A DNA stretch of 64,000 nucleotides from the IMG/VR virus record IMGVR_UViG_3300016480_000004; one strand, 5' to 3'. The position numbers and the translations under genes are program-made. Source of the DNA: a virus. Lineage: Duplodnaviria; Heunggongvirae; Uroviricota; Caudoviricetes; Crassvirales. Shown here piece after piece: positions 1 to 64,000 of this stretch (positions are counted from its first letter, which is position 1; every line of letters begins with the position of its first letter). The notes beneath the pieces were generated by a model that was given only the letters and a program-made list of their open reading frames with translations, did no database searches and had not been told where the DNA came from.

Positions 1-3000
1 CTTAGTCTGCCAGATAATATTGAAATCAGCCATATCCCACTTACCATTTTGGAAGTTATCAAAGGCTCTCTGCATATCATCTGTCCACTGACCAGACATA
101 TCAAGAATAGCTCTGTAAGAACTTAATGACCTATAAGCCTGAGCATCTGCTACATTTACTTCTCTAAACTTGTTTAAGATTAAATCTCTGTCTCTCTTTA
201 GCATCTCACCTTTCTTGACTCTTTCATCAAGTACAGTTGCAATATCATCAAGTACAGAAGATACAATCTCATCATCCTTTAGATAAATAGTTCTCTCTTC
301 TTTTCTACCATACTTAGAGTTGGTATTAAGTCTGAGAGCAGGAGCATGAACTTCCTTATATCTCTTTTGAAAGTCTTCTACATTCGTATAGAAAGCAAGG
401 TCAGTTGTAGTGAGTTCAATGATTTGTGATGTGGCAAACTTACTATTCCAGAAGTATTCTCTCAACTTAGCTTTGGCATTATTTCTAATAACCAAGTTTC
501 TGTTGATACTATCTACTTCTTTGGGAGTAATCTCACCTCTTACCATCTTCTCTCTCAATAAGTCCTTGATACTTTCAAAAAGAGTAGTTGCCCTTCTATC
601 ATCCACTGGATTATTATTGTTGTAATCCCTTAAAAGAATGTCCATCTCTGTAGTCCACATTCCTTCAAGAGCCTTCTTTGCATTATTCAAAGAAGTTGCT
701 GTATTCCTGTTATAAGAGCTTTGACCAGCATTTACACCAATTACTCCAAGATATTTGTACTTACCATTAGGCAGTTCTTCAAGTAAACCAGCTTTAGACC
801 ATTCTTTGTAAGTCTGTTCAAACTCATTGTCAAGAGCTTCTCTTACTGACTCTCTGATGAACCCTCTTAGCTCAGCACCAGTTCCTTCATTCTGGATTCT
901 CTGGAACCTATCAAGAAAAGTCTCACCATTGTCATATCTTACATCATTCAGAGCTGTAAGGAACTTAAATTCAGCACCACCAATACTCTTAATAGTACCA
1001 TCCTTCCCCCTTACTATATCATAGTTTGCAATAGGAGCAACATTTGGATTACCCTTTTGATATTCAATGTCTCTTTGATTTACAAGAGCTATTCTATCTA
1101 CCTCTTGATTAACCAAATCAACCATCCTATCAAGGATAATATCATCATACTTCATATACTCACCATCTTCTCCAATAATGCTATGATTGTCATACTTCCT
1201 GAATCTAATGAACTCAGCAGAAGGACTATCTGAAAGAATTGGCACATGGTAATTAGCCCATTGAATATCAGATTTACTGTTATCTGGGTCTCCAAAGTAT
1301 TCTGTAAGTAATACTAAGGTGTAATCCAAATCATCCCAGTTCTGATATGCAACCTTATCTGAGTTAAGTAGAACCTTATGGCTCAATCCTCTTCTCATTT
1401 CAGGGTTATTTACCAGTTGTTCAATCCAGTCATTTCTCCATCTACCATCCTTATAGAACCATTCATATTGTCCAAATTCATTTTCAATAAACTCTTTGAA
1501 TCTTGCTTCATTACCCATAACATTCTTAAGCTGTTTAATCAACTTGCCAAGATAGTTAGGAGTAATATGGCTATAGTATGACTTATCATTTTCTCTCACA
1601 CTACTTTCAATGGCATCTTCTGTTACTTCTGCAAGCATCATAGCTATACTATTATAAGCAGAACCAAAGGTATTTATCAAATCCCCTCTTTTTTCAGTTC
1701 CATCTTCAAGAGTCTCAGATTTAACCTGACCTTTCTTTACACCACTGAATATGATATTTAATTGAGGAAGAAGCAACATAATTGGGTCTGTTGCAGTACC
1801 ACCTTCATATTGCTTTATGTTAGTAAGAGCATCCAATAATACACCCTGATTAGCATTGATACCAATCATATTAAGGAGCTTATTCAGTGTCTTCCATATC
1901 CTTTCATCCTGTAGAAGTTCCAACCTTTGTTCTGTACTAAGATTGGTAAATCTGTTATTGAGAGCCTCAGTCCATTTAAGACCATTCTCTGCATTTTCAA
2001 GATTCAAGTCTCCACTCTTATCATAGATACTATCATCATCAAGCAGATTACCAGTCTCATAGTTATCCCTCCATTCATCAAGCAGATAATAGACACCCTC
2101 AGGCTTATTGATAGCAATAGTTTCCATCTTGAAAGTACCATCAGCCTGTAGTTTCTTCTTCTGAATCCAGTAAGGCACAAAGTCCTTTCTGAAATCCTGA
2201 TAGAACTGACTGAATAGTTTGGGTTCAGCCTGTAGTTTCTTGACTACTTGCTTAGTCCAAGGCTTAGTATTACCCAGAGTCTCCAGAAGTGGTAACATAT
2301 CATCAGATGTAATCATATTTCTGAGCTTATCTATAAGGGTTGCATGAACATAGTCTGCATCAAGAAATCTCAGATTTCCTAAATCATCCTTATCATACTT
2401 TCCTCTGTAGTCAAGTTGGGGTATCTCTCTAATTACCTTTCTAACCTCCTGACTTAGAGATTCATGAGAACTTACTTCTCTATAATTAGTCATCCATCCA
2501 TCCTTGAAAGCCTCATCCTTTACAAAATCATCAGCCTGTGTATCTACTGCACTATCCCCCTCAGGAGTATCATTATTAAGGTTGGCATCTTTAGGGGCAA
2601 TATAATTAGGGTCAATTCTAATCCCCTCTGTGGCTATTAGTATAGTACTTGCTTCCTCAGCCAAAGGTTTGAAGTTATCTACCACCTTCTGATAAGCATT
2701 AGTTTTATATAATGCCTTCTTCTTTGCAGCTTCATACTTCTGTTCATCACTATATCTCTCAGAACCCTTCATACTATTGATTGTATTTAGTTCTGATTGT
2801 ATCCTATTCTCCTCAGAGTCAAGTATATAGTTATTGAAATAATCCTTTACTCTACTAAATAAGCCAGCAGGTATATATAACTTGATTATCTTGAATCTAT
2901 CAAGAGTTCCTAACTCTTCTTTCAATTCATTGACAGCAAGTACATCACCTTCTTTTTCAGCATCAGCAATTCTCTTATTAAGAGTATCATTGTGTTCTTG

Positions 3001-4197
3001 CAGTGCTGTATCTACTTCATTGCTAAAGAATCTTGCAATCAGACTAACCCTATCTCTTCTTGTTCTCGGGTCAAAGTCCAAATCTACTTTAGCTTGTTCT
3101 TCTACACTTGAAATCCTTGGAGTTTCAAATGAAGATGAAAGTGCTTTATCAAGCATCTCTATAGCTTCTTGTAAAGGAGTCTCATTAAGAATTTCAGCCA
3201 AAGCTCTTGCTTGGCTTACTCTTGTATTAGCAAATTGGTCAGTAAGAGTCTTACCTGCTGACTTGGCTCTAAGCTCATTTATTAACTCAGGGTTTTGTCT
3301 TGCCCATTCTTGCCATAGTGGTAAATAGCCTTCAGTATAAGAGAAATCTTCAAGCTCTTCTCTTGATAGATTGAACTTTCCAGTATCTACCCATTCCTTA
3401 CTAAATACTATATTAGCAGGGATAGAACCAGCTTTCAGGAACATATCTATCATTTCTAACCCTGTATAGCCATTAAGAGATACCTTATCAGTATTTCTGT
3501 AGGCTACCTTAAACTGTTTATCAGGATTTTGACTTGCAGTTTCATAGAGTTTCTTGATGCTTGTAATAATCTGTTCAGGAGATATGCTTCTAAGACTGTT
3601 ATTCTCCTTTACTCTAAGGTCTTTAGTAGGTAAAGCATAGGCATTACCTTGCAACCCCTCTCCTTGACTATATATAGCACCAAATTGTTCTCTTGCAACT
3701 TTGGCAGCTCCCGCACCATGTCTACCTTCAGGATTACTGCCAAATACAAATATAGTATTAGAATCTGGAGTAATATTTCCAGTATAACTACCTACTGAAG
3801 TTCTATATAATTTAGAGCCTTTAGAAGGAGCCTGACCTTTTCCGCTCTTCTTGATAACAGCCTGATAGACATCCTCAATAGTTCTGCCTCCTACATCTAC
3901 ACCATCAATTATAGTACCCTTAGCAAATTTGGCAACTAAAGCACTAAATCTTTTATCTCCTTTGGTAGAGACTTCATAAGAATTAGAAGCAGTTCTTGCC
4001 CATCCTAAATAAGAACCTTTTCTTAGTTCTGCCCTAAAGTTATTTAGTTCAGAAGCAGTAGGATAAGTGTCCCAGTCCTTATTATTCTTGTCCTGCCAAA
4101 GCTCAACAAGTCCCTTGACTGATTCTATAGTTTCACCTTGTAATTTAGCAGCCAATTCTTCTATTGTGGAATTAGTTGTGATACATCTTTTACTCAT
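1..4197 (-). CDS. Giant hypothetical protein, partial (N-terminus at 4197, continues past the window start, at least 1399 aa)
   Basis: Manual reverse-strand translation from ATG at 4197 to position 1 shows no in-frame stop. It is missing from the ORF track only because it is truncated by the window edge. The N-terminal region has a Gly-rich Rossmann-like loop FVFGSNPEGRHGAGAAKVAREQFG (macro/LOG-like?). Confidence 0.6.
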   Translation of the reverse strand, partial: MSKRCITTNSTIEELAAKLQGETIESVKGLVELWQDKNNKDWDTYPTASELNNFRAELRKGSYLGWARTASNSYEVSTKGDKRFSALVAKFAKGTIIDGVDVGGRTIEDVYQAVIKKSGKGQAPSKGSKLYRTSVGSYTGNITPDSNTIFVFGSNPEGRHGAGAAKVAREQFGAIYSQGEGLQGNAYALPTKDLRVKENNSLRSISPEQIITSIKKLYETASQNPDKQFKVAYRNTDKVSLNGYTGLEMIDMFLKAGSIPANIVFSKEWVDTGKFNLSREELEDFSYTEGYLPLWQEWARQNPELINELRAKSAGKTLTDQFANTRVSQARALAEILNETPLQEAIEMLDKALSSSFETPRISSVEEQAKVDLDFDPRTRRDRVSLIARFFSNEVDTALQEHNDTLNKRIADAEKEGDVLAVNELKEELGTLDRFKIIKLYIPAGLFSRVKDYFNNYILDSEENRIQSELNTINSMKGSERYSDEQKYEAAKKKALYKTNAYQKVVDNFKPLAEEASTILIATEGIRIDPNYIAPKDANLNNDTPEGDSAVDTQADDFVKDEAFKDGWMTNYREVSSHESLSQEVRKVIREIPQLDYRGKYDKDDLGNLRFLDADYVHATLIDKLRNMITSDDMLPLLETLGNTKPWTKQVVKKLQAEPKLFSQFYQDFRKDFVPYWIQKKKLQADGTFKMETIAINKPEGVYYLLDEWRDNYETGNLLDDDSIYDKSGDLNLENAENGLKWTEALNNRFTNLSTEQRLELLQDERIWKTLNKLLNMIGINANQGVLLDALTNIKQYEGGTATDPIMLLLPQLNIIFSGVKKGQVKSETLEDGTEKRGDLINTFGSAYNSIAMMLAEVTEDAIESSVRENDKSYYSHITPNYLGKLIKQLKNVMGNEARFKEFIENEFGQYEWFYKDGRWRNDWIEQLVNNPEMRRGLSHKVLLNSDKVAYQNWDDLDYTLVLLTEYFGDPDNSKSDIQWANYHVPILSDSPSAEFIRFRKYDNHSIIGEDGEYMKYDDIILDRMVDLVNQEVDRIALVNQRDIEYQKGNPNVAPIANYDIVRGKDGTIKSIGGAEFKFLTALNDVRYDNGETFLDRFQRIQNEGTGAELRGFIRESVREALDNEFEQTYKEWSKAGLLEELPNGKYKYLGVIGVNAGQSSYNRNTATSLNNAKKALEGMWTTEMDILLRDYNNNNPVDDRRATTLFESIKDLLREKMVRGEITPKEVDSINRNLVIRNNAKAKLREYFWNSKFATSQIIELTTTDLAFYTNVEDFQKRYKEVHAPALRLNTNSKYGRKEERTIYLKDDEIVSSVLDDIATVLDERVKKGEMLKRDRDLILNKFREVNVADAQAYRSLSSYRAILDMSGQWTDDMQRAFDNFQNGKWDMADFNIIWQTK

Positions 4198-4321
4198 CTT
4201 GTTATAGATTTATAATTAAATTTATGTGCAAATATAAAGGTTGTTTTCTTAATATGCAAGTTATTAAGGGTTTTCTTTTTGAGAGGTAAACCAAACTCTT
4301 TAAAAATAAGAAAGAGGGGAC

Positions 4322-4594
4322 TTATTGCCCCTCTTCTCCTAATTTATTCCAAAATTCATCCTCAAGTAGTAAAATAGGTTGCTCTATACTTACTCCATGA
4401 GCTAAAGCTCCAGCAACATCAAGTAAAGCAATAGTAAGTCTTTGGGAGTCTGTAAACTCCCATTTATTAGACTTACATTGCTCTCTTATACTTATTAATT
4501 CCTTTCTAATCTCCTTAGCAAAGCTTAGATTGCAAGTACACATTCCAAAGGATTCTAATAGTTCTTCATTACTCAACAACATATTTAACACCAT
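4322..4594 (-). CDS. Hypothetical protein
   Basis: ORF track. Overlaps the start of the next gene. Confidence 0.3.
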   Translation of the reverse strand: MVLNMLLSNEELLESFGMCTCNLSFAKEIRKELISIREQCKSNKWEFTDSQRLTIALLDVAGALAHGVSIEQPILLLEDEFWNKLGEEGQ

Positions 4595-5195
4595 TGAAGA
4601 TAAGCTGTTTAATTGTATTAATATTAACCAGTCTTTCGCCAGTTTCTTTTGGACCTCTTACAACATCCATATCCATACATTTGTACTTACCATCCCTTGA
4701 TACAAACTGCATCTTGTAGCCTCTTAGTACCCTATCTTCACCTTCAATAAAATCCTTAATAGGGTTATTCTGAATGTGTTCCAGAGCTTCTTTATAAGCT
4801 GTAGCCATTGACTTTTTGGCTTTCTTAGCCTTATCAATTAGAGCTATAGCCTCTTGTCTTTGTGCTTCCCTCTCAGCTTCATACTGCTTCTTGATTTTAG
4901 CTTTATCCTGCTTTTGGAACACAACAGTAAATACCTCAGAAGATTTGATACCCTCAAATATTGTCCTTATACCCGGAGTACCATCTTTCTTATCTTCTTT
5001 AGTTACTTTTACTTCTTTGTCATACTGGTCAGAAGTATTAAGCAGGTCTTGAACATAACCATAACCTAATGTTACTGACTTTCCACTCTCTGTATGTTTG
5101 AATTTGATTGTATCTTTACCAATCTCTTCAACAATGTAATGTGACTCTTCTGAGAATACATCACCTACTGCTATCTCTTTAATATTGATTTTCAT
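4569..5195 (-). CDS. Hypothetical protein (K/E-rich)
   Basis: ORF track. Confidence 0.45.
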   Translation of the reverse strand: MKINIKEIAVGDVFSEESHYIVEEIGKDTIKFKHTESGKSVTLGYGYVQDLLNTSDQYDKEVKVTKEDKKDGTPGIRTIFEGIKSSEVFTVVFQKQDKAKIKKQYEAEREAQRQEAIALIDKAKKAKKSMATAYKEALEHIQNNPIKDFIEGEDRVLRGYKMQFVSRDGKYKCMDMDVVRGPKETGERLVNINTIKQLIFNGVKYVVE

Positions 5196-5206
5196 TGTTC
5201 TTGATT

Positions 5207-5974
5207 TTAATCTATTACTTCTTTTGAATAAGCAGTATATACTGCACTTAATTCTACATCATCCTTTACAGAATCCATAGTAGCCTTATACATAGCCTTT
5301 GTTCTTGTTCCTCCTCTACTTAATGCAGCAGCTTCTATTACTTGAGAAGTTTTACCACTATTCTTGAAGGGAACACTCACACCATTTGTCATAGCAGAAA
5401 GCTTTTTATACCATTCAACATACATAGGGTTAATAGTCATAGTATCAAATTTGATACCCAATTCACTGGCTTTCTGAGCTTCTTCCCTCCAATCAATTTG
5501 GGCATTCTTTACAATATTTCTGTAACTATACCCCACCTCATGAGGTGCTGCATCAGCAATCAATAATACTGCTTTAGTAGAACCTTGTCTCCATGTAGTT
5601 TCCTCAGTGATTTTCTTAATGACTAATTCATAGAACTCATCACCATCTCCACCACTTGTATTTTGAGCCTCATTGATAAACTTGATGATTTCATTTTCAT
5701 CATTGGTCAGACCTAATACTTGATAAGCATTACCAAAGTTATCCTTACTATCCATATCATAATAGTCACCAAATGCTACTATACCAATCCTTAAATCAGG
5801 ATTAGAACTAAACAGTTTGGGAACTAACTCCTTCACATGGGTCTTAACTGCATTAATATAAGTTGACATAGAGCCAGTTGTATCAAATGCAATTACCATG
5901 TCAAGCATACCATCAGTAGTAGATGATTCTACTACTTTAGGCAGCTCTTTTGTCTTAATTAAATTTGTTCTCAT
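5207..5974 (-). CDS. vWA (von Willebrand factor A)-like domain protein
   Basis: MIDAS-like D-T-T-G-S motif (AFDTTGSM) and IGIVAFGDYYD. Confidence 0.55.
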   Translation of the reverse strand: MRTNLIKTKELPKVVESSTTDGMLDMVIAFDTTGSMSTYINAVKTHVKELVPKLFSSNPDLRIGIVAFGDYYDMDSKDNFGNAYQVLGLTNDENEIIKFINEAQNTSGGDGDEFYELVIKKITEETTWRQGSTKAVLLIADAAPHEVGYSYRNIVKNAQIDWREEAQKASELGIKFDTMTINPMYVEWYKKLSAMTNGVSVPFKNSGKTSQVIEAAALSRGGTRTKAMYKATMDSVKDDVELSAVYTAYSKEVID

Positions 5975-6216
5975 TAAATGAACTTTTCAAGATTTGACAT
6001 AAACTCTTGAGCCTCTTTCTGAGTTTCAGATATGAAACCTATTTCATCCTCAAGGAGTTTTACCTTTTGTTTTTTACTGTTAATATCTGACTGCATTTCT
6101 GCATTCAATTTTGAAGCATCTTCATGTGCTTTCTTAAACATTGATTTTACTCCAGTCAGCCTTTCCTTAAATGAAGGCTCCGCAATTACTGCTTGTTTCT
6201 TACTTCCAAATGCCAT
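5974..6216 (-). CDS. Hypothetical coiled-coil protein
   Basis: ORF track. Confidence 0.4.
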   Translation of the reverse strand: MAFGSKKQAVIAEPSFKERLTGVKSMFKKAHEDASKLNAEMQSDINSKKQKVKLLEDEIGFISETQKEAQEFMSNLEKFI

Positions 6217-6234
6217 TGTTTCTTTTTCCTTAAG

Positions 6235-7092
6235 TTATACAATATAGTTTCTTTTAATAAATTCTTTATGTAGAGGTTGTGCCAGTTCTCTTGCTTGAGG
6301 GTGAGCACTGCCTGCATCTCTCAACTTAAAGAAATGCTCCCAATCACTTATAAAACCCGTCATTACTAACTCTGTCTTAAGTGCATTAGGCAACACTGCT
6401 CTTGCTTGTTGGGAAACCCAACCATCCTCTAACAATTTTAAGTATCTTATTTCATTGTCATACAAACCACACAAGAAATTAATTTCAATATCAGTTAAGA
6501 TTCCATTAGCATTATACATAAGTTTAGGATTATTTTCATAATCCCTTATATTAACATTAGTACACCACTGAGGGAGTATATAAGTAACACCCTGAAACTT
6601 ATCCTTAGAATAGTTACAATACCTTGTACTCTCTTGAGCAAAACTAAATACTCTATGCCTTACAAACTCATGACTTACCCCTCTATCACAAATAAACTTA
6701 ACTGTGATTCTCTTCTTATGATACTCTGTAGGATTACATTGATACTTTAATAAATCTAACCAATCATTCTCAACTAATACTCTATAGTTAGTAGTAATAT
6801 AATACAAATCAGTAGAGGAAACAAATGTTATTTCACTATATTTATTATTAGCTAATTCCCACAATCTCCCATCTTCAAGGTCTAGTTCTACTAATAGATA
6901 TACAGTACCATGCTCCAACATAGCACCATGACCTGACTTAATCATTCGTTCCACAAACTCTTTAGCAGAAGTTTCTGTTATCTTATCCTCAGATTTATAA
7001 CATACTCTTCCTGCCCTTTCAATCTGTTTGTAAACCCCTTCAAGACCTTCTTGTTGGTCCCAAATTTCAAAACTTGGTTTAATTAATTTCAT
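6235..7092 (-). CDS. thyX: Flavin-dependent thymidylate synthase
   Basis: ThyX signature RHR-x7-S (RHRVFSFAQES). Confidence 0.7.
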   Translation of the reverse strand: MKLIKPSFEIWDQQEGLEGVYKQIERAGRVCYKSEDKITETSAKEFVERMIKSGHGAMLEHGTVYLLVELDLEDGRLWELANNKYSEITFVSSTDLYYITTNYRVLVENDWLDLLKYQCNPTEYHKKRITVKFICDRGVSHEFVRHRVFSFAQESTRYCNYSKDKFQGVTYILPQWCTNVNIRDYENNPKLMYNANGILTDIEINFLCGLYDNEIRYLKLLEDGWVSQQARAVLPNALKTELVMTGFISDWEHFFKLRDAGSAHPQARELAQPLHKEFIKRNYIV

Positions 7093-7319
7093 TCTTCCAA
7101 TATTACAATTTCATCAAAATCAACTTTCTTAGGAAAGTCCTGTCTTCTCACCTTCTCTTCAAGGGCTTCCTTAATTTGTTCCTCCTCTGCATCTGGGGAT
7201 AATTCAACCTCATCATAATATGATATGGTTACACTCACAAACCTCCTATGTTTTACATCAAGAGATTGATTCCAAGGTGCTCTGGGGTCTTCATCAGCCC
7301 CTAATGGTGCATTGTTCAT
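7089..7319 (-). CDS. Hypothetical protein
   Basis: ORF track. Start overlaps the upstream stop by 4 nt. Confidence 0.4.
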   Translation of the reverse strand: MNNAPLGADEDPRAPWNQSLDVKHRRFVSVTISYYDEVELSPDAEEEQIKEALEEKVRRQDFPKKVDFDEIVILEE

Positions 7320-7531
7320 TCTCTTTTCCTTTTTTTAAGTTTCTTAATATTTATCTCTAAATTATTCTCCTTTATCAGTCGAGCTGCAATAACACTTTCA
7401 AGTTTTAATGGGATACTAATATGTCTTCCTTTTTCATTAAGGTAGATAGCATGGTCTCCATTATGTCTGTCATAATAGAAACTATTAGCTACTACCACCC
7501 TAACAAACTCTCTATGTGTAAATTGTTTCAT
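7316..7531 (-). CDS. HicA-like (YcfA family) mRNA interferase toxin-like protein
   Basis: Matches the HicA pattern: ...NSFYYDRHNGDHAIY...GRHISIPLK...IAARLIKE. Confidence 0.45.
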   Translation of the reverse strand: MKQFTHREFVRVVVANSFYYDRHNGDHAIYLNEKGRHISIPLKLESVIAARLIKENNLEINIKKLKKRKRE

Positions 7532-7532
7532 T

Positions 7533-7844
7533 TCATGATATTACTTCTTCATAAGTTACCACTTGTTCAGCTATAAGAGCATTACAAGGGGGTACAATCA
7601 CTTGTTCAATTCTTGTTACTTTATACAGATGTGAACTCCCATTATATATACCATTACCCTTCAAGAGCATTTCTGCTTGTTTAGGATTAGTAGCCTTACA
7701 CACTGCACATCCTTTACCTATACCAGTAACTTCATATTCTATAACCCAGAGTTGCATTGCTCCATCAGGAGCACACTCCATATCTACCCTATCTCTATTA
7801 GGGAGTACATTATTTGGGGCACAATAAATTCCTTGTACTGCCAT
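7533..7844 (-). CDS. Hypothetical protein (possible antitoxin partner of the HicA-like gene)
   Basis: Lies directly upstream of the HicA-like gene with a 1-nt gap. Confidence 0.35.
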   Translation of the reverse strand: MAVQGIYCAPNNVLPNRDRVDMECAPDGAMQLWVIEYEVTGIGKGCAVCKATNPKQAEMLLKGNGIYNGSSHLYKVTRIEQVIVPPCNALIAEQVVTYEEVIS

Positions 7845-7896
7845 ACTATTTATTTATATCTATACATACTTTTTACTTTATTCACTCTACCCACGG

Positions 7897-8160
7897 CTAT
7901 AATCCTAAATCAATTTGTCTAATCCTCTCCTTACAAATATGGATAATCTTCTCATAATCTAATTTCCTGCTATCAGTATTTTTAATTCTGAGTACCCTCT
8001 TCACTATATCAGCATCCCAAGGATTAAGCTTATACTCTAGCCATATATCCCAAGGCTGTATCCTATGTTTAGAATAGTCTGATTGACCCACATTATAACT
8101 CCTTACATCCTCTTTAAGGATACTACTTTCAGGGATTCTTTCCCTATTATCTTCAATCAT
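7897..8160 (-). CDS. Hypothetical protein
   Basis: ORF track. Confidence 0.4.
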   Translation of the reverse strand: MIEDNRERIPESSILKEDVRSYNVGQSDYSKHRIQPWDIWLEYKLNPWDADIVKRVLRIKNTDSRKLDYEKIIHICKERIRQIDLGL

Positions 8161-8477
8161 ATCTTATTAGTCCTCCATTCTTTTAATGTTACAAACTGTT
8201 TAAAGAAATCCTTTCTTTCCCTAATAAAAATATCTCCAGTCTTAAGACTAATATAGGCTATAGATTCAAACCACTTCCTGCTTGTAATATCTTTCATTTG
8301 ACATACATACAAAGGTTTATATTGCCCTCCAGTCTTCTTATGGACCCAAATCCTTTCCTTATCTACTTTATTCTGGTATTTGATAAGGAATCCTACTCCT
8401 ATAAAACAAAGGAGTAGGATTAATCCAAGTATAATTTGTTCTGTCATATTAATGTACCCAGTGGTCATGGGCATCAC
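8157..8477 (-). CDS. Small membrane protein
   Basis: N-terminal hydrophobic helix ILGLILLLCFIGVGFLI. Confidence 0.4.
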   Translation of the reverse strand: MMPMTTGYINMTEQIILGLILLLCFIGVGFLIKYQNKVDKERIWVHKKTGGQYKPLYVCQMKDITSRKWFESIAYISLKTGDIFIRERKDFFKQFVTLKEWRTNKI

Positions 8478-8708
8478 CCTCAGCAGGAAGTTCTACTTTC
8501 CTACAGAAGAATGCTCCAGCCTTTTTCATACAATCTTTCAAAACCTCTGTCATTTCATCTGCTATCTCTTCTGGAACCTCTATATTCCATTCATCATGTG
8601 CTGGAATACAGAATTTAACCTTGAAAACAAGGTTATGTTCAAGAATATACTGCCATAGAAATACAGAAGCTACCTTAAACATCAGTGCTCCAGTCAATTT
8701 TGTTATCT

Positions 8709-9287
8709 CTAAGGCTCTTTATCCTTAGATTCAATAGGTTCTTCTTCCCTATTGTTCAGACTATATCTTAAAACATTTTTACAAAACATCTTGAGTTCTT
8801 CTAAAGTTGCAGAGTTTTTCATAGAATTTGCCTTTTTTGATATAATTTGTATATTTCCTTTTATATACCCTTTACTATTATCTATTCTATCTAAAGATGG
8901 AGAATATTCATAGTCTTCTTTAGTTCCTATAACAAGGGGAACTTCCAAAATAGGGCATAGGTTAGGTATTACTATACAATCCTCTGTCAAATCAAAGGTT
9001 AATCCTCTTTCCTCTGCTCTCCTTTTTGCTTGAGCTATCATATTTTTCTTGTATCTCCTTATAAATTCTTTTCTTCTATTCCACAAATACTGTTCTCTTA
9101 GTTCAGGAAAGACTTTCATTTTAATAGTCTTCCTATCCCAATTAGATAGATTTGTGGAACACTCTTTACAGAATAATTGTTTCTTAGGAGTACTTCCAAT
9201 ATGTTTTCTAACTCCAAACTCATTACCACAATTTAAACATTTTCTTATTTCTTTACTCATAAAGGTTATTTTAATAATCCAATGCAA
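8709..9287 (-). CDS. HNH homing endonuclease with N-terminal zinc finger
   Basis: CxxC...CxxC at the N-terminus. HNH-like SLDRIDNSKGYIKGNIQIISKKANSMK at the C-terminus. Confidence 0.55.
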   Translation of the reverse strand: MHWIIKITFMSKEIRKCLNCGNEFGVRKHIGSTPKKQLFCKECSTNLSNWDRKTIKMKVFPELREQYLWNRRKEFIRRYKKNMIAQAKRRAEERGLTFDLTEDCIVIPNLCPILEVPLVIGTKEDYEYSPSLDRIDNSKGYIKGNIQIISKKANSMKNSATLEELKMFCKNVLRYSLNNREEEPIESKDKEP

Positions 9288-9435
9288 ATATAGGTATTTT
9301 AATTGATATTTCCAAATGTTTTCCCTGCTTTCGTGTTACTTTACCATCCCATAGGGACTCCATGTATTAGTCGTTGCACCTTACAAATATTACTATTTGT
9401 CTTGGCTCAGTATTCCCATCTCAGGGTTCACTGAA

Positions 9436-11544
9436 TTAACAGGGTTTATTCAGGGCACACAATTCACCCTGACAGGGGTAGTTAATTGCCTGTTTCTCAG
9501 ATGCAGATTTCCTTTTGAAGAAATGCTTCACAGGTAATACATAGACATCTGCTATACTTACATAAGCTTCTTTGGGAACTTCCTTCCCTGCATTCTTAGT
9601 AGTATAGGTATAAACACCTACCATTCCCTTGAGACTTTCTCCATCAGCAAACCTCTTATAAATCTGCTGTTTAACAGCTTTAGGAAGTGTCTTGTTCTCC
9701 TTACCTTTGTAGGGCTTATATTCAGCCCAGAACTCTTGAGTAAATCTTCTCTTCATAGACATGAGCATATCATAATCATATATAAGAGCCTTATGTTGTG
9801 TTAATGGATTAAGTATAATAAAACCATTATCCATGACAAACTTCCTCTGTCTATCCTGATAGGTCTTAATACCAATGAAACCCTTCATATAGTTATTATA
9901 TATTCTCTTTGACTCCTGCTCACTTTTACCCGAGTGAGATTTAATTGTGTTCCAGTCTCCACCATAATTGATAGGAAACTCTACCTGAGATTTAACATCA
10001 TTCCTAAGTCCATGAAACTTCTTCTTTATCTGCTCAATAGGGCAATCACCTATAATATCGGGGAAAGCCATCTTTGCAACCAGTGAATGTACATCACCAC
10101 AACCATTATTGAACAATTCAATCATGGCAGGGTCATTAGTTACATCTGCAATAATTCTTGATTCCTGCCCACTATAGTCACAAGAAATCCACTTCATTCC
10201 CTTACTTGCTACAAAGCAAGCCCTTGTCTCTGGGTCTGCTGGAAAGTTCTGAAAATTAAGATATTCAATCTTATTTGCCTTATCCTTACCACCTGAACTG
10301 AGCCTTCCTGTATCTGTTCCAAGCTGATTAAAGTTGGTATGTACTCTACCACTCTTTTCATTTATCTGGTCAATTACACTCTGACCATAGGTAGAAGTGA
10401 CCTTCTTAGCTGCCTTATATTGTAAATAAAGGTAGGCAATAGTGGACTTATCTTGTTGAGGCTCTATTACTTCTGCACCAACACTATCTTTCCATTCACC
10501 TGTCTCCTTATCTTTAGCTAACAAATCAAAACCAAGATGCTTGAATAATGGGATAACCTGTTTAGGGCTATCCCAATTAATCAAACAGATAGGTTTATTA
10601 TTAAAACCACTCCATAAGTCACCTTGAAGGTCTTCCTTTATGTACTTAGTACTCAACCTTGTATCCACAGGCACTTTCCATGCTTCAAAGTACCCTCTTA
10701 TAGGACCTTTAATATCCGCCTCTGGACATCTTTCACCTTGCATCTTGTCTCTGGCTCTCTGCAAATCCTTTGGGTCTGCCCAACCTTCTACTTGTAAATA
10801 GTGGTAGGAATAAGGCTCACCTTTTGAAGCAGCAATTACCCAATCACTAAGAGCATCCTCAAATACTTTGGCATTAAAGTTGTCAAGAATCATCTTGTAT
10901 TTCCATTTCTCAATGTCCAACTTAACACCACAATATTCAGTATAGGCTACCCAATTTACAGACTTATTTTCATAGATGATAGCAGTTTGAAGGTTCCTCT
11001 TTTCAAGTTCCTTCATCTGTTCATCCATGATTCTTTCCAGATACTTTACATCATTTGCACCATACTCAATAACATCTTCTGAAAGACCCGCCCACATCAC
11101 TTTCCCACGAACAGTCTTATCCAATTCAACACCAAGATACCTTTCTCCTGCTGCTTTAAGACCCATTCCGTGAATACCAGAGGGATAACCTAACCACATA
11201 AGTTTCTCTGCCAAGAAGCCATCAAAGCATTCTTTTACAACTATCTTTTGGTGTAACAAAAACTTTAAGTCAAACTTAATATTCCAACCAATAAATAATC
11301 TGTCAGATTCCAAGAACTCTTTAAAGAACCCTATACTTACAGTAGTTATATCAATTACTACTTGAAACTCATAACACCCCAACTGGAGCATTATGAGTTC
11401 TTTTGTATAAGGGTCAAACCCTCTGGTTTCAGTATCTAAGCCAACCTTCTTTAAAGGCTTGAGTTTGTGCAATGCAGCTTGTGGAGATATTATCTCATAC
11501 TTATCAGATTCAGGTAGTATTTGTTGTGTACATACATAAATCAT
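9436..11544 (-). CDS. DNA polymerase, family A (3'-5' exonuclease + polymerase domains)
   Basis: Pol A motifs: DYSGQESRIIA (motif A, DYSQIELR-like), FPINYG, and an N-terminal DEDDy exonuclease region (YGANDVKYL). Confidence 0.85.
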   Translation of the reverse strand: MIYVCTQQILPESDKYEIISPQAALHKLKPLKKVGLDTETRGFDPYTKELIMLQLGCYEFQVVIDITTVSIGFFKEFLESDRLFIGWNIKFDLKFLLHQKIVVKECFDGFLAEKLMWLGYPSGIHGMGLKAAGERYLGVELDKTVRGKVMWAGLSEDVIEYGANDVKYLERIMDEQMKELEKRNLQTAIIYENKSVNWVAYTEYCGVKLDIEKWKYKMILDNFNAKVFEDALSDWVIAASKGEPYSYHYLQVEGWADPKDLQRARDKMQGERCPEADIKGPIRGYFEAWKVPVDTRLSTKYIKEDLQGDLWSGFNNKPICLINWDSPKQVIPLFKHLGFDLLAKDKETGEWKDSVGAEVIEPQQDKSTIAYLYLQYKAAKKVTSTYGQSVIDQINEKSGRVHTNFNQLGTDTGRLSSGGKDKANKIEYLNFQNFPADPETRACFVASKGMKWISCDYSGQESRIIADVTNDPAMIELFNNGCGDVHSLVAKMAFPDIIGDCPIEQIKKKFHGLRNDVKSQVEFPINYGGDWNTIKSHSGKSEQESKRIYNNYMKGFIGIKTYQDRQRKFVMDNGFIILNPLTQHKALIYDYDMLMSMKRRFTQEFWAEYKPYKGKENKTLPKAVKQQIYKRFADGESLKGMVGVYTYTTKNAGKEVPKEAYVSIADVYVLPVKHFFKRKSASEKQAINYPCQGELCALNKPC

Positions 11545-11858
11545 ATATTTACTATTACATCAATCAACTCTTGCTCTTCTTTTAATGGGGCTTCAAAGGT
11601 AATAGCATAACCTACTCCCATTACATGGTCTATAGATTTGACTACTGCCTCAGCTTCTTTAAGATATTCTCCCTCAACTATCATTGGACCACCTGATGGG
11701 TCTATGAACTTTTTCTTCTTATCTGTCAAACCACTCCTCATAGTATATGTGGAAGTCTTCAACATATAAGTGTGTGATTCACTACCATCTAGTTTACCTA
11801 ATCTCCTAAGATAATTGTGTTCTTCTCCTCTTGATTTTAACTCTATTAAGTCTTTCAT
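11541..11858 (-). CDS. Hypothetical protein
   Basis: ORF track. Coupled to the polymerase (4-nt overlap). Confidence 0.45.
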   Translation of the reverse strand: MKDLIELKSRGEEHNYLRRLGKLDGSESHTYMLKTSTYTMRSGLTDKKKKFIDPSGGPMIVEGEYLKEAEAVVKSIDHVMGVGYAITFEAPLKEEQELIDVIVNI

Positions 11859-12370
11859 ATCATTGAATATGCTACTAATTCGTCAAAATTTAGTACATAC
11901 CTATACTTCTGAAAGAAAGTACTACCTAAGATTCCATGTAGGTTAATACCATACTCCTGTTTAATAATTCCAAATGCCTGACTTAAGTCTACTACTTGGA
12001 AATCATCCTCATGGCTTTGACTTCTATAGTCCACATTCATTCTGATATAACCTCTATCCTCTTTAACAGTACCCTCAATCCCCATTCCAAAGCCTGTCTC
12101 TCCAGTCTCTACATAAGATAACCCTTCAAGAGCAGCTTCATTAATTGAAGAATAAGATGCACCAGTATCAAGAAGGAAGTTTAGTTTCTTACCATTGTTC
12201 ATAAATGTGACAATTGGTAATTCAATCAAATCCATAGACTCCCTAAATGAGATTCTCCCTACTTTAGGGTCTATCTTCCTTCTATTCATTATTAGATTAA
12301 CAACTCCAGCAATAATGGCTACACAAGCCAGTACCACTATCATTGCTACAATTTTCCATACAAACTCCAT
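11855..12370 (-). CDS. Membrane-anchored retropepsin-like aspartic protease
   Basis: N-terminal TM helix plus the D-T-G-A active-site motif (LLDTGAS). Confidence 0.55.
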   Translation of the reverse strand: MEFVWKIVAMIVVLACVAIIAGVVNLIMNRRKIDPKVGRISFRESMDLIELPIVTFMNNGKKLNFLLDTGASYSSINEAALEGLSYVETGETGFGMGIEGTVKEDRGYIRMNVDYRSQSHEDDFQVVDLSQAFGIIKQEYGINLHGILGSTFFQKYRYVLNFDELVAYSMI

Positions 12371-12393
12371 GTTTCGTGTTTTTTTTTTAGTGA

Positions 12394-12909
12394 TTACTTT
12401 CCTGTCTGCCCAATACCGCCTCTACTATTTGCTCCAAGGGTTTCTACAGGCTCCAGAAGTAGAGTTGATGTTAATAGCCATTTTAATTTCTGCCATGCAG
12501 TAGCAAATTGAGAAGGCACAACTTCAAATTGACATACCCTTGTTCCTTTAGGAATGGTAATAGTTTTAAATGCAAGTAATTCTACTCTCCATTCATCTTC
12601 ATCACCACTATAGGTATTATCCATAATAGCTGCACTGTTTGCTATTTGCACACTCCATTTAGGCGGAGTACTACTTCTACTCCAAATAGTAGCCCTCATT
12701 CCTTTAGGGAGTTTCATTGCTACTCCCAACTTGAATATACCTAACTCTCCTTTCTTCAAGACTACATCTTCTGCCAAGAATAAATCATAGCAATCTGACA
12801 TACCCTCTCCACTCCTTACAGGAAAACAACCTTTTGTTATTTCTTTTACTTTTATTTTCATTTTATAAACATTTACTATAACCACAATCTTTACAGTGAA
12901 TACAACCAC
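12394..12909 (-). CDS. dut: dUTP pyrophosphatase (trimeric dUTPase)
   Basis: dUTPase motifs RSG...G..IMDNTYSGDEDEW (motif 3-like) and beta-rich ~150-aa core. Confidence 0.7.
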   Translation of the reverse strand: MVVFTVKIVVIVNVYKMKIKVKEITKGCFPVRSGEGMSDCYDLFLAEDVVLKKGELGIFKLGVAMKLPKGMRATIWSRSSTPPKWSVQIANSAAIMDNTYSGDEDEWRVELLAFKTITIPKGTRVCQFEVVPSQFATAWQKLKWLLTSTLLLEPVETLGANSRGGIGQTGK

Positions 12910-15466
12910 CTTCTCTTAATAATGTTCCACCACAATCAGGACATATCTCACCCTTGATTTCTTCATTAGGGATATACTTACTAAGTACTCTACACATGGC
13001 TGAACTGAATGAAGTGATATTGTCATTGACCTTCTTTGCAGTCTTGACTATATACTTAATATCTACCCCATGTCTTAGTAACATAGATGAATACAAAGTA
13101 GCTGCATTCTCTTCAACATTCTCATTAGCTAACTCAAGATTGTCTATATGAAAGACATCTGATGTAAAACTATAGTGCATCTTACTTACTTTAGTTATAA
13201 CACCTTTATGAGTTTTAAAGCTGATGGGATTCCTTGGTCTGAATGCAAAGACTTCATAGGGTTTATCCTCTAACATACCCACCAATATAATAAACTGTTC
13301 CCCTTTTGCCTTAATCAAATAAGTATCAGCTTCAAGTTCTTTAGGTCTTTTAGGAGCTTGTCTTCCTTCAATAGTTTTAGGTTTCTCAACTTGAGTCAAT
13401 ATACCTTCCCTACATCCATCCCTATAAATAGTGATACCTTTCAGTCCTTGTTTCCAAGCCTCAATATAGATGTCAGCAATCTCTTCTTCTGTAGTTTCTT
13501 TAGCCAGATTAACTGTACTACTGATACTATGAGTGATATATTTCTGAACTACTCCTTGGAATTTAACTCTTTGTCTCCAATCAATTTCAGATGCAGTAGA
13601 ACCATAATAAGGACTTTCTTTCCAGACTTCCTTCCATACTCCTAAACCCCATTCATTGATTTCTGACTCACTATAGTTCATAGTTTCTATTGCCCATCTC
13701 TTCAAGTTAGGATGAACTACCGTAAATAAGGTGTACTTTTCACCTACTTTATCTACATAGTCTACTCTATCACTTTCAGACATACACTTCCTCTTTCTTT
13801 GATAGAAAGGCATGAATATAGGCTCAATACCACTGCTTGTACCAGCCATGATACTTACAGTACCTGTAGGAGCTACAGTAGACCAACTTATGTTTCTTCT
13901 ACCATTTCTAATCATCTTAACTATTTGGTCAGGATAATTATCATAGATAAAATTATACCACTCATTATGCCCATTATAAACAGGCATTTCCCCTGTGAGT
14001 TCACATACTTCATCACCTTCAAAGAATAGTTCTTTATGTTTATCCCAAGCAGGAAATGCGCCTCTCTCAATAGCCATATCAATATTACTATCAAGCTGAC
14101 CTTTGAACATAACTTTCATTAATTGTTCAACCTGACTAATACCTTCATCAGAGTCATACTTTAATCCTAACATAGCTATTGCATCAGCAAGACCAGTGAA
14201 ACCTAAACCAGCTCTTCTTCCTTGAATTGCAGTCTCTTTGATTCTACTCCATAGCTTAAATTCAGTATCATCAGTATCATTCTTCACTGTATCAATAATC
14301 CTATCAACAGCTTCAATCTCCAAATCAACTAAATCATCAGCTAATCTCATGGCTTCATAAGAGTGCATATAGAGTAACTCTTCATCAATATGAGCCTTAT
14401 CTGTAAATGGGTTTACAATATAACTTGCCAAGTTGATATGAATCAATCTACAGCTATCAAATGGACCCATTGGTATCTCTCCACAAGGATTGGTTCCAAC
14501 CATTTTGAAGTCAGGATATACACCATCAGGAGAATAGTTGTGCATTGCTCCTTCAAACATAATCCCTGGTTCAGCAGTATTCCAAGCACAGTGCATAAGA
14601 GTATTCCATAATTCTCTTGCTCTCACTTTCTTTATCCAGAACACTTCATTATCCCTTTTATGGTCCTCCAAATAAGTAAGCTTATTGTATTCAATATCAA
14701 GATAGTCTTTAGAGAAATAAGATAATTTTTGATTTATAGGAAACCTTAATAGATAATCCTTATCATTCTCCACAGCTCTCATAAACTCATCAGTAACCTT
14801 CACTGATATATTAGCCCCAGTTACTTTGGTTAAGTCCTGCTTCTTTGTTATAAACTCTTCAATATCTGGGTGATTAATACTCATACTTAGCATAAGAGCA
14901 CCCCTTCTTCCATTCTGAGCCACTTCATTGGTTATATCTGAACATACATCCATGAAAGATGCTGCACCTGTTGAAGACTTTGCTGCATTATTAACCTTAG
15001 CTCCTCTTGGTCTAAGCTGAGATAAATCATAACCCACTCCACCTCTTCTCTTCATAAGTTGAGCTTGCTGGCTTCTTGTCTTCATTATCTCTGCATAACT
15101 ATCTTTAGGACTGCCTATTACAAAGCAATTGCTAAGACTTACTAATGCTCCAGTACCACAACCAGACATAACTGAACCCCCGGGTATAATATACTTGAAG
15201 TCCTTGAATAACTGATAGATAGCTTCTTCATCAAGGTGTGGTCTTTGATAACCATAATTTGATAAGGACAATCTACCTTCCTGACTCCATCTATAGTTCT
15301 CCTCCACTCTTGCAAATTCCTTAGCTAATCTTTTGTGTGTATCATCAGGGGTTTGTTCCCCTTCTGTTGCATACTTATTCCTCCAAGTTGAAGCTGCCAG
15401 TTCATCTCCTTTAAAATATTCTAACTCTGTCATGCTGGTATTAAATTCTTTATTTCCATAATACAA
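12863..15466 (-). CDS. Ribonucleotide reductase, probable class II (NrdJ-like) with C-terminal zinc ribbon
   Basis: Active-site NPCGEI motif and C-terminal CPDCGG...CIHCKDCG zinc ribbon. No nrdB or nrdG partner nearby. Confidence 0.75.
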   Translation of the reverse strand: MYYGNKEFNTSMTELEYFKGDELAASTWRNKYATEGEQTPDDTHKRLAKEFARVEENYRWSQEGRLSLSNYGYQRPHLDEEAIYQLFKDFKYIIPGGSVMSGCGTGALVSLSNCFVIGSPKDSYAEIMKTRSQQAQLMKRRGGVGYDLSQLRPRGAKVNNAAKSSTGAASFMDVCSDITNEVAQNGRRGALMLSMSINHPDIEEFITKKQDLTKVTGANISVKVTDEFMRAVENDKDYLLRFPINQKLSYFSKDYLDIEYNKLTYLEDHKRDNEVFWIKKVRARELWNTLMHCAWNTAEPGIMFEGAMHNYSPDGVYPDFKMVGTNPCGEIPMGPFDSCRLIHINLASYIVNPFTDKAHIDEELLYMHSYEAMRLADDLVDLEIEAVDRIIDTVKNDTDDTEFKLWSRIKETAIQGRRAGLGFTGLADAIAMLGLKYDSDEGISQVEQLMKVMFKGQLDSNIDMAIERGAFPAWDKHKELFFEGDEVCELTGEMPVYNGHNEWYNFIYDNYPDQIVKMIRNGRRNISWSTVAPTGTVSIMAGTSSGIEPIFMPFYQRKRKCMSESDRVDYVDKVGEKYTLFTVVHPNLKRWAIETMNYSESEINEWGLGVWKEVWKESPYYGSTASEIDWRQRVKFQGVVQKYITHSISSTVNLAKETTEEEIADIYIEAWKQGLKGITIYRDGCREGILTQVEKPKTIEGRQAPKRPKELEADTYLIKAKGEQFIILVGMLEDKPYEVFAFRPRNPISFKTHKGVITKVSKMHYSFTSDVFHIDNLELANENVEENAATLYSSMLLRHGVDIKYIVKTAKKVNDNITSFSSAMCRVLSKYIPNEEIKGEICPDCGGTLLREGGCIHCKDCGYSKCL

Positions 15467-16473
15467 TCATTTTCCATTACTTCCTTACTATATTTCAGGT
15501 TAGGATTAGTAAGATAATAATTTAGGTCTGTAAGAATCTTCCTCCAATCCCTGTAAATCTTACCTGTTTCATCCTTTAAATCTACTATACTAAAGTTCCC
15601 ATAGAATTTCCACACAATAGGAGCAATTGTTCTTCTGTTGATAACAATAAATTGATAATGCTGAATCTTGAACTCACTGAAATAAGGGTCCCTCTTGATA
15701 CACTCTTGAAGAATGTATGTATATAGCTTAGCTTGAATATCATATCTCCAATGAGCAAAGGAGTCTTGAAAGTTCTCCTCAGGATACCCAGTAGTCTTTA
15801 AGTCTATTGGATAGATAATCTTATTATGATGGTCCACAATAAGCTCATCAAACATACATCTTACTGGTATTCCATTCCATTCAGCTTTAAATTTCAATTG
15901 AAACACCTTCTCAATATCTGTTCTCCAGGGGTCTATATAAAAGAAGTCCTTGGTTATTGAGTTGGTTCTTAATTCATCAACACAAAGAGACACATCATTA
16001 CAATCCTTTTGAGATAATATGGTCTTGTCTCCTGCCAGTGCAAGTAGTGAGTAATACTCATTGCAGCTCTCTTTTACCTTCTTTATTCTGGTAGCTTTAT
16101 AAGAGTCTCCTGCATAATATCCATTGGCTACAGCCACACTACTAATCACTTCATCATCAATAGTATCTACCCTCCTGTGTGTATCTCCATACTTGGAGAA
16201 TAACACTTTGGTGATACTTATCAGGTTATCTGACAGATTAGGAAACTCACATACAATGAATCTTTCAGCAAAGGCTTGTTCTCCATCAGTAAGCATACAA
16301 TCCACTGCACTACCAAATAATAATGCTGGACTATCTACCTTATCAAAGAGAGAACTGATATTCCTCCATCCTTCCCTTTCAAATCTTGATAATGTAGAGT
16401 AACTGATTGCAGGGTCTTTCCTGTACTCTTCTTCTGTTACATTCCAAGATAGTTCTTTAATACTCTTCACCAT
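15430..16473 (-). CDS. PD-(D/E)XK family nuclease (RecB/Cas4-like exonuclease fold)
   Basis: D...IDLKT (E-x-K) motif. Sits in the replication/recombination block. Confidence 0.5.
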   Translation of the reverse strand: MVKSIKELSWNVTEEEYRKDPAISYSTLSRFEREGWRNISSLFDKVDSPALLFGSAVDCMLTDGEQAFAERFIVCEFPNLSDNLISITKVLFSKYGDTHRRVDTIDDEVISSVAVANGYYAGDSYKATRIKKVKESCNEYYSLLALAGDKTILSQKDCNDVSLCVDELRTNSITKDFFYIDPWRTDIEKVFQLKFKAEWNGIPVRCMFDELIVDHHNKIIYPIDLKTTGYPEENFQDSFAHWRYDIQAKLYTYILQECIKRDPYFSEFKIQHYQFIVINRRTIAPIVWKFYGNFSIVDLKDETGKIYRDWRKILTDLNYYLTNPNLKYSKEVMENDCIMEIKNLIPA

Positions 16474-16759
16474 AGTATTCCTCCTCTATGTCTTCTCCCC
16501 ATTCATTACTGGGAACTTCAAGCTGGGCTAAATACACATCCACCTCAGCCTTTAAATTACTTAACTCTGTCAAGTCCACCTCAAGGTACTCTTGTTTAGG
16601 ATTTTCACTCTTGATATTCTTCCTTGTCTTGAATATTGCTGAATCCACTAAGTCCTTGAGTGACTCAAAATCTCTGCTCTGAATGAACTGTTCACCTAAA
16701 TTTACATCACTCTCGGGTAAACTGCCCAACAATTTCCTCATTCTTTCTATTGGCTTCAT
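16457..16759 (-). CDS. Hypothetical acidic protein
   Basis: ORF track. C-terminal EEEYYGEEY. Confidence 0.4.
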   Translation of the reverse strand: MKPIERMRKLLGSLPESDVNLGEQFIQSRDFESLKDLVDSAIFKTRKNIKSENPKQEYLEVDLTELSNLKAEVDVYLAQLEVPSNEWGEDIEEEYYGEEY

Positions 16760-17186
16760 CTTTAATAATTTGAATAAATTCTAAGAGTTGTTTCTTAGTA
16801 AAGACCTCAAAGATAAGATAATTTTCTTTATCTGGCAAATTCTCTATATGCCATCTAAATAACTTGAACTTATAAGGGAACACATCATTGACCTGTCCTT
16901 TCACTTCAATAATTATCTTTAAGCCTTGGTACTCCATGTAGAAATCTGGGGTATAAGTAATATTAATTAGCTTCTTGAGGTTTAGTATTGTAGCATTAGC
17001 TTTATTACGGGTGTAAAAAGGTACAGTAGGTCTAAATCCTTCCCAGATTGTATAAGTATGGGTTTCATATTCAGGCTCAAACCCATGTTGAAGTAAGGTC
17101 TTATAAGCCATTGCCTCAATTTTTGATTTAAACTTTATGTTACCATACTCTTCTGGAGTGGCATTCCTAATTCTCCTGTTTTCCAC
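16707..17186 (-). CDS. T7 endonuclease I-like Holliday junction resolvase
   Basis: YTPDFYMEYQGLKIIIEVKG matches the T7 gene 3 core YTPDFLLPNGIFVETKG (PD...E-x-K). Confidence 0.65.
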   Translation of the reverse strand: MENRRIRNATPEEYGNIKFKSKIEAMAYKTLLQHGFEPEYETHTYTIWEGFRPTVPFYTRNKANATILNLKKLINITYTPDFYMEYQGLKIIIEVKGQVNDVFPYKFKLFRWHIENLPDKENYLIFEVFTKKQLLEFIQIIKDEANRKNEEIVGQFTRE

Positions 17187-17706
17187 CTCTCTTAAATAAT
17201 TGTTTCATAGGGTCTTTCAAGGTATGCTTAGCTGCAAGAGCATCATCCAATGTCCTGAATGCAGCAAAATTCTTGAAGTTCTTGATTTTATTCAAGTCCT
17301 TGACCTTTATTATCTCTCCACTGAGACAACTAATGACATAAATCTCCTTACTGTTCTCAATATGGTTATCATATTTTTCATCAAGTACAATAGCTATTTC
17401 TCTCAACAGAATTGAGATTACAGCAGCAGGATAGATTGTGTATAGATTACCAAGGTACTTCCTCAGATTATCTACATTCCATTGAATCCTCTTTGCAAGA
17501 TGTTCCAAATAGAAATTAGGGTCTACAGGAGTTCCTTGCTCTTCTACTTCCTTGACTACACCTTTTTCAATAAGGAAGGGAATACTTTCCTCACAGACAG
17601 TTACAGTATAAAATGGTATGAAACCATAAGCACTGTTCATCCCAAGGGCAAGTGTCTTACCCATTTCTATTTCCTTACCAGTTTCCACAAAAATAAGTTT
17701 CTTCAT
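17167..17706 (-). CDS. Hypothetical protein (probable true start at ATG 17706; the ORF-track extension to 17748 reads through an A15 leader)
   Basis: The track ORF begins at TTG. An internal ATG (MKKLIFVETG...) lies directly after A15. Confidence 0.45.
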   Translation of the reverse strand: MKKLIFVETGKEIEMGKTLALGMNSAYGFIPFYTVTVCEESIPFLIEKGVVKEVEEQGTPVDPNFYLEHLAKRIQWNVDNLRKYLGNLYTIYPAAVISILLREIAIVLDEKYDNHIENSKEIYVISCLSGEIIKVKDLNKIKNFKNFAAFRTLDDALAAKHTLKDPMKQLFKRGGKQEN

Positions 17707-17729
17707 ACTTTTTTTTTTTTTTTCGTAAA

Positions 17730-18395
17730 TTAATACTCTGAGAACCAAATAATTGGCTCTCCATATTTTTCTTTAGTTAATTTGCTTACTTCTTGAAATA
17801 CAGTAGATGGCATCCTTTCTTCTTGTCTTGCATAGTATGCAGGATGCTTCTCTTCCAGTATTATATTGGTATCCTTATTGATATAAGGCTTAAGTGTCTT
17901 AGCCTGTTCACCAAATAGAACATATATAATACCAGTCTGCCACTCTGATAGACTCTTTAGTAACTTGGTCATGAAAGGTCTCCACATCATTGTATGGCTA
18001 CCTACCTTATTCATTTCACAAGTCAGTGCAGAATTAATCATTAATACTCCTTGCTTAGCCCAACTCTCTAAAGTGGGGTCAAAGATAATACTATTATGTG
18101 GAACTTCAAAATTAATGCAAGCCTCTTTAACTATTTCAAGAGAAGGAGATAATTTAGTCCCCTCCTTGTTTCCAAACAGGACACCAGTAGCCACATCCTT
18201 TTGTGGATATGGGTCTTGTCCTATCATTACAACTTTAAGGTTGTTGTAAGGGCACAGATTAAAAGCCTTAAATATATCAGGATATGCAGGACAAAGTAAA
18301 TCTCTTTTAATTAAACTTACCTGTCCTACTACCTTATTTAATTCTTTTGTATCTATAACCCTTACCCATCCACCAAAATATTCCTCAAATGTCAT
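17730..18395 (-). CDS. ung: Uracil-DNA glycosylase (family 1-like)
   Basis: GQDPYP (GQDPYH-like water-activating motif) and VLMINSALT. Confidence 0.7.
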   Translation of the reverse strand: MTFEEYFGGWVRVIDTKELNKVVGQVSLIKRDLLCPAYPDIFKAFNLCPYNNLKVVMIGQDPYPQKDVATGVLFGNKEGTKLSPSLEIVKEACINFEVPHNSIIFDPTLESWAKQGVLMINSALTCEMNKVGSHTMMWRPFMTKLLKSLSEWQTGIIYVLFGEQAKTLKPYINKDTNIILEEKHPAYYARQEERMPSTVFQEVSKLTKEKYGEPIIWFSEY

Positions 18396-19201
18396 AATAT
18401 ATAGGTCATTTGTACAACCTCATCAAGGTGCTCCAGAAGGTAATCATTCATAGCCTCATTATTGAATGTAGAAGGAGTGGGTTTTTTAGGTTTTACTATG
18501 AACCTACCAGTTACATCAGCTACTACTATCTCAGGTATAGGCGAGGTATAACCACCAGTAATCCTACCATATTCATTTCTTATAGGTATAGTAATCTCCT
18601 GATAAGTAACTCCTTCAATATTAGCTCTATCTATCCTAATACCCTCCTGTACAAATGCAGGAATGACAGTCTTAATGATACCTTTCTCAACTATACCATT
18701 ACTAACAAAGACCTTTGGATTCACATAGATTCTACCAGTTTTGTAGTGTAGAGTTCTATCTTCCATAACTCCATGAAGTGTGTACAGTATTAATATGTTA
18801 TAATCTTTGTCAAGAATATAACCATTACCACCATAATATACCTCACCAGTATTAGTTGTAATCTTCATAAGCCTATCTCTAGTATCATTCATCAGGAATG
18901 TCTTGAAGATTGCATTTGCGGTTCTTCTTGTCTGAGCATAACTATTCTCAAATAAAGTAACAGCCACTTCCTTTAAACTATTAGGATAATTGTAGTTACT
19001 CAATAATCCTTCCTCAACTCTATATTTGCACATTAGTGGAACATCAATTTCTGGTCCACTAATATCCACTCTTAAAAATAGAGTGAACACATTATTGTTT
19101 TCAAGTACAAGATGGGGTTTAATATAGTCTGGGAATTCAATAGCACCTCTATTAAGAAATATACCATGAAGTTGCCTGTTTAATTGTACACTTATTGCCA
19201 T
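18392..19201 (-). CDS. Hypothetical protein, translationally coupled to the E1-like gene (TAATG overlap)
   Basis: Its ATG overlaps the E1 stop by 1 nt. Beta-rich sequence. Confidence 0.45.
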   Translation of the reverse strand: MAISVQLNRQLHGIFLNRGAIEFPDYIKPHLVLENNNVFTLFLRVDISGPEIDVPLMCKYRVEEGLLSNYNYPNSLKEVAVTLFENSYAQTRRTANAIFKTFLMNDTRDRLMKITTNTGEVYYGGNGYILDKDYNILILYTLHGVMEDRTLHYKTGRIYVNPKVFVSNGIVEKGIIKTVIPAFVQEGIRIDRANIEGVTYQEITIPIRNEYGRITGGYTSPIPEIVVADVTGRFIVKPKKPTPSTFNNEAMNDYLLEHLDEVVQMTYIL

Positions 19202-20109
19202 TACATTTCTACTTTAAAGTACATTGTATCAGCAGAATATTGAGTCATAAAAGGCACATCCCTATCTATAATAGGATTACATTCATTAGCCACGAAGTTT
19301 ACAAACAGATTGACCATTACTGATGCAATCATATTTGCCATAAAGGTTGTCTGTTTGTAGCTACAGATAGTTTCATCTGCTACTGCATCACTGAATAACC
19401 ATTTACTTCTGTACTCTCTCATAGCTCTTAAATCATTGCCTTGAATAGCAAATACTTGATATTCTTCTGCTGCCAATCTACCATCAATAAATAAACATTT
19501 TCCTCTCTCTTCCCCAGCTTTGGACATTAGTCTATCTTCCCAAGCATTAAAGAATAGTTCTCTTGCTTCCATATTATCAAAACCACAAATCATAATATCT
19601 GTAGCTTCACTTTCAGTAGTAAACCTTTCCTGATAGGAAATGGAGTTATAAAAGTTTGCATACTGTTGCATCATACTATTGAGAGCATAAACTTTTTCCT
19701 GTCCCAAATTATGATTACCATATAATTGACCAGACATATTAGCCTGTTCAACTATGTCTGGGTCATATAAATATAATATAGCAGGTTTTAATCTTGCAAG
19801 TAGGAAACCAACATAACTTCCAATACCTCCTACACCAGCTAAGGTAATAATTTTAGATTGAATGGCACTATACCAGATAGCTCCACTGAATCTACTTGTA
19901 GTTTCATCTACAAGTAAACTACCTGAATTAGGTGGAATTACTACTTCCTCAGCAGCTAATGCAGCTTCAAGTAATGCTTCTCCTTGTTCATCTATCTCTA
20001 ATGGAGCATCCTCAGTATTCTGAGCATCATGCAGCAAATCAGACCAATCCAAAGGTTCATCAACTATTTGGTTTCTATCACTTTCTAATACTTCTTCTTC
20101 CATAATCAA
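19201..20109 (-). CDS. E1-like ubiquitin-activating/ThiF-MoeB family adenylyltransferase
   Basis: Rossmann nucleotide loop LAGVGGIGSYVGFLLARL, YDPDIVEQANMSGQ (matches DFDVVELSNLNRQ), D..DN..AR motif (GFDNMEAR), and a conserved Cys region (ETICSYK). Confidence 0.75.
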   Translation of the reverse strand: MIMEEEVLESDRNQIVDEPLDWSDLLHDAQNTEDAPLEIDEQGEALLEAALAAEEVVIPPNSGSLLVDETTSRFSGAIWYSAIQSKIITLAGVGGIGSYVGFLLARLKPAILYLYDPDIVEQANMSGQLYGNHNLGQEKVYALNSMMQQYANFYNSISYQERFTTESEATDIMICGFDNMEARELFFNAWEDRLMSKAGEERGKCLFIDGRLAAEEYQVFAIQGNDLRAMREYRSKWLFSDAVADETICSYKQTTFMANMIASVMVNLFVNFVANECNPIIDRDVPFMTQYSADTMYFKVEM

Positions 20110-21347
20110 ATAATATAATCATCCATTAATTTGATATAAACACTTAACCAAGGGTTCTTTGGTAATTTCTCAAGTTCTTCCCTCACATCATGTGCCAATA
20201 ATGCAGCCATAGTGGAATCATCATTACTAATAACTGCCATGACATCTCCATCATAGGTATAATTAATAAGATAATCTACATAGGTTGATGCAAAGTATTC
20301 AAACACTTTGACACTTCCGAACCTCTTTCTATAAAGATTCTCCATAGAATTAGCCCACTTCTTGACATCAACTGCACTTTCATTTGAAATGATAATACTT
20401 GATGTAACAAGCTGTCTTACAATAGACTGGACTATATCTTTATCCACTGTTATAATACCATAAGGAATGTCAAAATTCTCTTCCTCAGGCTCTTCAAATG
20501 GTAGCTCACTTTGTTTACCAGATGTTTCCTTAACTTCTTTAGCTTTATACCAGCCTCTTCCTTCTTCCCCATAGTATTCGTCTTTGTACATAGGAAATGT
20601 ACTCACTACCTCCTTGATTGGAGCAATATTGTTACCATAGTTACCATATTGAGGACAACTACTTTTATATAAAGGAACAGTTTTCTTTTTAGACTCTTTG
20701 ATTTCCTTGAGTCTCTCCATCATTTCAGTCTCAAAGTTATCAGTTGCATCTTCAAATACTATATCCAGATTAAACCATTCAAGTTTTTCTTCTTCAATGT
20801 CAAAAGTCTCTACTCCCTCTCTTACTTCCTCATTCCAAGTAGGATAAGTATATTTCTCAGATACAGTCTGTACACATTTGTACTTCCTTGTAATACCAGC
20901 AGTATATTTACCTGCATTATTAACAATCAAAGATACAAAGTGAGCCATATCATTACCTTCTGCACTTAGAGTGGATGTATCAGTACCACTAAAGAATGTA
21001 GCCATATTATTATGACTATGGATTAATCCTTGGTATATCCCCTCTTCCAATAATTCAGGATGGTCTACCATATATGTAGCCATATCAGGAGATACATTGA
21101 ACTCAGTATATGCACTTGTACCAATGTCCATTTGGAACAAATCTACACATCTGATAGTTAGGGACTTATCTTCAAAAGCTCCCTCAACTTTATAGAACAA
21201 GATACCTGACCATTCTACATCCCAGATGTTCTTGCATAAAAACCTTATCTTTTTCTCAACCTCTGCTGGAATGACAATCTTAAATATATCTTGTCTGTGG
21301 ACTAACTCCAGTACTGGTTTCACTTCTTTCTTCTCTTCCATATCCAT
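20106..21347 (-). CDS. JAMM/MPN+ (JAB) metalloprotease domain protein with a C-terminal extension
   Basis: Exact JAMM motif H-x-H-x7-S-x2-D (HSHNNMATFFSGTD) with an upstream Glu (PAEVEKK). ATGA overlap with the E1 gene. Confidence 0.75.
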   Translation of the reverse strand: MDMEEKKEVKPVLELVHRQDIFKIVIPAEVEKKIRFLCKNIWDVEWSGILFYKVEGAFEDKSLTIRCVDLFQMDIGTSAYTEFNVSPDMATYMVDHPELLEEGIYQGLIHSHNNMATFFSGTDTSTLSAEGNDMAHFVSLIVNNAGKYTAGITRKYKCVQTVSEKYTYPTWNEEVREGVETFDIEEEKLEWFNLDIVFEDATDNFETEMMERLKEIKESKKKTVPLYKSSCPQYGNYGNNIAPIKEVVSTFPMYKDEYYGEEGRGWYKAKEVKETSGKQSELPFEEPEEENFDIPYGIITVDKDIVQSIVRQLVTSSIIISNESAVDVKKWANSMENLYRKRFGSVKVFEYFASTYVDYLINYTYDGDVMAVISNDDSTMAALLAHDVREELEKLPKNPWLSVYIKLMDDYII

Positions 21348-22614
21348 AATTTAATATTCTTAATATACTACATACTATAGTTTCAATATACTGTAGATTT
21401 AGTATCCTTGTTCTATTGAGAGATTCCTCCTCTGAGGATAATACTCCATCAATAGTCAAGGTAATCTCCCTACCTTTGAATGTACAGATTTTCTCTCCTA
21501 TATATCGCTGGTAGTCATTACTACTACCCCTTCTGGATGCTCTTGGTATATAGACTTTACCATTGGTTATGATACATTCATTAATAACACCTAAACTAAC
21601 AAGGTCAGTATAACTAATGTCAAAAGTATGTTTGTTATACTCAGTATTATACCAGCTAATAAATTCATTACTGATAAGAACTACTGTATCAATGAAAGAC
21701 ATTCCTAACCCATAACTTCCATTACTATAGTTGAATCTAAGCTTCTTAGTCTTCAGAAGGTATTCAATGAATGGTTTGAATTGTTCTTTTCCAAATACAT
21801 TGTTGTAATGAACTGTTCCTACAAGAGCCTGCATAGAGAATTTATCTCTAGCATCTCCCATCTCTGGTGCAGGAATATTCTCAAGTCTGCGGTGTGGGAC
21901 CCCATCAATAGATTCCACTCTTACATATCTATCAAGCTCCAGACACAATAACTGCCAAATGGCTTCATCATATCCTATAGCTAATGTAGATAAGGTTGAA
22001 TTAATAGGTCCTCTACCAGTACAGGGTGTTTGGAAATTCTCAAAGTTACCTCTTGGAATAGAAGCTACATGACTGTGCATATATCCATACTGGAATTGAT
22101 TCAGAGGATAATTAGACCTGTTCACTCCAAAATAACCCTTACCCTTTCCCTGCCAATTGAATGGAACTTTAAGCCATAAATCCCTAATATCCACATACTT
22201 ATCATATTCATTTGTAATCCTTACTGTAGGAAAATAAATAAGAATGAATAAGTCATTGAACCTACTATTAGCAATCTTCTCCTTTATTATTGGCAAGAAA
22301 TATTTAGCTAATGCAGAGTCACTTACAGCAGTTTCATTATTAGCACCTTCTGCTGTCCAAAAGAGATTTATTATATCTCGGTCTTCCTTATTCATATTTT
22401 GATAAGCAGAAGAGTCTACTATATTACTCCATTCCAGGAGTGTTCCTAAGGGGGTCTCACTAAGATATGTATATAATTCATCCTCAGTAAGAAAACCTTG
22501 CATCTCTACTCTCCCCTCACCAAAGAAGTCTTGAAAGAATTGTAGGATTTGATTTGGTTTTTCCATGATACTACTATGTAGTTCATGAACTTGTTTCTTT
22601 ATCTCTTCGGTCAT
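21280..22614 (-). CDS. Hypothetical protein; first gene of the E1/JAMM operon (weak E2/UBC-like H..H...C segment)
   Basis: Its 3' end overlaps the JAMM ORF. The segment MHSHVASIPRGNFENFQTPCTG loosely resembles a UBC HPN...C core. Confidence 0.35.
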   Translation of the reverse strand: MTEEIKKQVHELHSSIMEKPNQILQFFQDFFGEGRVEMQGFLTEDELYTYLSETPLGTLLEWSNIVDSSAYQNMNKEDRDIINLFWTAEGANNETAVSDSALAKYFLPIIKEKIANSRFNDLFILIYFPTVRITNEYDKYVDIRDLWLKVPFNWQGKGKGYFGVNRSNYPLNQFQYGYMHSHVASIPRGNFENFQTPCTGRGPINSTLSTLAIGYDEAIWQLLCLELDRYVRVESIDGVPHRRLENIPAPEMGDARDKFSMQALVGTVHYNNVFGKEQFKPFIEYLLKTKKLRFNYSNGSYGLGMSFIDTVVLISNEFISWYNTEYNKHTFDISYTDLVSLGVINECIITNGKVYIPRASRRGSSNDYQRYIGEKICTFKGREITLTIDGVLSSEEESLNRTRILNLQYIETIVCSILRILNYGYGREERSETSTGVSPQTRYI

Positions 22615-22619
22615 TGCAT

Positions 22620-22670
22620 GATAAAAAAAAAATGAGGGGGAAGGCTTATTCAGCCTCCTCCCTCACTGGT
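22620..22670 (-). terminator. Rho-independent terminator (minus strand) between the 226-aa gene and the E1/JAMM operon
   Basis: GC-rich stem GAGGGGGAAGGC / GCCTCCTCCCTC with a 7-nt loop, followed on the minus strand by a T10 run. Confidence 0.55.
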
Positions 22671-22675
22671 TTTAC

Positions 22676-23356
22676 TTAGTCAACAAAATCAAACATCTGG
22701 TTGATTTCCTCCCTTGACATCCCTTCAGGTGCTTTATAGGTAGTACCTTTCAGTACAGCCATAGCCCTGTCATAAGTGCCTTCTTCAATAGCATCACTGC
22801 CATAAAGGTCTTCCAACAGAACTTCCAATGCACCTGCAACATTACCCTCAGAAGTTGTAGTCACCTCAGGTTTCTCTTCCTTTACTGGTTCTTTTGCTAC
22901 TTCTTTCTTTGCAGATTTTTCTTTCACAACCTCTTTCTTCTCCTCTTTTACAGGAGCACCTTCACCCAACAGGCCAATCAAGTCCTGAGTTTTACACATG
23001 GTGAAGTTCTTTCCAAATCTCTTTACACACTCATCCTGCAAGCCTCTTGCCTTGATTGCATTGTAGGCTTCTGCCCTTGACATTGCACCAGACTTGATTT
23101 TCTTCTCAGGTGCAGTCAGCAGGAATGTCAAATCATTTACTACTTGTCCTTTGTAAGGAATATTGGTAGGAAGGATAGAAGCATCATCTTTCAATTCTGC
23201 TCTCAAATGACCTTCAAAGAATGTCATTCCTTCATATTCAATACCTGCTTCTCTCATTTCTCTTTTCAACTCACCCAGTGTAGTTGCAGCAGATGCCTGA
23301 ATAACTTTTTGAGACTGAGTTTTGTTGTTGATGATGGTTACTTTTCTAAATTCCAT
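22676..23356 (-). CDS. Hypothetical protein with a predicted N-terminal beta-grasp-like ~90-aa domain, a K/E-rich linker, and a C-terminal domain
   Basis: Alternating beta/alpha pattern in residues 1-90 and a low-complexity KE linker. Lies upstream of the E1/JAMM operon. Confidence 0.4.
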   Translation of the reverse strand: MEFRKVTIINNKTQSQKVIQASAATTLGELKREMREAGIEYEGMTFFEGHLRAELKDDASILPTNIPYKGQVVNDLTFLLTAPEKKIKSGAMSRAEAYNAIKARGLQDECVKRFGKNFTMCKTQDLIGLLGEGAPVKEEKKEVVKEKSAKKEVAKEPVKEEKPEVTTTSEGNVAGALEVLLEDLYGSDAIEEGTYDRAMAVLKGTTYKAPEGMSREEINQMFDFVD

Positions 23357-23381
23357 GATTTTTTTTTTTAGTGATAAAACA

Positions 23382-24377
23382 TTACCTATTAAATAGGCTT
23401 AAAATTATTTCTCTGAATTGTTCTTTGTCTCCTATTGTTTTATAGAGGTCTGAGACATCTTTTCCTCCCTCAAAATGAGGCAATACTATGTTAGTGAACC
23501 CAGTGGATACTGATAGTTTCTCTCCATCTATGAGACCAGCTTTATCATTATCCAATAAGATAAATACTTTCTTGTATCTTCTTTTAAGTTCATTAACAGC
23601 AGTATCACTGATACCATAACCCTCTCCTTGAATGGCTATAGCTGGTATTCCAGTGTTTGCCCATAGACATAAAGCATCTTTCATTGAGGAACAAATACAT
23701 ATCCTATCCCCAAATTCAGGCACTTTAGTCCATAAGCTAATTACTGACCTATCATGCCTATTGGACCACTTATATCCCTTCTGATTAAATGGTTGATATA
23801 TCTTTAAAGTGACTTTCCCTTCCTTATATTCTACATAAGCATAAGCATATCTATCTGCTGGAAAGACCATTCTGGACTCTCCTTTTATGATTATCTTATA
23901 GGATATAGGATAAATGTCAGCATATTTCAACCACTCTAAAGTGATACCAAATGAAGCCCAATACTCAAGGTCATACTCTCTCCATTCCCTTGTCTTACAT
24001 TGTAAATCAAGGTTAGAACTATATTCCTTATTAGTGACAATCTTAGGTTTACCTAATGTACTATAGCCATTAGTCTTAGTAATCTTGGATAAGTCCCCCC
24101 AAACATGTGCAAGCACATCATTGTAACTCTCCCCCCAATACTTACCTAATAAATCAAATGTTCCCCCTCTATCTTTTGTAGCCAAGTCTGTCCAATGTAT
24201 CTTCTGACCATCTATGCTATAAAAACCAAAGGATGGATGGTTATCAGGTCTTAATGGACTTGATATAATACAGGGGACATTACTTACCCCAAAATAATGG
24301 TTCAGAATATCTAATTCTGATACCTTTGATAAAATCTCTTCTAATCTGATATTAGGTTTACCTATACTAATAGCCAT
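23382..24377 (-). CDS. DNA primase (zinc-binding + TOPRIM)
   Basis: Zinc-finger region C..RPDNHPSF (DnaG-like CPFH..TPSF). TOPRIM motifs ...QGEG and LLDNDKAG. Confidence 0.7.
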   Translation of the reverse strand: MAISIGKPNIRLEEILSKVSELDILNHYFGVSNVPCIISSPLRPDNHPSFGFYSIDGQKIHWTDLATKDRGGTFDLLGKYWGESYNDVLAHVWGDLSKITKTNGYSTLGKPKIVTNKEYSSNLDLQCKTREWREYDLEYWASFGITLEWLKYADIYPISYKIIIKGESRMVFPADRYAYAYVEYKEGKVTLKIYQPFNQKGYKWSNRHDRSVISLWTKVPEFGDRICICSSMKDALCLWANTGIPAIAIQGEGYGISDTAVNELKRRYKKVFILLDNDKAGLIDGEKLSVSTGFTNIVLPHFEGGKDVSDLYKTIGDKEQFREIILSLFNR

Positions 24378-24397
24378 AGTTCTAAATCTTTATGTTA

Positions 24398-25312
24398 TTA
24401 ACCCCAAGGAGTTGCTGTAGGAGCTGTTGCTGCTCCTAATGGGTCATTGTCAGGTGCAGCAAATGAAGTAGCTTCTACTGTATTTTCATGCAAAGGTTGA
24501 GTAGAAAACTCAGTGCCCGGAGCACCCCCATTACTTTGGAAATCAGCAATGGCAGCATCAATCTTACTGTAATCTGTCACAGCATTCTTAGCAAACTTCC
24601 TTGTAAATACAGCCTGATACTGTCTTGTACCATTCTCATTATCTACAGTTCTGATACCTACTGCACCTTTAACTGTATATGCAGCAGCAAGAGTAACAAG
24701 CTCTTTAAGCTCTTTTACATCACCCTTGAATAGAGCTGCCATATCAAGAGAAACCTCACTGTCAGAGGGGTCTTCCTTCATAATCCACTTACCATCTTTA
24801 TAGTTGGCAGGATTAGGAATATTCAACCACTGAATAAGGAAGTCAATCAAGAATTCCTCACCTTGCCATGCAGGTCTGTAATCTGCACTGATATTGGCTG
24901 GTCCAGAAGCGTATTGTGGAATAGACTTGGACTGTAGTTCTTCTTTGGTAGCCCATGCAGTTCTACCAAACTTATCAATAATCTGGCATTTACCACTTGT
25001 CTGACCTATCTTAAAGTCCTTAGTCAGCATAAAGCTGATAGGAATAAGCAATTCAATGCCCTTATTCAACTTAGCATCAGGAGCAGTCTTTGCATAAAAT
25101 ACTACCCTTACCTGTTCCTTACCTTCCTCAGTTCTGCCAACATATTCAGGGGCATTCTCAATCTCTCTACCTGTGAGAGCCTCTAATTCTTCCTTAGTAG
25201 GATTTACAGCTACAATATTGAATGCAGCCATACCTTTGTACATCTTGAAAGAACCTTCAACTGATTCTTTACCTACTTTAACAGCCATGAAACTTTTGTT
25301 TAAATTCTTCAT
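24398..25312 (-). CDS. Hypothetical protein (possible ssDNA-binding or annealing protein)
   Basis: Position between primase and helicase. No diagnostic motif. Confidence 0.4.
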   Translation of the reverse strand: MKNLNKSFMAVKVGKESVEGSFKMYKGMAAFNIVAVNPTKEELEALTGREIENAPEYVGRTEEGKEQVRVVFYAKTAPDAKLNKGIELLIPISFMLTKDFKIGQTSGKCQIIDKFGRTAWATKEELQSKSIPQYASGPANISADYRPAWQGEEFLIDFLIQWLNIPNPANYKDGKWIMKEDPSDSEVSLDMAALFKGDVKELKELVTLAAAYTVKGAVGIRTVDNENGTRQYQAVFTRKFAKNAVTDYSKIDAAIADFQSNGGAPGTEFSTQPLHENTVEATSFAAPDNDPLGAATAPTATPWG

Positions 25313-25336
25313 CTTAAATTACTGATTTTTACGTGA

Positions 25337-25705
25337 TTAATCTTTGAAAGGCATTTCATCTGCTAATTCTCCAAATGGATTTGCAGGTGCTACCTCTTCT
25401 GCCAATGCAACTGCCTCAGATGCGGGTACTTCTACCTCTTCTGAAACTTCTCCTTCTGGAGCTTCTTCTGTTGCTTCTGCTACTGCCATGATACCAGCAA
25501 GAACTTCCTCAGAAGTGAAACCACCAGTCATAGTCTTGATAGGAGCTTCAAAGCCTTCAATAGTTTCACTGATTACACTCAATTCTTCCTGTGCTTTCTC
25601 AATTTTCTCTACTAGTTTGTCCCTTTTGGTTCTCAAACTCTTAGTGTTCTGGGCTGTCCTTTTAACAATTGCCAGTTCAAACCTTGATAATTCTTTTCTT
25701 TCCAT
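25337..25705 (-). CDS. Hypothetical acidic protein (SSB-like acidic C-terminal tail ...DEMPF)
   Basis: Acidic C-terminus ending in an aromatic residue. Coiled-coil N-terminus. Confidence 0.4.
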   Translation of the reverse strand: MERKELSRFELAIVKRTAQNTKSLRTKRDKLVEKIEKAQEELSVISETIEGFEAPIKTMTGGFTSEEVLAGIMAVAEATEEAPEGEVSEEVEVPASEAVALAEEVAPANPFGELADEMPFKD

Positions 25706-25717
25706 GTTTTCTTTTTT

Positions 25718-26332
25718 TTATACAAATTTCCATATATAATTACCAGCACTTTTCCTTCTACCATAACAGCATTCTCCAATATTAGAACCATTGACTCCTG
25801 TAATTTTAGAAGCCTCAGTTATACTATTATAAGAGTTTATTAATACTCCAGATTTATCATACTGTTCTACTGGTTTCCTAACTGAATCTAAAAATTTCCT
25901 TGTTTTTACAATAACTTTCTTAGATAAAGTATCTTTAAGTTTAAGAATCTGTTCCTCACTTTTAGGAACTCCTAAATGAGCATTTTTCATCTTCATCTTT
26001 GTTTCCTCAGTGTGTTTGAACCCACTTAAACTTTCTCCTCCAATAGTACAATTATACCCATCTTCAAAAGAATTAAACTTCCTAATATAATAAACTTCAA
26101 GTTCATTAAGTATCTTCTTTGCTATCACTTCATCTATGTAATCTCCTTTATGGAGAACTTCATAAATAAAATTTTCTGGCTTATATCTGTGCCTTGCATT
26201 ATCTATTTTCTTCCCTCCATAACTGCAATTTAAGTTATAAAAGAATTGCTTCCTTACAGCTTCATCTATAGTTTGTCCTATATAACTTTTACCAGAAGGA
26301 GAAATATATCTGTAAATAATGCCAGTAATCAT
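25718..26332 (-). CDS. GIY-YIG homing endonuclease
   Basis: N-terminal GIIYRY...SYIGQT (GIY-x10-YIG). Confidence 0.65.
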   Translation of the reverse strand: MITGIIYRYISPSGKSYIGQTIDEAVRKQFFYNLNCSYGGKKIDNARHRYKPENFIYEVLHKGDYIDEVIAKKILNELEVYYIRKFNSFEDGYNCTIGGESLSGFKHTEETKMKMKNAHLGVPKSEEQILKLKDTLSKKVIVKTRKFLDSVRKPVEQYDKSGVLINSYNSITEASKITGVNGSNIGECCYGRRKSAGNYIWKFV

Positions 26333-26346
26333 ATAAATATTTGTAT

Positions 26347-26640
26347 TTAATTTATAAAAATTGTTTGTCTTTGCCCTATTTCATTGGGCTTACTTTGCAG
26401 TTTATTTATGGTGTATTTCTTTTCATAATACTCTAATGCTTCCATTAAATACGATTGAACCATGCCCATCCCCATGATAGTCTGTATAAAAGTTATAGAC
26501 AACTTAGGGTCTTTACCGTGTTCAGTGCAATAATCTAATAGAAGATTGACAGCATCTTCTCTAGTCAGTCCACCAAAGGCTACAAGCCTACTAACCCTGA
26601 CTACTTCATCTCTATCCATAGTATTCCTGTGCTTTCTCAA
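26347..26640 (-). CDS. Hypothetical protein
   Basis: ORF track. Confidence 0.4.
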   Translation of the reverse strand: MRKHRNTMDRDEVVRVSRLVAFGGLTREDAVNLLLDYCTEHGKDPKLSITFIQTIMGMGMVQSYLMEALEYYEKKYTINKLQSKPNEIGQRQTIFIN

Positions 26641-27319
26641 CTACAAGACCCAAGTCATTGGGAATATACAGAGGAAACATGCCAACAGGACTCTTTGCAG
26701 GATATACTCCATCATCATTGGTAACAAATTCTCTGATGGACTTCTTCTCCTTTGAATCAAAAGAAGACTTACCATAAAGAACCACTTCAAACTTACCCTC
26801 AGGAGTAATATATGAATCAACCATGTTACCAGTACTCTTATATTTGTAAGAGATACTATCACCATTCTTGTCTTTATACTCTTCATAATGAGCAAGACAA
26901 ATCATGTTCTTGTTTTCTGGCACAAGATTGATTGCATCAAATATTAACCCCATTCCATAACCAATCTGTTTAGGAGTGTCCCAGCCACCTTTCATTGCAT
27001 TCTTCATATAGAAATCCTGACTGACATAATTCATATCATCAAGTACTATATTAGTGAAAGGAGAATTAGGACTGGCTAACATCTCAATGATTTGAGCAAC
27101 TTCTTTTGCATCATTGGTTATAATTCTGTTACCTTTACCAATCTCCTTAATAGTAGTAACTTGATACTTACTTCCACCTCCTCTAAAAGGTAAAGGTTTA
27201 TTTACACAACTTATCAAATAAGTCACTTTAGGGTCCAACCCTTTCAATCCAAGCTCTGGTATCTCCCCAATAGAGGTTGATTTACCAAAGCCTGATTTAG
27301 CTAAAATCAATGCTTTCAT
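26612..27319 (-). CDS. P-loop NTPase (RecA-fold Sak4-like ATPase or a dNMP kinase)
   Basis: Walker A AKSGFGKST and Walker B-like IVLDDMN. Confidence 0.5.
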   Translation of the reverse strand: MKALILAKSGFGKSTSIGEIPELGLKGLDPKVTYLISCVNKPLPFRGGGSKYQVTTIKEIGKGNRIITNDAKEVAQIIEMLASPNSPFTNIVLDDMNYVSQDFYMKNAMKGGWDTPKQIGYGMGLIFDAINLVPENKNMICLAHYEEYKDKNGDSISYKYKSTGNMVDSYITPEGKFEVVLYGKSSFDSKEKKSIREFVTNDDGVYPAKSPVGMFPLYIPNDLGLVVEKAQEYYG

Positions 27320-27335
27320 TCTTTTTATTTAAAAT

Positions 27336-28556
27336 TTAGTCTGCAAAGGTAATCAATTTAACTAACCTATGCAAATTCATCTTCCACTTTCTTACTTTGG
27401 CTTTTCTTATAGAGACATTCATGAAAGTATAGTTAGTCCTCCTCCTTACAACTGTCTCAATATACTCAAGACATTTTTCCAGTTCAGGCTTATTATTGGG
27501 TAGTGGAAGCTCAGTAAAGGTACTTACTGCCCCATCAAAGAATAATGGACATATTTGACCTCCTGCTCCATTATCTCTATCCTCAATAACTTGCATAAAC
27601 CTTATATTGTTTTTGAATTTGGTAACATCATAACCTTCATATTCCCTTAGACCATATTTAAATGGACTATATAAACCAAGCACCAGATTTGCATCTCTGG
27701 TAGTAGTCTTACAATCTGCAAGACCATCGGATGAAGGCATCATCTTATTCAACTTCTGATTCTCAATTCCTTCCTGAGCCTGAGCCTGATGTTGGATTGC
27801 AGTAACATTAAAATCAAACTGGTCTCTTTGAGAGATGAAATACTTACTCATCTTCTCAATAGTCTGCATTTTGTTCATACCACTTTCTGACATCAGATTT
27901 GAATAGTTGTCTAAGATTACTTCTACATATTCATCCTTATCATCTGGTTCATAATAGTCTACAACATCCCTTTCCTCCTCAAGTCCAGCTTCATTCTTCA
28001 TGATAACCTTCTTGAAGTGAAACTTTCCCCTACTCAAAGCAAAATTCCTACAATACTTATTAATACCTGTAGGATTTCTTTCAGAGTCAATATAGATTAT
28101 AGTCTCCTTAAACTTCTGAATATATGTCATATATCTTTCAGATGCAAGTAAGTCTAATATCTCTTGAGAAACTGGTCTATCAGCAGAAGTACTCTTCAAG
28201 TCAGTTGGACTTATTCTTATTCTATCAAGCCTAAATAATAGGTGACATAAGAATTCATAGAACTTTTCTTCCTTACCCATTTCAAGTGTAAAATAGAGTA
28301 TCTTCAACCTTAGTTGGTCAGGGTGCTCAATTGCATAGAAGAAGGGTTCATAAACAAGCATATAGTCAGCAAGTTTTGATTTACCAACCTTTTGATTTGC
28401 AGTAATAATGTTATACCTTCTCTTCTCTATTCCAGGGAGCCACACTCTTAATCTTGGAAAGGACAATGGAATACAATTTATCTTGCCATCCAATATCCTC
28501 TGCCTTCGGAGTATTAACTTCTCCAGTGCCCTATCAAATGAATCCTTCTCTTCCAT
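27336..28556 (-). CDS. DnaB-like replicative helicase (SF4, RecA-like C-terminal domain)
   Basis: H1/Walker A ITANQKVGKSK and the DnaB-like motif LYFTLEM. Confidence 0.65.
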   Translation of the reverse strand: MEEKDSFDRALEKLILRRQRILDGKINCIPLSFPRLRVWLPGIEKRRYNIITANQKVGKSKLADYMLVYEPFFYAIEHPDQLRLKILYFTLEMGKEEKFYEFLCHLLFRLDRIRISPTDLKSTSADRPVSQEILDLLASERYMTYIQKFKETIIYIDSERNPTGINKYCRNFALSRGKFHFKKVIMKNEAGLEEERDVVDYYEPDDKDEYVEVILDNYSNLMSESGMNKMQTIEKMSKYFISQRDQFDFNVTAIQHQAQAQEGIENQKLNKMMPSSDGLADCKTTTRDANLVLGLYSPFKYGLREYEGYDVTKFKNNIRFMQVIEDRDNGAGGQICPLFFDGAVSTFTELPLPNNKPELEKCLEYIETVVRRRTNYTFMNVSIRKAKVRKWKMNLHRLVKLITFAD

Positions 28557-28559
28557 AGC

Positions 28560-29177
28560 TTAAACCAATGTAGTTGTCCAATTATTAGTGAGGTCACTTT
28601 CCTGACCAGCATTCTCAATGTAGTTAGCCAGTTCTGAGATAGGGACTTTAGTACCATCCTTTACCTCTTCTTTCCAAATGAAATATTGAAGTAATCTCAT
28701 GAACTTATACTCTCCATTGAAGCCAGAAACATAGGCTTGAGTTGCATTAATGATTTGTTCATCAGTGTAATCATTCCCATACTTCTTAAAGAAAGTCTGT
28801 AACTTCCTCTTAATGTCAGTTTTATTTCCTCTCCAATACTGGTTGTTAAAGTTCTTTCCTTCTGGATAAATGGATTGAAGTTGAGGTACTAATGCTTCAA
28901 TTCTTTGATTGAAGTCATCAGTCCCCACAGACTTATCAGAGTCAAGAATAATGTTATTTACCACATTATTCCCTGTAGAAGTAACAAATAACCCTACAGG
29001 AAGATGTGTTTCCTTATCATAACTTGTACTAATAAGTCCTTTCTTCTTCAACTCACTTTCAGCAGCATTGAAATCTACATTGTTTTGAATAGCTATCATA
29101 AGTAAGACCTCTCCAAGAGAAACCCCACTCTTTTTAATAACCTTGTCATTCAATGAGATTGTCATACTACCATCCAA
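28560..29177 (-). CDS. Hypothetical protein
   Basis: ORF track. Confidence 0.45.
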   Translation of the reverse strand: MDGSMTISLNDKVIKKSGVSLGEVLLMIAIQNNVDFNAAESELKKKGLISTSYDKETHLPVGLFVTSTGNNVVNNIILDSDKSVGTDDFNQRIEALVPQLQSIYPEGKNFNNQYWRGNKTDIKRKLQTFFKKYGNDYTDEQIINATQAYVSGFNGEYKFMRLLQYFIWKEEVKDGTKVPISELANYIENAGQESDLTNNWTTTLV

Positions 29178-29571
29178 TCAGCAATTCAACATGAGCTTCC
29201 TCAACATTCACGGTATGTTCACAAGCCTCCACAGATTCATTCACAAGTGCAGCACAGTTCAAGAAATATTTCTCAATTTCTTTGTAAACCTTTGCAGCAG
29301 TAGCAAATGCTTTACCTTTTGCTCTGGATTCTGCAATCCTCTTACCTACTTCTCCATCAAAGGCATCTTCTTCATTGCACCTTGCAACAGCTCTTACCTT
29401 GAATTTACCATTGCGATTTACAAGTGGAAGATTAGCCCACATATAAGGATAAATATCTTCATATACAGGGTGTTTCACCAACTGCATATCACACTCCAGG
29501 ACACAAACTACTACCTTCTTCTCAGGATTTACAATGTAGTTTGTTTTAGTAATTTTAACTCTGTTTCTCAT
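29167..29571 (-). CDS. Hypothetical protein
   Basis: ORF track. Confidence 0.45.
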   Translation of the reverse strand: MRNRVKITKTNYIVNPEKKVVVCVLECDMQLVKHPVYEDIYPYMWANLPLVNRNGKFKVRAVARCNEEDAFDGEVGKRIAESRAKGKAFATAAKVYKEIEKYFLNCAALVNESVEACEHTVNVEEAHVELLIGW

Positions 29572-30743
29572 ACTTTTATTTCACTTAAATTTGTTTTTTC
29601 AACCAACTCTGGATTATAGTCCTCAAGCATCTTTTCAACCAACTCTTCTTCCCTTGTACCACTAAAGTATGGGATAATAATGATGGGGTCTTTGTGCCTG
29701 AGTATTCTACCCAATCTTTGCTTGATGATAATATCACTGCTGTTCAGATTAGCATATAAACCAACTCTGCAATCTACAAGGTTCATGCCTTCATTCAACA
29801 TATTACATGCTGTAATGTGGTCCAACTTCTTGTGATTAAACATATCAAGCACTATAGAGGATTCCTTGTTCTTACTGTTAATACAGTTTTCCCCTAATAT
29901 TTCTGTCTGTTCAATCGAGCTACAGAATGTAAGTACCCTCTCTGATTTCAGCTTCTCCAGAAGAGATAAGATAATAGGGTTCTTTAATTGTGAAAGAAAT
30001 TTGAGCCTTTGACCTGCAAGGAATAACCACTTCGTCTTTACTCCTTCATTTCTTGTTCTCATGTATTGTCTCTTCCAGAACTCTATCTTGCTTCCTAACT
30101 CTATCACATACTGATATTCAGTACACTTAATATGCACCTGAATAGATTTATCCCTTAAGTAAGACCATCTATCTTTATATAGACATTCTTTGATAATCTT
30201 AGCTTTGGGGTGTTCAATCATAGTATGTACAGCATGTGTATTATCAAGTTCAAGAGGGATAAGGAACACTCTTGGGTCAGGAAGGATTTCATTGTCTATA
30301 GCCTCCTTCATCTTCACTGTATAACATTGAAAATCAGGAAACAACTGACTTAGTTCCCACTTCATATCTCTGGTTACTGTAGCTGAAAGCATGATAGAAT
30401 GGTATATAGTCATAGTATGCACAAATTCCCTGCATCTTTCTGACATGTGCTGTACTTCATCAAAGATTACACAGTCCCAATCCTCTTCTACATGTTTATT
30501 CAATCCTACATAAGTACTGAAATACACTCTTTCAAGCCAAGATTCTAATCCCCATTTGATAAACTCCTCTTTCCAGTTGTTTATTAGGACTAATCTTGGT
30601 ATTACTATAAGTATGCTACTGGGATTATCCCTTAAAGCCAAATCAATACCTATCTTAGATTTACCAAAGGAAGTAGGTAACTCACAGAGTATAGAATCAC
30701 TCTTTATATTCATTATCTCTTCCCGAGCCTGTTCTCTATCCAT
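29568..30743 (-). CDS. SF2 helicase (DExH-box)
   Basis: Walker A-like SFGKSKIG, the DExH motif FDEVQHM, and helicase motif III-like ATVT. Confidence 0.55.
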   Translation of the reverse strand: MDREQAREEIMNIKSDSILCELPTSFGKSKIGIDLALRDNPSSILIVIPRLVLINNWKEEFIKWGLESWLERVYFSTYVGLNKHVEEDWDCVIFDEVQHMSERCREFVHTMTIYHSIMLSATVTRDMKWELSQLFPDFQCYTVKMKEAIDNEILPDPRVFLIPLELDNTHAVHTMIEHPKAKIIKECLYKDRWSYLRDKSIQVHIKCTEYQYVIELGSKIEFWKRQYMRTRNEGVKTKWLFLAGQRLKFLSQLKNPIILSLLEKLKSERVLTFCSSIEQTEILGENCINSKNKESSIVLDMFNHKKLDHITACNMLNEGMNLVDCRVGLYANLNSSDIIIKQRLGRILRHKDPIIIIPYFSGTREEELVEKMLEDYNPELVEKTNLSEIKV

Positions 30744-31209
30744 ATCTCTTTACTATATTCTTTAGTTTTTCTACATATTGCGGGTCTTCCGCATAACCTA
30801 TATTAATCAAAAATTGATAGTAATCATCCGGGGGTTTGTATCTGTATTGTATGTAATTGATATAGGCAACCACACTCTCACTCCAATGGTCAAACTTATA
30901 ATAATCCCCATTGTAACTACTATAGAGTCCAAATAAGTTATTGTACTCTTTGCAGACCTTAGACTGGAAATGACCTGTCTCAAGGATAGCCTGAGCATAT
31001 ACAATGTTTTTATGTTTAATATTATAATACTCTAAAGCTTCCATAAGATAATCATCAGGAGCTTCTGATAGTAAGAACTCTGGTTGTTCCAATCTCAACA
31101 CATCCACCTTGTCAGGTTCCTTGTGCCCCTCTTGATAGTCCATATAGTATAAACCATATAGACCACCAATTAGTAAGAGCATAAGGATATTATATACCCT
31201 TTGGTTCAT
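30736..31209 (-). CDS. Peptidoglycan hydrolase (FlgJ-type N-acetylglucosaminidase domain); endolysin candidate with an N-terminal signal/anchor
   Basis: AILETGHFQSKVCKEYNNLFGL matches the glucosaminidase family core. N-terminal hydrophobic segment. Confidence 0.55.
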   Translation of the reverse strand: MNQRVYNILMLLLIGGLYGLYYMDYQEGHKEPDKVDVLRLEQPEFLLSEAPDDYLMEALEYYNIKHKNIVYAQAILETGHFQSKVCKEYNNLFGLYSSYNGDYYKFDHWSESVVAYINYIQYRYKPPDDYYQFLINIGYAEDPQYVEKLKNIVKRYG

Positions 31210-31267
31210 AACATTTGTTTTACATTTGATTCAATATTGTCATTGTAATATATTCCAAGTTCACTTA

Positions 31268-31594
31268 TTATACTTTAATGTTTAAGAAGTTCTTAATTAT
31301 AATCAAAACTTTTCCTACGTAGGTTTCACCTCTCAGACTTAATAAACACTTTTCATCAAACCTTTCTGGTTTACCACAGGACTTAACAATGTACACTATA
31401 ATAAAGACTACAAATAGCATAATATTAAAGGAAGGAATCAGTTCAAGAAGAAGGATGATAATAAGTACCCACATAGGTATTTTTATATCAAACTCTTCCT
31501 CAACCTCAAGACCATCATAGCATACACAATGAGTATCTTTTAATATCCCCACTATAATAATAGTGAAGAATATTCCTATAATTATCCAAAACAT
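31268..31594 (-). CDS. Multi-pass small membrane protein (holin candidate)
   Basis: Several hydrophobic helices, adjacent to the hydrolase. Confidence 0.4.
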   Translation of the reverse strand: MFWIIIGIFFTIIIVGILKDTHCVCYDGLEVEEEFDIKIPMWVLIIILLLELIPSFNIMLFVVFIIVYIVKSCGKPERFDEKCLLSLRGETYVGKVLIIIKNFLNIKV

Positions 31595-31595
31595 A

Positions 31596-32381
31596 TTAGT
31601 TACCTATATTTTTAAATAAAGTAGGAACTTGACCATAAACAGGAAGCTTACCATCCCATTTCTCAATCCACATTTGTTCCAAAATTGCAGGAGTTAAAGC
31701 TTTTGTTTTCAACTCATTAGCTTTAAACTCTGCTTCTGCTGCTACAATTATTTTCTTAGCTTGAGCTTCTGTAATTTTTACTTCATTTTCAACTTGCATA
31801 GCCTCTTGTATAGCTCTATTTTTATTATTAACAGCTTCTACAATAGTAGGAGGATATTTTAATCCTGATGTTAATTGCTCTAGTTGAAAATTCTCTTTTT
31901 TAAGTGCAGTAGTTAAATGAGTTTCAATAGCTTTTTCAATAGAATCTCTATTACTTACAATATAATCTGTAGTAAAGTTATTAAGTTGAATTCTAAAAGC
32001 ATCTCTTACGTAATTAAAAAGAGTTCCTGTAATTATAGACTTTAACTCTCTTCTGTATTTCTTGAATACCTCTGGGGACTTTCCATCTATAATTTTTAAT
32101 GAAACTGTAGGGTCTACTGTAAATTCAGAACCATCTTTAGCATTAATAGTAAAAGCTGGATAGTCCACAGTTTGGACATAAGTTTCATACTCATAAATTT
32201 CAGTAGTAAAGGGATTATAGAATACTCTACCTGTAACCAAAGCTACATCAGAAACTCCTTTAGAATCTCCATATAGATTAACTTTCATACCTTCACAACC
32301 TGCATCAATTCTTTCACAGGAGGATAGACTTATCATCCCCATAAAGGCTATTAATAGCCCAATTAAAAATTTACTTTTCAT
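31596..32381 (-). CDS. Lipoprotein (lipobox ...SLSSC)
   Basis: Signal peptide plus Cys, MKSKFLIGLLIAFMGMISLSSC. Confidence 0.5.
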   Translation of the reverse strand: MKSKFLIGLLIAFMGMISLSSCERIDAGCEGMKVNLYGDSKGVSDVALVTGRVFYNPFTTEIYEYETYVQTVDYPAFTINAKDGSEFTVDPTVSLKIIDGKSPEVFKKYRRELKSIITGTLFNYVRDAFRIQLNNFTTDYIVSNRDSIEKAIETHLTTALKKENFQLEQLTSGLKYPPTIVEAVNNKNRAIQEAMQVENEVKITEAQAKKIIVAAEAEFKANELKTKALTPAILEQMWIEKWDGKLPVYGQVPTLFKNIGN

Positions 32382-32574
32382 GTTTTCTTTCTTTTTTTTT
32401 TTTTAATTTTATTGTTGTAAAACACTTAGTTTTGTAGGAAACTAAGGCAGTAATAATGATTAAGAAGAATCCTACAACATTCTCAATTGTATTTGCTTGG
32501 GACATCATATGAAAAGATACATTGATAAATCCCATTAGCATAACAAACCATACAGCTATTTTCAGTATATTCAT
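32371..32574 (-). CDS. Small membrane protein
   Basis: Two hydrophobic helices and a basic C-terminus. Confidence 0.35.
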   Translation of the reverse strand: MNILKIAVWFVMLMGFINVSFHMMSQANTIENVVGFFLIIITALVSYKTKCFTTIKLKKKKERKHEK

Positions 32575-33398
32575 TCTTTGAATTTTTGTTTTGTATATTC
32601 TTCTATGTCTGTTATCTTGACTATATAATCATAGTAAACATAAGTATTATACCATCTTCCCTTTGGACTTTCATAGTCAAGAACTTTATAAGAACACCCT
32701 TTACCGATTACTGTAGCTCTTGTGAATTGCAACAAGTGTTCCAATTGAGCTTTAGTGTAAAAACCAAACCTTCTTACATCAGTATCTCTGCTACTGTCAA
32801 ATTTATCTCTATGCACTGACCAAACAGGCAACAACATATAGTTTCCTTTAACAGATACCCAAAGTTTTCCAATAAATAATGGTCCAGTAGTAGAAGCTCT
32901 ATGGAAGAGAGATGTAGTAGTAATAGGCTTGAACTGCTCTAAGACATCCATTCTGATATGGTTATTATTCCATCTGATGTGTTTAGGACTAAAGGCTTGT
33001 TTCTTTAGGGAGCACTTCTTGTAGTTCAAGATACCATTAGTAACATAAAAGCCTGATGCCCATTTATAACCTTTCATTCTTTCTTCTTCATAATCAAGAA
33101 AGGAATCAAAGATTTTTTTAATGGGTCTATTCTGTTTATGTTTCTTCATCTCTACCACAAACTCTGAGAAGACGTTATTCACTGGTCTACCAACTCTTGC
33201 CATTAGGAAGTCTCTTACTTCCTTATAGGGGGAATATCCCCCTCTGCTGGTTTGACCCCAATAACCATTCTTATCAGACTGTACTCTCATAGGTAAATGA
33301 CCTACATCCATTCTATTCATAGAAGCTCTCATAATCTTCTTATGTAGTCTGGACCTCCTACCTTTACCATCACCTTTCATCTTAAATTCATAGCTCAT
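32571..33398 (-). CDS. Hypothetical protein
   Basis: ORF track. Confidence 0.45.
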   Translation of the reverse strand: MSYEFKMKGDGKGRRSRLHKKIMRASMNRMDVGHLPMRVQSDKNGYWGQTSRGGYSPYKEVRDFLMARVGRPVNNVFSEFVVEMKKHKQNRPIKKIFDSFLDYEEERMKGYKWASGFYVTNGILNYKKCSLKKQAFSPKHIRWNNNHIRMDVLEQFKPITTTSLFHRASTTGPLFIGKLWVSVKGNYMLLPVWSVHRDKFDSSRDTDVRRFGFYTKAQLEHLLQFTRATVIGKGCSYKVLDYESPKGRWYNTYVYYDYIVKITDIEEYTKQKFKE

Positions 33399-33586
33399 AT
33401 TTCCAATAGTTTTATGTAAGTTCTTCCACCATCCTTATCATACCACAGTAATAGTATATACTTGTTATAGCTTATAACTAAGTCAAAATAAGGGTGGTAT
33501 CTAACAAAAGTCTTTATTAGTAAGATAATACCAAACAATCCTACTATAATTGATACAAATAACATACTGCCTACACTATAAATGAT

Positions 33587-33964
33587 TTAATTATCCAATA
33601 TAGTATAGGTGAAACTTACTCCACCAAGTCCTTCTACAATCCTCTTGAGATGAGCTTCAAGCCTCTGTTTTTTAGTAAGTCTCTCCCAATCTCTGGGTTT
33701 AACAAAGTAAGGAGCTTCTTTTCCTACCATGTACTCATAAGCATCCATACTAAGATTGAGAGATTGACCAGCAGGTTTACACTTTCTGGTCTTTATAGTA
33801 ATGGTCTCAGCATCTTTCTTACCCTTTTTAAGACCTTCTACTCTCATAGAGAAAGCATCATAACCTGTGCCTACTTTTTCTTCCTCAAGAGCTTTAGCCT
33901 GCTCTTGGCTATACATAATGCTGCCTTGCAACACTATGGATAGGCTTACTTTAATCTCATTCAT
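33587..33964 (-). CDS. Hypothetical protein
   Basis: ORF track. Confidence 0.45.
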   Translation of the reverse strand: MNEIKVSLSIVLQGSIMYSQEQAKALEEEKVGTGYDAFSMRVEGLKKGKKDAETITIKTRKCKPAGQSLNLSMDAYEYMVGKEAPYFVKPRDWERLTKKQRLEAHLKRIVEGLGGVSFTYTILDN

Positions 33965-34010
33965 TCTTTATACTCAAATTTGAAACCGTACTTACAAGGG
34001 ACTGATTTCA

Positions 34011-34400
34011 TTATTCATCTGAATCTTTATCACCAAGCATAGCTCCCATAAGAAGCATACTCAACATGGCTTCTGGACCTTCACCTGCTAAATTTTTAGC
34101 TGCAATATTTACAACAATCTTTTGCTGTTCTCCTGCAATAAATTTCTGCAAGTCCATAGGCAGAGTACCAAGTAGGTAAGTAATTACCATAGCCTTACTT
34201 TGGTTATCTTTTAATCTTTCCAATTCAATCAGGCAGTTATCCAATACATCTTCTGCATTAGTATCACCTGTCTCTTTACCAAGGTCAATTACACCTTCCC
34301 TCAAACTATCCATAACTTTTTTAGGAAGTGGGTTGTTAAGACCTAATTTCTCTCTCATGTTTTCTGCAAAGCTCTTAGCTTCACTCTTTTCATTTTTCAT
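34011..34400 (-). CDS. Hypothetical protein
   Basis: ORF track. Confidence 0.45.
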   Translation of the reverse strand: MKNEKSEAKSFAENMREKLGLNNPLPKKVMDSLREGVIDLGKETGDTNAEDVLDNCLIELERLKDNQSKAMVITYLLGTLPMDLQKFIAGEQQKIVVNIAAKNLAGEGPEAMLSMLLMGAMLGDKDSDE

Positions 34401-34451
34401 TGTTTTTTCTTTTAGTAAAACATTTATTTATTATCACATGACTGTACATAA

Positions 34452-34492
34452 AAAGAAAAGGCTACCAGTAATCAAACTGATAGCCTTTAAAA
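34452..34492 (-). terminator. Rho-independent terminator (minus strand) downstream of the Rsr / tRNA-like unit
   Basis: Hairpin GGCTACCAG...CTGATAGCC followed on the minus strand by TTTTCTTTTT. Confidence 0.5.
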
Positions 34493-34622
34493 GATAGAAT
34501 ATTCTACAACACCTTTGAAATTGTGTCCCTAAGGACATAAGTTGATTAAGAATCTACTCCTTTCTTACTTGCTAAATTTAATTTTCATATGAAGTAAGTG
34601 TTGTATATCACTAATCTTTGTG

Positions 34623-34780
34623 TGGAGGAAGCAGGATTCAAACCTGCAATAGAACTTATGCTACACCCTTGTGGAGTTCCTACTTACTATTATATAGGTT
34701 ATTCAAATTATAAGTTTGATGCATTAAATATATGTATAACGTTAATACATATATGCGTCTACCAATTCCGCCATTCCTCC
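34623..34780 (-). ncRNA. tRNA-like element (158 nt) with a 7-bp acceptor stem, Leu-type D-arm, T-arm, 10-bp 'anticodon' stem and ~85-nt insertion; Y-RNA-like candidate
   Basis: Minus strand: GGAGGAA-TG-GCG-GAATTGGTAGA-CGC ... GCAGG-TTTGAAT-CCTGC-TTCCTCC-A. Perfect 7-bp acceptor pairing. No canonical 5-bp/7-nt anticodon arm. Confidence 0.5.
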
Positions 34781-34940
34781 AATATTATTTATATTATTTA
34801 AAATTATTGTTTTACGAACAATAAAACGGTTACATATTCGAAGTAACACTCTATCTACGCAAGCAGATTTTCGCCACACTTTCTTAGGGTGTCTATGTAG
34901 TCTTACCTTTTCAGAGATAAATTTATCTCACCTACTGTTG

Positions 34941-35049
34941 TGAAAGTGGCAGGACTCGAACCTGCATTACACGAACCACTGGATTTCTAATCCTGTAAAG
35001 GGCAGAGTCGTGTACTCCCTTGTTGCGTCTACCATTCCGCCACACTTCC
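34941..35049 (-). ncRNA. tRNA-like element (109 nt) sharing the same D-arm and T-arm as the 34623..34780 element; Y-RNA-like candidate
   Basis: Minus strand: GGAAGTG-TG-GCG-GAATGGTAGA-CGC ... GCAGG-TTCGAGT-CCTGC-CACTTTC-A. Acceptor 6 WC + 1 GU. No canonical anticodon arm. Confidence 0.5.
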
Positions 35050-35284
35050 AAATCCAGCTTTTTCATTTTTAAGAGTTGAAAACTGGTTAAAGTATCTCTT
35101 TAAGATATGCCATAGAACATTTAACAGATTATCGTAGATAATTTAAAAGATTATTGATGTAAATCTGTAATACACTAATGGCATTATAAGTTAATGTTGT
35201 AAGAACAACTAACAGACTGTTTTTGGTAAACTATATCCATATTAGCTTGAAGTAAGTCTATTATACACTATACAACATTATATT

Positions 35285-36703
35285 TTACTGTTCCTCAAAC
35301 TTATTCTGTAAGCCTTCTAAAGCTGCAATATAAGTTAGGAAATTCTCTGACCAACCTGAAATCTCAGCAGTCCATCTTCCTCTATAATTCACTCCCTTTG
35401 TATTGGCTGATACATCACAAATATAATTGTAAGTACCAAATGGCTCAGGAAGGATAGACTTATTATAGTGGTAATCTATATCCTGTGAATCTGAGAAAAT
35501 GATGATTCTATTAAAGTGAACACCTTTAAATTTGTCTTTACACCAGTCTAAACATTGTTTAGTGAATATGCCTCCACCACCAATATTATGTCTTGTGTCC
35601 AGTATTTGCTTGAATACACCAAATCCCTTTTGAGGATATTTGATATGTTCAGATGCTTGTTTTCTTGAACTATCACTACCTGCTGTAGCCACAAGTTCAT
35701 AGTCCTCACACTGATTAATAGCTAACATAGCCATTGCGCATGCTTGGTCCATTCTACTGAACTGTGATTGACCAGAAGTAAGACTACCCATAGAACCACT
35801 GACATCTACTATAAACAAGGTTTTACCTGGGAGTTTAGGTAGATTCTTATATGATTCCAACATAGCATCTTCAATATCCCTACTGAACTCAGGGTTCATT
35901 CTTTCAGCTTTCAAAAAGTCAAGAGGCAATAGCATTGATGATTTAAGTTTTGTCAATCCCTCAACAATAACTCTTTTAGCAACATCCGATTTTCTCATGT
36001 TAGCTATATTTCTCAACATAGCCAGACCGCCAATCTTATTCTCAAAGATTAATTTAGTCCAAGTCTCTTTCCTATCTTCACCAGCAGATAATAATACTTC
36101 CCATGTTTCAGGAGGAGTAAGAGTTCTGTCAGCTACTTTCTTGAATAACTTGGTTTCATAATCATTGTTTGGCTTAGGTCTGCATAAGAACATAACATCT
36201 CTCAGCTTAATAGCTGCATTTCTGTCATATTTAGCCAACTTGTACTCATTGAAGTTATGAAAGGCATTAGCTAATCCTTTCTTAGCTTGGTTACAGATAG
36301 GCTTTTTACCGCCCTTCCAATATAATGCCAAGAAATCTGTCAGCATATCAGCCCTTGTAATAATCTTAGGCAATAGGTCAGCTACAAATAACTTATGTTC
36401 AGGATATTTACACATTTCCACTGCTATAAACAGTGGTATATGTCTCAGCTTCTGCATTAATCTTGCTTCAAGAGCAATATTATACACATCAATGGCAGGA
36501 CACAAATATATTAGCCTCTTGATTTCTTCTGCCACCTTAAGACCATCCATATATGCAACATCTTCCCAAAGAAGATTAGCTAATACTGCCCTTCTCAATA
36601 ATGCTACATTACTCTGTTTAGCTGCCAATGCACCTGAACCCCCAGCCAATCTTTCCTCATCCAACTTTGAAGTTGGTTTCACTAATGGATTTAACTTTCC
36701 CAT
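35285..36703 (-). CDS. rsr: Ro60/Rsr orthologue (TROVE domain + vWA domain with MIDAS)
   Basis: TROVE-like segments (GGLAMLRNIANM vs Ro60 TALLRNLGKM; KYDRNAAIKLRDVMFLCRPKP vs [21 protein letters not shown]) and a vWA MIDAS LFIVDVSGSMGS (Ro60 FLLAVDVSASM). Confidence 0.7.
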   Translation of the reverse strand: MGKLNPLVKPTSKLDEERLAGGSGALAAKQSNVALLRRAVLANLLWEDVAYMDGLKVAEEIKRLIYLCPAIDVYNIALEARLMQKLRHIPLFIAVEMCKYPEHKLFVADLLPKIITRADMLTDFLALYWKGGKKPICNQAKKGLANAFHNFNEYKLAKYDRNAAIKLRDVMFLCRPKPNNDYETKLFKKVADRTLTPPETWEVLLSAGEDRKETWTKLIFENKIGGLAMLRNIANMRKSDVAKRVIVEGLTKLKSSMLLPLDFLKAERMNPEFSRDIEDAMLESYKNLPKLPGKTLFIVDVSGSMGSLTSGQSQFSRMDQACAMAMLAINQCEDYELVATAGSDSSRKQASEHIKYPQKGFGVFKQILDTRHNIGGGGIFTKQCLDWCKDKFKGVHFNRIIIFSDSQDIDYHYNKSILPEPFGTYNYICDVSANTKGVNYRGRWTAEISGWSENFLTYIAALEGLQNKFEEQ

Positions 36704-36794
36704 AGAATTGTTTCTTTATTTAATTGACACTGCAAAGATATGTCAAAGGTTTCATATATACAAATATATTTCCACCTTTAACATTCTTTTTGTT

Positions 36795-37205
36795 TTATTC
36801 CTCTGTACTTGAAGCCTTATCTGCTTCTGAATTACAGAAAGCTATATAGCCCTCAACATCGAAGTTTCCTTCTTCATCCAAGAAATCTTTCAAGCCACTA
36901 TATGCTTCCTCACATACTGTGAACTGAGTTTCCTCAAATGTATCTCCTCTATACTTATGTAGGTCTATTGAACCCGATGTAAGAGGTAATTCCATTCCCC
37001 ATGATGGCATAGGATAGAACATTAAAGCATGGTTCGAGAGGTACATTACTTTGTTCTCTTCATCTTTGGCTACCCAAATGTTCTCTGGTTGTCCACCTAG
37101 CATGGTAATTCTTACTTTACCATGTGGTAGTTCACCAATAGGCTTGTCCCTTTTGATTGTTGATTTAATTAATTTCATTCTTTTCTTTTTTTTTTTATCA
37201 GACAT
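36795..37205 (-). CDS. Hypothetical protein (N-terminal K5 encoded by an A-tract; alternative start at 37178)
   Basis: ORF track. The poly-A at 37183-37199 encodes KKKKK if the upstream ATG is used. Confidence 0.4.
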   Translation of the reverse strand: MSDKKKKKRMKLIKSTIKRDKPIGELPHGKVRITMLGGQPENIWVAKDEENKVMYLSNHALMFYPMPSWGMELPLTSGSIDLHKYRGDTFEETQFTVCEEAYSGLKDFLDEEGNFDVEGYIAFCNSEADKASSTEE

Positions 37206-37262
37206 CTAAGTCTGGGTGTTTATAAATTAAGAACCTACAAATTGATTTCAAGATGTTCAGGA

Positions 37263-37472
37263 CTATTCTACTATTTCCCAATCAGTCAACCATGACTCAT
37301 CTTGTCTGTATCTCCAAAAATCTTCATACATACAATGTGCGTTAACTATCACACCATCTTCAAGTTGATAATCACCATTAGGAAGTTGAGCTATACATTC
37401 ATCAGAGCTGAAATACCTATGCCTTACTTTCTTACCTTCGGACATAGCTTTAATTGCTTCTTCTTTTGTCAT
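37263..37472 (-). CDS. Hypothetical protein
   Basis: ORF track. Confidence 0.4.
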   Translation of the reverse strand: MTKEEAIKAMSEGKKVRHRYFSSDECIAQLPNGDYQLEDGVIVNAHCMYEDFWRYRQDESWLTDWEIVE

Positions 37473-37981
37473 ATCTTTTCAAGTTTAGTTTCAACAAAAA
37501 TGGGTTCAATATCTTTCCATTCAGTGATATTATTACTATCTACTGGCTTACCCCCATTGAATGTACATATAGTTATATGTGGAATCTTGTTAGCACACAA
37601 ATTCTTTGGTATGTTACATCTGAATGCCATAGCTTTATCTGATACACCAATACCATTAACCTCTAAAGGCTGATTTAAGTTACCATGTAATACTAATGTA
37701 GTACCAAGAGTATCTTCCAGTAGAAAGTTGCTTGTTCTTTGAGACCAATGTAATAATGTGCAATGGTCTAAATACCAATCCTCAGGAAGTGTTCCCTTTA
37801 TAATATCATTATTGAAATCATAGCCATGTGCCCACAACCATTCTTTCAATTTAGTCTTACTCTCTTCTGTGAGAAATAAGCCATAGTATTCAAAATCTTC
37901 CATATAATTATTTATTAAGAATTTACCTCTTGAGCATTTCTTGTGATTTACAAGGTAGAAATGTCTGACAGCCCCTAACAC
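37469..37981 (-). CDS. 2H phosphoesterase superfamily protein (LigT-like 2',3'-cyclic phosphodiesterase / RNA ligase)
   Basis: Two H-x-T-x motifs about 70 aa apart (LDHCTLL and PHITICTF). Confidence 0.5.
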   Translation of the reverse strand: MLGAVRHFYLVNHKKCSRGKFLINNYMEDFEYYGLFLTEESKTKLKEWLWAHGYDFNNDIIKGTLPEDWYLDHCTLLHWSQRTSNFLLEDTLGTTLVLHGNLNQPLEVNGIGVSDKAMAFRCNIPKNLCANKIPHITICTFNGGKPVDSNNITEWKDIEPIFVETKLEKI

Positions 37982-38144
37982 CCTTTATAGCTTACCTATT
38001 AGCATCCTGTGTTTTCTGTATTTATTGTATTGCAGCCCCCACCAGACCAAAACCATTTACAATATCTAATGTAAAAAGGGGAGCCAGTTATCTCAGTCCA
38101 TAAAAGGTTTGCCCAGACACTTACCTCTCCCCATCACATGTGTG

Positions 38145-38215
38145 TACCCCCAAGAAGACTCGAACCCGGATCTAAAGTTTAGGAAACTTTTGTTCTATCC
38201 ATTGAACTTGAGGGC
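38145..38215 (-). tRNA. tRNA-Arg(CCT)-like, minus strand, with a defective T-stem (possible pseudo-tRNA)
   Basis: Minus strand: acceptor GCCCTCA/TGGGGGT, D-stem TTC/GAA, anticodon arm AAAGT-TTCCTAA-ACTTT (CCT), T-loop TTCGAGT, but the T-stem has only about 3 pairs. Confidence 0.35.
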
Positions 38216-38278
38216 AGTTGAGTAGCTGTGTTTCACAACATGAGCTACTTCTTAATTAACCTTATATAAAACACATTC

Positions 38279-39025
38279 CTAAAATAAACACCATATCTCA
38301 ACACCAAGCATTTTAGCTGCTTCCTTAGCATCCTTAGCATTCTTGAAGTACACAATACCTGCATATTGTACAGTCTTGTGTTCATAGATTGCAATACCAT
38401 TAGTGAGGTCAACCTGAGCAATTACTGATGAACCACCCATAGATGATTTACCAATGAAGTAACCCGTCTTACCTGCACTCATTTCCCATGAACCATTAAG
38501 ATATTTGGCTATGATAGCCAGTTTACCATTAGTCCGTACTTTACTGGCATCACTACGAGGTATAGTGAGACCAAAAGTTCCCTTTTCTACACATGACCTC
38601 ATGTATTCATACCCAAATAGTTCACTCTTTGTATAAGCATTCAATGCTAATGTGCGGAGAATTGGATTACCACTGTTGTACCATTCTCTTGCTTGTTCAA
38701 CAGTTACTGAAATGTTTCTTGCTTCCATGCTATTTCTTTGTTTATCAATATCAAAATCACTACCATTGAGAGGTAATGTACATTTAACTTCTACACCATT
38801 TAATTTATATGGTTCAATAGTTTTAAGAGTGATGCCATTCTGCACCTGAGCTGTACATCTATTCCAACTCACTACTTGTATAGAAGTAGAATATCTGTTA
38901 TCATCAATAATATCACCAGCTTGGATTCTGTCGTAAGGACACAGAAACATATATTGTTTCATCCCTCGAAGCTCTGAATTACTCAACTTTTTGTTTGTAA
39001 AAACTACGTAAATTGTCCTTACCAT
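38279..39025 (-). CDS. Hypothetical protein
   Basis: ORF track. Confidence 0.45.
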   Translation of the reverse strand: MVRTIYVVFTNKKLSNSELRGMKQYMFLCPYDRIQAGDIIDDNRYSTSIQVVSWNRCTAQVQNGITLKTIEPYKLNGVEVKCTLPLNGSDFDIDKQRNSMEARNISVTVEQAREWYNSGNPILRTLALNAYTKSELFGYEYMRSCVEKGTFGLTIPRSDASKVRTNGKLAIIAKYLNGSWEMSAGKTGYFIGKSSMGGSSVIAQVDLTNGIAIYEHKTVQYAGIVYFKNAKDAKEAAKMLGVEIWCLF

Positions 39026-39033
39026 GGTTCGTT

Positions 39034-39261
39034 TTATTTAAATTCGTCAGAATCATTGAGATACTTAGATATTGTAAGCATCTCAAGTTCCTCCTTGTTA
39101 ATAGTTTTATAACACATAAATATAAGTACAGCTATAAGCATTATGCCATAAAAGAAATATCCTTGGTCATAAATACTATCTATACCTATTATAAACATCA
39201 TGATTACAAGGGTAGTCATATATAATAACATACCCTTGATAATTAGTTTAAAGGTTCTCAT
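39034..39261 (-). CDS. Small membrane protein
   Basis: Two hydrophobic helices. Confidence 0.35.
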   Translation of the reverse strand: MRTFKLIIKGMLLYMTTLVIMMFIIGIDSIYDQGYFFYGIMLIAVLIFMCYKTINKEELEMLTISKYLNDSDEFK

Positions 39262-39727
39262 ATTCTAATCTTGGTTTGTTGTTTATGATTATAAACTGAT
39301 GCTTGTGAAGCATGTCATTGAGAGCATCAATATAATACTGTTGTTTATAAGTCTTACACTGGGACTGAATGGATAATTCCCACATATCTAAGACAGTATT
39401 ATATAATGATTCAGTCATCTCCACCTCTAAAGAAAACATATTGCAATCTTCATCCGTATAGTATAAGAAGTAGGATGTTTTACCATTAGTATCTGTTATA
39501 CTCTGCATCGCTTCAATATGCTTAGGACTAAATGATACAGTATCAGATTGTAATGACTCAATATGATTGTACTCTTTATCTATTATCTCTGTTGAAGGAG
39601 TATCTTCTGGGATATAGTTGAAATACTTGTATATACCAAAAGATAGTGTTATTGATATGATAACACATATCATCTTAGTTCCTTTCTTCATTCTCCTACT
39701 CCTTTCTGGTCTTTCATGAATAACCAT
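39248..39727 (-). CDS. Membrane-anchored hypothetical protein
   Basis: N-terminal TM helix. Confidence 0.4.
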   Translation of the reverse strand: MVIHERPERSRRMKKGTKMICVIISITLSFGIYKYFNYIPEDTPSTEIIDKEYNHIESLQSDTVSFSPKHIEAMQSITDTNGKTSYFLYYTDEDCNMFSLEVEMTESLYNTVLDMWELSIQSQCKTYKQQYYIDALNDMLHKHQFIIINNKPRLEYENL

Positions 39728-39788
39728 GCAAAGAATGCAATGACTGATATTACAGTCACTACATTCTCAGTATTTACCATGTCTTCCA

Positions 39789-40058
39789 TTATCTTTTTCT
39801 TTTATATTTAGTGAACTCTTTTCTTGCAATATCACCTTTCTTAAAGGTCTGCATTGTGATGCTATTGTCTGATGTAATTATTATTGACCATTCAAAAGCA
39901 TGTGTCCCAAACAGTGAAACTGTTCTACCTAAAGCGTCTGTAATTGTAGCTCTCAATGTGGAGTCACAATTCTCTCTTTTAAATTTTTTAGCCATGTGTT
40001 TATAAGTTAATTTGTTAATAATTGAAGCACATACTGGACTTGAACCAGTGACCTTCAC
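39789..40058 (-). CDS. Hypothetical protein
   Basis: ORF track. Confidence 0.4.
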   Translation of the reverse strand: MKVTGSSPVCASIINKLTYKHMAKKFKRENCDSTLRATITDALGRTVSLFGTHAFEWSIIITSDNSITMQTFKKGDIARKEFTKYKRKR

Positions 40059-40116
40059 ATAATAATTACCTTTAATTAATTATTATGTTATGCTCTAACC
40101 ACTGAGCTAATGTGCC
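40025..40116 (-). ncRNA. tRNA-like element (92 nt) with a canonical acceptor, D-arm (TAGCTCAGTGGTTAGAGCA) and T-arm, but a 10-bp AT stem with a 10-nt loop in place of the anticodon arm
   Basis: Minus strand: GGCACAT-TA-GCTC-AGTGGTTA-GAGC ... CATAATAATT/AATTATTATG stem ... ACTGG-TTCAAGT-CCAGT-ATGTGCT-T. Its 3' end overlaps the 39789..40058 CDS. Confidence 0.45.
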
Positions 40117-40879
40117 TTTGATTCCTGAGTTTATCTATTTGCAGAGGCGTATTCCTTAAATAGGCTGACGGTCTTTTTATTGTTCCTTTACTCGGGTAAT
40201 AGTTATAAGTCCCTCAGACTTGGCTACTAAGATATACCACCTGTTATAGTGTGTAATAAATTACTTTTCTACTCAGTGGACTCACTATTCAGCATTGCTT
40301 TCACTTATAATATTTCATCTTTCAGGTGGATGTTTTGTTAAGTCCCCTAAGTGGTCAACACATGAAACAGCATCACTCAAATCTTATTCTATTTCCTATA
40401 TTAGTCATTTCTTAACACATTTTAATGGCATGTGTCCTGTCAAATGCTACTATTATTCACATTTGATTGCCTAAATTAGCCCATTGGTATGTACATTATA
40501 TGTATATTTAGAGCATGAGATATGCTCAGTTAAACAATAAGATAATCTGTCCATAAAGATTAGAACAGTAAATATAGCTATTCTATTACTCCTCTTTTGT
40601 TCTTGATATGTCTTTGAATATGGCATAATATGGGAGGATTTGTTACAGACTAACACTCACTCTTCCACACTTTCACACTATCAACAAACATAGAAAGAAA
40701 GAGGATAGAAAGGACATTTAAGATACTATCCTTCATGCACTCTTTTATAATCTTCAAAGCATAAAGAAAGACTACCTAAAGCATACAACTTACTACATCT
40801 GAGCATTAAATCTACTCAACTACTATCTATACTCCAGAAGAGATATGTGATAATATGAGTAGATTGTATCTAACCAGGC

Positions 40880-41072
40880 ACTATTAATGCTCAGAGAAAT
40901 AGTATTGATGCTTGATTAGTGCATTTAAACTAACCTGCATCTGCCTTAAACTTACTATTATATGATACTTAATCTTTCAAAGGGTTTCATATAATAAAAT
41001 AAGTAGCACTCATACCTAATCTTTCAAGGGGTTTGAGAATACTATTAATGCTTAGAAGATACTATTAATGCT
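40880..41072. repeat. Direct repeats in a ~1-kb non-coding region: ACTATTAATGCT x3 (40880, 41041, 41061) and TAATCTTTCAA(A/G)GGGTTT x2 (40970, 41018)
   Basis: Exact 12-mer repeats and a 19-20-mer pair read directly from the sequence. Iteron-like. Confidence 0.6.
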
Positions 41073-41108
41073 CAAAAGAAAACAGAAAGAGGGCAAAGCC
41101 CTCCTTCA

Positions 41109-41429
41109 TTAGAATGTTGCCAGCACTGGTGCACTGCCTGTGCCTTCTTCATGCAGCAACCAGAATGTGCTACCATCAGGTGCTTCAACCTCGCTTACCA
41201 TTGGGTGTGCAGGAATACCCTTCACTGCAACTGCCCCTGTCTTAGAGCCGAAGGTGAAGAACAGTTTGTTGGTCTTAGGATTCTGTTTTACTTGAATCTT
41301 GTCTACTCGTTGAGCTGCTTTAAACTGTTCAACTGTCAATGTCTCGTGGAATGTTAATTGATTGTCCATAATGTAAAATGTTAAATTGTTAATGAATAAA
41401 TTGTTTGACCAACGGGGGTAGAACCCCAC
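41109..41429 (-). CDS. Hypothetical protein (likely start at the internal Met, MDNQ...)
   Basis: ORF track. Confidence 0.4.
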   Translation of the reverse strand: MGFYPRWSNNLFINNLTFYIMDNQLTFHETLTVEQFKAAQRVDKIQVKQNPKTNKLFFTFGSKTGAVAVKGIPAHPMVSEVEAPDGSTFWLLHEEGTGSAPVLATF

Positions 41430-41485
41430 TGGCTAAGTGATGGGGGAGGTGGGGTTGGTGTATATCTCACTCATGACTATGAATC

Positions 41486-41540
41486 AAAAAAAAAAAATTA
41501 AATTATTTGGATATTATCTATTATATACTTATCTTTGACC
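41486..41540 (+). promoter_or_regulatory. Promoter P1: A12 tract, then TTTG (41506) - N20 - TATCTTTG (41530-41537), for gene 41554
   Basis: Matches the Bacteroidota sigma-AB-type consensus TTTG-N19-21-TAnnTTTG. Upstream A-tract (UP-like). Confidence 0.55.
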
Positions 41541-41553
41541 AAAAATTAAAAGT

Positions 41554-41859
41554 ATGAAAAAGAAGAGTTATAATTTATTTGGGAGTACTTGGATAGTACA
41601 GTTTGTAGATGAAGTAGTTGATGAAAATGGTAGGTGGATATTTGGGGAAACAGAGAGTCCTTCAAGGGTAATAACTATTAGCACAAAGAAGCCTGATGGT
41701 AGTAAACTTTCAAAGGATGAAATTGAACTTACTGCCCTACATGAAATAGTACATTCTATATTCCAAACTGGACAATATATGAGTTGTGATAATGATGAAC
41801 CATTAGTAGAATGGACTGCAAGATGTTTAAAAGCCTTAAAAGAACAGCATATTATATAG
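41554..41859 (+). CDS. Small HExxH zinc-metallopeptidase-like protein
   Basis: HEIVH motif. Confidence 0.45.
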   Translation: MKKKSYNLFGSTWIVQFVDEVVDENGRWIFGETESPSRVITISTKKPDGSKLSKDEIELTALHEIVHSIFQTGQYMSCDNDEPLVEWTARCLKALKEQHII

Positions 41860-42237
41860 TCAATAGTTAAACTTTTATAAATAATAATCCAAGATTTTGA
41901 TATGTCATTTATTTTTTGTATGTTTGCACCATAATAATGAGACTACCTATTAGTAGATACATTGGTTCAGCCAACATGGGAAAGTAAAGGATACCATTAG
42001 AAGGGCACAGGTAATGAACCCTTGAGATAACAAAAAGAGTGAAAACTAATAATATATAAACGGGTGTATCTGCTGGTCTATAGGAGTAAGAATCTGGTCA
42101 ATCCAGTCTAATGCAGTGAGAAATGTCTGTAGGGTCTCTTATTATATGAAACTAAAGTTTTACTCCTTATTTACTTTAACTAATTAAGGATAAAATAGGA
42201 GGGAGGGATAACTATACCCAATTTAAAATGAAATAAT

Positions 42238-42387
42238 ATGAAGACAATTAAGAAGATTAAGATTGAAACTATAAATGTAGTTCAATGTGATGGTGCTGTA
42301 TGTATATCTATGAATCATAATGATGATAGGTATTATGCACAAGGAGTTAGTTCAAGAATATTAAATGTAAAGAGATATAAGGTATGA
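42238..42387 (+). CDS. Small ORF (49 aa), overlaps the start of the next gene
   Basis: Manual translation MKTIKKIKIETINVVQCDG...; below the ORF-track size cut-off. Confidence 0.25.
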   Translation: MKTIKKIKIETINVVQCDGAVCISMNHNDDRYYAQGVSSRILNVKRYKV

Positions 42388-42797
42388 ATAAGCTAAAAAG
42401 TAGTTTACTTTGGCTATGGCAATTACCACAGAATTTATGTGGTATAATCTATAGGTCTATATCTGAAGATAATAGAATAAGTGTTGTAGAGACTTATGAC
42501 TCAAGAAGTGTAGGTGCTAAAGTATATTTACAAAAAGCTAATGGTGGCATATCTCTTGGGAAATATATCTTTATTAATCAAGATTACATTGACGAAGAGA
42601 TAGTTATAAAACATGAATGTGGTCATGTAAAACAGAGTAAGATACTTGGTCCTTTATATTTATTGGTTATTGGTATTCCCTCTATACTACATGCTTGGCT
42701 TAATAATTATATTGGGTGTTGTTGGAAGAATGGAGAATATAATTATTATCATTTTTATACTGAAAAATGGGCTAATAAGCTAATGGGTATTGAGTGA
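42384..42797 (+). CDS. HExxH zinc-metallopeptidase-like protein (ImmA/IrrE-like?) with a C-terminal hydrophobic segment
   Basis: HECGH motif. Confidence 0.45.
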   Translation: MNKLKSSLLWLWQLPQNLCGIIYRSISEDNRISVVETYDSRSVGAKVYLQKANGGISLGKYIFINQDYIDEEIVIKHECGHVKQSKILGPLYLLVIGIPSILHAWLNNYIGCCWKNGEYNYYHFYTEKWANKLMGIE

Positions 42798-42865
42798 AGA
42801 TAATTATTCAGCTTATTATCTCAATTCACTTCTGGAGTATTTTCATACTATCTTGAAAATAATTA

Positions 42866-42908
42866 GTGAAAAATTTGCATATATCAAATATTTGACTTAT
42901 CTTTGTAT
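42866..42908 (+). promoter_or_regulatory. Promoter P3: TTTG (42874-77) - N20 - TATCTTTG (42898-42905), driving the tRNA array
   Basis: Same motif and exact 20-nt spacing as P1, P2 and P4. Confidence 0.55.
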
Positions 42909-42930
42909 CATAATTAGAAGATGAGAACAT

Positions 42931-43002
42931 TGTTCCATAGTATAATGGTTATTACACCTGATTTTGGCTCAAGTAATGTAGGTTCAATTCCTGCTGGAAC
43001 AA
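42931..43002 (+). tRNA. tRNA-Gln(TTG)
   Basis: Acceptor TGTTCCA/TGGAACA, T-arm GTAGG-TTCAATT-CCTGC, anticodon loop TTTTGGC. One C-A mismatch in the anticodon stem. Confidence 0.55.
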
Positions 43003-43010
43003 CTATAAAT

Positions 43011-43081
43011 GCCCTGTTGGTGTAATGGAAGCACAAGACTCTTCTAAAGTTTTAGATAAGGTTCGAGTCCTTAATGGGGTA
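43011..43081 (+). tRNA. tRNA-Arg(TCT)
   Basis: D-stem GTGT/GCAC, anticodon arm AGACT-CTTCTAA-AGTTT, T-arm TAAGG-TTCGAGT-CCTTA. Acceptor has 3 GU pairs. Confidence 0.5.
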
Positions 43082-43163
43082 CTTTTGAAGGTGGAATTTT
43101 TTTTTTGTTTCATGATTGTTAAATATTGGACTATCTGGTCTGTGAAGATAGGATAGTCAAAAT

Positions 43164-43236
43164 GGTGGGTTAGTATAGTGGTTAGTACACAAGGTTTTCA
43201 ACCTTGCAGAGAGGGGTTCAAATCCCCTACCCATTA
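43164..43236 (+). tRNA. tRNA-Glu(TTC)
   Basis: D-arm GTAT-AGTGGTTA-GTAC, anticodon arm CAAGG-TTTTCAA-CCTTG, T-arm AGGGG-TTCAAAT-CCCCT. Confidence 0.65.
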
Positions 43237-43241
43237 CAAAT

Positions 43242-43315
43242 AGTCTATTGGTGTAGAGGTTTAACATGTCACACTGTCAATGTGGAGATGGAGGGTTCAA
43301 TTCCCTCATAGACTG
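43242..43315 (+). tRNA. tRNA-Asp(GTC)
   Basis: Perfect acceptor AGTCTAT/ATAGACT, anticodon loop CTGTCAA, T-arm GAGGG-TTCAATT-CCCTC. Confidence 0.65.
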
Positions 43316-43427
43316 CAAAGTAACTATGCAAGAAGTTACTGTTAAGTAACTTGCAATACTTAACACCCTTGATTCTGAAAAATTTTTGAATGCATTAAGA
43401 AAATATAATCAATGTCAATCAAGGTTT

Positions 43428-43500
43428 AGCGAGTTAGAGAAGTAGAGTTCTCATCTCCTGCATAAGGGGAAGACCATTGGTGCAAATCCAATACTCGCAA
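43428..43500 (+). pseudogene. Degenerate tRNA-like sequence (CAT-containing anticodon loop TGCATAA with G33; T-loop TGCAAAT; A1-A72 mismatch)
   Basis: Cloverleaf can be drawn, but the conserved U33 and T54-psi55 positions are not matched. Confidence 0.3.
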
Positions 43501-43504
43501 CTAT

Positions 43505-43596
43505 GGAAGAATAAGCCTAATTGCTAAGGCAGTAGTCTTGAAAACTACTAGTAGTCATTTAAAAGTGATGTGTGAGTTGGAGTCTCACTTCTTCCT
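43505..43596 (+). tRNA. tRNA-Ser(TGA), type II (long variable arm)
   Basis: Perfect acceptor GGAAGAA/TTCTTCC, anticodon arm GTAGT-CTTGAAA-ACTAC, T-arm GTGAG-TTGGAGT-CTCAC. Confidence 0.55.
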
Positions 43597-43600
43597 CAAT

Positions 43601-43687
43601 GGGGGATTAACCCTAATGGTAAGGGAGCAGTTTGCTAAACTGTCAGTAGTCTTAAAGGATGTATAGGTTCAAATCCTATATCCTCCG
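43601..43687 (+). tRNA. tRNA-Ser(GCT), type II
   Basis: Acceptor GGGGGAT/ATCCTCC (1 GU), anticodon arm GCAGT-TTGCTAA-ACTGT, T-arm ATAGG-TTCAAAT-CCTAT. Confidence 0.55.
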
Positions 43688-43693
43688 CAATAT

Positions 43694-43767
43694 AGAGTAG
43701 TTGGGTAATTGGTCAACCCCCTGCATTTGGGATGCAGAAATTGGAAGTTCGAGTCTTCTCTACTCTA
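43694..43767 (+). tRNA. tRNA-Pro(TGG)
   Basis: Perfect acceptor AGAGTAG/CTACTCT, D-stem GGGT/ACCC, anticodon arm CTGCA-TTTGGGA-TGCAG. Confidence 0.65.
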
Positions 43768-43773
43768 CAAATG

Positions 43774-43846
43774 GGTCATGTAGTGTAAATGGATAACACA
43801 CCACTTTTGCAAAGTGGAGTTGGGGTTCAAGTCCCACATGTATCCA
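43774..43846 (+). tRNA. tRNA-Ala(TGC)-like; anticodon arm clear, acceptor and T-stem not resolved
   Basis: CCACT-TTTGCAA-AGTGG anticodon arm and a GGGGTTCAAGTCCC T-loop region, but no clean acceptor pairing could be drawn by hand. Confidence 0.3.
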
Positions 43847-43918
43847 CTGTTTCGTGTTTTCATAATGTTTGTTTTTTTTTTTTTTACAGGTTTTGGGCAC
43901 ACCTTAAGTGCCCTATAC

Positions 43919-43992
43919 TGCTCCTTAGTTCAGTGGTTTAGAATAGCACTTTTACAAAGTGAAGGTCATTAGTTCGATTCTAATAGGAGCAA
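43919..43992 (+). tRNA. tRNA-Val(TAC)
   Basis: Perfect acceptor TGCTCCT/AGGAGCA, anticodon loop TTTACAA, T-arm ATTAG-TTCGATT-CTAAT. Confidence 0.6.
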
Positions 43993-44001
43993 CATTTAAT
44001 T

Positions 44002-44072
44002 GGGAGTATAGCTCGAAGGTCGAGCACTTGACTGTTAATCAATAGGTGAAAGTTCGATTCTTTCTATTCCCG
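44002..44072 (+). tRNA. tRNA-Asn(GTT)
   Basis: Acceptor GGGAGTA/TATTCCC, D-stem GCTC/GAGC, anticodon loop CTGTTAA, T-arm GAAAG-TTCGATT-CTTTC. Confidence 0.65.
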
Positions 44073-44093
44073 CAGATTTAAAGAGTAAAAGTC

Positions 44094-44426
44094 ATGAAAG
44101 AAATTAGAAGTAAAAGGATTGTTGAGGATAGAAGTAAGGTGAAAGCAGTTCACTTTAAATATCCTGAAATGATGAATGAAAATGCTCAGAAAGAGATTAA
44201 GAATGATTATAATGAATTATTATCTCTTGAAGAGAAACTCTATAATGCAAGAGAGGTTGTTAGAGAGTGTGAAAAGAAACTTGCAGAAAAGAAAAAGAAG
44301 TTTGAAGAAAAGACTTTGTTATGTACATTAGAGTTTGAAACAAGGGAGAAAGAAGTAGTAAATTATAAATCTCAGGTTCTATTCAAAGGTATGGGTAATG
44401 ATACCTTAGGTCATTATAGTACATAA
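44094..44426 (+). CDS. Hypothetical coiled-coil protein embedded in the tRNA array
   Basis: ORF track. Confidence 0.4.
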   Translation: MKEIRSKRIVEDRSKVKAVHFKYPEMMNENAQKEIKNDYNELLSLEEKLYNAREVVRECEKKLAEKKKKFEEKTLLCTLEFETREKEVVNYKSQVLFKGMGNDTLGHYST

Positions 44427-44429
44427 TAT

Positions 44430-44500
44430 GTATCCTTAGTTTAATGGTAGAATGATGGTCTCCAAAACCATAGGTAGTAGTTCGATTCTATTAGGGTATG
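44430..44500 (+). tRNA. tRNA-Trp(CCA)
   Basis: Anticodon arm ATGGT-CTCCAAA-ACCAT (canonical Trp loop), T-arm AGTAG-TTCGATT-CTATT. Acceptor has 2 GU pairs. Confidence 0.55.
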
Positions 44501-44583
44501 CTACATTGAGTTGTATCTCCTCTGCCTGATAAGCAGTTGAAAGAGTAATTGGTCACATGTGGGTTCAATTCCCACCTTCTCAA
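44501..44583 (+). tRNA. tRNA-like, unresolved (Ile-GAT-like anticodon hairpin plus a good T-arm GTGGG-TTCAATT-CCCAC, poor acceptor)
   Basis: T-arm and a CTGATAA loop hairpin are present, but a standard cloverleaf with a paired acceptor could not be drawn. Confidence 0.25.
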
Positions 44584-44590
44584 CTTATAT

Positions 44591-44663
44591 TCTGATATAC
44601 TTCAACAGGTAGAAGGCTGCTCTCATAAGGCAGTAGTTATAGGTTCAAGTCCTATTATCAGAA
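44591..44663 (+). tRNA. tRNA-Met(CAT)
   Basis: Perfect acceptor TCTGATA/TATCAGA, D-stem CTTC/GAAG, anticodon arm CTGCT-CTCATAA-GGCAG. Confidence 0.6.
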
Positions 44664-44664
44664 C

Positions 44665-44734
44665 TGTGTAGTGCTATAGGTATAGAGGATAGACTGTGAA
44701 TCTATTTTATAGGGTTCGATTCCCTACTACACCC
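44665..44734 (+). tRNA. tRNA-His(GTG)
   Basis: Anticodon arm ATAGA-CTGTGAA-TCTAT, T-arm TAGGG-TTCGATT-CCCTA. Acceptor has 6 bp plus a 1:72 mismatch. Short D-loop. Confidence 0.5.
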
Positions 44735-44749
44735 TTTTATTTTAAAAAA

Positions 44750-44823
44750 GCTGAGGTAGCATAATTGGTAAATGCAGATGGCTTATATCCATCAGACAGT
44801 GGGTTCAAATCCTACTCTCAGTA
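44750..44823 (+). tRNA. tRNA-Ile(TAT) (AUA decoder)
   Basis: D-stem GCAT/ATGC, anticodon arm GATGG-CTTATAT-CCATC, T-arm GTGGG-TTCAAAT-CCTAC. Confidence 0.55.
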
Positions 44824-44928
44824 CTATATGCAGAGGTAGACAGGGAAGTTTAATTGAAAAAGATTACTGAGTAGCCAAGAGTTGTAGGTGCACAAGACTT
44901 TTGAAGAGTAAAAGTAATTGAAGTAGAG

Positions 44929-45001
44929 TATATTTCTGGTGTGGTCTGTCAAAGCAAGGCAGGTACAACCTTGTACAGTGGTTCAACTCCACTCCTCTGA
45001 G
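44929..45001 (+). pseudogene. tRNA 3'-half-like fragment (T-arm AGTGG-TTCAACT-CCACT + CCTCTGA); no matching 5' acceptor found
   Basis: Only the T-arm and 3' acceptor strand are recognisable. Upstream sequence 44824-44976 forms other hairpins. Confidence 0.25.
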
Positions 45002-45005
45002 CTAC

Positions 45006-45078
45006 CTCCAGTTGTCTGAATGGTTGAGGTCCCAGTCTGCAAAACTGTGGTATGGGAGTTCAAGTCTCCCACTGGAGT
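45006..45078 (+). tRNA. tRNA-Cys(GCA)
   Basis: Perfect acceptor CTCCAGT/ACTGGAG, anticodon loop CTGCAAA, T-arm GGGAG-TTCAAGT-CTCCC. Confidence 0.55.
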
Positions 45079-45088
45079 CTTATTAAAT

Positions 45089-45161
45089 GCCTCTATAGCT
45101 GAATGGTTAAAGCTGCTCCCTCTTAAGGAGAAGATTCTAAGTTCGATTCTTAGTGGAGGTA
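45089..45161 (+). tRNA. tRNA-Lys(CTT)
   Basis: Anticodon loop CTCTTAA, T-arm CTAAG-TTCGATT-CTTAG. Confidence 0.6.
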
Positions 45162-45166
45162 CATAC

Positions 45167-45238
45167 TCCCCTATAGCAGACAGGTGTAGGCAATAGACTT
45201 TTAATCTATGAGGTGAGGTTCAATTCCTCATGGGGGAA
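45167..45238 (+). tRNA. tRNA-Lys(TTT)
   Basis: Anticodon arm ATAGA-CTTTTAA-TCTAT, T-arm TGAGG-TTCAATT-CCTCA. Confidence 0.55.
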
Positions 45239-45248
45239 CAAATATAAT

Positions 45249-45343
45249 GGGTACATAACATCAGCAGACTGTAAATCTGCCCTCCTTTATCAAATTGATG
45301 TAATGGACTTTGGAGTAGGGGAGTTCGAGTCTCTCTGTGCCCA
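45249..45343 (+). tRNA. tRNA-Tyr(GTA)-like, atypical (95 nt)
   Basis: Acceptor GGGTACA/TGTGCCC, T-arm GGGAG-TTCGAGT-CTCTC, and an anticodon arm GCAGA-CTGTAAA-TCTGC identical to E. coli tRNA-Tyr. It sits only 8 nt after the acceptor, with no room for a D-arm, and is followed by ~38 extra nt. Confidence 0.3.
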
Positions 45344-45352
45344 CTTATTAAT

Positions 45353-45425
45353 GGAAATTTAGCAAAGGTGGTATATGCGGGGGACTGAAAATCCTTAGAT
45401 AATGGTTCAACTCCATTAGTTTCCA
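45353..45425 (+). tRNA. tRNA-Phe(GAA)
   Basis: Acceptor GGAAATT/AGTTTCC, anticodon loop CTGAAAA, T-arm AATGG-TTCAACT-CCATT. Confidence 0.65.
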
Positions 45426-45439
45426 CAAAACAATGAATT

Positions 45440-45607
45440 ATGGATAAGGTTTTATATAATTGGTTAGAAAAACAATTCTATCATGATAATCACAAGAGGT
45501 ATCACAAGTACTTTAAGGAGTGGATAGATAATGTAACTGATTCTCAAATTCAATATTTTGAGAAGCAAAGAATAAATGTTCTAACTGGGGCTATGATTCA
45601 ACACTAA
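45440..45607 (+). CDS. Small ORF (55 aa) inside the tRNA array
   Basis: Manual translation MDKVLYNWLEKQFYHDNHKRYHKYFKEWIDNVTDSQIQYFEKQRINVLTGAMIQH. Confidence 0.3.
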   Translation: MDKVLYNWLEKQFYHDNHKRYHKYFKEWIDNVTDSQIQYFEKQRINVLTGAMIQH

Positions 45608-45608
45608 T

Positions 45609-45683
45609 GCCCTCATGGTGAAATGGTTAAGACACGTCTGATTTAGGCTCAGAAGGCTGTAGGTTCGACTCCTACTGAGGGTA
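45609..45683 (+). tRNA. tRNA-Leu(TAG), class-I-like (short 5-nt variable loop, 12-nt D-loop, G37, A73)
   Basis: Acceptor GCCCTCA/TGAGGGT, anticodon arm TCTGA-TTTAGGC-TCAGA, T-arm GTAGG-TTCGACT-CCTAC. Confidence 0.5.
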
Positions 45684-45684
45684 C

Positions 45685-45745
45685 AAAAAAAAAAAAATAT
45701 GCAGATTTACTTGCATATATAAATTATAATACATATCTTTGTAAC
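45685..45745 (+). promoter_or_regulatory. Promoter P2: A13 tract, then TTG (45711-13) - N20 - TATCTTTG (45734-41), for gene 45763
   Basis: Same motif and spacing as P1, P3 and P4. Confidence 0.55.
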
Positions 45746-45762
45746 ATCAAAATTAAAACAGT

Positions 45763-46212
45763 ATGATAGATACATTTGGAGATAATCTATTAGAAGGTTT
45801 TAAACATGAGTCTCCTTCATATGAAGGAAATCAATTTAAAGACTTTCTATGTGTGCTTGAAGGATTCAAGACTAAGTTTAAGAATCTTCACTGGTCAGCA
45901 TATAGTAATTCAATCCATGTAAGGGTTGATGAACTTATTGATAAAATATCTGATTATCAAGACATTCTTGCAGAAGAAATTCAAGGTATTCAGGGACAGT
46001 TTGAACCAAACTTCCTTAAGGGAACTAACTTTAATTTCACTTGTCCTCATGAAACAATTGGTAATCTGATAAGTAGAACTGATACTTTTTATTCTAAATT
46101 ACCTCAGTCTTCTGACTTTGCTGGAGTTAGAAGTGAGTGTGAAGCCTTCATTACTAATCTTCACAAGTATAGGTACTTGTTTGATTTATGTAGAAGAGGT
46201 GCAATGGATTAA
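45763..46212 (+). CDS. Hypothetical protein embedded in the tRNA array
   Basis: ORF track. Confidence 0.45.
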   Translation: MIDTFGDNLLEGFKHESPSYEGNQFKDFLCVLEGFKTKFKNLHWSAYSNSIHVRVDELIDKISDYQDILAEEIQGIQGQFEPNFLKGTNFNFTCPHETIGNLISRTDTFYSKLPQSSDFAGVRSECEAFITNLHKYRYLFDLCRRGAMD

Positions 46213-46215
46213 GAT

Positions 46216-46290
46216 AGCCCCATAGTCCAATGGTCAAGAGACAGTAGATTTAAGCTCTACCCAGTGAGGGTTCGACTCCCTCTGGGGTTA
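46216..46290 (+). tRNA. tRNA-Leu(TAA), class-I-like (short variable loop, 12-nt D-loop, G37)
   Basis: Acceptor AGCCCCA/TGGGGTT, anticodon arm GTAGA-TTTAAGC-TCTAC, T-arm GAGGG-TTCGACT-CCCTC. Confidence 0.5.
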
Positions 46291-46294
46291 CTAT

Positions 46295-46366
46295 GCTTCT
46301 TTAGTATAAAGGTTATTACTCCTCTCTTGTAAAGAGGAAATGTAAGTTCGATTCTTACAAGAAGCT
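46295..46366 (+). tRNA. tRNA-Thr(TGT)
   Basis: Perfect acceptor GCTTCTT/AAGAAGC, anticodon arm CCTCT-CTTGTAA-AGAGG, T-arm GTAAG-TTCGATT-CTTAC. Confidence 0.65.
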
Positions 46367-46371
46367 CAAAT

Positions 46372-46443
46372 GCAGGTGTAGCACAATGGTCAGTGTGAGA
46401 GCCTTCCAAGCTCAGGATGAGAGTTCGATTCTCTCCACCTGCT
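46372..46443 (+). tRNA. tRNA-Gly(TCC)
   Basis: Perfect acceptor GCAGGTG/CACCTGC, D-arm GCAC-AATGGTCA-GTGT, anticodon loop CTTCCAA, T-arm GAGAG-TTCGATT-CTCTC. Confidence 0.65.
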
Positions 46444-46449
46444 CTAAAT

Positions 46450-46536
46450 CGCGAGGTAGTGTAATGGCAACATGTGTGGCTCATAACCACAAGAAGCAGT
46501 AATACTGTGTTGGAAGTTCGAGTCTTCCCTTCGCAA
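46450..46536 (+). tRNA. tRNA-Met-like (CAT) with an unpaired C1-A72 and a ~20-nt variable arm (87 nt)
   Basis: Anticodon arm TGTGG-CTCATAA-CCACA, T-arm GGAAG-TTCGAGT-CTTCC, acceptor CGCGAGG/CTTCGCA with a 1:72 C-A mismatch (an initiator-like trait). Long variable region with a CAGT/ACTG stem. Confidence 0.45.
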
Positions 46537-46555
46537 CTAAGTTAAAGTAAATAAT

Positions 46556-46708
46556 ATGAAAGAGGAGAAGACAATCACTTGTATTATAGGCTCTACAGTT
46601 AGAGAAGTAATCAAGCAAGCTCAAGAGCTTGAAATTAAAAAAGAGGATATAGTAAACATGTTTCCTTTAGGAGGACAGATTTACTTGATATTTTATAAGT
46701 AAAAATAG
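46556..46708 (+). CDS. Small ORF (50 aa)
   Basis: Manual translation MKEEKTITCIIGSTVREVIKQAQELEIKKEDIVNMFPLGGQIYLIFYK. Confidence 0.3.
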
Positions 46709-46716
46709 CTGGCATT

Positions 46717-46965
46717 ATGGAAGAGAAGAAGACAAAAGAACCTCAGTACAATGAACCTAAGATGATGTTACATCTTGCTATTTATAGTGCTGTTGGTAAA
46801 TACAAGAGTATTAAAAGAGCTATCAAAAAAGGGTATGTAACCTCTTGGGGAGAGGAAGTCCCAAAGAGACCTTTCAATAATAGAAAGAGGACCCGTGGTA
46901 GGGAGTTACAGATTACTAAAGAGAAGATTTATGGAGAACTTAAGTATAGAAATCAAGCCAGTTGA
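46717..46965 (+). CDS. Hypothetical basic protein
   Basis: ORF track. Confidence 0.45.
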   Translation: MEEKKTKEPQYNEPKMMLHLAIYSAVGKYKSIKRAIKKGYVTSWGEEVPKRPFNNRKRTRGRELQITKEKIYGELKYRNQAS

Positions 46966-47164
46966 GCTTGAAACTCCCAAGGAAGAATATAACAATATAC
47001 CAATTGTATATTGTAAGCATTGTCTATCATTAGCAATAAGAAACTCAGATGGCATAGATTACTGTGACAAGTGTGGTGGAACTGAAACTGGTGAGGCACA
47101 CATACATGAATGGGAGAAAATGTATGAGCAAAAGTATGGTGGAAAATATCTAACAGAAAAATAA
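46895..47164 (+). CDS. Hypothetical zinc-ribbon protein (CxxC...CxxC)
   Basis: CKHC...CDKCGG. Confidence 0.45.
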   Translation: MVGSYRLLKRRFMENLSIEIKPVELETPKEEYNNIPIVYCKHCLSLAIRNSDGIDYCDKCGGTETGEAHIHEWEKMYEQKYGGKYLTEK

Positions 47165-47165
47165 A

Positions 47166-47495
47166 ATGGAAGAGAAGAATAAAATGAAAGTTGTAAAGGG
47201 AGGCAAAGATACTCCAGAAGTGAGAAAACTAAGTTATGAGGAACTGGAGAATACTGCACATCAGTTGTCTGAACAAAGCAGACAGTTATATATGCAGAAT
47301 CAGAAGTTAAGTCAGGCTTTACAAGAAGCTAATCTTGCTAACTTCTATGAAAGATTGAAGTGGCTATGGACAGTAATTACTTCTACTACACCTTATATCT
47401 CAGAGGAGTTCAAGCAGAAGTGTGGTGAAGAGTTTGAAGTACTAATGACTCAACCTGAACAGGAACCTGAGGAAGAAGTAAAGGAAGGAGAATAA
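47166..47495 (+). CDS. Hypothetical protein
   Basis: ORF track. Confidence 0.45.
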   Translation: MEEKNKMKVVKGGKDTPEVRKLSYEELENTAHQLSEQSRQLYMQNQKLSQALQEANLANFYERLKWLWTVITSTTPYISEEFKQKCGEEFEVLMTQPEQEPEEEVKEGE

Positions 47496-47498
47496 ACT

Positions 47499-47882
47499 AT
47501 GGCTAAGCAAGTGGATTCAATAGTTAGGATTCCTTGCAAGGTAGATGGTAAGTTCTTTAGATATTGGTTCGAGTTTCTTACGCCTTTTCATAACTTGACT
47601 GAGAGAGAAATGGATGTCATTACTTCATTTGTGAAGCAAAGATATGAACTCAGCAAGGTCATTAAAGATAATGAGATACTTGATAAGGTTACTATGAGTG
47701 AAGATACTAAGAAGAAAGTAAGGGAGGAGTGTGATATATCTCTTCCCCACTTTCAAGTCATCATGGGTAAGTTAAGAAAGAATAAGGTCATCATTGATGG
47801 GAAGATAAACCCAAGATACATTCCATCCGTAGATGAAGAGAATGGTTCATTCAAGATGATGTTATTATTTGATTTCTCATGA
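47499..47882 (+). CDS. Hypothetical protein (terminase small subunit candidate by position)
   Basis: ORF track. Position upstream of the large terminase. Confidence 0.35.
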   Translation: MAKQVDSIVRIPCKVDGKFFRYWFEFLTPFHNLTEREMDVITSFVKQRYELSKVIKDNEILDKVTMSEDTKKKVREECDISLPHFQVIMGKLRKNKVIIDGKINPRYIPSVDEENGSFKMMLLFDFS

Positions 47883-48163
47883 TATACTCAGAAGCAATAA
47901 AACAGGTATCCATAGAACTTGGATTACCACCACAAGTGGTGAAGGAAGCCTATGAGTCCTATTGGGCTTTTATTAGGAATAACATCAAAGCCTTGCCTCT
48001 AAAGGAAGACCTAAGTAAAGAGGAGTTTGATAAGTTGAGAACCAATTTCAATATCCCATCAATAGGTAAACTTAGTTGTACTTATGATAGGATGATAGGA
48101 GTTAAGAAAAGATTTGAACATATAAGAAAGTTAAGAGATGATTACAACAATCAAGAAGGTTAA
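47879..48163 (+). CDS. Hypothetical protein
   Basis: ORF track. Confidence 0.4.
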   Translation: MIYSEAIKQVSIELGLPPQVVKEAYESYWAFIRNNIKALPLKEDLSKEEFDKLRTNFNIPSIGKLSCTYDRMIGVKKRFEHIRKLRDDYNNQEG

Positions 48164-48548
48164 ACCCATGTTTAATAACATGGTAGTCACTTTAAATAAA
48201 TATCCTACTGACCTAAAGACTATTGGGGGTATTATAGATAGTACCAGAGCTGGTTCAGTGAAAGAATATCAGACAGTAGTAGCTGTTGGACCAATGGTAA
48301 GAGGTATTGAAGTGGGAGATATAGTTTATATCAATCCAAAAAGATATGCAGTAATGCAGCATAAACCTGGCTCATTGCAGGATGGTGTTATTAAAGATAA
48401 TCCTGTGGTAGGATATAAGTTTGACATCATGGAGATTGATGGAGTTGAGCACATGATGATTCAAGATGGAGATGTAAAATTTGTAGCAGAGATTGAGGAA
48501 TTTGAAGAAAATCCTACTATTGTTACAGGACCACAACTTATAGTATAA
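48138..48548 (+). CDS. GroES/cpn10-like co-chaperonin (T4 gp31 analogue)
   Basis: Cpn10 pattern: ...TIGGIID...VVAVGPM...GDIVYIN... (GGI / AVG / GD-V). Confidence 0.55.
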   Translation: MITTIKKVKPMFNNMVVTLNKYPTDLKTIGGIIDSTRAGSVKEYQTVVAVGPMVRGIEVGDIVYINPKRYAVMQHKPGSLQDGVIKDNPVVGYKFDIMEIDGVEHMMIQDGDVKFVAEIEEFEENPTIVTGPQLIV

Positions 48549-48557
48549 ATATAAGCC

Positions 48558-48596
48558 TGAGCCTATCAAAGGCTTGGGCTTTTTTAGTTTTAAACA
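48558..48596 (+). terminator. Rho-independent terminator after the GroES-like gene
   Basis: Hairpin GAGCC-TATCAAA-GGCTT(GGGC) followed by TTTTTT. Confidence 0.5.
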
Positions 48597-48598
48597 GT

Positions 48599-49126
48599 AT
48601 GAGATTATTCAAAAGAGACGGATATAATCTGGTTATATCTGATGAAGCCTATGCTTTAAAGGCATTCAGACAGATATGGAACAGGGATAAATCTCTCTCA
48701 AAAGAGAGAGCTATTACAGAGCTTGGATATTGTTACTTTATGGAGGACTCCAGAAGTGACTACAAGTATATAATAGATGAGCAGGAAAGAAAAGAAGCTA
48801 TTAAGCAGGGTGAAGGTATGAAAGATAACTGGGAACCTGATACTACTGTGAAAGAAGCTCAAGCACTATATGCAAGTTTTAAGACTACTTCTGAGCTATT
48901 ACTTGATGATACAAGGATGCTTGTTGATAAGTATAGAATGAAGTTAAGGAGTATGGACCTAACTGAACTTGATATAAAAGAGACTAAGGAATTAGGTGCT
49001 ATTATTAAACTTATACCATCAATGGTTAAGGACTTGGATGAAGCTGAAAGAGCTATTGCTAAGGAATTATCACAGAATGATAGGGTAAGAGGGGCACAGG
49101 AAAAAGCAATATATGAGGACTTATAG
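48599..49126 (+). CDS. Hypothetical protein
   Basis: ORF track. Confidence 0.45.
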   Translation: MRLFKRDGYNLVISDEAYALKAFRQIWNRDKSLSKERAITELGYCYFMEDSRSDYKYIIDEQERKEAIKQGEGMKDNWEPDTTVKEAQALYASFKTTSELLLDDTRMLVDKYRMKLRSMDLTELDIKETKELGAIIKLIPSMVKDLDEAERAIAKELSQNDRVRGAQEKAIYEDL

Positions 49127-49128
49127 TT

Positions 49129-49449
49129 ATGGAAATAAATGATATAGTAGAAGGACTTAATGTATATTATGAAGGTTTCCCTAACAGAAGAAAGGGATAC
49201 TTTGTATTACATAAAATAGTAGATACTAACCCTGTAGTTAAGTCACAGAAGACTTATAGAATGCAAGTGTGGTTTGTAAATAAGAGGGAAAAGATACCTG
49301 CATTTGGTGCTCAGCACTCTAATAGAATTGTTACTGATGCAGAAGAGACTAAAGTCTTATCTCTCCTAACCACTTCTATTACTAAGTCTCTTCTGGAGTA
49401 TATTAATACACAAGATTTTAAAGAGTTATGCAATGATTCAAATGAATAA
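49129..49449 (+). CDS. Hypothetical protein
   Basis: ORF track. Confidence 0.45.
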   Translation: MEINDIVEGLNVYYEGFPNRRKGYFVLHKIVDTNPVVKSQKTYRMQVWFVNKREKIPAFGAQHSNRIVTDAEETKVLSLLTTSITKSLLEYINTQDFKELCNDSNE

Positions 49450-51700
49450 ATACCAAACTGAACTTACTGAGGAGCTAATGAATACCCTTCCTCAGGAGGT
49501 TCAGGAACAGTTACTTGAGACTCTCACTACAGTAGAATTTGTCAAGAGACTTATATCTCCCAACAGACCTTATGCAAGGGACTTACCAAGGGATGAAAAG
49601 GGCAGGATTATAGTAGATATTACTAATCCACACATTATTGAAGATGCTGATTATTTCAGACAACCAGCTCTGCATTTCTTGAAATATGGGTGCTATACAT
49701 TCTTAAAACCTAATAGTAATCCTAACTCTGAGTTCAGAAGATACTGGGATGAAGAAAAGAGAAGATGTTATGAAGGTTATGTGAGGGAGTCAGATGGAGA
49801 ATGGGTTACAGGTTTTAATTATTGGTTTATGAACTACTGTCCTATGATGGTTAATAAACTGATAGAAGGAAGAAAGAAGGCTATCAGAACTGAGGCTTTT
49901 CCTTTCTTCTTTGAAGGTATATATTGGAGATTCCATTACCTATGGCAAGCAAGAGAGGGGGGTAAACATGCTATTGAATTGGCAAAGAGAGGTTGTGCTA
50001 AGTCTTATAGCTTAGCAGCAATTATGAGCCATAATCTTATACTTGGAGAGAGTGAAGAATCAAATAGAAGGGTTATTACAGTACTTACCGCTTATCAAAA
50101 GGAATATCTGAAAGATGATAAGGATGGTACTCTGTCTAAGTTCAAGCCTTCAATTAACTTTAGCTTTGCTAATACTCCTTTCCCACACCTTATGCTAAAG
50201 AACTCTCCTAATGAGATGTCTTGGCAAATGGGTTATAAGGATGAATATGGTGTAGAGAAAGGCTCTCTGAATCAAGTACTTGCTGTGTCTGCAAAGGATG
50301 ATAGTGAGAAGCTGAGAGGTAAGAGAGGTTGGATTCTATTTGAGGAAATGGGTTCTTTCAAGGGATTGCTTTCTCTTTATGATATTACCAGAAAGTCTGT
50401 AGAGGATGGTGACTATACCTTTGCTACTATGTACCTTGTAGGTACTGCTGCTGAGAGTGAGTCTGACTTTAGTTCAGCTAAGACTTTGCTTTATAATCCA
50501 GATGGTTATAATATATTATCTATAGATAATGTATTTGACAGACCAAAGCAAGGTAAACCTAAGTTTGGTTTCTTCTTTCCCTCATATATTAATAGGGCAG
50601 GATGCTATAATAAGGATGGTGTGTCAGATGTAGTTAAGGCTTTAATTGAGATTCTTATTGCAAGATATAAGGCTAAATACAGTGCTGACCCTAAATCAGT
50701 GTTAAGAGTAATTGCTGAGGACCCTATCACACCAGCAGAAGCTATTATTAAAGTTAAGGCAGCATACTTTCCTATTACTGCTCTTACAGAGAGATTAAGT
50801 CAATTAGACCAAGATATACATGCTTATGATGATGTGTATGTAGGTAAGTTGGTGCAGAATAGTAATGGAGTAGAATTTACACCAACCAGTGATGTACCTA
50901 TCAGAAAGTTTGGTGTAGAGAATGATACTCCGGGTGCTGTGGAAATCTTTGAGATGCCAGAGAAAGACAGAAGTGGAAAGGTTCCCCACACAAGATATAT
51001 TATTGGTCATGACCCTGTAGATAATGACCAAGCTGAATCTTCCTCTCTTTCTTCTACCTTTGTTCTTGACTTATGGACTGATAAGATTGTAGCTGAGTAC
51101 ACTGGTAGGCAATCATTTGCAGATGATAACTTTGAGGTAGTAAGGTTACTATGTTTGTTCTATAATGCAAAATGTCTGTATGAATCAAATAAGAAGGGTA
51201 TATTTGCCTATTTTAGTAAGATGAATTGTACTCACTTACTGGCTGATACTCCAGAGTTTTTAAGGGATAAACAGTTAATTAAGTATAGTTCATTTGGTTC
51301 TAATGCTAAGGGTGTAAATGCCTCAGCAGCTATCAATGCTTATGCCAATAATCTTATAAGAGACTGGTTGATGAAGCCTGTTACTGTTATACAGAATATT
51401 GATGGGGAGGATGTAGAAGTAACTATCTATAACCTTAACTTCTTAAGAAACAGAGCATTAATTGAGGAACTAATTGCATTTAACCCAGAGATAAATGTGG
51501 ATAGAATTAGGGCATTAGGTATGGTTATGTTATATAGAGAGGAGACGATGGTCCTATATCAAGGAAACCCTTCAAGAGACTCAGAGGAAGTACCAAAGGA
51601 TTATTTAGGGAATGATAAGTTCTTTACTGAAAATTATAGGGCAGTACAAGTCCCTTTCCAGAAACCCAGTAAATTTAGTACAGAAGATGCAATTAAATAA
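49433..51700 (+). CDS. terL: Terminase large subunit
   Basis: ATPase Walker B-like GWILFEEMG, RNase-H-like nuclease motif I YIIGHDPVDND. Size (755 aa) and position directly upstream of the portal gene. Confidence 0.7.
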   Translation: MIQMNKYQTELTEELMNTLPQEVQEQLLETLTTVEFVKRLISPNRPYARDLPRDEKGRIIVDITNPHIIEDADYFRQPALHFLKYGCYTFLKPNSNPNSEFRRYWDEEKRRCYEGYVRESDGEWVTGFNYWFMNYCPMMVNKLIEGRKKAIRTEAFPFFFEGIYWRFHYLWQAREGGKHAIELAKRGCAKSYSLAAIMSHNLILGESEESNRRVITVLTAYQKEYLKDDKDGTLSKFKPSINFSFANTPFPHLMLKNSPNEMSWQMGYKDEYGVEKGSLNQVLAVSAKDDSEKLRGKRGWILFEEMGSFKGLLSLYDITRKSVEDGDYTFATMYLVGTAAESESDFSSAKTLLYNPDGYNILSIDNVFDRPKQGKPKFGFFFPSYINRAGCYNKDGVSDVVKALIEILIARYKAKYSADPKSVLRVIAEDPITPAEAIIKVKAAYFPITALTERLSQLDQDIHAYDDVYVGKLVQNSNGVEFTPTSDVPIRKFGVENDTPGAVEIFEMPEKDRSGKVPHTRYIIGHDPVDNDQAESSSLSSTFVLDLWTDKIVAEYTGRQSFADDNFEVVRLLCLFYNAKCLYESNKKGIFAYFSKMNCTHLLADTPEFLRDKQLIKYSSFGSNAKGVNASAAINAYANNLIRDWLMKPVTVIQNIDGEDVEVTIYNLNFLRNRALIEELIAFNPEINVDRIRALGMVMLYREETMVLYQGNPSRDSEEVPKDYLGNDKFFTENYRAVQVPFQKPSKFSTEDAIK

Positions 51701-51773
51701 ACAAATCACTTATGTGCTTGACTAAATGGACTTTTTTACTTACTTTTGTCACAAAATTAAATGATGGAAGACT

Positions 51774-54194
51774 ATGGCAGATTTTTTAAACTTTCCCAGA
51801 CAGATGCTTCCTTTCTCTAAGAAGACTAAGCAATGGAGAAAGGATTGTCTGTTGTGGGCTAATCAGAAGACATTCTTCAATTATAGCTTGGTTAGGAAGT
51901 CAGTAATCCATAAAAAGATAAACTATGACTTGCTTAATGGTAGGCTACACATGTCAGACTTAGAACTGGTACTCAATCCAGATGGTATAAAGGCAGCTTA
52001 CATCCCTGATAGGTTACAACATTATCCTATCATGAATAGTAAGTTGAATGTACTTAGAGGTGAGGAAAGTAAGAGAGTATTTGACTTTAAGGTTGTAGTA
52101 ACCAATCCAAATGCTATCTCAGAAATAGAGGATAATAAGAAGAATGAGCTATTACAAAGGCTTCAAGAAATGATAACTGACACCTCAATATCTGAGGATG
52201 AATACAATATCAAACTTGAGAAATTAAATGACTATTATACCTATGAATGGCAGGATATAAAAGAGGTAAGAGCAAATGAACTGCTTAACCATTATATAAA
52301 GGAATATGACATTCCTCTTATATTCAATAGTGGTTTCATGGATGCAATGACGTGTGGTGAGGAAATCTATCAATGTGATATTGTAGGTGGAGAACCAGTC
52401 ATTGAGAGGGTGAACCCATTAAAGATTAGGATATTTAAGTCTGGGTACAGTAATAAGGTGGAAGATGCTGATATGATAATCCTTGAGGATTATTGGTCTC
52501 CAGGTAGAGTAATAGATACATATTATGATGTATTATCTCCAAAGGACATAAAGTACATTGAGACTATGCCTGATTATATAGGTCAGGGAGCTGCTGACCA
52601 GATGGATAATATTGATGAGAGATATGGATTTGTCAATCAAAATATGATTGGTGATGAAATAACTGCTAGAGATGGAACCTATTTTTTTGACCCAGCTAAT
52701 CTATTTACAGAGGGTATAGCAAATTCACTACTTCCTTATGACTTGGCAGGTAATCTTAGAGTACTTAGATTATACTGGAAGTCAAAGAGAAGGATACTTA
52801 AGGTTAAATCTTATGACCCTGAAACTGGTGAGGAAGAATGGAACTTCTACCCTGAGACTTATGTAGTAAATAAGGAAGCAGGGGAAGAAGTACAATCATT
52901 CTGGGTTAATGAAGCATGGGAAGGAACTATGATTGGCAATGAAATATTTGTCAATATGAGACCAAGATTGGTTCAATATAACAGGTTGAGTAATCCTTCA
53001 AGGTGTCACTTTGGTATTGTAGGTTCAATCTATAATTTGAATGATAGCAGACCTTTCAGTTTAGTAGATATGATGAAGCCATATAACTATTTGTATGATG
53101 CTATTCATGACAGATTGAATAAGGCTATTGCTTCAAACTGGGGTTCCATCTTAGAGCTTGACTTATCTAAAGTTCCTAAAGGCTGGGATGTTGGTAAGTG
53201 GATGTACTATGCAAGGGTAAATCATATTGCAGTTATAGATAGTTTCAAGGAAGGTACTATAGGAGCCTCTACAGGTAAGTTGGCAGGTGCTCTTAATAAT
53301 GCTGGAAAGGGAATGATTGAGACTAATATAGGTAACTACATTCAGCAACAGATTAACCTTCTTGAGTTTATTAAGATGGAGATGGCTGAGGTTGCAGGTA
53401 TATCCAAGCAAAGAGAAGGTCAGGTATCTCAAAGAGAGACTGTGGGGGGAGTTGAGAGGGCTACTCTTCAATCAAGTCATATTACTGAGTGGTTATTTAC
53501 TATTCATGATGATGTGAAGAAGAGAGCTTTAGAGTGTTTCTTAGAGACTGCAAAGGTAGCTTTAAAGGGAAGAAACAAGAAGTTCCAGTATATATTATCA
53601 GATACCTCTACTAGAATAATGAATATTGATGGTGATGAGTTTGCTGAGGCTGACTATGGTTTGGTTGTAGATAATAGTAATGGAACTCAAGAGCTTCAAC
53701 AGAAGTTAGATACTTTGGCTCAGGCGGCATTACAGACTCAAACTTTATCATTCTCTACCATTACTAAGCTCTATACATCTTCAAGTTTAGCTGAAAAGCA
53801 AAGACTGATTGAGAAAGACGAAAAGCAGATTAGAGAAAGACAATCACAGGCTCAGAAGGAACAACTTGAAACTCAACAGCAAATAGCTGCTATGCAGCAA
53901 CAACAGAAAGAGGCAGAACTTCTCCAGAAGGAAGAAGCTAATATAAGAGATAATCAGACTAAGATAATAGTAGCTCAGATACAATCAGAAGCAGGACCAG
54001 ATGAAGAAGATGGAATTAGGATTGATGATTATAGTCCAGAAGCTAAAGCTAACTTACAAGAGAAAATTAGAGAATTTGACCTTAAACTACAATTAGATAA
54101 AGAGAAACTCAATCTTGATAAGAAGAAAGCTGAGACTGATGCAAGTATAAAGAGACAAGCTCTAAGAAAGAAAAGTAGTACAATTAATAAATAA
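51774..54194 (+). CDS. Portal protein (inferred)
   Basis: 806-aa protein immediately downstream of terL. Q-rich coiled-coil C-terminus. Synteny only. Confidence 0.5.
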   Translation: MADFLNFPRQMLPFSKKTKQWRKDCLLWANQKTFFNYSLVRKSVIHKKINYDLLNGRLHMSDLELVLNPDGIKAAYIPDRLQHYPIMNSKLNVLRGEESKRVFDFKVVVTNPNAISEIEDNKKNELLQRLQEMITDTSISEDEYNIKLEKLNDYYTYEWQDIKEVRANELLNHYIKEYDIPLIFNSGFMDAMTCGEEIYQCDIVGGEPVIERVNPLKIRIFKSGYSNKVEDADMIILEDYWSPGRVIDTYYDVLSPKDIKYIETMPDYIGQGAADQMDNIDERYGFVNQNMIGDEITARDGTYFFDPANLFTEGIANSLLPYDLAGNLRVLRLYWKSKRRILKVKSYDPETGEEEWNFYPETYVVNKEAGEEVQSFWVNEAWEGTMIGNEIFVNMRPRLVQYNRLSNPSRCHFGIVGSIYNLNDSRPFSLVDMMKPYNYLYDAIHDRLNKAIASNWGSILELDLSKVPKGWDVGKWMYYARVNHIAVIDSFKEGTIGASTGKLAGALNNAGKGMIETNIGNYIQQQINLLEFIKMEMAEVAGISKQREGQVSQRETVGGVERATLQSSHITEWLFTIHDDVKKRALECFLETAKVALKGRNKKFQYILSDTSTRIMNIDGDEFAEADYGLVVDNSNGTQELQQKLDTLAQAALQTQTLSFSTITKLYTSSSLAEKQRLIEKDEKQIRERQSQAQKEQLETQQQIAAMQQQQKEAELLQKEEANIRDNQTKIIVAQIQSEAGPDEEDGIRIDDYSPEAKANLQEKIREFDLKLQLDKEKLNLDKKKAETDASIKRQALRKKSSTINK

Positions 54195-54199
54195 AAGAT

Positions 54200-54487
54200 A
54201 TGAAGACAATAAGAACTTTAGTAATAAGTCCTAATGCCCCTGATACTAACTCAGTATGGCTGTATAGAGGTACAATGAAGTACTTTAACAATGGGGAATG
54301 GGAGACTGTAGGAGGTGATTCAGAACCTTATGTACTCCCTAAGGCTACTACCACTGAAATAGGTGGGGTAAAACAAGCTACTAATGTAGGTGATTTGGCT
54401 ACTGGAGCTGAACTTGCAACAGTGGTTACTAAGGTAAATGCAATTCTGTCTGCATTAAAGGTGGCAGATATAATGGTTAAGGATTAA
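54200..54487 (+). CDS. Hypothetical virion protein
   Basis: ORF track. Confidence 0.4.
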   Translation: MKTIRTLVISPNAPDTNSVWLYRGTMKYFNNGEWETVGGDSEPYVLPKATTTEIGGVKQATNVGDLATGAELATVVTKVNAILSALKVADIMVKD

Positions 54488-54497
54488 ACTAAATACT

Positions 54498-57152
54498 ATG
54501 TTTTTTACACAAGAAGATTATAGAAAGATAGAGAAGTGGCTCCTTGCAAACAGTAGGAAAGATACTGATTTTGTGGGAGCTACAACTCCTCTTAAAGGAA
54601 ATGAAACTGTAGTTCTTGTACAGGATGGTAAGAATGTAAAAACATCAGTAAAGGATATTGTGGACCAATTCTTCTTACTTGGTGTATCAGACTTCTTAAA
54701 TATTACTGACAAATATGGTGAGAGCTACATTTCAATAGACCAAGCAATACAACTTATTCCTTTCAGGAGTAGAAAAGAAGGTCAGGTAATTACTTTCCTT
54801 AATACTGATGGTAATTGGGAAATCTATCAATTCATTGGTAAGTTGAATCAATGGAATAACCCTACTTTATGGAATAATCCTTTGGATTGGGAAAAGTTTA
54901 TAATTGATTCTATTCTCCCTGATGAGGAAGACTTAACTAAGTCAGTACCTAATGCTGAAGGTAACTCTTACCTATCATTAAAGGATAGAAAGTATGAACC
55001 AGCTAATTATAGTGGTTTAGGTAGAGTTATTCTTAGAAGAAGAGTTATAGAGATTGAAGACCCTGTATATGGTACTCAAGAAAAGAATCTACTGCTTCAA
55101 GCAGATTTTAATGAAGAAAATACTGTATATGTAGTAAGATATGACTTCACTCTTGGCGAGGATATTACTGTACCTGCTAATTGTATATTGGAGTTTGATG
55201 GAGGTAGTATTTCGGATGATGGTACTCACACATTGACAGGTAATAATACAATTATTAGCTCTCTACTAACAAAAATATTTGATTTAAATATAGGTTTTGT
55301 TGGTAATTGGGGTATAAATGAATTGTATCCTGAATGGTTTGGTGCTCAAGGTTACACTGCCCCTATAAATAATCAAAATATACAAATAACAGGAATGGAA
55401 AGTTCTGTTAGTGCTTTTAATAAAATTATATCTATATTTAAAACAACCAATATTAGAAATATTAAACTAAATGCTGTATATTTTATAGATGACCAAATTG
55501 TTATAACTGATAGAGCTTTCTCTGAGAATGGAAATTCTGTTAATATAGTTTCTGATAACCCTTCAAACGGGTTTATATGTCAGATGAATGATACAGGAAA
55601 ATATTATATAACAATAAATAATCAGATAGACTCAGGAGGTGTTTTTGAAGCCTTATATAAAAACTTTACTTTTTATTTGGCACGTAATAGTAATGTAAAA
55701 GGTGTATTTCATGCAAGGAATATACTAAGAAGTAAGTTTGAAAACCTAAGATGTTATGGTTCTTTCAGTCGTATGGAAGAAGCTATATATGTTATAGAAT
55801 GTGGTTCTGGTAGTAACAACTTTACTCTATTTTTTGATAATTGTTCTGGCTTTGATACAGTTAAAGGGCATGGGCTTTATTACAAAGTTAGCGATAATGG
55901 TTATTTACCAATATTGCAGACTATAATTGGTTGCAAATTCCAACAATTATTTGGTGGTTGTGGTATTGTTACAGATATTAAAACCTTAGCGCAAGGAACA
56001 TTTAATGGCATAATACAAAATTGTGAACTTGAGGGGAATTCTAAAGGTTCAATGTTTGTCGGTGCTGTAGATGGATTGGTACTTGAAAATGTGTATTATG
56101 AAGGAAGCGTTCCTGCTCCTGTTATTGAAGGTTATTCTTCCGCTCCGTTCACATTAGGTTTATGCTCTGAGCAAAGATTTGTTAGAAATTTAACTATTAA
56201 TGGAATGAATGTTGGTGTTACTGGTGGTCAAAATGCTGATTATGCGATTAGCTTTGGTCATGAAGTAGGCAACCTGGGGGCGGTATTCAAATCAGTTAAT
56301 ATTAAAAATGTAAACTATGTTGGAGAAAACAATATGACATATATCAAAACAGGTACTAATTGTTATATTGAAGACTTATCTAAAGAACAACCAACAGTTG
56401 ATATTAGTAATATTCAAAGTGCAAAAGATGTTATAATTAAAGGAATAGAAAAAGAAATCAAAGTTATAAATACGGAATGTGCTATTTTGTATAGTTACGA
56501 TACGCAATTACATAATATAGAAGGTGACACACATTTCTATGTAACAGAGGGTGTTCTTGAATACAAATATGATACCTCTCACAAGATTGGTCTTTATAAA
56601 GGAATGAGAATCCAACTAAACGGTATTACTTATATCTCTCCTTATGGGGGTAAGTTGTACTATAATACAAAAGGTGATTACCAAGAAGCGAGTTATAATA
56701 TTACAAATGTATTTGGAGCTTGGATGGCTGGCGGAGTTGGTGCTACACTTACTGGTCCTTATTGGGAAGGTGGTTCTGCTGTTATTACTGCAATAAACGG
56801 GACTACTGTAACTGTAGATAAACCTGCATTATTAAATAAAACAGGAGGCATTGTTTCTCAGGGCATTATGATTGATGAAAGAATTTATAGTGCTCTTACT
56901 GGAAAGCCAAATACTGAAAATATGAAAGTTGGTACTATGTCATTTGATGGTGGAAGACCCATTTGGTGGAATGGCACAAGATGGGTAGATAACACGGGTT
57001 TCCCAGTAGGTCTAACAAGAGGAACAACAGCACAAAGACCATCTTTGGGTGAAAGTGATTATGGGTATATGTACTATGACAATGAGCTTATGAAGTATAT
57101 TACTTGGAGTGGACTTACTTGGATGAATATAGATGGTACTCCTTTAACATAA
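54498..57152 (+). CDS. Tail fiber/spike protein with a predicted right-handed beta-helix (depolymerase-like) distal domain
   Basis: Repetitive N/G/V-rich beta-helix-like segments (NGNSVNIVSDN..., GVFHARNIL..., NCSGFDTVKG...). The distal 2/3 lies in the CpG-rich island. Confidence 0.5.
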   Translation: MFFTQEDYRKIEKWLLANSRKDTDFVGATTPLKGNETVVLVQDGKNVKTSVKDIVDQFFLLGVSDFLNITDKYGESYISIDQAIQLIPFRSRKEGQVITFLNTDGNWEIYQFIGKLNQWNNPTLWNNPLDWEKFIIDSILPDEEDLTKSVPNAEGNSYLSLKDRKYEPANYSGLGRVILRRRVIEIEDPVYGTQEKNLLLQADFNEENTVYVVRYDFTLGEDITVPANCILEFDGGSISDDGTHTLTGNNTIISSLLTKIFDLNIGFVGNWGINELYPEWFGAQGYTAPINNQNIQITGMESSVSAFNKIISIFKTTNIRNIKLNAVYFIDDQIVITDRAFSENGNSVNIVSDNPSNGFICQMNDTGKYYITINNQIDSGGVFEALYKNFTFYLARNSNVKGVFHARNILRSKFENLRCYGSFSRMEEAIYVIECGSGSNNFTLFFDNCSGFDTVKGHGLYYKVSDNGYLPILQTIIGCKFQQLFGGCGIVTDIKTLAQGTFNGIIQNCELEGNSKGSMFVGAVDGLVLENVYYEGSVPAPVIEGYSSAPFTLGLCSEQRFVRNLTINGMNVGVTGGQNADYAISFGHEVGNLGAVFKSVNIKNVNYVGENNMTYIKTGTNCYIEDLSKEQPTVDISNIQSAKDVIIKGIEKEIKVINTECAILYSYDTQLHNIEGDTHFYVTEGVLEYKYDTSHKIGLYKGMRIQLNGITYISPYGGKLYYNTKGDYQEASYNITNVFGAWMAGGVGATLTGPYWEGGSAVITAINGTTVTVDKPALLNKTGGIVSQGIMIDERIYSALTGKPNTENMKVGTMSFDGGRPIWWNGTRWVDNTGFPVGLTRGTTAQRPSLGESDYGYMYYDNELMKYITWSGLTWMNIDGTPLT

Positions 57153-60115
57153 ATAATATGAAAGATATACAACAACTAATTAAGAAGAATAGTCAAGAGG
57201 GAAGATATGAAGACATCTTCCCTAAGACTTTTACTGATGCAGTAAAAGATAAAGAATCTGGAAAATCCCTAATTGATATACTATCAAGTTTTAATATGTA
57301 CTTTCTATCTTATAATGGAAGTATAGAACTAACTAGATTACAAGTTCCTATGTCTATTAGGAAGACTGGATTATGGATTACTTATGTTTTATATGATAAA
57401 ACTGTAGTAACTGAATGGTATGCTGGGGAAGCTATAGATGATGATTCTTGGAAGAGTCCCAATAATTGGAGAGGAGGGTCTAATATGCTTGTAGGAGATA
57501 TTAGTATATCTTCTGATGGATATTGGGTGGTAAATGGAGTAGTAACTACTACCAAAGCTCAAGGAGAACAAGGTATTACTCCTATGTTAAGAGTGGGAAG
57601 TAATAATTATTTGCAGGCATCTTACACAAATGGTAGTTCTTGGATAGATGTTTCTACTAATCCTGTTTATACACAGTTTAGAGTAAACAATAATAAGATA
57701 GAACAATCTTTAGATTTAGGTAATATATGGACTGTAGTATCTGATAATATTGCAGCATGGTTTAGGTGGCAAGCGAATGATAATAATTTAGGTAGAATCC
57801 AAATATCAAGAGATAATAATACTTGGGAAAATTTCTCTCCTGAATTTATAAATAGGATGCTGATTAAAGGGTTTGTTGCAAATTTACCACAAAGTGCTGA
57901 ATATGGGGATATATACATGGTAGGTCCTTATTATAATCAAGAAGATAGTGAACATGTAAACCCTTATTATAGGATGTGGGTTATGCAAGATACATGGGTG
58001 GATGCAGGATATTATAATAAAAACACCTATAACTTTAATTATAATATTAAAAAAACTTATCCATCAGTATCAGCAATGGACGCAGATAAGAGTAATCCTA
58101 TTGGTACTAATGGACTTGCTATTCAAATAGGAGATATTGTAACAGTTGTTAATTCAACAACCCCTTCTGAAAATGGTATTTATAGCTATGAAGGAGCTAC
58201 AGATGGTTGGAAATATCAAAGTAGTTTTTATCAATTAGAACAAATAAGAAGTCAAAATACAAATACTGCTCCGAGTAGTAAATTATTTGATGATAAGATT
58301 AACGAATTGGCTGGAGATATTATTCAAGTTGAAACCGATTTGAACTATATGTACCCGTCAGTTGGCACTGCAAAGCGTATATTAGCCGATGCAGGAACTA
58401 TTAAAAGTAGGAGCACATTAAATGAACTTACCAATAAGTTCCTTGACTTACTACCAAACACTAAGTTACTTTTCTGTCCTCACTTGGCTGTTAAATTAAG
58501 GGAGTCTGGCATATATAAGTACGTAACTAAGCTATATGATATAGGTCCTGCAATGTTAGATGGATATCAGACAACTGCGCTTAATCAGCCGTATTTGAGC
58601 GGTAACATTGCACCTAATGAAAAGTATGCCATTAAGAATCCTAATGGTGGAAGTGCTTATATTACACATACACCTATTAGCTTTTCAGCTACCGATAAAT
58701 GGAGTGTAAGTACAATGCTTAATGATTTTTGCAGTTCACTTGCTGATTATGGAGCGTATTGTGGTAACGGGACAACTGCATCTAATATATACCTACGCAA
58801 GTCATCTGCTAACAGACTGCGATTTTTGAGTAATTCCTCTGTCGAATATTTATTTAATGTTAATAATTCACTAATAGGCAAAAACAGTTTGATAACTTTT
58901 GTGTCTTTTGGAAATGGGACACTAAATTTATATTTAAATGGAAAATTATTTCAGTCAATATCAAGTACTGACACTTCTTTTATTTTTTCAATGATTCTAA
59001 ATTCTTATCCAACACTTGGATTAAATGGCGATGTTAAGTATCATGGTATACGAGATATAGCTTTATCTACTACACAGGTACAAGACGAATACAACTACCT
59101 GCGTACTCTCTTTCCAGAAATTGAAAGCGTAGCTATCGGTACGCAAACATGGGCAACTAGCAACTGTGAAATGACCTGTACTCCGCAGGGTAACGTTATA
59201 CAAGAAATGCAGAACGCTGCTAATATTGAGAAAATTACTAATGCTGCTGAAAGAGAGTTTTCAAGTGATACCGGATGGGATAAATTTGGAGGGTGGTCTA
59301 TTTCTAATGGCACTGCAAATTGTAACGCTTCATCATGGTCAGTTTTGAGTAAAAGTTATGCATCTAACCCGTTTGTTTCAGGTAAGTTATACAGAGTGTC
59401 TTTTACTGTTGTATCCAGTATTTCCGGTACTGACCTAAGAGTAATATTGGGTAATAATGCAGTGGTTGATGCAAGCACCCTAGTCGGTGAAAAAATCGTA
59501 TATTTGAAATTTTCAGGGCCTGATACCAGTGTTCTACAGATAGGGTCTGTAGATTTTGTTGGAAGTATAGATAACATATCATTTCAAGAAGTAGGCTGGA
59601 CTGACTCAACAAACATCTATAACTACATCTATGCTAATACGACTGGAACAGCAGAACAAAAAGAATATACTGCTGTTAAGGCTGCTGCTATGTGGCGAAA
59701 TGTAAACAATGATTCTGTGTTAGCTTCTGTGTATGGAAAGAAATTTAACAAGTACGCAAAACGTTTACTTGCTATGGATATTGCATATTACAATGCAGCT
59801 AATCCAACAGCGTTATGGGGGTGGGACATCCCTACACAGGCACAGCTAACAACGTTAGCATCTAACGGAGGTAATGCGTTGAAAGTAGGTGGAACAAACT
59901 ACTGGAACACAGCTAATGGATTTAATTCAACTGGATTAACATTGTTAGGTGGCGGTTACATAGATGCTTCTGGCAATTATGTAGGTAATAAAACTCATGA
60001 AGGTATCTGGGCGAAAGATGCAGATATTGCCCGAGTTGCTTTAGACGCTGACAACTCATTTAACGAAGTTGCTGCTACGACAGAAGGATATTCAATTCGA
60101 TTAATAAAGGTATAA
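57104..60115 (+). CDS. Tail fiber protein with a C-terminal Fibrobacter-succinogenes-major-paralogous-like domain
   Basis: C-terminal ...WGWDIPTQAQLTTLASNGGNALKVGGTNYWNTANGFNSTGLTLLGGGYIDASGNY... pattern. The N-terminal ~380 aa are CpG-poor and the rest CpG-rich. Confidence 0.45.
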   Translation: MEWTYLDEYRWYSFNINNMKDIQQLIKKNSQEGRYEDIFPKTFTDAVKDKESGKSLIDILSSFNMYFLSYNGSIELTRLQVPMSIRKTGLWITYVLYDKTVVTEWYAGEAIDDDSWKSPNNWRGGSNMLVGDISISSDGYWVVNGVVTTTKAQGEQGITPMLRVGSNNYLQASYTNGSSWIDVSTNPVYTQFRVNNNKIEQSLDLGNIWTVVSDNIAAWFRWQANDNNLGRIQISRDNNTWENFSPEFINRMLIKGFVANLPQSAEYGDIYMVGPYYNQEDSEHVNPYYRMWVMQDTWVDAGYYNKNTYNFNYNIKKTYPSVSAMDADKSNPIGTNGLAIQIGDIVTVVNSTTPSENGIYSYEGATDGWKYQSSFYQLEQIRSQNTNTAPSSKLFDDKINELAGDIIQVETDLNYMYPSVGTAKRILADAGTIKSRSTLNELTNKFLDLLPNTKLLFCPHLAVKLRESGIYKYVTKLYDIGPAMLDGYQTTALNQPYLSGNIAPNEKYAIKNPNGGSAYITHTPISFSATDKWSVSTMLNDFCSSLADYGAYCGNGTTASNIYLRKSSANRLRFLSNSSVEYLFNVNNSLIGKNSLITFVSFGNGTLNLYLNGKLFQSISSTDTSFIFSMILNSYPTLGLNGDVKYHGIRDIALSTTQVQDEYNYLRTLFPEIESVAIGTQTWATSNCEMTCTPQGNVIQEMQNAANIEKITNAAEREFSSDTGWDKFGGWSISNGTANCNASSWSVLSKSYASNPFVSGKLYRVSFTVVSSISGTDLRVILGNNAVVDASTLVGEKIVYLKFSGPDTSVLQIGSVDFVGSIDNISFQEVGWTDSTNIYNYIYANTTGTAEQKEYTAVKAAAMWRNVNNDSVLASVYGKKFNKYAKRLLAMDIAYYNAANPTALWGWDIPTQAQLTTLASNGGNALKVGGTNYWNTANGFNSTGLTLLGGGYIDASGNYVGNKTHEGIWAKDADIARVALDADNSFNEVAATTEGYSIRLIKV

Positions 60116-60116
60116 T

Positions 60117-60416
60117 ATGAAAAAGTTAATGTATATATTATTGAGTACTGAACAGTACAAAGTATTGAACGAGCAAATCAGCGATGCGATGGGGTTTGAT
60201 GTTGGTTTTCCTACAGAGAGATATGCGCCTGTTGTGCCTATGTTGGCAAAGGTTAATATTCAATATGCCGAGGTTGGAAAAGACGTAACCGAAACATTTG
60301 ACACTATCCCTGTAATGCCAATCTCCGTGACTGTGCAAGAGCGGTGTGTCGAATTGTTGCAAGGATATGAACTGGTAGAGAGTTATGTTCCATACGTTGA
60401 AGATGTTCAACTATGA
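60117..60416 (+). CDS. Hypothetical protein (tail fiber assembly chaperone candidate; CpG-rich)
   Basis: Small ORF immediately after the fiber gene, within the same compositional island. Confidence 0.35.
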   Translation: MKKLMYILLSTEQYKVLNEQISDAMGFDVGFPTERYAPVVPMLAKVNIQYAEVGKDVTETFDTIPVMPISVTVQERCVELLQGYELVESYVPYVEDVQL

Positions 60417-60553
60417 GCAGAGTTTAACAAGGTGGGTGTGTAATTGCATCCACCATAATACAATAAAATAAACTCTTATTAATTAAGTAATAATTACTAA
60501 TTAAAATGTTTGTATACACTGAGTGTTTTTTAGCATGTTGTAGTTTATGTTTA

Positions 60554-60590
60554 AGAGACGAAAGCAATCACCTTCGTCTCTTTTTATTTT
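60554..60590 (+). terminator. Rho-independent terminator after the tail-fiber block
   Basis: 9-bp stem AGAGACGAA/TTCGTCTCT with a 10-nt loop followed by TTTTTATTTT. A second smaller hairpin + T6 sits at 60515-60531. Confidence 0.6.
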
Positions 60591-60695
60591 ATAGCAAAAC
60601 TTAAACATGAAATATGGGGTAACTGCCGACTATCATACCCAAGTAACAGTATATACAAAATTAACTAGTAATCTTAGTATTAATAATTTATTTAT

Positions 60696-60732
60696 ATTAT
60701 TGTATATATGAGTTATTTTTTGTACGTTTGTA
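60696..60732 (+). promoter_or_regulatory. Promoter P5: TTG (60700-02) - N20 - TACGTTTG (60723-30), for gene 60749
   Basis: TAnnTTTG -7 box with exact 20-nt spacing to TTG. Confidence 0.45.
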
Positions 60733-60748
60733 TTAAAATTAAATAGAA

Positions 60749-61360
60749 ATGAATAAGTTAGTTTATATATTATTAGGTGTTCTTATATTAACTGGTATTA
60801 GTATGTATTGGTTATATAATAGGTATCAAAAATTAACCGCAGAATACTCTATTTCTATTGAGAATATTAAGGCTTATGATGCTGAACTAAGTGGTTTGAG
60901 AGATGATACTAAAGTCTATAAATTAACAATAGAACAGCTTAATTACTTTAATGATTCAATCATTAAGAAGATGAAAGTGGTCCAAAAGGAATTAGGAATA
61001 AAGGATAAGAGATTACAGCAGCTTCAATATGAAGCAAGTCATGCACAAAGAGCTGATACTATTATCCTAAAAGATACTATATTTAGAGACTCTCAATTAA
61101 AGCTGGATACTATAGTTGGAGATAAGTGGTTTAGAACTAATCTTCATCTGGAATTCCCAAGTACTATAGCATTAAAACCTGAGATAGAGTTAGAGAGATA
61201 TACATTCATAAATGGTAAAAGGGAGACTGTGAATCCACCAAAGAAGTTCTTCTTATTTAGGTGGTTCCAGAAGAAACATACAGTAGTAGAAGTGAATGTA
61301 AGGGAAATGAACCCTTATGTTAAAGACAAAACTCAAAGATTTATACAAATAATTAAATAA
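60749..61360 (+). CDS. Membrane-anchored protein (N-terminal TM; spanin/lysis-associated?)
   Basis: N-terminal hydrophobic helix. Confidence 0.4.
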   Translation: MNKLVYILLGVLILTGISMYWLYNRYQKLTAEYSISIENIKAYDAELSGLRDDTKVYKLTIEQLNYFNDSIIKKMKVVQKELGIKDKRLQQLQYEASHAQRADTIILKDTIFRDSQLKLDTIVGDKWFRTNLHLEFPSTIALKPEIELERYTFINGKRETVNPPKKFFLFRWFQKKHTVVEVNVREMNPYVKDKTQRFIQIIK

Positions 61361-61362
61361 TT

Positions 61363-61704
61363 ATGATTGAAAGTGGAATACTTATTACAGCATTGATAGG
61401 TATTGTAACCACATTTACTTCGGGGTTTACTGCATGGCTCTTTGCAAGAAAGAAGTATAATAGTGAGGTTGACAATAACTTGATAAATAATATGAAGGAG
61501 TCTCTGGAGTTCTACACAAGACTTTCTGAGGATAATAACCTCAGGCTTGATAGAGCATTATCAAGAAATGAAGAACTTGAAAAAGAGGTTAAGGAATTAA
61601 GGCAACAGGTGATGGGCTTAATGACAAGTATATGTACAGACCTATCTTGTCAGATAAGAAAGGGGAATTATGAGGATGTGATTAAAACTAAAACTAAGAA
61701 GTAA
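61363..61704 (+). CDS. Small TM + coiled-coil protein (holin/spanin-like)
   Basis: N-terminal TM helix and a C-terminal coiled coil. Confidence 0.4.
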   Translation: MIESGILITALIGIVTTFTSGFTAWLFARKKYNSEVDNNLINNMKESLEFYTRLSEDNNLRLDRALSRNEELEKEVKELRQQVMGLMTSICTDLSCQIRKGNYEDVIKTKTKK

Positions 61705-61779
61705 TTAATATGAAAAGAGTAATTAATCTTGGGAATCTTTCAAGAATAGTTGAAGGAGACCCTAATGAAATAATAGATT

Positions 61780-62241
61780 ATGAAACTAACACTTAAAAGA
61801 ACATTCAAAGGACCTCAATATACCGTAGGTAAACTCTATGTAAATGGAGTTTATGAATGTGATACTCTTGAAGATACTGACAGAGGTCTCCATGAAACAC
61901 AATCTCTTCTGGAGATACAGAGTAAGAAGGTCTATGGACAGACAGCAATTCCTTATGGAACTTACAAGATTGATATGAATACTATAAGTCCTAAATTCAA
62001 GGATAGGTCATGGGCTAAATTCTGTGGAGGAAAGTTACCCAGACTTATAGATGTAAAAGGATATGAGGGGGTACTAATCCATGTTGGTAACAAAGCTGAG
62101 GATACCTTAGGTTGTATCCTTGTGGGAGAGAATAAAATAAAAGGGCAAGTTGTTAATAGTACAGCTACCTTTCAGGAGTTATATTCAGTAATGCTGAAAG
62201 CAAAACTCCTTGGAGAGGAACTAAGTTTAACAATAGAATAG
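61780..62241 (+). CDS. YkuD-like L,D-transpeptidase catalytic-domain-like protein
   Basis: H...G-C-I motif: VLIHVGNKAEDTLGCILVG. Confidence 0.35.
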   Translation: MKLTLKRTFKGPQYTVGKLYVNGVYECDTLEDTDRGLHETQSLLEIQSKKVYGQTAIPYGTYKIDMNTISPKFKDRSWAKFCGGKLPRLIDVKGYEGVLIHVGNKAEDTLGCILVGENKIKGQVVNSTATFQELYSVMLKAKLLGEELSLTIE

Positions 62242-62409
62242 GAGAGATTATTTATGGCAAAGACTTGTAAATCAGGTGGAAAGATGCCACCAAAAGGTGG
62301 GAAGAAACCTACAAAGAAGTAGAAATGGGAAGGGTGTAGTATTATCACTATACCCTTATCCTTTGGCAGTAAATAAGTAATTTATTTATAGAGTTGTAAG
62401 AGTCTTATT

Positions 62410-62450
62410 TACTATGTTGTAGAAGTCATAAACTCCTACTATCTTTGCAT
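62410..62450 (+). promoter_or_regulatory. Promoter P4: TTG (62417-19) - N20 - TATCTTTG (62440-47), for gene 62478
   Basis: Same motif and spacing as P1-P3. Confidence 0.5.
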
Positions 62451-62477
62451 CAGTTTAATAACTAAAGGAGTAGAAAT

Positions 62478-63647
62478 ATGATAGGAGAATTAAGTGAAGA
62501 CCTCATTATGACAGGGGATGAAGTAGATGTAGAGAATCTATTTTCTGATGATGGGGGTGAAGAAGAAACACAGGTAACTCCACCTGCCCAAAAGGGGAAA
62601 GAAGAAAAAGAAATTGAAAAAACTACTGAGGAAGAAGAGATAAGTCCTGATGATTTATTTGATAATCCAGAGAGCGTAGGTAGTGGAAAAGATAATCAAG
62701 AAGACGAGGAAGATACCCAATCTGAAAAGGACAAAGGTACTTCTCCCAAAACTAACTTCTACTCTTCCATTGCCAGTGCCTTGAAAGAAGAAGGTATCTT
62801 CCCTGACCTTGATGATGCTACATTAAGTGGTATCAAGACTCCAGAAGATTTTGCAGAAGCAGTTGAAAAAACTGTTCAAGCAAGGTTAGATGAAAGACAA
62901 AAGAGAATTGATGCTGCATTACAAGCTGATGTAGAACCAGATGAAGTAAGAAGGTATGAACAAACCCTTGCTAATTTGGATTCAATCAAGGAGGAATATA
63001 TAACTGATGAAACTGAAAAGGGTGAAAGATTGAGAAAAAACTTAATCTATCAGGACTTTAGGAACAGAGGTTATAGTGAAGCCAGAGCTAAAAGAGAGGT
63101 TGAGAAATCTTTCAATGCTGGTACAGATATTGAAGATGCAAAAGAGGCATTGGAAAGTAATAGAGAGTACTTTAGCACTCAATATCAGGACCTAATTAAG
63201 GAAGCTCAAGAAGAGGCAAAAGAGGGACAAAGAAAAATTAAAGAAGAGGCTGCACAATTAAAGAAATCAATGCTTGATGACAAGGAAGTATTTACAGGTA
63301 TTACACTTGATAAGACTACAAGACAAAAAGCATTTGAGAATATTACTAAGCCTGTCTTTAAAACAGAAGATGGAGAATATTTGACTGCCATTCAGAAATA
63401 TGAAATGGATAATCCAGTTGAATTTAGAAAGTATCTTTCTGTATTGTTCACTATGACTGATGGCTTCAAGAATATTGATGGTCTTGTAAAAGGTAAAGTA
63501 AAGAAAGAAGTCAAGCAAAGTCTTAGAGAATTAGAACATAAACTCAGTAGCACTGGAAGAAATTCATCAGGTAATCCAAGATATGTTGGAGGAGTTGAGG
63601 AAGATACTGAGTCTTATATTGGAAAGGGCTGGGACCTTGATGTCTAA
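62478..63647 (+). CDS. Acidic, highly charged coiled-coil protein (scaffolding protein candidate)
   Basis: D/E/K-rich low-complexity N-terminus, alpha-helical. Precedes a partial structural ORF. Confidence 0.4.
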   Translation: MIGELSEDLIMTGDEVDVENLFSDDGGEEETQVTPPAQKGKEEKEIEKTTEEEEISPDDLFDNPESVGSGKDNQEDEEDTQSEKDKGTSPKTNFYSSIASALKEEGIFPDLDDATLSGIKTPEDFAEAVEKTVQARLDERQKRIDAALQADVEPDEVRRYEQTLANLDSIKEEYITDETEKGERLRKNLIYQDFRNRGYSEARAKREVEKSFNAGTDIEDAKEALESNREYFSTQYQDLIKEAQEEAKEGQRKIKEEAAQLKKSMLDDKEVFTGITLDKTTRQKAFENITKPVFKTEDGEYLTAIQKYEMDNPVEFRKYLSVLFTMTDGFKNIDGLVKGKVKKEVKQSLRELEHKLSSTGRNSSGNPRYVGGVEEDTESYIGKGWDLDV

Positions 63648-63681
63648 AAACATATTAACTAACAAAAATAATTAACAGATT

Positions 63682-64000
63682 ATGGCTGGTAAATTAGGTA
63701 AATTTCAAATGTTAGGCTTCCAACACTGGAAGGGTCTGACAAGTGACAACCACCTTGGAGCTATCTTCCAACAAGCACCTCAGAAGGCTACAAACCTTAT
63801 GGTGCAACTGTTGGCTTTCTATAGAGGAAAGAGCTTGGATACATTCCTTAATTCATTCCCTACAAGGGAGTTTGAAGATGATAATGAATACTACTGGGAT
63901 GTTATTGGTTCTTCAAGGAGAAACATTCCTCTTGTTGAAGCAAGGGATGAAAATGGTGTTGTAGTTGCTGCTAATGCAGCTAATGTGGGGATTGGTACAT
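63682..64000 (+). CDS. Partial CDS (5' end; continues beyond the window); capsid/structural candidate
   Basis: ATG at 63682 with an open frame to the window end (MAGKLGKFQMLGFQHWKGLTSDN...). Missing from the ORF track because it is truncated. Confidence 0.45.
   Translation, partial: MAGKLGKFQMLGFQHWKGLTSDNHLGAIFQQAPQKATNLMVQLLAFYRGKSLDTFLNSFPTREFEDDNEYYWDVIGSSRRNIPLVEARDENGVVVAANAANVGIGT

What the first reader, a model, noticed from the sequence alone, without database searches (positions are those of the whole stretch)
18392..22614. Phage-encoded E1-like adenylyltransferase + JAMM/MPN+ protease operon (ubiquitin-like conjugation/deconjugation module)
Four minus-strand genes (444 aa, 413 aa JAMM, 302 aa E1-like, 269 aa) are translationally coupled: the 444-aa and JAMM ORFs overlap, the JAMM stop overlaps the E1 start (ATGA), and the E1 stop overlaps the next ATG (TAATG). 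The E1-like protein has the ThiF/MoeB nucleotide loop (LAGVGGIGSYVG), the DPDIVEQANMSGQ and GFDNMEAR motifs, and a conserved Cys. The 413-aa protein carries an exact JAMM motif HSHNNMATFFSGTD with an upstream Glu, plus a ~240-aa C-terminal extension of unknown function. E1+JAB pairs are the core of prokaryotic Ubl-conjugation systems (Bil-type, CBASS Cap2/Cap3-type), normally host defence islands. Here the pair sits among replication genes (between primase and UDG) of an apparently lytic phage. That suggests a phage-side conjugation/deconjugation system, for example to modify virion or host proteins, or to counter host Ubl-based defence. The flanking 444-aa and 269-aa proteins have no recognisable family. 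The 444-aa protein has a weak H-x-H...C segment that could be a divergent E2.
Basis: partly seen in the sequence, partly recalled or inferred. Interest (0 to 1): 0.85.

Follow-up and report, generated by a model that had tools for sequence, protein, structure and literature searches.

The report
Phage-encoded ubiquitin-like conjugation cassette
A crAss-like gut phage carries, inside its DNA-replication genes, a conserved five-gene set that looks like a complete ubiquitin-style protein-tagging system (tag, activating enzyme, E2-like carrier, trimming protease, one unknown partner), a kind of system so far known mainly from bacterial anti-phage defence rather than from the phages themselves.

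Summary
The four minus-strand ORFs are real and tightly packed. The window is a Kehishuvirus (crAss001-like). The genes correspond to crAss001 gp78-gp75, annotated only as "metalloprotease domain" and "ThiF".

- **302-aa protein:** an E1/ThiF-superfamily member (Pfam 1.3e-12).
- **413-aa protein:** carries an exact, invariant JAMM motif.
- **Ubl candidate:** the gene just upstream and outside the given coordinates (226 aa, 22676-23356) starts with a confidently modelled beta-grasp domain. Its nearest solved structures are ubiquitin and SUMO. The domain ends in a flexible KKIxSG tail whose Gly90 is invariant in 138 diverse homologues. In some relatives a homing endonuclease splits the gene exactly there.
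- **269-aa protein:** unknown.

The order Ubl-fusion / E2-like / JAB / E1 / fifth gene is fixed in about 170 loci. These include Flavobacterium phage FpV4 and Dulem virus 41, always among replication genes. Close relatives were found only on phage-like contigs.

Best reading: JAB exposes Gly90, E1 activates it, and the E2-like Cys carries it to an unknown target. No biochemistry exists, and the E1 lacks a normally conserved ATP-binding Arg.

The parts
23087..23356 (-). Ubiquitin-like beta-grasp domain (aa 1-90 of the 226-aa protein; crAss001 gp79 homologue). It ends in the KKIKSG tail with invariant Gly90 (codon 23087-23089).
   Evidence: AF2 model pLDDT is 94-98 over aa 1-82, with beta-beta-alpha-beta-beta-beta order. 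The tail aa 82-93 has pLDDT about 67. Foldseek PDB hits are ubiquitin, SUMO1, UBX, FERM-F1 and DIX, with prob 1.0 and TM 0.5-0.7. Gly90 is one of only three invariant columns in 138 sequences of 34-63% identity. The domain has 754 cluster representatives and is N-terminal in nearly all of the 150 best listed.
22676..23086 (-). C-terminal part of the 226-aa protein: a three-helix module (aa 94-131), a disordered Lys/Glu-rich linker, a helical domain (aa 169-221) and an acidic-hydrophobic tail (..EEINQMFDFVD). It is either the moiety released by the proposed cleavage or the real functional product.
   Evidence: AF2 secondary structure and pLDDT and alignments A1/A7. In L041, L064, L073 and L078 this part is a separate ORF downstream of an inserted HNH endonuclease gene.
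22621..22667 (-). Intrinsic-terminator-like hairpin plus T10 run between the Ubl-fusion gene and the enzyme genes.
   Evidence: RNA fold gives -25.4 kcal/mol, z -5.1, with 0 of 200 shuffles as good. A hairpin plus U-run at the same position, with different stem sequences, is found in crAss001, L039, L040, L043, L045, L141 and FpV4.
21280..22614 (-). 444-aa protein (crAss001 gp78 homologue). It has an N-terminal helical domain, an E2/UBC-like core (aa ~100-232, nt 21919-22317) and a C-terminal alpha/beta domain. Invariant residues are Y178, H180-S181-H182 (nt 22069-22077), C198 (nt 22021-22023) and G200.
20106..21347 (-). 413-aa JAB/JAMM (MPN+) metalloprotease (crAss001 gp77 homologue). The JAMM site is E45 ... 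H110-x-H112-x7-S120-x2-D123 (nt 20979-21020). A ~240-aa C-terminal extension of unknown fold follows, with a conserved helical-looking domain at aa ~290-413.
   Evidence: Prok-JAB E 6e-4 and PADLOC JAB E 0.01. Homologues in Dulem virus 41 and FpV4 also hit Prok-JAB. The profile's best PDB hit is P. furiosus JAMM1, E 0.28, aligned through the motif. The site is invariant in 17 homologues.
19201..20109 (-). 302-aa E1-like adenylyltransferase (crAss001 gp76 homologue). The core is aa ~68-302. Features are G92-x-G-x-x-G97 (nt 19819-19836), D116, K139, D178, R183 and the candidate catalytic C249 (nt 19363-19365). The usual N-x-x-R-Q Arg is Gly127.
   Evidence: ThiF PF00899 E 1.3e-12. CBASS E1-E2 models reach 1.8e-9 and BilD 1.2e-4. 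UBA5 scores 5.8e-12 with the family profile. UBA5 'NMNRLF' aligns to 'NMSGQL'.
18392..19201 (-). 269-aa protein of unknown fold (crAss001 gp75 homologue). It is translationally coupled to the E1 gene, is the fastest-evolving member of the cassette, and has no invariant Cys or His. Its conserved core is TTN.GE.YYGG.G.I.D.
   Evidence: It occupies the same slot after E1 in all crAss-like loci examined. There are no Pfam, NCBIfam, PADLOC, PHROG or PDB hits. Only a weak hhalign match to FpV4 gp49 is seen, at the YYGG motif (E 0.011).

Best explanation
The region is the enzyme part of a five-gene, phage-encoded ubiquitin-like (Ubl) processing and conjugation cassette embedded in the DNA-replication module.

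Proposed steps:
1. The 226-aa protein is made as a Ubl-fusion precursor. Its gene probably ends a transcription unit, because a terminator-like hairpin follows it.
2. The JAMM protease (413 aa) cuts after the invariant Gly90 of the KKIxSG tail. This releases a ~90-aa beta-grasp Ubl with a free C-terminal Gly, plus a separate helical C-terminal protein.
3. The small ThiF-type E1 (302 aa) adenylates Gly90 and probably takes it onto Cys249.
4. The Ubl passes to Cys198 of the UBC-like core of the 444-aa protein. The extra N- and C-terminal domains of that protein would select the target, so it would act as an E3-independent E2.
5. The Ubl is attached to a target that is still unknown. Candidates are the 269-aa partner, the released C-terminal fragment, or a replisome or host protein. 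The JAMM enzyme may also reverse the conjugation.

Shown here: gene content and order, family or fold assignments, residue invariance, and the phage-restricted distribution. Inferred: cleavage at Gly90, adenylation, thioester transfer, and the existence and identity of a target.
For: - **E1-superfamily membership.** GxGxxG, the Mg-binding Asp, Lys139, Arg183 and an invariant crossover-region Cys are all conserved.
- **Exact invariant JAMM motif**.
- **Ubl domain.** The adjacent protein has a high-confidence beta-grasp domain whose structural neighbours are ubiquitin and SUMO. It ends in a flexible basic tail with an invariant Gly (KKIxSG statistics).
- **Natural gene split.** An HNH endonuclease gene splits the Ubl gene exactly after ..KSG in several lineages, and the C-terminal half has its own start codon. 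No group I intron is detectable there. The two halves can therefore work as separate proteins.
- **Synteny.** The gene order is strictly conserved in about 170 loci down to 17-35% identity, including non-crAss phages FpV4 and Dulem virus 41.
- **Precedent.** In bacterial Type I Bub and in Bil systems a JAB peptidase cleaves a Ubl pre-protein to expose the reactive C-terminus (PMC11601596). A similar role was predicted for lambda TAPI/TAPK (PMC1779556).
Against: - No experiment supports any step.
- The E1 family lacks the Arg of the N-x-x-R-Q ATP-binding motif. It is Gly or Asn in all lineages, so adenylation may be impaired or non-canonical.
- The Ubl tail ends in a single Ser-Gly rather than Gly-Gly in most members.
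- JAB support from profile libraries is below curated cut-offs.
- A terminator-like hairpin separates the Ubl-fusion gene from the enzyme genes, so they may not be one operon.
- No target is identified.
Confidence: 0.6

Rival explanations
1. The beta-grasp domain of the 226-aa protein is a permanent protein-interaction module of a replisome-associated protein and is never cleaved or conjugated. The E1-like enzyme, JAMM protease and 444-aa protein act on some other carboxylate substrate, such as a peptide, a nucleotide or a modified base, as MccB, PaaA or TcdA do. Alternatively they only process a protein.
For: With the family profile, the E1 is as close to PaaA, TcdA and MccB as to true Ubl-activating E1s. 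The canonical ATP-binding Arg is missing. A terminator-like hairpin separates the 226-aa gene from the enzymes. The C-terminal part has features of a DNA- or replisome-binding protein, namely a helical module and an acidic tail. Many Ubl-fold domains are non-conjugated adaptors; FERM, UBX and DIX domains are among the Foldseek hits.
Against: Gly90, in a flexible basic tail exactly at the domain end, is invariant in 138 diverse sequences. That is hard to explain for a passive linker. The gene is never separated from the enzyme genes in about 170 loci. A natural split at that very residue is tolerated. An E2-like protein with an invariant Cys has no role in MccB- or TcdA-type chemistry.
Confidence: 0.15
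2. The cassette is a sulfur-carrier pathway of the ThiS/MoaD/TtuB/CysO type. JAB exposes the C-terminal Gly, E1 adenylates it, and it is converted to a thiocarboxylate. The thiocarboxylate donates sulfur for a thio-modified nucleotide or cofactor needed during phage DNA metabolism.
For: The best NCBIfam hits of the E1 are ThiF models (9e-15, far below cut-off). E1 + JAB + ThiS/MoaD-like neighbourhoods for sulfur transfer are known in bacteria (PMC1779556). The cassette sits among nucleotide and DNA-metabolism genes (RNR, UDG, primase). Existing annotation calls the E1 a 'thiamine biosynthesis protein'.
Against: No rhodanese, cysteine desulfurase or sulfurtransferase was noted among the genes identified in the neighbourhood. 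The E1 scores are 5-10 fold below every equivalog cut-off. Sulfur carriers almost always end in Gly-Gly, whereas here the tail is K-K-I-x-S-G. The UBC-like protein with an invariant Cys and the large fused C-terminal moiety do not fit a sulfur relay.
Confidence: 0.08
3. The module is a counter-defence device. The JAMM protease strips host Ubl conjugates (Bil, type II CBASS, Bub) from phage or host proteins, and the phage Ubl, E1 and E2 act as decoys or hijack the host pathway.
For: The E1 hits PADLOC CBASS E1-E2 (1.8e-9) and BilD (1.2e-4) models, and the JAB hits the PADLOC JAB model. All characterised bacterial Ubl pathways are anti-phage or lie in defence islands (PMC11601596). Phages often carry inhibitors derived from host defence parts (my general knowledge).
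Against: Anti-defence genes are usually accessory and variable. This cassette has a fixed position and order inside the replication module across Steigviridae, Fipvunavirus and Dulem virus 41. The PADLOC hits cover only the generic Rossmann segment. The close relatives found in 185,579 species genomes all carry cassette genes and lie on MAG contigs, mostly of phage size where complete; the other hits are generic short ThiF proteins. This argues against recent capture from a host defence system. A decoy would not need a conserved E1 Cys, E2 Cys and Ubl Gly.
Confidence: 0.1

Closest known systems
Type I Bub (6E.1/DUF6527) operons of bacteria (BubAB, BubCD, BubE)
   Different: In Bub the Ubl is fused to the E2 and the JAB to the E1. 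Here the Ubl is fused to a helical, non-enzymatic moiety, and JAB and E1 are separate genes. Bub uses Ser/Tyr oxyesters, whereas here Cys198 (E2-like) and Cys249 (E1) are invariant. There is no DUF6527/BubE protease. The host is a virulent-type phage replication module, not a bacterial mobile or defence island.
Bil (bacterial ISG15-like) systems BilA-D
   Same: Both have four functions, namely Ubl, E2, JAB and E1, with JAB processing of the Ubl precursor and Cys-based transfer (as summarised in PMC11601596).
   Different: BilD is a large IAD-AAD-CYS E1. The phage E1 core is a single ~235-aa adenylation domain, and the PADLOC BilD hit is only 1.2e-4 over the Rossmann segment. No BilA, BilB or BilC model hits. 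Bil is a host defence that tags phage tail proteins. This cassette is phage-borne and linked to replication genes.
Type II CBASS Cap2/Cap3 (and 6A-MBL cap2_3)
   Different: Cap2 is an E2-E1 fusion that conjugates the CD-NTase C-terminus and has no Ubl. No CD-NTase, effector or MBL gene is present here. The NCBIfam 6A-MBL cap2_3 score is 28 bits against a cut-off of 320.
Lambda/T1 tail-assembly pair TAPI (gpI) and TAPK (gpK)
   Same: This is a phage-encoded Ubl domain with a conserved C-terminal Gly, fused through a linker to a second domain and paired with a JAB peptidase predicted to cut at that Gly (PMC1779556).
   Different: TAPI/TAPK has no E1 or E2, lies in the tail-morphogenesis module, and its JAB is fused to NlpC/P60. 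Here E1 and an E2-like protein are present and the module lies among replication genes.
PRTRC (ParB-related, ThiF-related cassette) of plasmids and ICEs
   Same: It is a mobile-element-borne cassette with a small ThiF-type E1 and, from my memory of the TIGRFAM descriptions, JAB-, E2- and Ubl-like partners. PRTRC_ThiF is the third-best NCBIfam hit (3.1e-9).
   Different: The score is 36.5 bits against a cut-off of 144.75. None of the other four phage proteins hits any PRTRC model at E<=0.1. No ParB is present.

Membership tests
E1-like / ThiF-MoeB adenylyltransferase superfamily (PF00899) | Sequence match to the family profile above the curated threshold | tested here: met
   PF00899 E 1.3e-12, 47.8 bits against a cut-off of 28.1. 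The family profile against PDB gives UBA5 5.8e-12, MoeB 2.3e-9 and ThiF 3.9e-9.
E1-like / ThiF-MoeB adenylyltransferase superfamily (PF00899) | Rossmann GxGxxG loop, acidic residue after strand 2, conserved Lys and Mg-binding Asp (D-N-x-x-x-R) | tested here: met
   G92-V-G-G-I-G97, D116, K139, D178 and R183 are invariant in 17 crAss homologues. They are retained in FpV4, Dulem virus 41 and the Xanthomonas phage E1s.
E1-like / ThiF-MoeB adenylyltransferase superfamily (PF00899) | Arg of the N-x-x-R-Q motif that contacts ATP phosphates (MoeB Arg73 equivalent; the residue role is from my knowledge) | tested here: not met
   The motif reads N-M-S-G-Q (window), N-T-G-G-Q (FpV4), N-M-A-G-Q (Dulem virus 41) and N-L-P-N-Q (Xanthomonas phage). 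UBA5 'NMNRLF' aligns to 'NMSGQL'.
Ubl-activating E1 (as opposed to sulfur-carrier or peptide adenylases) | Catalytic Cys on the crossover loop that forms a Ubl thioester | tested here: inconclusive
   C249 (ET[IV]CSYKQTTF) is invariant in crAss-like homologues and conserved in FpV4 and Dulem virus 41. It is offset by one column in the Xanthomonas phage. Its equivalence to UBA5 Cys250 or ThiF Cys184 is my reading of the spacing. HMMER aligned only the N-terminal half, and no E1 model was built.
JAB/JAMM (MPN+) metalloproteases | E ... H-x-H-x7-S-x2-D zinc/catalytic motif | tested here: met
   E45, H110, H112, S120 and D123 have exact spacing and are invariant in 17 homologues. The motif is also present in the FpV4 and Dulem virus 41 homologues.
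JAB/JAMM (MPN+) metalloproteases | Profile match above the curated threshold, or a JAB fold | tested here: inconclusive
   Prok-JAB scores 20 bits (E 6e-4) against a cut-off of 25. The Dulem virus 41 homologue scores 23.5 bits. PADLOC JAB gives E 0.01. PDB JAMM1 gives E 0.28.
Ubiquitin-like beta-grasp modifiers | Beta-grasp fold | tested here: met
   AF2 pLDDT is 94-98 for aa 1-82. Foldseek top hits are ubiquitin, SUMO1, UBX and B. fragilis ubiquitin, with prob 1.0 and TM (target) 0.5-0.7, although E-values are only ~1e-3.
Ubiquitin-like beta-grasp modifiers | Conserved Gly at the end of a flexible C-terminal tail | tested here: met
   G90 is invariant and S89, K85 and K86 are >=90% conserved in 138 sequences. 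FpV4 has ..VKSGG and a marine relative has ..KMKAG. The tail is flexible, with pLDDT about 67.
Ubiquitin-like beta-grasp modifiers | Free C-terminal Gly generated in vivo and attached to targets | not testable with these tools
   The Gly is internal in the precursor. Only indirect support exists, from natural gene splits right after ..KSG(KF*).
E2 / UBC superfamily | UBC fold (helix 1, four-stranded antiparallel sheet, active-site loop, helix 2...) | tested here: inconclusive
E2 / UBC superfamily | Catalytic Cys downstream of an HPN-like motif in the loop before helix 2 | tested here: inconclusive
   Y178-x-H180-S181-H182 ... C198-x-G200 are invariant in 62 members and lie in the loop aa 176-203 between strand 4 and helix 204-213. 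Residue-level superposition on an E2 could not be done because no coordinates were available.
Bil system | [quoted passage not shown] | tested here: not met
   The E1 core is a single ~235-aa domain. PADLOC BilD gives E 1.2e-4 over ~100 aa only, and no other Bil model hits.
Type II CBASS (Cap2/Cap3) | E2-E1 fusion protein with a CD-NTase and an effector in the operon | tested here: not met
   E1 and the E2-like protein are separate genes. There is no CD-NTase or effector among neighbours.
PRTRC cassette | PRTRC_ThiF equivalog score plus ParB and PRTRC proteins A-F | tested here: not met
   TIGR03736 scores 36.5 bits against a cut-off of 144.75. There are no PRTRC hits for the other proteins.
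ThiF/MoeB cofactor biosynthesis (the current GenBank annotation) | Equivalog-level match to ThiF or MoeB, and ThiS/MoaD with thiazole or MoCo genes nearby | tested here: not met
   The best ThiF model scores 54.9 bits against a cut-off of 159, and MoeB 26 against 449. The neighbours are replication genes.

The most novel reading that the evidence does not exclude
crAss-like and related Bacteroidota phages run their own complete ubiquitin-like conjugation pathway (Ubl precursor, JAMM maturase/deconjugase, minimal E1, large E3-independent E2) as a core part of the replication programme. It would tag a replisome, DNA-bound or host protein. This would be the first full Ubl-conjugation cascade encoded by viruses of bacteria, and a separate lineage from the host defence systems Bil, Bub and CBASS.
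Probability: 0.4. Interest if true: 0.88.

Novelty: new variant of a known kind. Interest (0 to 1): 0.72.

Why it matters
Prokaryotic ubiquitin-like conjugation has only recently been shown to exist. So far it is tied to bacterial anti-phage defence (Bil, type II CBASS, Bub).

This cassette would put the same chemistry on the virus side. It is a fixed component of the replication module of Steigviridae, which are among the most abundant viruses of the human gut, and of unrelated Flavobacterium phages. crAss001 and its host are cultivable.

That makes several open questions directly testable:
- What does a phage use protein tagging for?
- How minimal can an E1 be, given that this one lacks the canonical Arg?
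- Can a large E2-like protein act without an E3?

The result also corrects a misleading database annotation ("thiamine biosynthesis protein"). It assigns a plausible role to three "hypothetical" core genes of crAss-like phages (gp79, gp78, gp77 of crAss001).

Tried and rejected
- **Sequence searches on the 444-, 269- and 226-aa proteins.** Pfam, NCBIfam, PADLOC and PHROGs gave no informative family, singly or for 17 diverse members each. PHROG families matched are all 'unknown function'. PDB sequence searches with single sequences and profiles gave nothing.
- **Foldseek of the 444-aa model against PDB.** No significant hit. The afdb50 library was not available.
- **hhalign of the 444-aa family against three canonical E2s typed from memory.** No signal.
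- **Link to jumbo Xanthomonas/Erwinia phages.** Their E1 is 26% identical. By eye, a nearby 141-aa ORF ends in ..ASGG and an 892-aa ORF carries IHPH...C.G. hhalign gives no support for homology to the crAss Ubl or E2-like families. This link is rejected as evidence and kept only as a lead.
- **Group I intron as the cause of the split Ubl gene.** Rfam finds none at the split site at E<=1, yet it detects a real one elsewhere in L078. An ORF-carrying intron could still be missed.
- **Capture from a bacterial system.** The genome-contig scan found full-length relatives only on MAG contigs that carry cassette genes. All other hits are generic short ThiF proteins without partners.
- **Literature.** No paper in the held library connects crAss-like phages, FpV4, or gp75-gp79 with ThiF, JAB or ubiquitin-like conjugation.
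- **AlphaFold with locus-derived sequences.** I worked around this with exact look-ups.
- **The simple terminator scan.** It missed the hairpin after the Ubl gene. Explicit folding found it.

Full report
**Observation.** The four minus-strand ORFs exist exactly as described: 444 aa (21280-22614), 413 aa (20106-21347), 302 aa (19201-20109) and 269 aa (18392-19201). The first two overlap by 68 nt. The E1 stop and the next start share TAATG. The JAB/E1 junction is TTGA (TTG start) or an ATG 3 nt after the stop, not ATGA. All quoted motifs are present and invariant in homologues down to ~42-58% identity.

**What the window is.** The region is 90.7% identical at the DNA level to Bacteroides phages PhiCrAssBcn1-24. 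It belongs to Kehishuvirus (Steigviridae, Crassvirales). In crAss001 the genes are gp78, gp77 ("contains metalloprotease domain"), gp76 ("thiamine biosynthesis protein, ThiF") and gp75. The gene just upstream is gp79. No paper in the held library connects these genes with ubiquitin-like conjugation.

**E1.**
- The 302-aa protein matches ThiF PF00899 above threshold (E 1.3e-12). It is far below every NCBIfam equivalog cut-off for ThiF, MoeB, PRTRC_ThiF or cap2_3, so it is not a cofactor-biosynthesis orthologue.
- A family profile hits UBA5 best (5.8e-12), then PaaA, TcdA, MccB, MoeB, ThiF, UBA6/7, BubCD and Cap2. Only the Rossmann half aligns.
- The GxGxxG loop, D116, K139, D178 and R183 are invariant. 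C249 (ET[IV]CSYKQTTF) sits where crossover-loop catalytic cysteines lie, by my reading.
- The family uniformly lacks the Arg of the N-x-x-R-Q motif: NMSGQ, NTGGQ, NLPNQ. UBA5 NMNRLF aligns to NMSGQL. This is a real departure and is counted as evidence against canonical adenylation.

**JAB.** The 413-aa protein has E45 and H110-x-H-x7-S-x2-D123, all invariant. Library support is sub-threshold: Prok-JAB 20 bits, PADLOC JAB E 0.01, and P. furiosus JAMM1 E 0.28 aligned through the motif. The FpV4 and Dulem virus 41 homologues also hit Prok-JAB. The ~240-aa C-terminal extension stays unassigned.

**The missing Ubl.**
- The adjacent 226-aa gene (22676-23356) is present immediately upstream of the 444-aa gene in nearly every related locus; the exceptions are loci cut at a contig end.
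- Its first ~90 residues form a family with 754 cluster representatives. The domain is N-terminal in nearly all of the 150 best listed, which are mostly ~200-250-aa proteins.
- With a 138-sequence alignment, AlphaFold gives pLDDT 94-98 for residues 1-82 in beta-beta-alpha-beta-beta-beta order. A lower-confidence tail follows (82-93, KKIKSGAMS), then a three-helix module, a disordered Lys/Glu linker and a helical C-terminal domain.
- Foldseek against the PDB returns ubiquitin, SUMO1, UBX, FERM-F1, DIX and B. fragilis ubiquitin (prob 1.0, TM 0.5-0.7, E ~1e-3).
- Only three columns are invariant in the 138 sequences, and one is Gly90. K85, K86 and S89 are >=90% conserved. FpV4 has ..VKSGG and a marine relative has ..KMKAG.
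- In L041, L064, L073, L078 and others, an HNH-type endonuclease ORF is inserted exactly after ..KSG. The Ubl ORF then ends ..SGKF*, and the C-terminal half is a separate ORF with its own start. Rfam finds no group I intron there, although it finds one elsewhere in L078. So the two halves can function as separate polypeptides.

**E2-like protein.**
- The 444-aa family has no sequence-level relatives of known function.
- I built a 63-sequence alignment (14-90% identity) using exact look-ups of locus-derived homologues.
- AlphaFold gives pLDDT 84.5 and pTM 0.69. The central unit runs helix 100-118, strands 122-134, 140-152, 163-166 and 168-170, loop 176-203, then helices 204-213 and 217-232.
- Y178, H180, S181, H182, C198 and G200 are invariant in 62 true members and lie in the active-site-like loop.

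**Fifth gene.** The 269-aa protein is translationally coupled to E1. It evolves fastest (~30% identity where E1 is ~60%). It has no invariant Cys or His and no detectable relatives of known function. FpV4 gp49 in the same slot matches only weakly, at the YYGG.G.I.D motif.

**Distribution and context.**
- The order Ubl-fusion / E2-like / JAB / E1 / fifth gene is fixed in ~170 loci.
- It recurs next to primase, UDG and a RecE-type exonuclease in Flavobacterium phage FpV4 (Fipvunavirus; E1 34% identical) and in Dulem virus 41 (36%).
- In 185,579 species genomes, full-length relatives occur only on eight MAG contigs that carry cassette genes. Several of these contigs are 88-111 kb. One is a 640-kb 'Bacilli' contig. 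All other hits are generic short ThiF proteins.
- A strong hairpin plus U-run follows the Ubl-fusion gene in the window (z -5.1). Hairpins at the same position, with different stem sequences, occur in crAss001, five other lineages and FpV4. This suggests the substrate gene ends a transcription unit and is expressed differently from the enzymes.

**Mechanism proposed.** JAB cuts after Gly90. E1 adenylates the exposed Gly and probably thioesterifies it on Cys249. The Ubl moves to Cys198 of the E2-like protein, whose extra domains would select the target. JAB may also deconjugate. Fold and family assignments, invariance and synteny are shown. Every chemical step and the target are inferred. The precedent for JAB-mediated pre-protein cleavage is Type I Bub and Bil (PMC11601596) and the prediction for lambda TAPI/TAPK (PMC1779556).

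**Rivals.**
- A static Ubl-fold adaptor, with the enzymes acting on another substrate (0.15).
- A sulfur-carrier pathway (0.08).
- A counter-defence device (0.10). This fits poorly with the core, position-fixed, replication-linked behaviour of the cassette.

**Comparison and novelty.** The cassette works like Bil or Type I Bub but fails the membership tests for Bil, CBASS-II, PRTRC and ThiF/MoeB. It differs in five ways:
- the Ubl is fused to a non-enzymatic helical protein;
- the E1 is Arg-less;
- the E2-like protein is large, with an HSH...C site;
- there is an unknown fifth protein;
- it resides in phage replication modules.

I rate it a new variant of a known kind.

Noticed in passing
L041:2083-2598; L064:2568-3041 (also L073, L078, L153, L160): An HNH/NUMOD-type homing-endonuclease ORF is inserted in the Ubl-fusion gene exactly after the conserved ..KKIKSG codons. 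It occurs in at least two different clades and always leaves ..SGKF* at the end of the upstream ORF. The conserved DNA encoding the Ubl tail seems to be a homing site.
   Followed up: partly
L078:8553-8796: A bona fide group I intron (Rfam RF00028, 84.8 bits, E 2.3e-20) lies in the replication module of a crAss-like contig, downstream of the cassette. The interrupted gene was not identified.
   Followed up: no
window 19900-20109 (N-terminus of the E1 gene) compared with L001/L002/L220: The window's E1 (302 aa) lacks a ~70-80-aa N-terminal segment present in crAss001 gp76 and the PhiCrAssBcn phages (369-385 aa). Other clades carry still larger, unrelated N-terminal inserts (403-442 aa). The E1 N-terminus is a hot spot for domain gain and loss.
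   Followed up: partly
L176 (JBMNLZ010000002.1:15069-29725, a 640-kb contig of a 'Bacilli bacterium' MAG): A diverged copy of the whole cassette plus UDG (E1 40% identical) lies ~15-30 kb from the end of a 640-kb bacterial contig. This is either a prophage-like integration or an assembly chimera. Its Ubl-fusion ORF has an odd Cys-rich N-terminus.
   Followed up: partly
L083:3212-4243, L083:8258-8971, L082:7666-8754: In Dulem virus 41 the primase and the UDG end in ..DDIPF and ..DGLPF, and in FpV4 gp49 ends in ..EDLPF. These resemble the C-terminal tail of bacterial SSB. The window's 226-aa protein ends in an acidic-hydrophobic ..EEINQMFDFVD. The tails may mark a shared docking site in the replisome.
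   Followed up: no
L084:3817-4242, 4322-7000, 7013-7696 (Xanthomonas phage PhiXhv-15): Next to a distant E1 homologue (26% identity), jumbo Xanthomonas/Erwinia phages have a 141-aa ORF ending ..LTAIAKASGG* and an 892-aa ORF with an IHPH...C-L-G motif, flanked by ligase and topoisomerase genes. No JAB is obvious. hhalign does not link them to the crAss families.
   Followed up: partly
window 25718-26332 (204-aa ORF, minus strand): This ORF has a GIY-x10-YIG-like N-terminus (..GIIYRYISPSGKSYIGQT..). Its homologues sit at different positions in related phages: between SSB-like and primase genes in L002, and between the 193-aa and 159-aa genes in L046, L057 and L061. That pattern is expected for a free-standing homing endonuclease.
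   Followed up: no
P0523 (member of the 90% cluster of P0520): A protein listed in a 444-aa-family cluster actually carries the JAB motif (..LIHSHNQM..) and aligns at 14% identity. It is probably a cluster or gene-call artefact from the 60-70-nt overlap of the two genes. It was excluded from the conservation counts.
   Followed up: partly

Follow-up and report, generated by a model that had tools for sequence, protein, structure and literature searches.

A probable Ro60-Y RNA locus with tRNA look-alike elements in a crAss001-like gut phage

The window, i.e. the whole 64-kb stretch of DNA analysed here, probably belongs to a crAss001-like (Kehishuvirus) gut phage, and the locus described here is likely to be a Ro60-Y RNA locus. 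It contains a TROVE gene followed by ~830 nt of non-coding sequence, in which five structured units, Y1, Y2, A, B and Y3, were recognized (Table 1). All RNA units are on the minus strand, 3–800 nt 3′ of the TROVE stop codon, and so lie within the ~4 kb from Ro60 on the same strand that is used as a criterion for YrlA RNAs. No terminator was found between the TROVE gene and the non-coding sequence, and one terminator ends the whole unit. Its stem has five G-C pairs and a 6-nt loop, with the tail UCUUUUUAUG, and it is kept in crAss001, PhiCrAssBcn4 and cr112_1. The hairpin with a T run proposed here by the initial annotation, which was made from the sequence alone, is this terminator.

Table 1. 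Features of the TROVE locus (feature, position in the window, strand, basis of the assignment).
Ro60-family protein gene, TROVE HEAT-repeat part and putative vWA with DxSxS MIDAS	35285..36703	-	profile and structure matches
Y1, minimal Y-RNA-like stem-loop	35188..35282 (core 35276-35196)	-	CM R1, covariation
Y2, Y-RNA-like stem-loop	35100..35187 (core 35184-35107)	-	CM R1, conservation
Element A, tRNA-like RNA of 109 nt	34941..35049	-	Rfam tRNA, arm scanner
Orphan half-module GCGUAG-AUAGAGUG-UUACUUC	34840..34860	-	read from sequence
Element B, tRNA-like RNA of 158 nt	34623..34780	-	arm scanner, partial Rfam tRNA
Y3, Y-RNA-like stem with large (~78-nt) structured loop	34482..34625 (core 34617-34492)	-	CM R1
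Intrinsic terminator of the TROVE and ncRNA unit	34447..34488	-	13-bp stem 34488-34457, then T run

Analysis of the surroundings with ARAGORN revealed 24 tRNAs in the 64-kb window, close to the ~25 counted before. The ORF at 37469-37981 on the minus strand matched Pfam tRNA_lig_CPD with 24 bits (cutoff 23) and contains the HxT motif twice, in agreement with its earlier description as a 2H phosphoesterase. This 2H phosphoesterase/CPDase-like ORF lies ~770 nt upstream of the TROVE gene on the same strand, with two small ORFs intervening. HNH endonuclease genes were found dispersed across related loci.

The product of the TROVE gene is a Ro60 protein of 472 aa with a TROVE and a putative vWA part. 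A profile search placed it in the TROVE family (Pfam PF05731: E 3.8e-13, 49.8 bits against a cutoff of 23, aa 195–277). The best PDB sequence match is the Ro60 of Thermus phage phiLo (9KOP/9L5Y; phmmer E 2.8e-11, aa 109–463). In a Foldseek search against the PDB with an AlphaFold2 model of the protein (pLDDT 75.9), the top 13 matches were Ro60 structures throughout (9KOP, E 6.9e-16; 1YVP, 2NVO, 9NEN), with probability 1.0. The overall fold agrees with the solved Ro60 rings, but with a TM of only ~0.4 and a pTM of 0.55, so that ring closure is not established. These results confirm the Ro60/Rsr orthologue of the initial annotation. Of the vWA MIDAS claimed together with it, the D-V-S-G-S motif is present, while the VWA_2 (20.5 bits) and vWA_Ro60 (18 bits) matches over aa 295–407 are weak and both below cutoff; the model has an alpha/beta domain at aa 290–465, which the phiLo Ro60 alignment spans. 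At the nucleotide level the gene is ~93% identical to its crAss001 counterpart, which is annotated as a TROVE/RNA-binding protein, and the 472-aa protein is a homologue of crAss001 gp96. In crAss001, TROVE is an early gene (PMC8375218).

Y1, Y2 and Y3 share a signature module, in which an outer helix (S2) and an inner helix (S1) enclose an invariant bulge or internal loop. One strand of the signature reads U-R-G-U-G and the opposite strand U-G-U-U-C-Y, R pairing with Y, and the 3′ flank of the signature, UUAC(U/A)UC, exits the inner helix unpaired toward a variable loop. R1 and R2 are covariance models built on this locus-specific Ro-stem signature, and the E-values of R1 are rough. With filters off, R1 found Y1, Y2 and Y3 as the sole matches below E 0.5 in the 64-kb window. 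Each of the three has both helices and all three motifs, a combination that A, B and the orphan half-module do not show with either R1 or R2. These units, which lie in the leader (35282-35100) and the trailer (34625-34482), had been overlooked in the initial annotation.

Y1 begins 3 nt past the TROVE stop codon. Its 5′ half consists of S2a GUUGUA, UAGUG, S1a UAUAAUAGAC and UUACUUC, followed by a ~30-nt loop, and its 3′ half of S1b GUCUGUUA, G UUGUUCU and S2b UACAAC. It scored 77.8 bits with R1 (E 5.5e-16; Y1 is in the training set), and both helices covary between loci. Y2 has AUGCCAU, UAGUG, UAUUACAGAU and UUACAUC on the 5′ side of a 25-nt loop, and AAUCUGUUA, A AUGUUCU and AUGGCAU on the 3′ side (R1 64.3 bits, E 1.1e-12; also in the training set). 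It forms a block of ~90 nt that is nearly invariant even in cr106_1, a phage of 76% identity. Possibly the 3′ half of Y1 may pair instead with the 5′ half of Y2, as R2 matched 35221-35154 with 25.8 bits. Y3, which adjoins the terminator, has AGAU, UAGUG, AUAUACAACAC and UUACUUC (34597-34591) before its loop and GUGUUGUA, G AAUAUUCU and AUCU after it. It was outside the training set and scored 30.6 bits (E 1.6e-4). The Y3-homologous trailers of relatives scored 38–57 bits and covary, e.g. GGAAGU, UAGUG, UAUAUAGUGG...CCACUAUA, ACUGUUCU, ACUUCU.

The module was further analysed in an alignment (A4) of 24 diverse copies. The paired fraction was 85% of cells against 49.5% in shuffles, a figure inflated by the fact that the copies were picked by a script requiring helices beside both motifs; the covariation and the out-of-sample covariance model matches are unaffected by this choice. 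The covariation score was 0.90, compared with 0.23 in shuffles and 0.14–0.23 in slid controls. Among the 15 pairs of the module, 14 vary on both sides, and the extra R:Y pair was paired in 100% of copies (UA 13, CG 9). G.U pairs occur throughout the helices, which points to a module that acts as RNA on the TROVE strand. In 56 related crAss-like loci, all 87 R1 matches were on the TROVE strand, nearly all of them directly 3′ of TROVE. Inspection of the sequence showed that the motif GNCGAAN0-1G is absent from Y1-Y3, A and B; GGCGAAAA is present once between A and B, with the final G missing. Judged by sequence, Y1-Y3 are predicted to have the classical Y-RNA shape and are likely Ro60 partners. 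Their putative binding by the phage Ro60, with recruitment of an effector, is suggested by homology and gene neighbourhood.

In the middle of the non-coding stretch, A and B take a different form. Our arm scanner identified in both (34942-35049 and 34624-34780, minus strand) a 7-bp acceptor stem, a 3-bp D stem with a GG loop, and a 5-bp T stem with a TTCGA-type loop, the T arms being GGUUCGAGUCC or GGUUUGAAUCC, in the normal tRNA order of acceptor 5′, D, insert, T and acceptor 3′. Element A has the acceptor GGAAGUG/CACUUUC, a Leu-type D arm GCG.GAAUGGUAGA.CGC and the T arm GCAGG.UUCGAGU.CCUGC, with ~57 nt of non-canonical sequence separating the D and T arms. Element B has the acceptor GGAGGAA/UUCCUCC, the D arm GCG.GAAUUGGUAGA.CGC and the T arm GCAGG.UUUGAAU.CCUGC, and its interior has several hairpins, among them a 10-bp AU stem and UCAAA.CUUAUAA.UUUGA. 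Their acceptor stems differ in four of the seven pairs (4, 6 and 7 on both sides, and pair 2, G.U in one and G-C in the other) and are still 7 bp in both; the T stems are identical, and the D arms, with G18G19, are nearly so, and the T loops keep to the consensus. These structures rest on one sequence each and on the comparison of A with B, with no relatives in the collections searched.

The Rfam tRNA model (RF00005) matched A with 40.3 bits (gathering score 29), the inner anticodon arm being replaced by 49 inserted nucleotides, and part of the model matched B with 18.3 bits, which is below the gathering score. A canonical in-register anticodon arm of 5 bp and 7 nt is found in neither, and default ARAGORN called neither. 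The two tRNA-like elements that the initial annotation had placed downstream on the same strand, each lacking such an arm, are confirmed. The long inserted stems that it drew are not supported by single-sequence folding alone, which was no better than shuffles for A (z -0.96) and marginal for B (z -2.14). Searches of A and B for the Ro-stem signature gave nothing significant with R1 or R2 (B: R2 14.7 bits, E 0.17), and there may be a degenerate module remnant, GGUGUAG-CAUAAG-UUCUAUU, inside B. The orphan half-module between A and B has the signature of the 5′ strand and lacks the partner strand; it had no R1 match and an R2 match that was not significant (9.2 bits, E 3.6). Downstream of it are an AU-rich hairpin and a run of U residues (~34826-34801).

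The position of A and B, between Y2 and Y3, is that of a hypervariable cassette. In crAss001 and most relatives this cassette consists of one or two full tRNA cloverleaves carrying the signature module, which interrupts either the anticodon stem on its 5′ side or the stretch from the D arm to the anticodon arm. In these native-order elements the anticodon stem-loop is complete, and bodies that are almost the same differ in its identity (Lys UUU, Thr UGU, Asn GUU, His GUG, Ser GCU, Glu UUC and Pro UGG). When 22 cassette elements were folded together with RNAalifold, the acceptor, D, T and insert helices were recovered, with compensatory change in 20 of 27 pairs. Of 29 tabulated elements of the first type, 19 have a split anticodon stem that pairs 5/5, with covariation. 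The crAss001 element has a 9-nt anticodon loop, and near-identical cassette bodies carry differing anticodons (UUU, GUG, GCU) without matching identity elements. In two relatives (L019 and L022) the cassette has no tRNA-like element. Compared with crAss001 and PhiCrAssBcn4, the cassette of the window is swapped between conserved flanks, and it represents a unique wholesale replacement by A, the orphan half-module and B, with A and B devoid of the module. Its sequence had no match in IMG/VR (28-mer), JGI metagenomes (22-mer), INPHARED (blastn) or the 415 loci.

The module is also found outside this group. An RNA-pattern-only scan and a 14-mer scan detected it in at least 15 unrelated phage loci, whose TROVE genes are 25–44% identical and lie at most ~1.5 kb from it on the same strand. 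There the tRNA-like domain is permuted, as in YrlA, and closed by the module. Permuted relatives from phages and Bacteroidales contigs matched Rfam YrlA with 27.8–46.5 bits (E 3e-8 to 0.07), well below the gathering score of 69. In 93 further loci, module matches were present in the TROVE-encoding ones and in two others; for one module-positive locus (L140), no TROVE was found in the piece of the locus covered. Two Bacteroidales MAG contigs (L418 and L419) encode TROVE proteins 61–63% identical to the phage protein, followed by a YrlA-like RNA whose signature has the variant form GCCGUAG...[UA]U[CA]CUUC...GCUUGUUGCC, and then by RtcB. These two match Rfam YrlA only, and no R1 or R2 match was found in them. 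In L417, L420 and L421, i.e. three of the six informative relatives from genome collections (TROVE 60–65% identical), no YrlA or module match was found within the flanks covered.

Like the phage RNAs, YrlA (RF02553) is encoded beside a Ro60 orthologue on the same strand. Previous studies have indicated that YrlA consists of a Ro-binding stem at its end, joined to a tRNA-like domain with conserved D and T arms (PMC4201824; structure bioRxiv 10.1101/312249), in the permuted order of T, closed acceptor stem-loop and D between the strands of the Ro stem (PMC4201824). The 3′ strand of the YrlA consensus, AuGuucC, matches UGUUCY of the phage locus, whereas at the aligned place YrlA has GNCGAAN0-1G and the phage family UUACUUC. 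The crAss001-type elements differ from YrlA in being un-permuted, with an open acceptor end and a loop-closed Ro stem, and many have a full anticodon stem-loop. From sequence comparison, the cassette elements of the relatives would be un-permuted YrlA equivalents, i.e. YrlA-type tRNA mimics open at the acceptor end; no YrlA match was found in the crAss001 locus with Rfam. In A and B, unlike in YrlA, the Ro stem is missing altogether, and apart from lengths of 109 and 158 nt they resemble an ordinary tRNA (RF00005) in the 7-bp acceptor, the GG of the D loop and the UUCGA-type T loop. Rfam YrlA had no match between 33500 and 37500 even at E<=10, the gathering score of 69 bits not being reached. 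The initial annotation had read A and B as Y-RNA-like candidates, on the model of the YrlA class. What stands of this is the Ro60 gene, same-strand non-coding RNAs of the Y-RNA/YrlA world and the single terminator; A and B themselves were not of that class in any of the tests applied, being un-permuted and without the YrlA match, GNCGAAN0-1G or the R1/R2 signature. That intuition was close nevertheless, given that the elements in the same slot of relatives appear to be un-permuted YrlA equivalents.

Y RNAs without a tRNA domain are YrlB of Salmonella and M. smegmatis and Yrn2 of D. radiodurans (PMC4201824). The putative Y RNAs Y1-Y3 resemble these in the long stems between 5′ and 3′ segments, the conserved internal loop and variable distal loop, and in being several per locus and co-transcribed beside Ro60. 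They differ in the conserved signature and in forming a tandem array right after the stop codon. The closest solved protein is phiLo Ro60, with only ~21% identity; it binds the adjacent Yrl1 and Yrl2 and forms complexes with the host PNPase (PMC12135203). The two phiLo RNAs were identified via the CGAA motif and lie upstream of the gene, whereas those of the window lie downstream; the phiLo report does not describe a tRNA-like domain or a variable cassette (PMC12135203). The CGAA motif, which defines the bacterial and phiLo Y RNAs, is not part of the signature in the window. A further comparison is with the bacterial rsr-yrlA-rtcB RNA repair operon, represented by Salmonella (PMC7790460) and by the Bacteroidales contigs L418 and L419. 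The phage locus has no RtcB; it has the 2H phosphoesterase-like ORF upstream, and three to five RNA units compared with one in the bacterial contigs.

Several other explanations of A and B have to be weighed. They could be processing punctuation only, tRNA-shaped signals for RNase P and a 3′ nuclease that free the TROVE mRNA and the Y RNAs, with no role in Ro60 function; we consider this rather unlikely. Their acceptor stems and intact D and T arms are what RNase P requires, the Ro-stem signature is in neither, and the cassettes of L019 and L022 suggest that tRNA-like elements are dispensable. Moreover, Yrn2, tRNA-Asp and Yrn1 of D. radiodurans share one precursor (PMC4201824). However, punctuation alone has no need of the Ro-stem module inside the cassette tRNA-like elements of most relatives, or of inserts as large and idiosyncratic as those in A and B, and it overlaps our preferred explanation without excluding it. 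It is quite improbable that A and B are decaying recombination leftovers, i.e. tRNA mimics that once bore the module, or captured tRNA genes, that have lost their function. Among IMG/VR, the JGI metagenomes, INPHARED and the 415 loci the cassette was found only in the window, an orphan half-module lies between the elements, B may hold a degenerate module (not significant with R2), and B falls below the Rfam tRNA threshold. But perfect acceptor stems kept despite four of seven differing pairs, identical T stems, near-identical D arms and a T-loop consensus are unexpected under drift.

The remaining two explanations concern the relatives as well, and we find both very hard to accept. In one, A, B and the interrupted cloverleaves would be decoding tRNAs with introns, removed by cleavage and religation with the 2H phosphoesterase and the host RtcB. 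Without the insert, the elements of relatives would indeed be perfect cloverleaves, in which the anticodon stem has 5 bp and the 7-nt loop has U33 and R37, a 2H/CPDase-like ORF is nearby on the same strand, and bacterial rsr adjoins rtcB. The module, however, also stands by itself (Y1-Y3, as well as many loci) and is part of permuted RNAs that offer nothing to splice, the UUU, GUG and GCU anticodons sit on near-identical bodies without matching identity elements, the crAss001 loop is 9 nt, and the phage already encodes 24 tRNAs. The initial annotation had set its reading against ordinary or intron-containing tRNAs, neither of which A and B are efficiently predicted to be. Besides the negative default result, ARAGORN calls A and B in intron mode, with odd introns only: those forced on them are non-canonical (32/33, 38/39), next to an anticodon stem that is mismatched in A and to pairing rich in G.U in B. 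Rfam gave no group I intron, nor any other intron or ribozyme family, at E<=10 in the locus of the window or that of crAss001, and inserts of 27–82 nt are too short for group I introns. In the other explanation, UAGUG...UUACUUC would be a signal at the DNA level, for instance a hairpin promoter used by the virion RNA polymerase, the end of a transposon or the site of a homing endonuclease. The motif abuts tRNA position +1 in one phage (L101), HNH endonuclease genes are dispersed in the loci, and TTAC and TCAA may resemble IS608 cleavage sites. An injected RNA polymerase, for which no early promoters are known, is present in crAss-like phages (bioRxiv 10.1101/2020.03.07.982082). Yet the motif is not upstream of TROVE or other early genes, the three significant copies of the window are all 3′ of TROVE, and G.U pairs of the helix become A.C mismatches on the opposite strand. 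In addition, the module is joined to tRNA-like domains in two circular permutations, which is sensible only for a folded RNA, and the permuted forms match Rfam YrlA.

The explanation that we favour, and hold to be likely, is that the locus is a variant of the Ro60-Y RNA system, with an array of Y-like stems and the module-less tRNA look-alikes A and B. An early gene would produce a Ro60-type ring protein, and the signature stem of Y1-Y3 would be its docking site, equivalent to the GGUCCGA or GNCGAA bulged helix of animal and bacterial Y RNAs. The loop of the Y stem, or a domain attached to it, would recruit a second factor; Deinococcus and Salmonella (PMC4201824), like Thermus phage phiLo (PMC12135203), provide a precedent for this with PNPase. 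A and B would most likely be stable tRNA-mimic RNAs excised from the early transcript by RNase P and the 3′ tRNA-processing nuclease, and this excision would also free the flanking Y RNAs. A wider and rather doubtful proposal is that the URGUG/UGUUCY/UUACUUC stem marks an uncurated, widespread class of Y RNAs in phages and Bacteroidales MAG contigs, serving as a docking module on a tRNA mimic in either permutation. A and B of the window would be one outcome of the rapid turnover of the cassette. This turnover and the anticodons would fit Ro60-tethered tRNA decoys or baits, deployed within minutes of infection against anticodon nucleases of the host or other defences that target tRNA.

Among the cultured members of the phage group that is most abundant in the human gut, crAss001 is the reference. 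The ~900 nt after its TROVE gene are unannotated in the records examined, and no link between crAss phages and Y RNAs was found in the literature searched. If our interpretation is true, the phage Ro60 gains concrete RNA partners that can be tested directly. The Ro-stem signature without CGAA would be one that current models miss, and the annotation of Y RNAs would extend to many phages and Bacteroidales. One ribonucleoprotein RNA would also be known in two natural circular permutations, with implications for the origin of YrlA from tRNA. It has been proposed that anti-Ro60 autoimmunity is triggered by Ro60 orthologues of commensals, and the Ro60 of an abundant gut phage, 60–65% identical to that of Bacteroidales MAG contigs, may matter for this question.

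The phage in the window is crAss001-like (Kehishuvirus, Steigviridae), and its region 34400-36800 showed ~93% identity to Bacteroides phage crAss001 and the PhiCrAssBcn isolates, with ~81% of the region alignable. The minus-strand ORF of this region encodes a Ro60-family protein, which bears out the initial annotation. Its Pfam TROVE match exceeded the cutoff (E 3.8e-13), its best solved relative was the Ro60 of the Thermus phage phiLo (E 2.8e-11, aa 109-463), and all of the 13 top Foldseek matches of its AlphaFold2 model (pLDDT 75.9, pTM 0.55) were Ro60 structures. The vWA matches were weak, and a MIDAS-type DVSGS motif was present. An exact-protein lookup found no record of it. In crAss001, the homologue is gp96, with the annotation TROVE/RNA-binding protein; it has been reported as an early gene (PMC8375218).

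A 170-aa ORF was found ~770 nt upstream of TROVE on the same strand, with two small ORFs intervening. A Pfam tRNA_lig_CPD match (24 bits, cutoff 23) and two HxT motifs (HCT and HIT) mark it as a 2H phosphoesterase-, CPDase- or LigT-like enzyme. A tRNA_lig_CPD-type neighbour of TROVE was also found in the comparison locus L295. Together with the Ro60 gene, this ORF suggests an RNA-end-processing theme that echoes the bacterial rsr-rtcB arrangement. A long AU-rich hairpin (AAGAAUGUUAAAGG...CCUUUGACAUAUCUU) lies in the gap that separates the TROVE start codon from the neighbouring ORF upstream of it, flagged solely through meaningless sub-threshold miRNA-family matches in Rfam, which could be a regulatory or processing structure.

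Our analysis indicates that the leader and trailer of the locus resolve into three putative Y-shaped RNAs (Y1, Y2 and Y3) under the grammar of one module, in which an outer helix (S2) and an inner helix (S1) lie around URGUG / UGUUCY, with a flanking UUACUUC. When R1, a covariance model of this module, was run with filters off on the whole 64 kb, the only hits below E 0.5 were Y1 (77.8 bits), Y2 (64.3 bits) and Y3 (30.6 bits, E 1.6e-4), the last of which was outside the training set. The loop of Y3 carries AAGAAAGGAG and, 13 nt on, an AUG opening a 35-codon frame through the terminator. This frame is probably not coding, because a 1-nt indel shuts it after 11 codons in crAss001.

Positions of the features discussed, in window coordinates unless a comparison locus (L number) is named, and parts of the putative Y RNAs
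Feature	Position	Strand	Parts or remark
Y1	core 35276-35196	-	GUUGUA / UAGUG / UAUAAUAGAC / UUACUUC / loop / GUCUGUUA / G UUGUUCU / UACAAC
Y2	core 35184-35107	-	AUGCCAU / UAGUG / UAUUACAGAU / UUACAUC / loop / AAUCUGUUA / A AUGUUCU / AUGGCAU
Y3	core 34617-34492	-	AGAU / UAGUG / AUAUACAACAC / UUACUUC / ~78-nt loop / GUGUUGUA / G AAUAUUCU / AUCU
Y3 loop	34500-34600	-	
Element A	34941-35049	-	
Element B	34623-34780	-	
Orphan half-module	34860-34840	-	between A and B
Terminator	34488-34457		
TROVE ORF	35285-36703	-	
AU-rich hairpin	36733-36790	-	
170-aa ORF	37469-37981	-	
tRNA-Ile(AAU)-like element	40024-40116	-	
tRNA-Leu genes	45609-45684, 46216-46291	+	
HNH gene, cr112_1 (L002)	4503-5015		
HNH gene, L001	1365-1853		
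tmRNA, cr106_1 (L003)	523-826		
73-nt RNA, L288	1418-1490		
Module in tRNA array, L101	600-2100	+	
Module-interrupted cloverleaves, L190	4250-5350	-	

In 24 diverse copies of the module, selected by a script which required the helices to adjoin the motifs, 85% of the S1 and S2 cells were paired vs 49.5% in shuffles, and the covariation score was 0.90 vs 0.23 in shuffles and 0.14-0.23 in slid controls. The R of URGUG and the Y of UGUUCY were paired with perfect covariation, and the frequent G.U pairs place the structure in the RNA of the TROVE strand. Since the copies had been selected by their helices, independent evidence comes from how the covariance models performed. R1 gave 87 hits in 56 related loci, 87/87 of them on the TROVE strand; in 93 other loci, it matched in the TROVE-positive ones (many copies being outside the training set) and in two others. 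This conserved, covarying module is tightly linked to TROVE genes.

Readings of the module as a DNA signal were rejected. Its TTAC/TCAA may resemble IS608-like ends, a reading dropped because the helices contain G.U pairs and the module is fused to tRNA domains. TTACTTC is not a genome-wide promoter or terminator either, as its 36 copies (15 expected) are nearly all coding and without the upstream UAGUG context, which was found at only three sites, downstream of TROVE. An early promoter was rejected because early genes of the window are not preceded by the motif; a study of phi14:2 reported no common motif among early genes (bioRxiv 10.1101/2020.03.07.982082).

Among the matches listed, IMG/VR scans for the module with a 14-mer and a gapped pattern were dominated by chance matches. 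Their by-catch was nonetheless decisive: tblastn of the window protein against the fetched loci revealed TROVE proteins of 25-44% identity in at least 15 loci of unrelated phages, some GC-rich. Each of these loci had 1-6 copies of GUUACUU[CU] at up to ~1.5 kb from the gene. The copies are nearly always on the TROVE strand, with a single antisense copy in two loci. The RNAs are in YrlA order, in which S2a, GGUG(N)A, S1a, GUUACUUC, an anticodon-like hairpin, a variable loop and the T arm are followed by acceptor 3′, a loop, acceptor 5′, the D arm, nt 27/28, S1b, (C)UUGUUCC and S2b. Against Rfam YrlA they reached 27.8-46.5 bits (E 3e-8 to 0.07), short of the gathering score (69). Where YrlA has GNCGAAN0-1G, the Rfam alignment places GUUACUUC, and the YrlA consensus also has AuGuucC on its 3′ side.

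Between Y2 and Y3 lies a hypervariable cassette. In an intergenic alignment of the window with crAss001, cr112_1, cr106_1 and PhiCrAssBcn4, the flanks are nearly identical and the central ~470 bp are swapped for unrelated sequence in the window. Of 53 loci fetched from IMG/VR, in which the encoded protein is 67-96% identical, most have one or two tRNA-like elements of 124-145 nt in this slot. RNAalifold on 22 of the cassette elements recovered the acceptor, D and T helices and an insert helix, with compensatory changes in 20/27 pairs. These elements are complete cloverleaves broken by a conserved 52-72-nt insert, every one of which ends with the invariant GUUACUUC. In the first element, the insert separates nt 28 from nt 29 in the 5′ strand of the anticodon stem. 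This split stem covaries (CG/CG, GU/AC, CU/AG, GC/GC, UG/CA) and pairs 5/5 in 19 of the 29 tabulated first-type elements, with a 7-nt loop bearing U33 and R37; the first element of crAss001 itself has a 9-nt loop. The anticodons vary among near-identical bodies (UUU, UGU, GUU, GUG, GCU, UUC), and the anticodon stem-loops in the elements of relatives do not duplicate the anticodon arms of the tRNAs that the phage itself encodes. The second element has a Pro-like loop (UUUGGGU) and the insert between the D and anticodon arms.

tRNA-like domains are thus fused to the module in two permutations. Given the YrlA-order parts in the distant loci, the crAss001-type elements are the same RNA opened at the acceptor end with the Ro stem loop-closed. 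Judged from sequence and covariation, they are un-permuted YrlA equivalents and the module is a putative Ro-stem rather than an intron.

In cr112_1, the Y1 leader is separated from the TROVE stop codon by an inserted HNH endonuclease gene. Further HNH genes (such as that in L001) are scattered across the early region in relatives, a pattern that fits frequent recombination around the cassette. A tmRNA is annotated in cr106_1, ~2.3 kb upstream of TROVE. No relatives of the window cassette were found by a 28-mer search of IMG/VR or a 22-mer search of JGI metagenomes, and a degenerate T-arm/acceptor pattern search returned only ordinary bacterial tRNAs.

The cassette of the window holds the tRNA look-alikes A and B. 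These are real, since a 7-bp acceptor stem, a Leu-type D arm and a canonical T arm were located in both, and the terminator proposed for the unit was also confirmed. A matched Rfam tRNA with 40.3 bits and a 49-nt insertion, and B with only 18.3 bits; neither was among the 24 tRNAs found in the window by default ARAGORN. Single-sequence folding was unremarkable (z -0.96 for A, -2.14 for B). Canonical YrlA is circularly permuted, with a 5′ Ro-binding GNCGAAN0-1G, T arm, closed acceptor stem-loop, D arm and 3′ end (PMC4201824), whereas A and B have the normal tRNA order, lack this motif and did not match Rfam YrlA even at E<=10. By this test they are not YrlA. Of the initial annotation, a Ro60 gene followed by non-coding RNAs of the Y RNA kind holds, with Y1-Y3, which it did not flag, as the likely Y RNAs; the YrlA-type assignment of A and B fails. 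No significant hit of R2, a hairpin-topology model of the module, fell in A, in B or in the orphan half-module. Among known ribozymes and other Rfam families, tRNA was the sole match of the locus RNAs at E<=10.

ARAGORN -i reads A and B as intron-containing Ser(AGA) and Asn(AUU) tRNAs with introns at 32/33 and 38/39, but these solutions are forced and non-canonical: the anticodon stem of A is mismatched, and the pairing in B is rich in G.U. The intron reading was rejected also because the module occurs free-standing and in permuted RNAs. The main rivals are that A and B would be processing punctuation or products of decay. Both lack the signature, so any relation to Ro60 is tentative.

The Leu-type D arm (GCG.GAAUUGGUAGA.CGC) is confined to the non-decoding A and B; the two tRNA-Leu genes of the phage are just 76 nt and have no long variable arm. 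A third odd tRNA-like element of the TROVE strand is the 93-nt ARAGORN 'tRNA-Ile(AAU)', ~3.3 kb upstream of TROVE. Its acceptor, D and T arms are normal, but in its anticodon arm an 11-bp stem (CAUAAUAAUUA/UAAUUAUUAUG) carries an 8-nt loop. Counterparts of 87-91 nt are conserved in relatives, annotated as tRNA-Ile in cr112_1 and cr106_1. No Ro-stem signature was found in it.

A one-genome-per-species scan for the window protein yielded seven relatives and, among them, a link to the host lineage. L416 (71% identical) has two R1-type and two R2-type modules directly after TROVE. Two Bacteroidales MAG contigs (L418 and L419, 61-63% identical) have TROVE, a YrlA-like RNA (30-33 bits) and RtcB in the classical RNA-repair order. 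Their RNAs carry the signature variant GCCGUAG...[UA]U[CA]CUUC...GCUUGUUGCC and match Rfam YrlA only, with no R1 or R2 match. L417, L420 and L421 gave no YrlA or module match within the flanks examined.

The module may also have uses beyond the immediate Ro60 neighbourhood. In L101, a 167-kb phage contig, it is part of a tRNA array, in which AGUUACUUC twice directly adjoins position +1 of an apparently complete tRNA. The 39-kb contig L190 has three module-interrupted cloverleaves, and its fetched piece gave no TROVE match to the window protein. In an unrelated phage locus (L288), a 73-nt RNA beside TROVE and a YrlA-like RNA matches just both ends of the Rfam tmRNA model (65 bits), as a tmRNA-type tRNA-like domain that lacks nearly all of the middle part.

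Y-like RNAs next to a phage Ro60 gene are already known from mycobacteriophages, CcrColossus, phage G and phiLo. In the searchable literature, we found no description of the crAss001 locus, the CGAA-less signature, the tandem Y array, the un-permuted anticodon-bearing YrlA equivalents or the cassette turnover, and Rfam does not capture these at its thresholds. By analogy with the bulged helix of Y RNAs, the signature stem would dock on Ro60, and the distal loop or tRNA mimic would recruit a second factor, for which PNPase is the precedent (PMC4201824, PMC12135203). A and B would be excised by tRNA-processing enzymes. It is an attractive reading that the swapping anticodon loops could serve as decoys targeting anticodon nucleases. 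The RNP would have its effect during the first 10 minutes of infection, on the RNA metabolism of host or phage.
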